Source of the DNA: Methanotorris formicicus Mc-S-70
GTDB taxonomy: Archaea; AGJL01; Methanococci; Methanococcales; Methanococcaceae
Direction of reading: 5' to 3'
Length of the DNA stretch: 13,034 nt
Assembly: GCF_000243455.1 (NCBI RefSeq)
Contig: NZ_AGJL01000051.1
Location: 1 to 13,034 of the forward strand
Part shown: positions 1 through 13,034 of the stretch, piece after piece
Numbering within the stretch: the first letter of the stretch is position 1
How the letters are laid out: each line of letters opens with the position of its first letter
Position numbers and translations under genes: made by a program
Notes under the pieces: model-generated
Told to the model about the DNA's origin: nothing
What the model saw: only the letters and a program-made list of their open reading frames with translations
Databases searched by the model: none

Positions 1-2
1 CG

Positions 3-176
3 ATTTTAGATGTTGAGGGAAATTACCTAACGTCTGAAAAGAGCAATATTGGGTTTGTTAGGTTTATAGCAATGGTATCAAACTGTATAGAATATTTAAG
101 CCACAAATATGGATTATCATTCTATGGAGTGATTAAAGAGTGCAGTAAAGAGCTAATAAAGAAAGGATTCTCGTAA
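3..176 (+). CDS. 3' end of an unidentified protein-coding gene (5'-partial at window edge)
   Basis: Frame +3 is open from the window edge to TAA at 174-176. It gives 57 codons: ILDVEGNYLTSEKSNIGFVRFIAMVSNCIEYLSHKYGLSFYGVIKECSKELIKKGFS*. A T7 run follows at 228-234. I recognise no family by eye. Confidence 0.35.
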   Translation: MLDVEGNYLTSEKSNIGFVRFIAMVSNCIEYLSHKYGLSFYGVIKECSKELIKKGFS

Positions 177-239
177 TCACACTGTCAGTTAAAAGTATTT
201 TATATCCTCAATAAAACTCATCTGTTCTTTTTTTATCAA

Positions 240-494
240 GTTTCCATCCTTGTTTTAATGGACTAAGATTTCAAACATTAAAGATAAAAAAGATATATTC
301 ATAAAACAATTGTTTCCATCCTTGTTTTAATGGACTACCGATTCAAACACTAAATATCCATAGCTATTTCCCCAACCTTTTCTTGGGTTTCCATCCTTGT
401 TTTAATGGACTACCGATTCAAACAGTATATAGTAGTTAGGTCGTGGTCTTATACTTCGTTTCCATCCTTGTTTTAATGGACTACCGATTCAAAC
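240..494 (-). CRISPR. CRISPR array A: 4 x 37-nt repeats, 3 spacers (35, 38, 34 nt)
   Basis: Repeats lie at 240-276, 312-348, 387-423 and 458-494. The plus-strand unit is gtttccatccttgttttaatggactaccgattcaaac. The copy at 240-276 has 4 substitutions (ccga to agat) and so looks like the degenerate terminal repeat. On the minus strand the unit reads GTTTGAATCGGTAGTCCATTAAAACAAGGATGGAAAC, ending in the typical ..GAAAC. An AT-rich leader with a TATA element lies on the 495+ side. Transcription is therefore inferred to run right to left. Confidence 0.9.
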
Positions 495-528
495 CCTTAA
501 CTTATTTCTTTTTTATTGTGAAAACTCA

Positions 529-537
529 TATATATAC
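529..537 (-). promoter_or_regulatory. Putative TATA box in the leader of array A
   Basis: The minus strand reads aaagaaaaGTATATATAtgag. The box ends 34 nt upstream of the first minus-strand repeat base (494). This fits archaeal TATA-to-TSS spacing, with transcription starting just before repeat 1. Confidence 0.35.
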
Positions 538-930
538 TTTTCTTTTTCAGCCCCATTTTTCTTACTGCTTAATTATTGAAACCTTTAAAAGAGTAAGAAA
601 GATTGTGCAATTTCTTTTTAAATCAACTGCACAACCACGCTAATAAATCTTGATAATTAGACCTTATTTTATATTATCTAAAACCAATCTAAACTTAAAA
701 TATGCTAAATAAAAACAAACAACAAAAATATCTAAAAAATAACAAATTTCCATTAAAAAAATCAGTAATACTTTTCATGAATTTTCTAGTACTAAAATCC
801 ACAAACCCCTTTATAAAAGCAAGAAAAGTTAATTAAAAAAATTAATATAGATATTAAAAAAATAAGAGTCACTGTTAAGCGAAAAACAGTGCATTCCTTT
901 GAATGAAACCTTTTTAAAGATTTTAAATAA

Positions 931-1806
<876 letters not shown>

Positions 1807-2091
1807 TTATTATTTCATCAGTTTTAAATTTTAAATAAGACATAATTTATTTTTCAATATTTAACGCAAACAACTATATTTGCTAAATACTATTACAATG
1901 GTATATAAACTTAAATGAAATTTTTAAAGTTTAGTAGGGTTTCATCAGTTTTATTAAAATATTGATTTTTTACTTTTTTGGTATTCTTTTTGTTTTTGAC
2001 GGAGTCAATTAATATAACAAAAAATATTGAATAATCTATTAAATAAAACTATAAAATTATAAGAAGTGTAAAAAAATTTTTAGGTGTTGTG

Positions 2092-2616
2092 ATGAAGGAG
2101 TTAGGTTTGAGAGAATTTTTAAAGGATTGTGAAAAATTGGTTATAATAGGAATAGGGAATGAAATGAAGGGTGATGATGGAGTTGGAATATATATTGTTA
2201 AAGAAATTGCCAAACGCTTTGGAAAGTATGGCAATGATGAGGTTATAAAAATCAATGAATATATCATCCTTTTAAACTGCGGAACTGTTCCAGAAAACTT
2301 TACAGATGTTTTAAAGAGAGAAAATCCCTCTCATATTATAATGATTGATGCTGCATTGATGAATGAAAAAATTGGGGAAATAAAGGTAATAAATCCAGAA
2401 GATATTGTAAATGTTGGATTTTCTACACATGCATTGCCATTATCGATTATTATTAAATACATTAAGAAATCTATAAATACCAAAATAATAGTAATAGGTA
2501 TAGAACCAAAAATTATAGATTTTGACAAACCACTGTCTAATGAAATTAAGCATCGTGCAGACAATTTTATTGAATATTTGGTTAAAATAATCAACACTAT
2601 TTTTGTTAGATGTTAA
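2092..2616 (+). CDS. Hydrogenase maturation endopeptidase (peptidase A31; HycI/HyaD/FrhD family)
   Basis: Signature VIIGIGNEMKGDDGVGIYIV is present, with downstream metal-ligand positions (MIDAA and GFSTHALP). An AGGTG RBS at 2082-2086 sits 5 nt before the ATG at 2092. The ORF track begins at the GTG at 2089. I cannot assign it to a specific hydrogenase. Confidence 0.85.
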   Translation: MKELGLREFLKDCEKLVIIGIGNEMKGDDGVGIYIVKEIAKRFGKYGNDEVIKINEYIILLNCGTVPENFTDVLKRENPSHIIMIDAALMNEKIGEIKVINPEDIVNVGFSTHALPLSIIIKYIKKSINTKIIVIGIEPKIIDFDKPLSNEIKHRADNFIEYLVKIINTIFVRC

Positions 2617-2704
2617 ATCTTTAAAAAATTTACGCTTATTGATATGAGGAGAGGACAAGTAATAAAAAGTAAGGATTTTGCTCAATTTACTTAAGGTGGA
2701 ACAT

Positions 2705-4630
2705 ATGGAAGTATTTTCAGTTAAGTTTAAGACTACAGAGGAATTGCCCGAACCTTCACCAAGATTGATAGATCAAGTTATTGGTCAAGATGAGGCAGTT
2801 AAGGTAGTGTTAAGTGCAGTTAAAAATAAAAGGCATGTCCTCCTTTTAGGGGACCCTGGAGTAGGAAAGTCAATGATAGTTAAGGCAGTTGGGGAAATAT
2901 TGGAGGAGTTTGACAACTTTACACCATACACAATAATAGCAAAACCAAATTTAAAAAATCCGGAGAAGCCAATAGTAGAACTTATAGATGGGGAATACAA
3001 AGAAGATACCAAAGATGAAAAAATAAGCATCCCAACACAACCACCAAGTTTATTGACCCTATTTTTAATAATGATAGCATTTACCGTAATCTCATCATGG
3101 TTGTTGAGGGGATTGCCGGAAAGTAAAATGCTCGCTACCATAGCAATTGTGGCAATTGTGGGCTCTTTAATAGCATTTGTATCCATTTTCTTAGGGGTTC
3201 TTGGGGCAACAAAATCATCAATGCCAAATGCTGTAAATCCTGTTGATTTAAAACCAGTTATTTTATATGAATGCAAAAAAAGACCACTCGTAAGAGCAAG
3301 CGCTTATAACGTAACAAAATTACTTGGAGATGTTAAACACTGTCCTTTAGGTGGAAGACCACCACTTGGAACTCCTCCACACAAAAGAATAATCCTTGGG
3401 GCGATCCATGAGGCACATAAGGGAATTTTGTATGTTGATGAGATAAAAACCATGCCATTGGAAGTGCAGGATTATATCTTAACAGCCCTCCAAGATAAGC
3501 AACTTCAAATTAGTGGTAGAAACCCAAATTCAAGTGGAGCAACAGTTGAAACAAACCCAATACCGTGTGATTTTATCCTAATAATGTCTGGAAACATGGA
3601 TGATGTCCATAACTTAAGAGCCCCATTATTGGATAGGATTGACTACAAGATTGTCTTAAAAAACAAAATGGATAACACCTTAGAAAACAGGGATAAGTTG
3701 TTGCAATTCATTATCCAAGAGATAAGGAACAACAACCTAAATCCAATGACCTATGAAGCATGCTGCGAAATCGTTAAACTTGCCCAATTGTTGGCTGGTT
3801 CAAGGGATAAATTAACATTGAGGCTGAGAAAGTTATCAAATATCATAAAGATGGCAAATGATATTGCTATTGGTAGGGATATAGAGGAGATTAAAAATAA
3901 TGTGGAAGGGGAGGAATATAAGAACATTGAAAATAATGGAAAAAAGGTTTATATTACAGCGGAACATGTTAGAAAGATTATAGAAAGTGGAATTTACAGT
4001 ATGTCAAAGCAAGTGGCATTAGAATATCTAAGAAACTTTAAGAGATACAAGCACATCGTTCCAAATGATGAGCCAAAGGTTGGAATTATCTATGGTCTTG
4101 CTGTTCTTGGGGAAGATGGATTGGGGGATGTAACAAAAATCATCACCCAAATAATAGATTCAAAGAGCCCTGCAACCCATCTCCTCAACATATCTGGGGA
4201 TTTGGCAAAGCATTCTATAACCCTTGCATCTGCATTATCAAAGAAACTTGTTGCAGAAGGAAAATTGCCACTACCTAAGAAGGATATTGACCTAACATCA
4301 AAAGAGATATATATCCAATTCAGCCAATCATACTCAAAAATTGATGGAGATAGTGCAACAGCAGCAGCCTGCCTAAGCATCATCTCAGCATTATTGGAGA
4401 TTCCATTGAAGCAGGACTTTGCTATAACGGGAAGTTTGGATTTGAGTGGAAACATTCTTGCAGTTGGTGGGATTAATGAGAAGGTAAATGCTGCAAAGGA
4501 ATATGGATTTAAGAGAGTCATTATCCCCGAGGCAAACATGATTGATGTTATTGATACAGGAGGGATAGAGATAATTCCTGTTAGAACTCTCGATGAGTTG
4601 ATACCTCTTGTATTTGATTTAAAAAAGTAA
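2705..4630 (+). CDS. lon: Archaeal membrane-bound ATP-dependent Lon protease (LonB)
   Basis: Walker A is GDPGVGKS and Walker B is ILYVDEI. Two TM helices are inserted in the AAA+ module (LLTLFLIMIAFTVISSWLL and LATIAIVAIVGSLIAFVSIFLGVLG). The protease domain carries KIDGDSATAA (catalytic Ser) and GGINEKVNAAKE (Lys). I prefer the ATG at 2705, which is preceded by AGGTGG at 2694-2699, over the TTG at 2678 used by the ORF track. Confidence 0.95.
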   Translation: MEVFSVKFKTTEELPEPSPRLIDQVIGQDEAVKVVLSAVKNKRHVLLLGDPGVGKSMIVKAVGEILEEFDNFTPYTIIAKPNLKNPEKPIVELIDGEYKEDTKDEKISIPTQPPSLLTLFLIMIAFTVISSWLLRGLPESKMLATIAIVAIVGSLIAFVSIFLGVLGATKSSMPNAVNPVDLKPVILYECKKRPLVRASAYNVTKLLGDVKHCPLGGRPPLGTPPHKRIILGAIHEAHKGILYVDEIKTMPLEVQDYILTALQDKQLQISGRNPNSSGATVETNPIPCDFILIMSGNMDDVHNLRAPLLDRIDYKIVLKNKMDNTLENRDKLLQFIIQEIRNNNLNPMTYEACCEIVKLAQLLAGSRDKLTLRLRKLSNIIKMANDIAIGRDIEEIKNNVEGEEYKNIENNGKKVYITAEHVRKIIESGIYSMSKQVALEYLRNFKRYKHIVPNDEPKVGIIYGLAVLGEDGLGDVTKIITQIIDSKSPATHLLNISGDLAKHSITLASALSKKLVAEGKLPLPKKDIDLTSKEIYIQFSQSYSKIDGDSATAAACLSIISALLEIPLKQDFAITGSLDLSGNILAVGGINEKVNAAKEYGFKRVIIPEANMIDVIDTGGIEIIPVRTLDELIPLVFDLKK

Positions 4631-4658
4631 TTTTTTATTATTTTTAAAAGTGGTTGTT

Positions 4659-4940
4659 ATGGATGATGTTGAGGAGAGGTTAAATACATTAGGTAAAAAA
4701 ATTTTAGAGATGGAGAAAAGGGTTGATGCAAAAATAAAAGAAAATGAAAAGAAAATAGACAAAAAAATATATGAGTTTTCCAAACAGAATTCCATGTTTT
4801 TACTTGCCATGTATGTAAAGATGCTCAATGAAATTGCAAAAGAATTAAAAAGGATAAGGTATTTTTTATTGTTATTAAATTTGGTGTTCTATTTGGCAAT
4901 ACTTGGGATTTTTGTGTATTTTGTCTTAAATCTTAGGTGA
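4659..4940 (+). CDS. Small hypothetical protein: N-terminal charged coiled-coil, C-terminal TM anchor
   Basis: The ORF is open from the GTG at 4650, and the first ATG is at 4659. The sequence [36 protein letters not shown]... ends in the hydrophobic [22 protein letters not shown]. It is tightly packed between lon (stop 4630) and the aldolase (start 4945), on the same strand. Confidence 0.5.
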
Positions 4941-4944
4941 TAGG

Positions 4945-5487
4945 ATGGATTTTAAGTTGTTCGTTGATATATGCCACAAATTGTATGAAAGAAAGTATGT
5001 GGTTGGTAGTGGAGGGAATGTCTCAGTTAGGGAAGGAGATTTAATATATGCAACCCCAACTGGTTCCATTTTGGGATTTTTAAAAGAGGAAGATATAAGC
5101 GTTGTTAATATAGATGGGGAAGTAATAAAGGGGAAACCAACATCTGAGATAAATATGCATCTCAATCTATATAGAAAGAGGGATGATATAAATGCAATAA
5201 TACATGCCCATTCGTTGTATTCAACTGCATTTTCAATTGCAAATAAAAAAATAGAACTTCTAACTCCAGAGGCTAAGATATTTTTAAAAGAGATTGGATA
5301 TGTGGATTACTTTGAGGCAGGAAGTTTGGAACTTGCTGAGGAGGTTGCAAAAAGGGATGAAGATGTTATTATTTTAAAAAATCATGGTGTTGTTTGCTTG
5401 GGAAGTAGTTTAATAGATGCATATATAAAAATAGAGGTTCTTGAAGAAATTGCAAAATTAAATCTAATAGTAAATACATTAAAATAA
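4945..5487 (+). CDS. fucA: Class II aldolase/adducin family protein, L-fuculose-1-phosphate aldolase-like
   Basis: 180 aa. Motifs include [25 protein letters not shown], the Zn-ligand histidines AIIHAHS and [11 protein letters not shown]. An AGGTGA RBS precedes the ATG. From memory, it is adjacent to lon as in M. jannaschii MJ1417/MJ1418. Confidence 0.85.
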
Positions 5488-5489
5488 AT

Positions 5490-5768
5490 TTACTCATTTT
5501 TAACAGTTTCTAACTCACTTACAATACTCCAAATTTGAGTCCTTGTGTGTAAAGGCATGTTTGGGTCGTCACTTATATCATCTAAAATTTGGATTGCAGT
5601 TGCACTTTTAACAATTGGTTCCTCCCCTTCTTTTAAAATAGTTTCTTTTGCTTTTTCAGCAGCACCCCTTATGTTTCTTGGGACTGTTGTATCATTAATA
5701 ATTTCATCCAACATCATAGCAATCTGTTGTAATTTCTCCTCAGGAGTTAATTTCTTTGGTGCAAACAT
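5490..5768 (-). CDS. UPF0147 family small conserved archaeal protein
   Basis: Conserved blocks DTTVPRNIRGAAEKAKE and DDPNMPLHTRTQIW are present. I prefer the ATG at 5768 with GAGGTGG 5 nt upstream. The ORF-track GTG at 5777 would overlap that RBS. The gene is convergent with fucA, and the two stop codons are 2 bp apart. Confidence 0.8.
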   Translation of the reverse strand: MFAPKKLTPEEKLQQIAMMLDEIINDTTVPRNIRGAAEKAKETILKEGEEPIVKSATAIQILDDISDDPNMPLHTRTQIWSIVSELETVKNE

Positions 5769-6121
5769 CACTACCACCTCTCAACGTGTTTATGAAAAAA
5801 TCTATATGCACCATACAGAAAATTTTGATACCTAAAAATCCACATCAAAATTTACACAACAACAAAATCAAAAAATCAAAACCAAAAATATTTGAAATTT
5901 TAGTTTTATATTAACCTCTACAATTTATATTATGTTAAGTTATATTTAAGTTTGTTGGTTGATTAAGTTGTTCTGCAAATATTTATGAGTAATTTCTTAA
6001 ATTTGAATTAGAAGTGTTTAATAAGATATTAATCGTTTAATTGTAGAACGACATAGTCACCCGTAATTATTTTTTAATTGAATAACACTTAAATTAGATG
6101 TTTATTGTAGATGGTGGAAAA

Positions 6122-6277
6122 ATGGAAGATTTTATTGGCAGTTTAATCATCCTTACTGTTCTTTGGTATTTAATTCCCTTAAATGTTAAAATTGAGATTG
6201 ATGATAAGATTTATCATTTTCAAAAGAATTCAGGGGATTTGGGATTTAAACTTAAAACTAAGAAGATTGAGGATTGA
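6122..6277 (+). CDS. Candidate 51-aa small membrane protein
   Basis: ATG at 6122 is preceded by GGTGG at 6113-6117. The product is MEDFIGSLIILTVLWYLIPLNVKIEIDDKIYHFQKNSGDLGFKLKTKKIED*, with one predicted TM helix and a charged tail. It is below the ORF-track cutoff and I recognise no homology. Confidence 0.3.
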   Translation: MEDFIGSLIILTVLWYLIPLNVKIEIDDKIYHFQKNSGDLGFKLKTKKIED

Positions 6278-6414
6278 TTGTAATTTGTAGTGAATAAGTC
6301 TTATCTACAATAAATTCATACAATTAAATTAATAAATTAATTAATAACAAAAACACACAAATATGTAGTGGGTTATATTCATTACACAATCATCATTATA
6401 ATCATGGGGATATT

Positions 6415-9400
6415 ATGGTTCACGTTGCATGTTCTGAAAAAATGAGAAAATACTTTGACAATATTATAAATGAAGTTAAAAAAATTTATAAAATAGCGGA
6501 AGAATGTAGGAAGATGGGCTTAGACCCGGTAGATAAGGTTGAAATTCCATTAGCGAGTGATATGGCAGATAGGGTTGAGGGACTGGTTGGCCCAAAAGGT
6601 GTGGCAGAGAGAATTAGGGAATTGGTTAAAGAAATGGGTAAAGAGCCAGCGGCATTGGAAATTGCAAAGGAAATTGTGCAGGGGAAGTTTGGAAAATTTG
6701 ATAGAGAGAAATTGGCAGAGCAGGCAGTGAGAACAGCGTTGGCAGTTTTAACAGAGGGTATTGTTGCTGCTCCGTTGGAAGGAATTGCACAAGTTAAGAT
6801 AAAAAAGAACTCCGATGGAAGTGAATACCTCGCTCTTTATTTTGCAGGACCTATTAGAAGTGCAGGGGGAACTGCACAGGCATTGGCTGTTTTGGTTGGG
6901 GATTATGTTAGGAAGGCAATGGGATTAGACAGATACAAACCAACAGAAGATGAGATAGAGAGGTATTTGGAAGAGGTTGATTTATATCAATCAGAGGTTG
7001 GTAGTTTCCAGTATTCTCCAACCGCAGATGAGATAAGGACTGCAATAAAAAATATTTCAGTTGAGATTACTGGGGAAGCGACGGATGATGTTGAAGTTTC
7101 AGGACATAGGGATTTGCCAAGAGTAGAAACAAACCAATTAAGAGGAGGGGCGTTGTTAGTTTTAGTTGAGGGGGTTTTGTTAAAGGCACCAAAGATATTA
7201 AGGCACGTAGATAAGTTGGGTATTGAGGGATGGGAATGGTTGAAGGACTTAAAAGGAAAAAAAGAAGAGAAAAAAGAAGAGGAAGAAGAGGATGAGTTAA
7301 AAAGTGATGAAAATATTGAAGATGAAGAAGATAAGAAATATGATGACGTTGAAATTGAGGCAAACAAAAAGTTTATAAGCGAGGTTATTGCGGGAAGACC
7401 TGTTTTTGCCCACCCTTCAAAGGTTGGAGGATTTAGATTGAGGTATGGAAGGAGTAGGAATACTGGATTTGCAACAGATGGCTTTCATCCAGCATTGATG
7501 TATTTGGTTGATGAATTCATGGCTGTTGGAACTCAACTAAAGACTGAAAGACCTGGAAAGGCAACATGTGTGGTCCCAGTTGATAGCATAGAACCTCCTA
7601 TAGTGAAACTTAAAGATGGGAGCGTTATTAGGGTAGATTCAATAGAAAAAGCAAAAGATATTAGAGGGGCAGTTGAGGAAATCTTATTCTTAGGGGATAT
7701 TTTAGTTAATTATGGGGACTTTTTAGAGAACAACCATCCATTAATACCAAGTTGTTGGTGTGAGGAGTGGTATGAGAAGATTTTGATAGCAAATAATGTC
7801 CCATATAAGAAGGAATTCATAAAAAATCCAAATCCAATAGAGGCGGTGAAATTTGCCATAGAGACAAAAACTCCTCTCCACCCAAGATATACATACCATT
7901 GGCATGATGTTTCAAAGGAAGATATATTTTTACTTAGAAATTACCTTTTAGAAGGAAAAGAAGAAGAGATTGATGGAAAAAAGGTTTGGGTTGTGGATTT
8001 AGTTAGTGAGGAGCATAAAAAGGCAAAGAGGATTTTGGAGTTAATTGGTTGTTGCCATTTAGTTAGAAATAAGAAGGTTATTATTGGGGAGTATTACCCG
8101 TTGCTATATTCCTTAGGTTATGATGTGGAAAATAAAAAAGATTTGGTTGAAAGTGTTGAGGAATTATTAAATAAGGCAAAAAATAGCATGCATTTCATTA
8201 ATTTACTGTCTCCATTTGAGATTAGGAGAAACACCTATATCTATGTTGGGGCGAGGATGGGAAGACCAGAGAAGGCAGCAGCAAGAAAGATGAAGCCCCC
8301 AGTCAATGGTCTCTTTCCAATAGGTAATGCGGGGGGACAGGTGAGGTTAATAAATAAGGCAGTTGAAGAGGGGAATACTGATGATATTGATGTCTCTTAT
8401 GCAATATGTCCAAAATGCAGGAAAATAAGTTTATACAAAACATGCCCATTCTGTGGGACAAGAGTGGAATTTAAAGGTCCAGAAAGAATAAAAGCCCCAA
8501 TAAAAGATTATTGGTATAAGGCATTGGAGAGATTAAAAATAAACAAGCCTGGAGATGTTAAGTGTATTAAAGGGATGACTTCAAAGGAGAAAATTGTAGA
8601 ACCATTGGAAAAAGCAATTCTAAGGGCAATGAATAATGTATATGTGTTTAAAGATGGGACTACAAGATTTGACTGCACGGATGTTCCAATAACCCATTTC
8701 AAACCAAATGAGGTAAACGTAAGTGTTGAGAAGTTAAAGGAGTTGGGATATGATAAAGACATCCATGGAAATCCTTTGGTTGATGGAGAGCAAGTTGTTG
8801 AATTAAAACCTCAAGATGTAATTTTGCCTGAGAAGTGTGCAGAGTATTTTATAAATGTTGCAAACTTTGTTGATGATTTGTTGGAGAAGTTCTATAAAAA
8901 AGAGAGATTCTATAATGTGAAGAAGAAGGAGGATTTAATTGGACATTTGGTTATAGGAATGGCTCCACACACCTCTGCAGGAATGGTTGGTAGGATTATT
9001 GGTTATTGTAAGGCAAATGTTGGTTATGCTCATCCCTATTTCCACGCATCAAAGAGAAGAAACTGTGACGGCGACGAAGATGCTTTATTCTTGCTTTTAG
9101 ACGCATTTTTGAACTTCTCCAAGAAATTCCTCCCAGATAAAAGAGGGGGGCAGATGGATGCTCCACTTGTATTGACAACCATATTAGACCCAAAGGAGGT
9201 TGATGGGGAAGTTCACAACATGGATACTATGTGGGAATATCCATTGGAGTTTTATGAAAAAACCCTTGAAATGCCATCCCCAAAAGAAGTCAAGGAGTTT
9301 ATGGAAACTGTTGAGGATAGATTAGGAAAGCCAGAGCAATATGAGGGAATTGGCTATACTCACGAAACAGATAGAATAGATAATGGCCCATTAGTTTGTG

Positions 9401-9816
9401 CATATAAAACATTGGGTTCAATGCTTGAGAAAACAGAGGCACAGTTAAGTGTTGCTAAAAGGATTAGGGCAACAGATGAGAGAGATGTTGCTGAGAAGGT
9501 TATCCAATCCCACTTCATTCCTGATTTAATTGGAAATTTAAGGGCATTTTCAAGGCAAGGGGTTAGGTGCAAGTGTGGGGCAAAGTATAGGAGAGTTCCA
9601 TTGAAGGGCGTTTGTACGAAGTGTGGAAGCAACTTGATATTAACCGTTTCAAAAGGTGCAGTGGAGAAGTATATGGAAGTTTCTCAAAAAATGGCAGAGA
9701 AGTATAATGCAAACGACTACATAAAACAAAGATTGACATTGATTAAAGAAGGTATTGATTCATTATTTGAAAATGATAAGAAAAAGCAGGTTAAGATAAG
9801 TGATTTCTTTAAATAA
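6415..9816 (+). CDS. polC: DNA polymerase II (PolD) large subunit DP2, intein-free
   Basis: 1133 aa. The catalytic acidic motif is [20 protein letters not shown]. Zn fingers are [17 protein letters not shown] and [20 protein letters not shown]. The N-terminal domain is conserved ([38 protein letters not shown]). The length matches uninterrupted DP2. Confidence 0.97.
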
Positions 9817-9844
9817 TTTAACTTTATACATCTCTTGCTAAAAG

Positions 9845-9872
9845 TTTTTATTTTTTTATTTAATTTATTTTT
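9845..9872 (+). terminator. Oligo-T tracts downstream of polC (archaeal intrinsic termination signal)
   Basis: The sequence gtttttatttttttatttaatttattttt begins about 30 nt after the polC stop and contains runs of T5, T7 and T5. Confidence 0.4.
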
Positions 9873-10193
9873 AAAGGGTTATTTTTTGATTTTGTAGATT
9901 TTTATCGAATTTCGAAGGTCAGTCTATTTTAAAGAATTTGAGTATTTAGTTTTATGAATTTATTGAGATTTTTGGATTTAGGGAATTGGTAATAATTATT
10001 TTAGATTTTCCCCAATAGGTAAAAAATATTTTAAAATTTAAAAAGATTTTAGATGTTTAATTCGAATTTAAACGATTTTTAGAGAAGTGCGGAGGTATAT
10101 AAATGAACGCTGTTAATACCCCTTCGAAGATCAAGGTCTCGAAAAGGAGTAAGTAGAAAAGTTTATATAGGAAAAAGAGCAAAATTTTATCCT
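9873..10193 (+). promoter_or_regulatory. Leader of CRISPR array B, including a consensus TATA box at 10162-10169
   Basis: This is an AT-rich non-coding stretch upstream of repeat 1. The element agaaaagTTTATATAgg matches the methanogen TATA consensus, and its 3' end lies 24 nt before the first repeat base (10194). A relatively GC-rich module at 10086-10150 contains a second TATA-like element (GGTATATAAA, 10094-10103). Confidence 0.7.
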
Positions 10194-11588
10194 GTTAAAA
10201 TCAGACCCTAGGGGGATGGAAACGAAATAACAGAAGGACAACAGGGATTTGAAAACATTGAGTTAAAATCAGACCCTAGGGGGATGGAAACTCAAGGAAA
10301 TGTTTTAGCAATAAATTCAACAACTGTAAAGTTAAAATCAGACCCTAGGGGGATGGAAACGAGATAAAAGAATGGTTGGATAAATTTAAAATTGAGAGGT
10401 TAAAATCAGACCCTAGGGGGATGGAAACAAAAAAGCCATAAAGCAAGCAATGCAAAAATAAAACCTGTTAAAATCAGACCCTAGGGGGATGGAAACATCT
10501 GACATACACATCACATAACATTTTGTTTTTTTTGACAGTTAAAATCAGACCCTAGGGGGATGGAAACATAAACTTTGAGAAGTATAAGTATATTTGGGTT
10601 AAGGTTGATGGTTAAAATCAGACCCTAGGGGGATGGAAACATCTCTTTCTCTTCGTCTATCTCATAACTATCAAATACTGTTAAAATCAGACCCTAGGGG
10701 GATGGAAACTATAATCTTTTTTAATTAATGTTCCATCTTCAAGGTAGAAATGTTAAAATCAGACCCTAGGGGGATGGAAACGAAATAACAGAAGGACAAC
10801 AGGGATTTGAAAACATTGTTAAAATCAGACCCTAGGGGGATGGAAACTACGAATTTCCCCACCCTTTATGAATTAAAATGCAGGTTAAAATCAGACCCTA
10901 GGGGGATGGAAACGATTAATATGAAGTATTGAGAAGTCACTAAACAGTAAGTTAAAATCAGACCCTAGGGGGATGGAAACATTTTTTATAGCAAATCCGT
11001 TATAATCCCTTTCCAAAGTTAAAATCAGACCCTAGGGGGATGGAAACTCGTACTCTCTCAATAATTTTATAAATTCTCCAACACGTTAAAATCAGACCCT
11101 AGGGGGATGGAAACCAAGTTTTTTTATAAGTTAATTTTATCAGGGCAAAAGTTAAAATCAGACCCTAGGGGGATGGAAACACTCTTTTAAAATCACCATA
11201 TCCATTTAATAAATTTAGTTAAAATCAGACCCTAGGGGGATGGAAACTTTCTAAGTGGGATAGGAACTCTATAATGTGTTAATGTTAAAATCAGACCCTA
11301 GGGGGATGGAAACCTTAAAAACAGGTTTTTTAATCTATTAAAAAGCATACTTGTTAAAATCAGACCCTAGGGGGATGGAAACATCAAATTCAACAAGATA
11401 CTTATTATCCCCAATATATTGTTAAAATCAGACCCTAGGGGGATGGAAACCTCTATCTATCCCATATCCTTGAATTAATTCAAATAGTTAAAATCAGACC
11501 CTAGGGGGATGGAAACTAAATTCATCAGTTGCATCTATGAATGCTTTTGCATCAAATAGTTAAAATCAGACCCTAGGGGGATGGAAAC
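10194..11588 (+). CRISPR. CRISPR array B: 21 identical 30-nt repeats, 20 spacers (36-43 nt)
   Basis: The repeat is GTTAAAATCAGACCCTAGGGGGATGGAAAC. Repeats start at 10194, 10262, 10331, 10399, 10467, 10538, 10611, 10680, 10752, 10818, 10884, 10951, 11018, 11085, 11151, 11218, 11284, 11353, 11421, 11487 and 11559. Orientation follows from the ..GGAAAC 3' end and the upstream leader/TATA. All 21 copies read identically by eye. Confidence 0.97.
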
Positions 11589-11624
11589 ATTCTTTTATTA
11601 AAACTAAAAGAACAGGAAAGAAGA

Positions 11625-11721
11625 GTTATTTTTTTCTGTATGTTTCAGGTATATTTTCAAAATTGTAGATATGGATGGTTTCGGTTCAATGGGTTATTTT
11701 TTCTGTATGTTTCAGGTGTAT
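11625..11721. repeat. Tandem 30/29-bp duplication of nuclease coding sequence around a 38-nt insert (neo-repeat unit)
   Basis: Copy A is 11625-11654, gttatttttttctgtatgtttcaggtatat. Copy B is 11693-11721, gttattttttctgtatgtttcaggtgtat. They differ by one T indel and one A/G mismatch. The unique segment between them is 38 nt (11655-11692). Confidence 0.9.
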
Positions 11722-11947
11722 CAACTCCCAACAACCTAATCTTCCATAATTCTCCATTAACGTTCACATAAACAGTGTCTCCATCCACAACTTTAACGAC
11801 CTTTCCATAATAATGTTCATGAGTATTTACAAAATTAGAGGTATCTGAATTACTGTCATGAAAATTATTATTATGGAGTTCAATACATCCTCCTAAAAAA
11901 ACAAAAATAAGCAACATTAATATTATTGAATATATTTTAGGTTTCAT
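11657..11947 (-). pseudogene. 3'-truncated staphylococcal-nuclease (thermonuclease, SNase) homologue with signal/lipobox-like N-terminus
   Basis: The N-terminus MKPKIYSIILMLLIFVFLGGC looks like a signal peptide with a lipobox-like Cys. It is followed by GKVVKVVDGDTVYVNVNGELWKIRLLGVDTPET, which matches the SNase N-terminal motifs DGDT and R-L-x-G-[IV]-D-T-P-E. Only about 40 residues of the nuclease fold are present. The ORF tail PLNRNHPYLQF* is encoded by the 38-nt insert at 11655-11692. Confidence 0.7.
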
Positions 11948-11965
11948 ACTTCCTCCAAATGGTAT

Positions 11966-12486
11966 TTAGTTTAATCTTTTTAAAGCAATTATTTGGATTG
12001 TTATTAAAGTTAGAATTATTGCCCCTAATGGAATTGGTGCTTTTATTGTATTTCCACCACCGTTATTGTAGTTTCCATTAGATTTTGGTATATAATCAAC
12101 TGTTATTTTAATTGAGTCGATTCTGATAGCCTCTCCTTGTTTATCAATGAATATAGTAACTGAGTTATCACTTAAATATTTTGTAGCATTCTCTCCATCA
12201 ATGGTGATAATGGTAGTTGTGACAATATTATTCCCTACTTCTAATACTCCTACATCTTCACCATCTATCTTAACAATATTATTATCATAATCCACATCAT
12301 AAGCTTTAATTTCTACAGTCATGTTTTGAATATCTATCTCATTTATATCAAAAGTGGAAAATTAAATGTTACATTAATATCCTTATAGCCTACATAGTCA
12401 TTAGGGTCTGTGAAATTCTCCCAAATTTCCCCATATACCACTCCAATAAAGCTCAAAAAAATTAAGGCAATTAATATTTTCTTCAT
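11966..12486 (-). pseudogene. Frameshifted gene for a secreted/surface protein with a C-terminal sorting-signal-like anchor
   Basis: An ATG at 12486, preceded by GGGGGGT, opens MKKILIALIFLSFIGVVYGEIWENFTDPNDYVGYKDINVTFNFPLLI* (stop 12343-12345). This looks like a Sec signal peptide. A second frame is open from 12361 and continues as FSTFDINEIDIQNMTVEIK... to 11966. The two frames overlap across T-runs at 12346-12361, so a 1-nt indel or -1 slip would join them. The C-terminus is NGNYNNGGGNTIKAPIPLGAIILTLITIQIIALKRLN*. Confidence 0.55.
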
Positions 12487-12568
12487 AAATACCCCCCACA
12501 ATATTTACACCCATAATATTATTTTTTTCAAACCATATATTTAACCTTATTTTTGAAATTCAAAATAC

Positions 12569-12767
12569 TTAAATTAATAAAAATATATTAATCGATACTA
12601 TAATTGCTATTAAAACAACAGTCCTTGTTATCTCATTTGAAGCTCCCAAAATATCTCCATTAACTCCACCAAAATGCTTTTTAGCTATTTTAGCCATGCA
12701 TAAACCAGTAATTATTGCTGTTATTATAGCTATTATAACAATTTTCTTCCCAATGTCATCAAATATC
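12569..12767 (-). pseudogene. cobS: 5'-truncated cobS (adenosylcobinamide-GDP ribazoletransferase / cobalamin synthase), last ~65 codons only
   Basis: The sequence [27 protein letters not shown] matches the conserved CobS C-terminal G-G-x-[TN]-G-D-x-L-G-A block followed by a TM helix. CobS is about 240-250 aa, so the N-terminal three quarters, including the D-G-x-A-D region, are missing. The ORF-track start (12781) and its first five codons, MLILT, lie inside a CRISPR repeat. Confidence 0.7.
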
Positions 12768-12866
12768 GTTAAAATCAGCATAGTGGGATGGAAACTCTTT
12801 CAGATGGGATTTTGCACATTGTATTGCTTTTTGTTAAGTTAAAATCAGACCCCTGGAGATGGAAAC
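12768..12866 (+). CRISPR. Orphan mini-array: 2 degenerate array-B-type repeats and 1 spacer (42 nt), no leader
   Basis: The first repeat is 12768-12795, gttaaaatcagcatagtgggatggaaac (28 nt). The second is 12838-12866, gttaaaatcagacccctggagatggaaac (29 nt). The consensus is gttaaaatcagaccctagggggatggaaac. Both keep the gttaaaatcag 5' end and the gatggaaac 3' end. Confidence 0.75.
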
Positions 12867-13034
12867 CTGCTACCACCGTTGACATCATTAATAGTACTGA
12901 TAGTGTGATTTAACAATATTAACTTTAAAACCAAAAAATAGAAATATGTAGTACTTAAATAACTCGTTAAAAAACGGTGCATCTCCTATGCTAGCAGCAC
13001 TTAATAATATACTCACTAATTCTATAAATAGTTT

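Follow-up and report, generated by a model that had tools for sequence, protein, structure and literature searches.

How does a piece of nuclease gene come to lie twice, and in register, where a CRISPR array would be expected to carry its repeats? The question is raised by contig NZ_AGJL01000051.1 of Methanotorris formicicus Mc-S-70, of which a stretch of 13,034 nucleotides (positions 1 to 13,034 of the forward strand; the window) was analysed. Beyond the last canonical repeat of its array B, a spacer-sized segment (S36) is followed by a 30-nt unit (U_A), a 38-nt insert (I38) and the same unit again (U_B), the last of these being coding sequence of an SNase-like gene. An earlier reading of the DNA letters, made with no database search (the sequence-only reading), had proposed that Cas1-Cas2 integrated a spacer here, in register with the array, and in doing so copied non-repeat DNA over one repeat length. 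In the following sections we describe the array, the unit and the neighbouring genes, and weigh the ways in which this arrangement may have arisen.

The distal end of array B

The features at the left of the locus are as follows.

6415-9816: PolC DP2 gene (DNA polymerase II large subunit), upstream of the array B leader
9817-10193 (+): array B leader, AT-rich, downstream of the PolC DP2 gene and ending ...TTTATCCT ahead of repeat 1
10194-11588 (+): CRISPR array B, 21 identical 30-nt repeats (GTTAAAATCAGACCCTAGGGGGATGGAAAC) and 20 spacers
11559-11588 (+): R21, the last canonical repeat, GTTAAAATCAGACCCTAGGGGGATGGAAAC
11589-11624 (+): S36, spacer-length segment of 36 nt, read as the last regular spacer, with U_A in place of its downstream repeat
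11625-11654 (+): U_A, 30-nt derived copy of the unit, GTTATTTTTTTCTGTATGTTTCAGGTATAT, with 7 T and with A at 11651; homologous to U_B only
11655-11692 (+): I38, unique spacer-length insert of 38 nt (37 nt if the duplicated unit is 30 nt long and includes C11722)
11693-11721 (+), or to 11722 with C as position 30: U_B, ancestral copy of the unit, 29 nt, GTTATTTTTTCTGTATGTTTCAGGTGTAT; left end of the Methanocaldococcus homology

The spacers of array B are 36-43 nt long (n=20), and its 21 canonical repeats recur with periods of 66-73 bp. A second M. formicicus assembly, GCA_047915675.1 (locus L001), possesses the same leader and has in common with the window all spacers from the window's second to the distal end. 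Only leader-proximal spacers differ between the two assemblies, one being private to the window and nine to L001. Because the strain-specific spacers lie next to the leader and the distal ones are common, array B is polar and is or was active, with the leader on the left and the pair of units at the old distal end. The cas1 and cas2 genes are absent from the window and from L001; a cas10 gene is located about 9 kb downstream. A protein search for an ancestral array or an empty site next to PolC in relatives returned mostly fragments, and the two nearest relatives (85-88% identity; L100 and L101) possess no CRISPR array downstream of PolC. No Rfam family was matched in the window.

The two copies of the unit differ by one T, in the length of a T-run, and by one A/G mismatch, and the start-to-start periods around them are 66 and 68 bp, inside the range of the array. 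The sequence-only reading had these coordinates, lengths, periods and differences right. The 15-mer core of the unit has two sites only within the window, and none of 200 shuffles gave two matches. When approximately 92 kb of Methanococcales DNA was scanned for local direct repeats (at least 24 nt, at least 85% identity, 30-150 bp apart), the pair of units was the sole example besides the true CRISPR repeats. Dispersed copies of the unit, which the sequence-only reading had not expected, were found neither in the window nor in this same body of Methanococcales DNA.

The segment from S36 through U_A and I38 to U_B is base-for-base identical in GCA_047915675.1; the U_A-I38-U_B structure is older than the split of the two strains. 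Misassembly, which the sequence-only reading had listed among the points to be checked, is excluded by this identical structure in a second assembly with different leader-end spacers.

With the CRISPR repeat the unit has GTTA at the 5′-end in common. This had been taken to be all that they share; with the ancestral six-T form of the unit, a C at position 30 (11722) is common as well. The remaining resemblance amounts to incidental identities, approximately 8-10 of 30 positions in a comparison of the unit with the array B repeat. The hairpin of the unit has an energy of -1.4 kcal/mol, compared with -5.9 kcal/mol for the repeat, and the 3′ ATGGAAAC handle is missing. Since it is devoid of both the repeat hairpin and this handle, the unit is not a functional array B repeat, and is probably a non-functional fossil rather than a working new repeat. 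The phrase "neo-repeat birth", applied to it at first, may be kept in the sense of a fossil of an integration reaction, not in that of a functioning new repeat.

Between the unit and the SNase coding sequence of orthologues the identity is 83-90%. Compared with the orthologues, U_B is ancestral at both positions in which the copies differ: its six T residues are in frame, and its G belongs to an ACA (Thr) codon. The sequence on both sides of U_A is unrelated to the nuclease gene; U_A is therefore an isolated copy and not a piece of a second gene. The possibility that U_A and I38 together are left over from a paralogue or another gene copy was rejected on the same grounds, neither flank of U_A being gene-like.

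The truncated nuclease gene and its neighbours

To the right of the insert lie the following features.

11657-11947 (-): truncated SNase-like ORF, 96 aa, with a signal peptide and Pfam SNase profile positions 1-18 of 107
11693-12767 (no strand assigned): xenologous block (about 1.08 kb) matching CobS-p166-SNase of Methanocaldococcus sp. 16A (L005 9171-10245) in colinear order, with a gene truncated at each end
11966-12501 (-): p166-equivalent ORFs of 118 aa (11966-12322) and 52 aa (12343-12501); p166 sits between CobS and SNase in Methanocaldococcus
12572-12766 (-): C-terminal 65 codons of CobS, Methanocaldococcus-type, Pfam CobS positions 166-207 of 207, cut one base before R′
12768-12795 (+): R′, degenerate repeat of 28 nt, with a 2-nt deletion and two mismatches relative to the canonical repeat; hairpin lost
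12796-12837 (+): S42, 42-nt spacer between R′ and R′′
12838-12866 (+): R′′, degenerate repeat of 29 nt, with a 1-nt deletion and three mismatches relative to the canonical repeat; hairpin lost

The ORF at 11657-11947 on the minus strand is 100% identical to an M. formicicus "thermonuclease family protein". The reverse complement of U_B specifies DTPETYRKNN of this product, and the tail PLNRNHPYLQF and the stop codon come from I38; the sequence-only reading, which had described the unit as coding sequence and the insert as the source of an aberrant C-terminus, is borne out by this ORF. Its SNase domain (PF00565) is incomplete (positions 1-18 of 107, E 0.084). The closest orthologue, among the matches listed, is that of Methanocaldococcus sp. 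16A (locus L005), a protein of 194 aa covering Pfam SNase positions 1-106 (E 1e-26). Its residues 1-82 are 75.6% identical to the translation of 11947-11690, and the amino acid identity over residues 1-82/86 is 74-76%. Five orthologues contain the unit once and are devoid of the 38-nt insert, the sequence continuing with P-x-E-Y...N-I-T-Y-L-K-I-W; in three homologues from the protein search and in 16A the SNase domain continues past the unit with P-x-E-Y...DG..I.N-I-T-Y-L-K-I-W-G. This is the orthologous state which had been predicted.

Alignment with MAFFT placed the ORF tail RNHPYLQF under SNITYLKM of the homologues, which prompted a shuffle test. When I38 was aligned locally with what lies downstream in four orthologous SNase genes, its scores were at the level of shuffled sequence (p 0.07-0.9) and, in either orientation, no better than those of genuine array spacers. 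Decayed nuclease coding sequence was rejected as the nature of I38 on account of these shuffle-level alignments and of the colinear alignment described below, which stops at 11691; the view of the sequence-only reading that this segment is not ordinary nuclease sequence holds. On the gene strand I38 starts with CCA, which corresponds to a Pro invariant in the orthologues, and two of these three bases match the 16A DNA. This match at the edge may be due to chance, or the gene may extend 2-3 nt past the unit.

A virus or plasmid source for S36 and I38, of the kind for which the sequence-only reading had proposed a search, was not encountered. S36 has no significant match among the PLSDB plasmids, the INPHARED phages and the Methanococcales loci compared, and no protospacer of I38 is present in PLSDB, INPHARED, IMG/VR (two exact sub-patterns of I38) or the same loci. 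Searches of PLSDB and INPHARED with S36, the unit and I38 gave nothing, or chance matches only (E ≥ 0.4), and a match of 19/38 between I38 and locus L007 was likewise judged to be chance. The protospacer result carries little weight, because other spacers of the array are likewise devoid of matches in the loci compared. There is no second copy or template of I38 within 26 kb of M. formicicus DNA or 20 kb of the donor-type locus, and neither the sequence after U_B nor that before U_A is related to it. Both M. formicicus assemblies in the dataset (n=2) carry I38, and neither has an allele in which S36, a single unit and the gene follow one another directly. A metagenome scan with the unit core, covering donor alleles and the empty site, yielded 12 matches, all of them chance.

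The gene order in Methanocaldococcus sp. 16A is HAD - CobS - p166 - SNase - shikimate kinase - CobN. The window from 12766 down to 11691 aligns colinearly with L005 9171-10245 at 86% DNA identity, the alignment covering the last 65 codons of CobS, p166 and the first 85 codons of SNase; the homology stops at 11691, two bases into I38. The CobS part of the block is 75-80% identical to CobS of Methanocaldococcus (M. jannaschii group), compared with 44% to the native M. formicicus CobS (P0014). The latter is complete and located on a 1.2-Mb contig in the order Sm - EhbP - HAD - CobS - GHMP kinase, with neither p166 nor SNase. Because its CobS is far closer to Methanocaldococcus than to that of the host, and because the native CobS locus has no p166 or SNase, we classify the block, on sequence grounds, as a xenologous Methanocaldococcus-type fragment truncated at both ends and not as a resident locus. 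It has no match among plasmid and viral or phage records. No inverted terminal repeats surround I38 or the block, and no tRNA is present; insertion of an IS, a MITE or an integrative element, or at an att site, was rejected for these reasons.

Past the block the array resumes with R′, S42 and R′′, and no leader is found ahead of them. Read most simply, the block lodged inside array B, and the old trailer end, R′-S42-R′′, was severed and then decayed. Each junction of the block coincides with the opening bases of a repeat: GTTA comes directly after S36 on the left, and on the right the CobS homology ends one base before R′, the 16A CobS sequence ATTAAAAG overlapping the repeat's GTTAAAAT by TTAAAA. 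This is the position of the phosphodiester attacked by Cas1; plain microhomology-mediated joining would fit equally well. The GTTA microhomology which the sequence-only reading regarded as the cause of the fusion is compatible with the left junction, a weaker statement than the causal one. U_A has decayed at 2-3 of 30 positions, compared with four differences each in R′ and R′′. This similar decay is compatible with one episode, the counts being too small for more to be concluded.

Candidate origins of the duplication

The explanation which we favour, with a confidence somewhat above even, is that foreign DNA and a spacer became joined at a repeat border, and that Cas1-Cas2 then integrated a 37-38-nt spacer, duplicating 29-30 bp of gene sequence as a surrogate repeat. 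In the first step, the outcome of which can be read in the window and the mechanism of which we infer, a Methanocaldococcus-type piece of about 1.08 kb would have lodged in array B of an M. formicicus ancestor, with its CobS end against the first base of R′ and its SNase end against the 3′-end of S36. A non-repeat sequence beginning G-T-T-A, with C at position 30, would then have stood in place of a repeat, and the distal part of the array would have been severed and have decayed. In the second step the junction of S36 with GTTA...C would have been taken by Cas1-Cas2 for a spacer-repeat border. Paired attacks 29-30 bp apart, at G11693 and T11721/C11722, would have inserted a 37-38-nt prespacer (I38), and gap repair would have copied 29-30 bp of nuclease sequence, giving the order S36-U_A-I38-U_B-gene. 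Afterwards U_A would have been lengthened by one T and have changed G>A, and also C>T if C30 was duplicated. Both of the proposed steps are old.

Integration of this kind accounts for the length of the unit, the length of the insert, the sharp edges, the foreignness of I38 and the register with the array. Several features expected of a neo-CRISPR unit are present. The target duplication is 29 nt (30 with C11722 or as U_A), next to a repeat of 30, and the insert, at 37-38 nt, falls within the array spacer range of 36-43 nt. I38 is foreign to its target, with the caveat that its first two or three nucleotides (CCA, Pro) match the orthologue. The site offers G and C as points of attack and a GTT 5′-end (G11693-T-T-A...C11722), a rule derived from Pyrococcus furiosus and not from M. 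formicicus. Two other features are missing. The upstream sequence is not leader-like, S36 ending in ...AAGAAGA and the leader in ...TTTATCCT; at -3 the former has A and the latter C, and an ungapped comparison gives 13 identical positions in 36. A protospacer for I38 is likewise absent from PLSDB, INPHARED, IMG/VR and the loci compared. Against the integration reading there are also the most parsimonious duplicated length, which is 29 nt and not 30, the CCA match at the edge of the insert, the absence of cas1 and cas2 from the window and from L001, and the position of the site, distal and preceded by sequence unlike the leader. By most of the structural criteria examined, the locus would nevertheless be classified as an off-target integration product. 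The central claim of the sequence-only reading survives as the best explanation, by virtue of the lengths, the edges and the orthologues; the protospacer and the pre-integration allele that would complete it did not appear in the searches described above.

Complex end-joining is the alternative to which we give most weight, and we regard it as unlikely. Here microhomology-mediated joining would have left a filler of 68 nt, 30 nt of it templated from the end of the fragment and 38 nt derived from elsewhere, with no part played by Cas1-Cas2 and with the lengths coincidental. The microhomology that both block junctions share with the 5′-end of the repeat (GTTA on the left, TTAAAA on the right) is what such joining would produce, and it is the left copy, U_A, that is the more mutated; the closeness of its decay to that of R′ and R′′ fits a single episode. 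Three coincidences with the array's own repeat and spacer sizes (29-30, 37-38 and 36) are nevertheless required, and no 38-nt template exists within the 26 kb of M. formicicus DNA or the 20 kb of the donor-type locus. We know of no templated insertions of such size documented for Methanococcales, which also speaks against this route.

Returning to integration at a surrogate repeat, there is a further proposal, which we consider rather improbable: that the adaptation machinery, or the nick which it makes at a spacer-repeat border, captured a kilobase-sized piece of foreign chromosome and then used the end of that piece as the surrogate repeat.

It is quite improbable that the entire 1179 bp from 11589 to 12767 represent one foreign fragment inserted at a spacer position between R21 and R′, S36 then being no spacer and the 68-bp rearrangement having occurred in the donor or by slippage. 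The 1179 bp do extend exactly from the 3′-end of a perfect repeat to the next repeat-like 5′-end, and S36 has a weak, A-rich match (18/19) in CobN of 16A, 3 kb from the SNase gene; over the full S36, however, this low-complexity match is reduced to 22/36 and we judge it to be chance. Homology of the donor type ends at U_B, and the in-register layout of 36, 30, 38 and 29 nt would be pure chance. Simple slippage would moreover double the whole period, yet there is a single I38. Tandem duplication by replication slippage was rejected in its own right, I38 being single and the outer flanks unrelated to it.

A spacer might also have been integrated into an intact nuclease gene, in the donor or in the recipient, a later break or deletion then having its endpoint precisely on the outer edge of U_A, which became joined to S36. 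The length evidence applies here just as it does to the surrogate-repeat reading, and gapped intermediates could conceivably be fragile at the borders of the unit. The second endpoint would have to hit both the edge of the duplication and the end of the spacer to the base, however, and at position 1, where the unit has G, the orthologues of 16A and M. infernus have A (AAT, not AAC), which is compatible with a G derived from the CRISPR repeat and a junction preceding the duplication. We therefore hold this order of events to be very improbable.

Least credible among the biological accounts, and in our view scarcely tenable, is the version of the sequence-only reading in which a deletion at GTTA microhomology fused a resident M. 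formicicus nuclease gene to S36, and a spacer integrated afterwards disrupted it. GTTA is indeed common to the repeat and the unit, and the evidence for duplication is that given above. The block is nevertheless Methanocaldococcus-like in its CobS (75-80%, compared with 44% to that of the host), the native locus has neither p166 nor SNase, and the array resumes beyond the block as R′-S42-R′′. Homology to the gene already ends at the unit, so that no gene was disrupted by I38; the resident gene, its fusion by deletion and its disruption are accordingly replaced by a block that is xenologous, lies within the array and was already truncated at the edge of the unit. An assembly artefact or a chance similarity has a negligible probability, the structure being identical in two assemblies that differ in spacers and two core copies having appeared in 0/200 shuffles.

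Comparison with known integration products

The origin of new CRISPR repeats and arrays is largely unsettled, off-target integration by Cas1-Cas2 being the leading experimental model, and natural footprints of such integration are, to our knowledge, scarce. The locus described here is a well-delimited candidate for one in an archaeon. Its target, unit and insert are all directly legible, as is the orthologous sequence without the duplication, and the age of the event was sufficient for fixation in two strains.

Like the insertions of transposons, MITEs and casposons, I38 is flanked by a direct duplication; unlike them, it is only 38 nt long and has no terminal inverted repeats. Target-site duplications are usually 2-15 bp, far below the 29-30 bp found here.

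Off-target integration by Cas1-Cas2 forming neo-CRISPR units in vivo has been described in E. coli (Nivala, Shipman & Church 2018, as reported in papers that cite it). A citing preprint credits the same study with circumstantial natural evidence in two other species, and the suggestion of the sequence-only reading that no natural case was known is to that extent too strong. Purified Cas1-Cas2 of P. furiosus, the repeats of which are 30 bp, carries out full-site integration at non-CRISPR sites with G/C 30-31 bp apart (Grainy et al. 2019, PMC6698737); at the border it is GTT, at repeat positions 1-3, that matters most (PMC6698737). In M. formicicus, as in neo-CRISPR units, a spacer-length insert lies between repeat-length direct duplications of non-repeat DNA, and, as in the off-target sites of P. 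furiosus (PMC6698737), G-T-T opens the site and a C follows 30 bp on. Unlike the products of the neo-CRISPR experiments, the M. formicicus event is natural and fixed, is in register at the distal end of an array and at the junction of a foreign fragment, has an upstream sequence that is not leader-like, and is known here from the DNA sequence only.

Ectopic acquisition of spacers within arrays occurs in leader mutants of Streptococcus pyogenes and in CRISPR3 of S. thermophilus (PMC8047081). The present unit resembles these cases in its position away from the leader-proximal repeat. It is unlike them in that what is duplicated there is a genuine repeat (PMC8047081), and here gene sequence with no more than GTTA and C30 in common with the repeat. 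On the trailer side, arrays are also known to end in degenerate terminal repeats (PMC8047081). R′ and R′′ belong to this ordinary decayed type, and the unit occupies the position of a terminal repeat. Unlike a decayed repeat, however, the unit is SNase coding sequence (83-90% identity).

Archaeal spacers derived from the chromosomes of related species have been reported (Brodt et al. 2011, PMC3285040). The present locus similarly illustrates that Methanococcales CRISPR loci meet the chromosomal DNA of related taxa. It differs from the cases of Brodt et al. (PMC3285040) in that the array holds a kilobase-sized chromosomal fragment and not a 36-43-nt spacer. Less expected than the duplication itself is this fragment, about 1.08 kb of Methanocaldococcus type in a Methanotorris array with both of its ends on repeat borders, and one may ask whether DNA much longer than a spacer is sometimes taken up by arrays or by the integrase. 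If the capture proposal were true, arrays would be possible entry points for gene-sized foreign DNA, which could seed new repeats at its junctions. The duplicated unit and the repeat-border junctions both offer defined substrates on which integration by Cas1-Cas2 of Methanococcales can be assayed.

Spacer content and position of array B

Array B (10194-11588; 21 identical 30-nt repeats) is common to both assemblies of M. formicicus from window spacer 2 through the trailer. The spacers private to each are leader-proximal, numbering one in the window (10194-10261) versus nine (11690-12300) in L001, the locus in the second assembly (GCA_047915675.1). Because these private spacers lie at the leader end and the remainder is shared as far as the trailer, the comparison indicates that acquisition in array B has been recent and polar. 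Window spacer 1 (10224-10261) is the same as spacer 9 (10782-10817) plus 2 nt, and the first spacer of L001, read on the reverse strand, is a diverged form, with a 3-nt indel, of the protospacer behind window spacers 1 and 9. Judging from these matches, one target region has been sampled at least three times.

CRISPR repeats are absent downstream of the two nearest relatives of the PolC DP2 gene that were found (85-88% identity; L100 3838-4920 and L101 921-2806), where other genes come directly after it; by this comparison the position of array B next to PolC is not conserved.

The leader of array B carries AAAAGAGCA at 10173-10181 (-21 to -13 relative to repeat 1), and S36, the spacer-length segment after the last canonical repeat (11589-11624), carries AAAAGAACA at 11606-11614 (-19 to -11 from the 30-nt unit at 11625-11654). 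The two agree at eight of nine positions with a 2-nt offset, a match that is probably due to chance in A-rich sequence.

The captured CobS-p166-SNase block

Within array B lies a block of about 1.08 kb (11693-12767), truncated at both ends and colinear with the CobS-p166-SNase locus of Methanocaldococcus; the block splits off two decayed repeats (12768-12866). The CobS gene of M. formicicus itself is intact, located elsewhere in the genome, and only 44% identical to the CobS piece of the block. Between the CobS and SNase pieces is found:

11966-12501, p166 homologue, split into ORFs of 118 and 52 aa

At 55-70% nucleotide identity to the gene of Methanocaldococcus sp. 16A, this homologue has diverged far more than its neighbours in the block, the CobS and SNase pieces (83-86%).

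Array A and the trailer-associated element

The following features were noted:

240-494, minus strand, array A, the second array, four copies of the 37-nt repeat GTTTGAATCGGTAGTCCATTAAAACAAGGATGGAAAC
12988-13034 onward (L001 8960-7862), after R'' (the outer decayed repeat, 12838-12866), three consecutive ORFs on one strand (140, 111 and 72 aa)

The distal repeat copy of array A (240-276) is degenerate, and its leader side is an AT-rich stretch at about 500-900. The three ORFs beyond R'' show a faint match to IS701-transposase. A copy of the last, 97% identical, is located at 1-197, adjoining the trailer of array A; thus a repeated element, possibly IS-derived, flanks the trailers of both arrays. 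A further copy of this ORF, of 66 aa, is present at L001 7531-7731.

Follow-up and report, generated by a model that had tools for sequence, protein, structure and literature searches.

CRISPR arrays interrupted by insertion sequences (IS) or by MITEs are known. Neo-CRISPR formation by off-target Cas1-Cas2 integration was described in E. coli with over-expressed Cas1-Cas2 (Nivala, Shipman & Church 2018, Nat Microbiol), as that work is cited in 10.1101/148544 and PMC6698737. In vitro, Cas1-Cas2 of Pyrococcus furiosus was found to perform off-target full-site integration at sites with G/C 30 bp apart (PMC6698737). Finally, in ectopic spacer integration, which is not leader-proximal, the new spacer goes in at genuine repeats of the array (McGinn & Marraffini 2016, as summarised in 10.1101/2022.05.19.492656).

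The locus described here lies in a 13,034-nt contig of Methanotorris formicicus Mc-S-70 (NZ_AGJL01000051.1), which is the whole stretch of DNA that was analysed and is called the window below. It comprises a CRISPR array (array B), an interval with three damaged genes and two orphan repeats, R1 and R2. On balance, we consider it probable that the native trailer of array B was split by a Methanocaldococcus-type fragment, with use of a pseudo-repeat, decay and an IS insertion following later. The features are, in order of position:

9817..10193, + strand: leader of array B, 3' of the gene for the DNA polymerase II large subunit (DP2)
10194..11588, + strand: array B, 21 identical 30-nt repeats and 20 spacers of 36-43 nt
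11589..11624, + strand: S_a, a 36-nt spacer-sized segment after the last canonical repeat, with no nuclease-gene homology and no other match in the genome
11625..11654, + strand: P1, a 30-nt neo-repeat, copy of nuclease coding sequence and direct repeat of 11693-11721
11655..11692, + strand: S_b, a 38-nt spacer-sized insert between P1 and P2, unique in the genome
11690..11947, - strand: 5' part of a nuclease gene (codons 1-86), secreted SNase/EcnA-type and Methanocaldococcus-like; the open reading frame (ORF) continues to a stop at 11657 in S_b
11693..11721, + strand: P2, the 29-nt neo-repeat copy in its native place (nuclease codons TPETYRKNN), which 7 Methanocaldococcus nuclease genes conserve
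11966..12501, - strand: gene X, a frameshifted gene for a secreted protein with a PIP...TM C-terminal tail, in two ORFs in different frames
12572..12767, - strand: 3' part of cobS, the last ~64 codons, Methanocaldococcus-like
12768..12795, + strand: R1, a 28-nt orphan repeat, GTTAAAATCAGCATAGTGGGATGGAAAC, equal to a CCATAGTGGG-type repeat minus 2 nt
12796..12837, + strand: 42-nt spacer between the orphan repeats, unique in the genome and without a viral match
12838..12866, + strand: R2, a 29-nt orphan repeat, GTTAAAATCAGACCCCTGGAGATGGAAAC
12867..12895, + strand: start of a further spacer, its first 29-30 nt, cut by an IS insertion
12896..13034, + strand: left end of an IS of ~1.15-1.2 kb with the terminal inverted repeat CTGATAGTGTGATT; the contig stops inside it

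The array B repeat is GTTAAAATCAGACCCTAGGGGGATGGAAAC, with 100% identity across all 21 copies and start-to-start distances of 66-73 nt. Leader copies were found in the M. formicicus genome only on contigs C79 and C43 and as a 33-nt stretch of C105, those ahead of further arrays (C79:2935-3295 and C43) being 98-99% identical. The original prediction was that array B has no degenerate terminal repeat, and the trailer-most repeat is indeed as perfect as the other 20 of the 21. This absence after repeat 21 is a real anomaly in the genome, because the other two arrays of the same repeat type, on C10 and C79, each finish on a ...GGAAAT variant and, after it, a terminal repeat that is strongly degenerate. 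In parallel, two degenerate repeats had been predicted 1179 bp beyond the array in the same orientation, and R1 and R2 were confirmed at 12768-12795 and 12838-12866. On the + strand, both start with GTTAAAATCAG and finish with ATGGAAAC; their superfamily and orientation are those of array B, and their start-to-start spacing of 70 is array-like. No leader-like DNA was found in the 1,179 nt upstream of them, where the DNA matches are to nuclease, X and cobS sequences.

Instead of mere gene remains, the interval opens with two more units in array register, 133 nt in all (11589-11721) and built on a neo-repeat. Their start-to-start distances are 66 (11559 to 11625) and 68 (11625 to 11693), as compared with the array B range of 66-73. 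The duplicated sequence measures 30 nt in P1 and 29 nt in P2 as against 30 nt for the repeat, and the 38 nt of S_b fall within the spacer range of 36-43. P1 and P2 differ by two changes, one indel in a T run and one A/G. The nuclease reading frame runs on through P2, while P1 lacks any such setting, and the similarity of S_b to the native nuclease sequence extends over at most 2 nt. From its layout, the P1/S_b/P2 module looks like a putative single off-target integration by Cas1-Cas2.

Tandem duplication or slippage was rejected as the origin of P1 and P2, given that the 38 nt between the copies occur on neither side and that S_a and S_b are unrelated. Another candidate, that S_a and the start of P1 represent a conserved native trailer, came from a resemblance to the C10 trailer and was dropped because 4.8% of shuffles reach the same local alignment score. 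Protospacers were sought for S_a, S_b, the array B spacers and the orphan spacers, and none was found among PLSDB plasmids or INPHARED phages; the only PLSDB match was the CRISPR array on a plasmid of Methanocaldococcus sp. FS406-22. In the same way, exact scans of IMG/VR gave no protospacer for S_b or orphan spacer 1.

The three genes of the interval are remnants. Intact homologues of the nuclease have 191-195 aa and match PF00565 and NF047969, whereas the fragment reaches only positions 1-18 of 107 in the SNase profile, so that its catalytic domain is not full-length. Homology to the Methanocaldococcus genes breaks off at 11691 in 7/7. The nuclease had been described as truncated at its 3' end exactly at the array; the truncation stands but its position does not, the gene ending 102 nt from the last canonical repeat because 11589-11721 consists of array-register units. 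Gene X was correctly recognised as frameshifted: it shows a 2-nt indel relative to its C13 paralogue, with the same sequence at this place in contigs of three public runs. It has a positional counterpart of 166 aa between nuclease and cobS in the Methanocaldococcus genome G019. The cobS remnant covers only positions 166-207 of 207 in Pfam CobS PF02654 and 192-241 of 241 in TIGR00317 and is therefore not full-length. Its homology ends at 12765-12767, 12766/12767 being one base ahead of R1, in agreement with the claim that cobS is truncated at its 5' end exactly on the orphan-repeat side. Moreover, the more general statement that both junctions between genes and CRISPR DNA fall at repeat or neo-repeat boundaries is true to within 0-3 nt. 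Microhomology at the right junction, between ATTAAAAGTAGC in native cobS and the repeat start, was also considered; the likeness varies with the relative chosen as donor and no claim is made from it.

The interval is not native: it is horizontally acquired Methanocaldococcus-type DNA. In protein trees, the fragments fall within the Methanocaldococcus clade with support of 97/96 for the nuclease and 95/100 for cobS, the native and same-genus copies being placed outside. At the nucleotide level, the fragments are 89-93% identical to Methanocaldococcus G028 and G022 their identity to the native copies and to G001, a genome of the same genus, being 70-78%. The nuclease fragment shares 80% protein identity with Methanocaldococcus sp. 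28A, and the cobS fragment 78-88% with Methanocaldococcus but 52% with the native copy. No donor was found among the sampled genomes, identity being at best 93% over conserved cores and ~80% elsewhere.

These data also bear on a reading to which we give almost no credence, in which two arrays grew into a native cobS-X-nuclease locus from either side and eroded it. Both truncations do face CRISPR DNA, and cobS and the nuclease are neighbours in Methanocaldococcus: the two genes are adjacent in G019, G022, G023, G027, G028 and in metagenome-assembled genomes (MAGs). The original prediction had proposed this arrangement for M. jannaschii (as MJ1438/MJ1439), and the neighbourhood was indeed found in Methanocaldococcus. 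Such a neighbourhood points to the donor and not to a native locus. The trees show that the fragments are xenologous, and a search for second, intact copies in the genome found a nuclease of 191 aa (C120:1721-2296) and a cobS of 258 aa (C99:5378-6154), unlinked and on separate contigs. The two genes are likewise unlinked, ~1.18 Mb apart, in the sister species G001, which has the same DP2-linked array without them. The erosion proposed earlier is thus rejected by trees, native paralogues and synteny. The other proposal, a single array split by a captured chromosomal fragment, is better supported, with the correction that the source was Methanocaldococcus-type DNA and not the organism's own chromosome.

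An assembly artefact or contamination, in which reads from Methanocaldococcus or another locus were joined to the array through repeat sequence, is very improbable. The assembly is a draft of 121 contigs, and an IS copy limits the window contig at either end. The right junction and R2 (12696-12774 and 12823-12895) were covered in none of the independent runs, a search for further runs listed nothing, and one contig of the independent 2025 run (X1) departs from the window after 12822. At the left junction, on the other hand, a 483-nt contig of the same run X1 corresponds to window positions 11562-12044 with zero differences and at single-copy depth, spanning repeat 21, S_a, P1, S_b, P2, the nuclease and X, and two further runs contain parts of the interval at 100%. 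Depth is ~9-15 over the interval as against ~430-620 for the IS with its >50 copies. The estimated contamination is 0.04% and the junctions are unique sequence, not perfect repeats. On its left side, the fragment is physically linked to host DNA at single-copy depth.

A second alternative concerns the orphan repeats, which could have arrived together with the fragment from a donor array abutting the truncated cobS, the joining to array B having occurred through repeat homology on the right and illegitimately on the left. This comes to mind because R2 is nearest, by a small margin, to the repeat type of Methanocaldococcus G028/G027 (3 edits, as against 4 to array B) and because, at the DNA level, the cores of nuclease and cobS match G028 best. 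Repeats of Methanococcales are also similar enough for short-homology recombination, and a Methanocaldococcus plasmid carries an array of the same superfamily. R1, however, is 6-7 edits from the sampled Methanocaldococcus types and only 2-3 from types of the recipient's own family: 2 from the G018 type (CCATAGTGGG, the canonical repeat in G018/G009), and 3 from the repeat on the organism's own C35; from array B it is 4 edits away. Moreover, cobS-nuclease loci were inspected in genomes and MAGs of Methanocaldococcus and Methanococci (L002-L010) without a repeat being found near any of them, nor was there any CRISPR repeat within ~1.5 kb of intact nuclease-(X)-cobS loci in Methanocaldococcus. 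As the differences in edit distance are only 1-2 steps, they make a weak test in either direction, and we regard joint arrival as quite improbable.

The same distances go against the expectation that the orphans would be nearer to array B than to any other subfamily, since R1 is closer to the G018 type (2 vs 4) and R2 to the G028/G027 type (3 vs 4). The original prediction had named a better match to another subfamily as an argument against a split single array, and for R1 that case has formally occurred. This failure weighs little, because the margins are only 1-2 edits and because the R1 type recurs in terminal repeats of the genus: its core, CATAGTGGG, matches relict or terminal repeats on the organism's own C35 and C79 and in the G001 trailer. 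A type which the terminal repeat of C79 and a trailer repeat of the orthologous G001 array resemble is expected of an old trailer repeat and does not show a foreign array.

The preferred reading, a split trailer, draws on the comparison with the sister species. The end of DP2 and the leader up to the first repeat form one continuous match of 85% in G001, where the DP2-linked array has 8 canonical repeats followed by 3-4 degenerate trailer repeats and where nuclease and cobS are absent. Since G001 has the same succession of DP2, leader and array without these genes, capture into the array trailer is the best reading. No spacer is common to the window and G001, and no pre-insertion allele was found; in metagenome contigs, neither a protein search for gene X nor an exact search for the S_a/P junction gave a match. 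Both G001 trailers were also observed to hold a palindromic MITE-like element.

Beyond R2, the window ends in an IS with >50 genome copies at 90-99% identity, and because the contig stops in this multicopy element, the count of only two orphan repeats is a lower bound. IS ends adjoin repeats on C10, C35 and C117 as well. The IS flank at the window end is identical over 9 nt to that on C117, where TTAATAGTA is duplicated; when 12867-12895 are combined with the 7 nt after the duplicated TTAATAGTA on C117, a 37-nt spacer results in front of a third repeat. This suggests that the third repeat and cas2 of C117 once followed R2. The cas2 gene matches PF09827 (E = 2.7e-17; only Cas2 was scanned against Pfam), and it has as neighbours ORFs whose sizes and order are those of cas1, cas4, cas3, cas5, cas7 and cas8 as expected, so that the genome encodes an adaptation module.

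The C117 link opens a further alternative, in which a DP2-linked leader-proximal part and a cas2-linked trailer were fused, the fragment was trapped at the joint and the orphans never belonged to array B. A fusion instead of a split may be envisaged because the cas2-linked and DP2-linked arrays are separate loci in G001, the former having its own leader ~1.1 Mb from the latter, and the singleton repeat on C117, which is tied to the window end by the 9-nt IS flank, is orthologous to the cas2-proximal terminal repeat of G001. The >50 IS copies in the genome and the poor synteny with G001 around both arrays fit with rearrangement. This orthology, however, is unable to tell the two arrays apart because both G001 arrays carry the same terminal-repeat module, GTTTCAATTAGAGCC[A/T]TAGGGGGATGGAAAT. 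Moreover, a fusion needs a large rearrangement besides the insertion, and its link to C117 is itself inferred. The trailers of C79 and of the G001 DP2-linked array were compared as well, but their similarity of 71% is too low to separate orthology from generic trailer likeness and is of no use in deciding between one array and two. Altogether we find a fusion unlikely, though by no means negligible.

In the split-trailer history that we favour, array B is the native array downstream of DP2, growing at its leader end, and the degenerate pair at 12768-12866 would be its old trailer, probably continued beyond the IS by the third repeat just upstream of cas2 on C117. About 1.08 kb of Methanocaldococcus-type chromosome, running from the nuclease interior through gene X to the cobS interior, would have inserted into this trailer at a spacer/repeat boundary. 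On the left, the fragment follows the 36-nt S_a at the place where a repeat should start, beginning by chance with GTTA as a repeat does; on the right, it ends one base ahead of the first base of R1. The worn trailer repeats would thereby have been displaced 1.18 kb from the last perfect repeat. Afterwards, the 29-30 nt at the start of the fragment may have served the adaptation machinery on one occasion as a pseudo-repeat, with integration of the 38-nt S_b and duplication of P1/P2. As the pseudo-repeat lacks the 3' handle region ATGGAAAC, no mature crRNA would be expected from S_a and S_b, and the crRNAs would stop after the spacer preceding repeat 21. The captured genes, which had lost their ends and are redundant with native copies, have decayed, as seen from the frameshift in X, and an IS, in this history a later arrival, lies 29-30 nt past R2. 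The fragment could have entered by end-joining at a break at a repeat edge or by an aberrant integrase reaction. A point against the favoured history is that, after a canonical full-site reaction of Cas1-Cas2, the left neighbour of the insert would be a repeat and not a spacer.

For annotation, the locus indicates that a 'perfect' array end and a nearby 'orphan mini-array' can be a single array split by an insertion, and that short ORFs like the nuclease stub of 96 aa and the cobS stub of 70 aa are debris and do not represent genes. It would also be a case from nature, in an archaeon, of two phenomena that are as a rule known only through experiments or inference: the creation of a new 'repeat' by off-target spacer integration, and the uptake of foreign DNA of much more than spacer size by the trailer of an array. 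The locus records the passage of DNA between two genera of vent methanogens; a shared IS family, in which the IS is up to 91% identical to a Methanocaldococcus copy, and a cas operon that is 85-86% identical over 7.1 kb lead in the same direction. A broader proposal, which we find improbable, is that kilobase-sized pieces of foreign chromosome can be caught at a spacer/repeat boundary by the chemistry of CRISPR adaptation, or by breaks that it makes at repeat edges, and that the array then treats the junction as a repeat. If this were true, arrays would do more than store spacers of 30-40 nt: genes would now and then pass from one genus to another through them, and new repeat sequences would arise in them.

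When compared with known systems, the left junction resembles the neo-CRISPRs of Nivala et al., as far as these are described in the works citing them, in that a repeat-length sequence which is not a repeat occurs twice, with an insert of spacer length in between (29/30 nt on either side of 38 nt). Unlike them, it is in register with a pre-existing array, at the trailer end of the latter and within captured foreign coding DNA, not at a free-standing site, and it is a natural archaeal case in which only one integration is visible. With the off-target sites of P. furiosus it shares the geometry of the 30-bp euryarchaeal repeat: the native pseudo-repeat has G1 at 11693 and C30 at 11722, 30 bp apart, as the true repeat has G1...C30, and it starts with GTTA like the true repeat. 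It differs from them in that the mid-repeat A-rich block reported for them is not evident in the pseudo-repeat, and the rule itself was established in vitro and in another organism (PMC6698737). As in ectopic integration, in the form in which the latter is summarised, a spacer was added away from the leader end, but the 'repeat' is here a foreign coding sequence. Like arrays interrupted by IS or MITEs, the trailer of array B gathered insertions, with an IS 29-30 nt past R2; the 1.08-kb insert, however, has no transposase, inverted repeats or target duplication and is an internal slice of three genes from another genus. Finally, the captured piece has the same gene order and strand as the Methanocaldococcus locus shikimate kinase - nuclease - (X) - cobS - HAD phosphatase, of which Methanocaldococcus sp. 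16A has a version with a gene between nuclease and cobS; unlike the full locus, the piece covers just an inner part of it, from codon 86 of the nuclease as far as about codon 190 of cobS.

The interval at 11589-12767, between CRISPR array B and two degenerate orphan repeats, is foreign, Methanocaldococcus-type DNA by sequence comparison, which is the main new result. The original prediction, that array B ends abruptly and that its only degenerate copies lie behind three decayed genes, proved real. The genome is a draft of 121 contigs and 1.82 Mb, in which the window is one entire contig (C71).

Features of array B, the interval and the loci compared with them (window coordinates unless a contig or locus is named)
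9817-10193, plus strand: leader of array B, 377 nt, after the DNA polymerase II large subunit (DP2) gene
10194-11588, plus strand: array B, 21 identical copies of GTTAAAATCAGACCCTAGGGGGATGGAAAC
11589-11624: S_a, spacer-sized segment, 36 nt, directly after repeat 21
11625-11654: P1, neo-repeat copy, 30 nt
11655-11692: S_b, spacer-sized segment, 38 nt
11693-11721: P2, second copy of the P1 unit, differing from it by one T-run indel and one A/G
Interval, minus strand: secreted SNase/EcnA-type nuclease remnant, codons 1-86 (intact homologues 191-195 aa; match PF00565 and NF047969)
Interval, minus strand: gene X, coding for a secreted protein that ends in a PIP...TM tail; broken by a 2-nt indel when compared with the C13 paralogue
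Interval, minus strand: cobS remnant, last ~64 codons (PF02654 positions 166-207 of 207; TIGR00317 positions 192-241 of 241)
12768-12795 (R1) and 12838-12866 (R2), plus strand: degenerate orphan repeats, oriented as array B
12896-13034: left end of an insertion sequence (IS) of ~1.15-1.2 kb; the window ends inside this copy
C117, 32996-33025 (L045/L046): singleton repeat, 73 nt upstream of cas2
L023:2017-2142 and L050 (~220700-220800) in the sister species G001: palindromic element

Leader copies at 98-99% precede other arrays of the genome (C79 and C43), which fixes the polarity of array B with the leader on the left and the trailer on the right. The two other arrays of the same type, on C10 and C79, pass through a ...GGAAAT variant to a badly degenerate final repeat, so that the abrupt end of array B, identical in 21/21 repeats, is a genuine anomaly in this genome. 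In G001, the DP2 gene end and the leader form one continuous 85% match extending to the first repeat. In the DP2-linked array of this relative, 3-4 degenerate trailer repeats come after 8 canonical ones, and neither nuclease nor cobS is present there. Array B is thus native, and this synteny favours capture into an existing array, one of the two histories first put forward.

Array B carries one spacer sequence twice, as spacers 1 and 9 (10224-10261 and 10782-10817; D2 family, 100% over 68 nt including repeat). In G001 and many other relatives, about 1.4-2.2 kb of extra DNA interrupts the DP2 gene at window ~9065 (alignments with 8800-10193 as query break at position 265/266), probably an intein absent here and in G027, G022, G023, G019 and G003. 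The small palindromic element (GAGGCACTGCCGAGCGTAGCGAGGC.GTGCATCC...) sits between degenerate trailer repeats in two separate arrays of G001 and has a 47-nt match at 96% in the present genome (C115:3848-3894).

The interval carries three gene remnants on the minus strand. The nuclease and cobS cores share 89-93% DNA identity with G028 and G022, Methanocaldococcus genomes of another family, versus 70-78% with the genome's own copies and G001. In the same way, the cobS fragment protein is 78-88% identical to Methanocaldococcus versus 52% to the native copy, and the nuclease fragment up to 80% versus 63%. Maximum-likelihood trees placed both fragments within the Methanocaldococcus clade (97/96 for nuclease and 95/100 for cobS), with native and same-genus copies outside it. 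A search for second intact copies recovered the native nuclease (C120:1721-2296, 191 aa) and the native cobS (C99:5378-6154, 258 aa), which lie on different contigs here and are 1.18 Mb apart in G001. Methanocaldococcus loci have the order shikimate kinase, nuclease, (X), cobS, HAD hydrolase, every gene being intact, and no CRISPR repeat was found within ~1.5 kb of those inspected; Methanocaldococcus sp. 16A (G019) has one gene between nuclease and cobS, as has the window. The proposed neighbourhood of cobS and a thermonuclease in M. jannaschii was therefore sound, but it identifies the donor type and not a native locus. Erosion of a native locus by two arrays is refuted by the xenologous interval and the intact, unlinked native copies. 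The split of an array by captured DNA is supported, with two additions: the DNA is xenologous, and the new junction would then have been used as a repeat.

Nuclease homology starts at 11691 in all alignments (seven Methanocaldococcus genes), and cobS homology stops at 12765-12767, R1 beginning at 12768. A 70-aa ORF on the cobS remnant (12569-12781, minus strand), whose start and first codons (MLILT) come from the reverse complement of R1, is a chimera and most likely meaningless. Beside an IS end, C13:152-831 holds a second gene X copy (79% identical) with the first ~40 nuclease codons; it is nearer the window copy and Methanocaldococcus sp. 16A than the native locus, has its own T-run frameshift, and possibly represents another captured piece like the one in the window.

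R1 is a repeat of the CCATAGTGGG type that lacks 2 nt, a type canonical in G018/G009, which belong to the recipient's family; it lies 2 edits from that type, 3 from the genome's own C35 relict repeat and 4 from array B. R2 is at 3 from the Methanocaldococcus type of G028/G027 and at 4 from array B. This small margin leaves some room for the possibility that the orphans came in together with the fragment. Both are formally nearer another subfamily than array B, which had been named as an argument against a split single array, but the CCAT.GTGGG core of R1, also present in the terminal repeat of the C79 array and in a G001 trailer repeat, fits old trailer repeats that would have kept an earlier form.

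The IS begins only 29-30 nt after R2. It belongs to a family with >50 genome copies including ~350-bp MITE-like derivatives, a terminal inverted repeat (CTGATAGTGTGATT), two transposase ORFs that overlap (167 and 226 aa) and target duplications of 6-7 bp (copies on C83, C101 and C104). It bounds the window contig at both ends (1-189 and 12896-13034). Four copies lie within 8-80 nt of CRISPR repeats (in the window, C10:134-150, C35:~224-362 and C117 33041-33699), and copies in Methanocaldococcus G022/G024 are 89-91% identical, above housekeeping-gene level.

The window flank (...TTAATAGTA/IS) has 9 nt in common with the sequence beside a truncated C117 copy of the IS (IS/TTAATAGTA ATATTGT), directly followed there by the repeat GTTAAAATCAGACCCTGGGGGGATGGAAAC, 73 nt and cas2. 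Since the joined flanks give a 37-nt spacer and the C117 repeat has its orthologue in the terminal G001 repeat nearest cas2, R1 and R2 were probably the upstream part of a trailer of at least three repeats that once led into a type I cas operon. A rearrangement mediated by the IS would later have separated the window contig from C117. The same link feeds the main rival, in which two arrays, DP2-linked and cas2-linked, could have fused, trapping the fragment where they met; G001 does have a cas2-linked array with a leader of its own, at a locus apart from the DP2-linked one. The two G001 arrays have a common terminal-repeat module, so that they do not discriminate between a single trailer and a fusion. 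Beside cas2, C117 carries ORFs sized and ordered like cas1, cas4, cas3, cas5, cas7 and cas8 (the Pfam scan covered Cas2 only). Several Methanocaldococcus genomes match this operon at 85-86% identity over 7.1 kb; in G001 the operon is limited to cas2-cas1-cas4, which match at 92%.

Contigs from an independent 2025 run (X1) reproduce 11562-12044, 12015-12218 and 12189-12695 with zero differences at single-copy depth. This joins repeat 21, S_a, P1, S_b, P2 and the genes in an unbroken path, frameshift included. Parts of the interval are present at 100% in two 2020 runs; a further search of sequencing runs for support of the right junction listed none. The left junction and the fragment are solid. 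Independent coverage excludes 12696-12774 and 12823-12895, so the cobS/R1 junction and R2 rest on the single draft assembly. One X1 contig matches the window over 12775-12822, which takes in the 3' end of R1 and 27 nt of the orphan spacer, then reads TGGAGTTCCGTCAGATCTTGGAGATGAGAA..., which is absent from the assembly and resembles a more degenerate R2; strain variation, an unassembled paralogous locus or a contig-end error could account for it.

Interrupted CRISPR arrays are already known, as is off-target integration. As a natural variant, the present case is unusual in that positions in the array's register bound a kilobase slice from the chromosome of another genus.

At the left edge, the start-to-start distances from repeat 21 to P1 and on to P2 are 66 and 68, within the array B range of 66-73. 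P2 belongs to the native coding sequence of the nuclease (TPETYRKNN) and is conserved in 7/7 relatives; P1 stands outside this coding context. Tandem duplication was excluded as the source of P1/P2, as S_a and S_b are unique and mutually unrelated. In the simplest history, the fragment would have joined straight after S_a, at the expected repeat start, and S_b would later have been integrated once, the first 29-30 nt of the fragment serving as repeat. At the right junction, the insert abuts base 1 of a repeat, the product expected of integrase chemistry. The left one, of spacer and insert, is not integrase-like, the canonical reaction leaving a repeat there. End-joining at a repeat-edge break, aided by GTTA identity (native P starts GTTA, as does the true repeat), is at least as likely; full-site insertion followed by GTTA-mediated deletion is an alternative.

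A target duplication of repeat length flanking an insert of spacer length is the signature of full-site Cas1-Cas2 integration at a pseudo-repeat, as described in E. coli (Nivala et al. 2018, as cited in 10.1101/148544). Such integration was also described in vitro for P. furiosus, where G and C stand 30 bp apart at the off-target sites (PMC6698737). Native P carries a G at position 11693 and a C at 11722.
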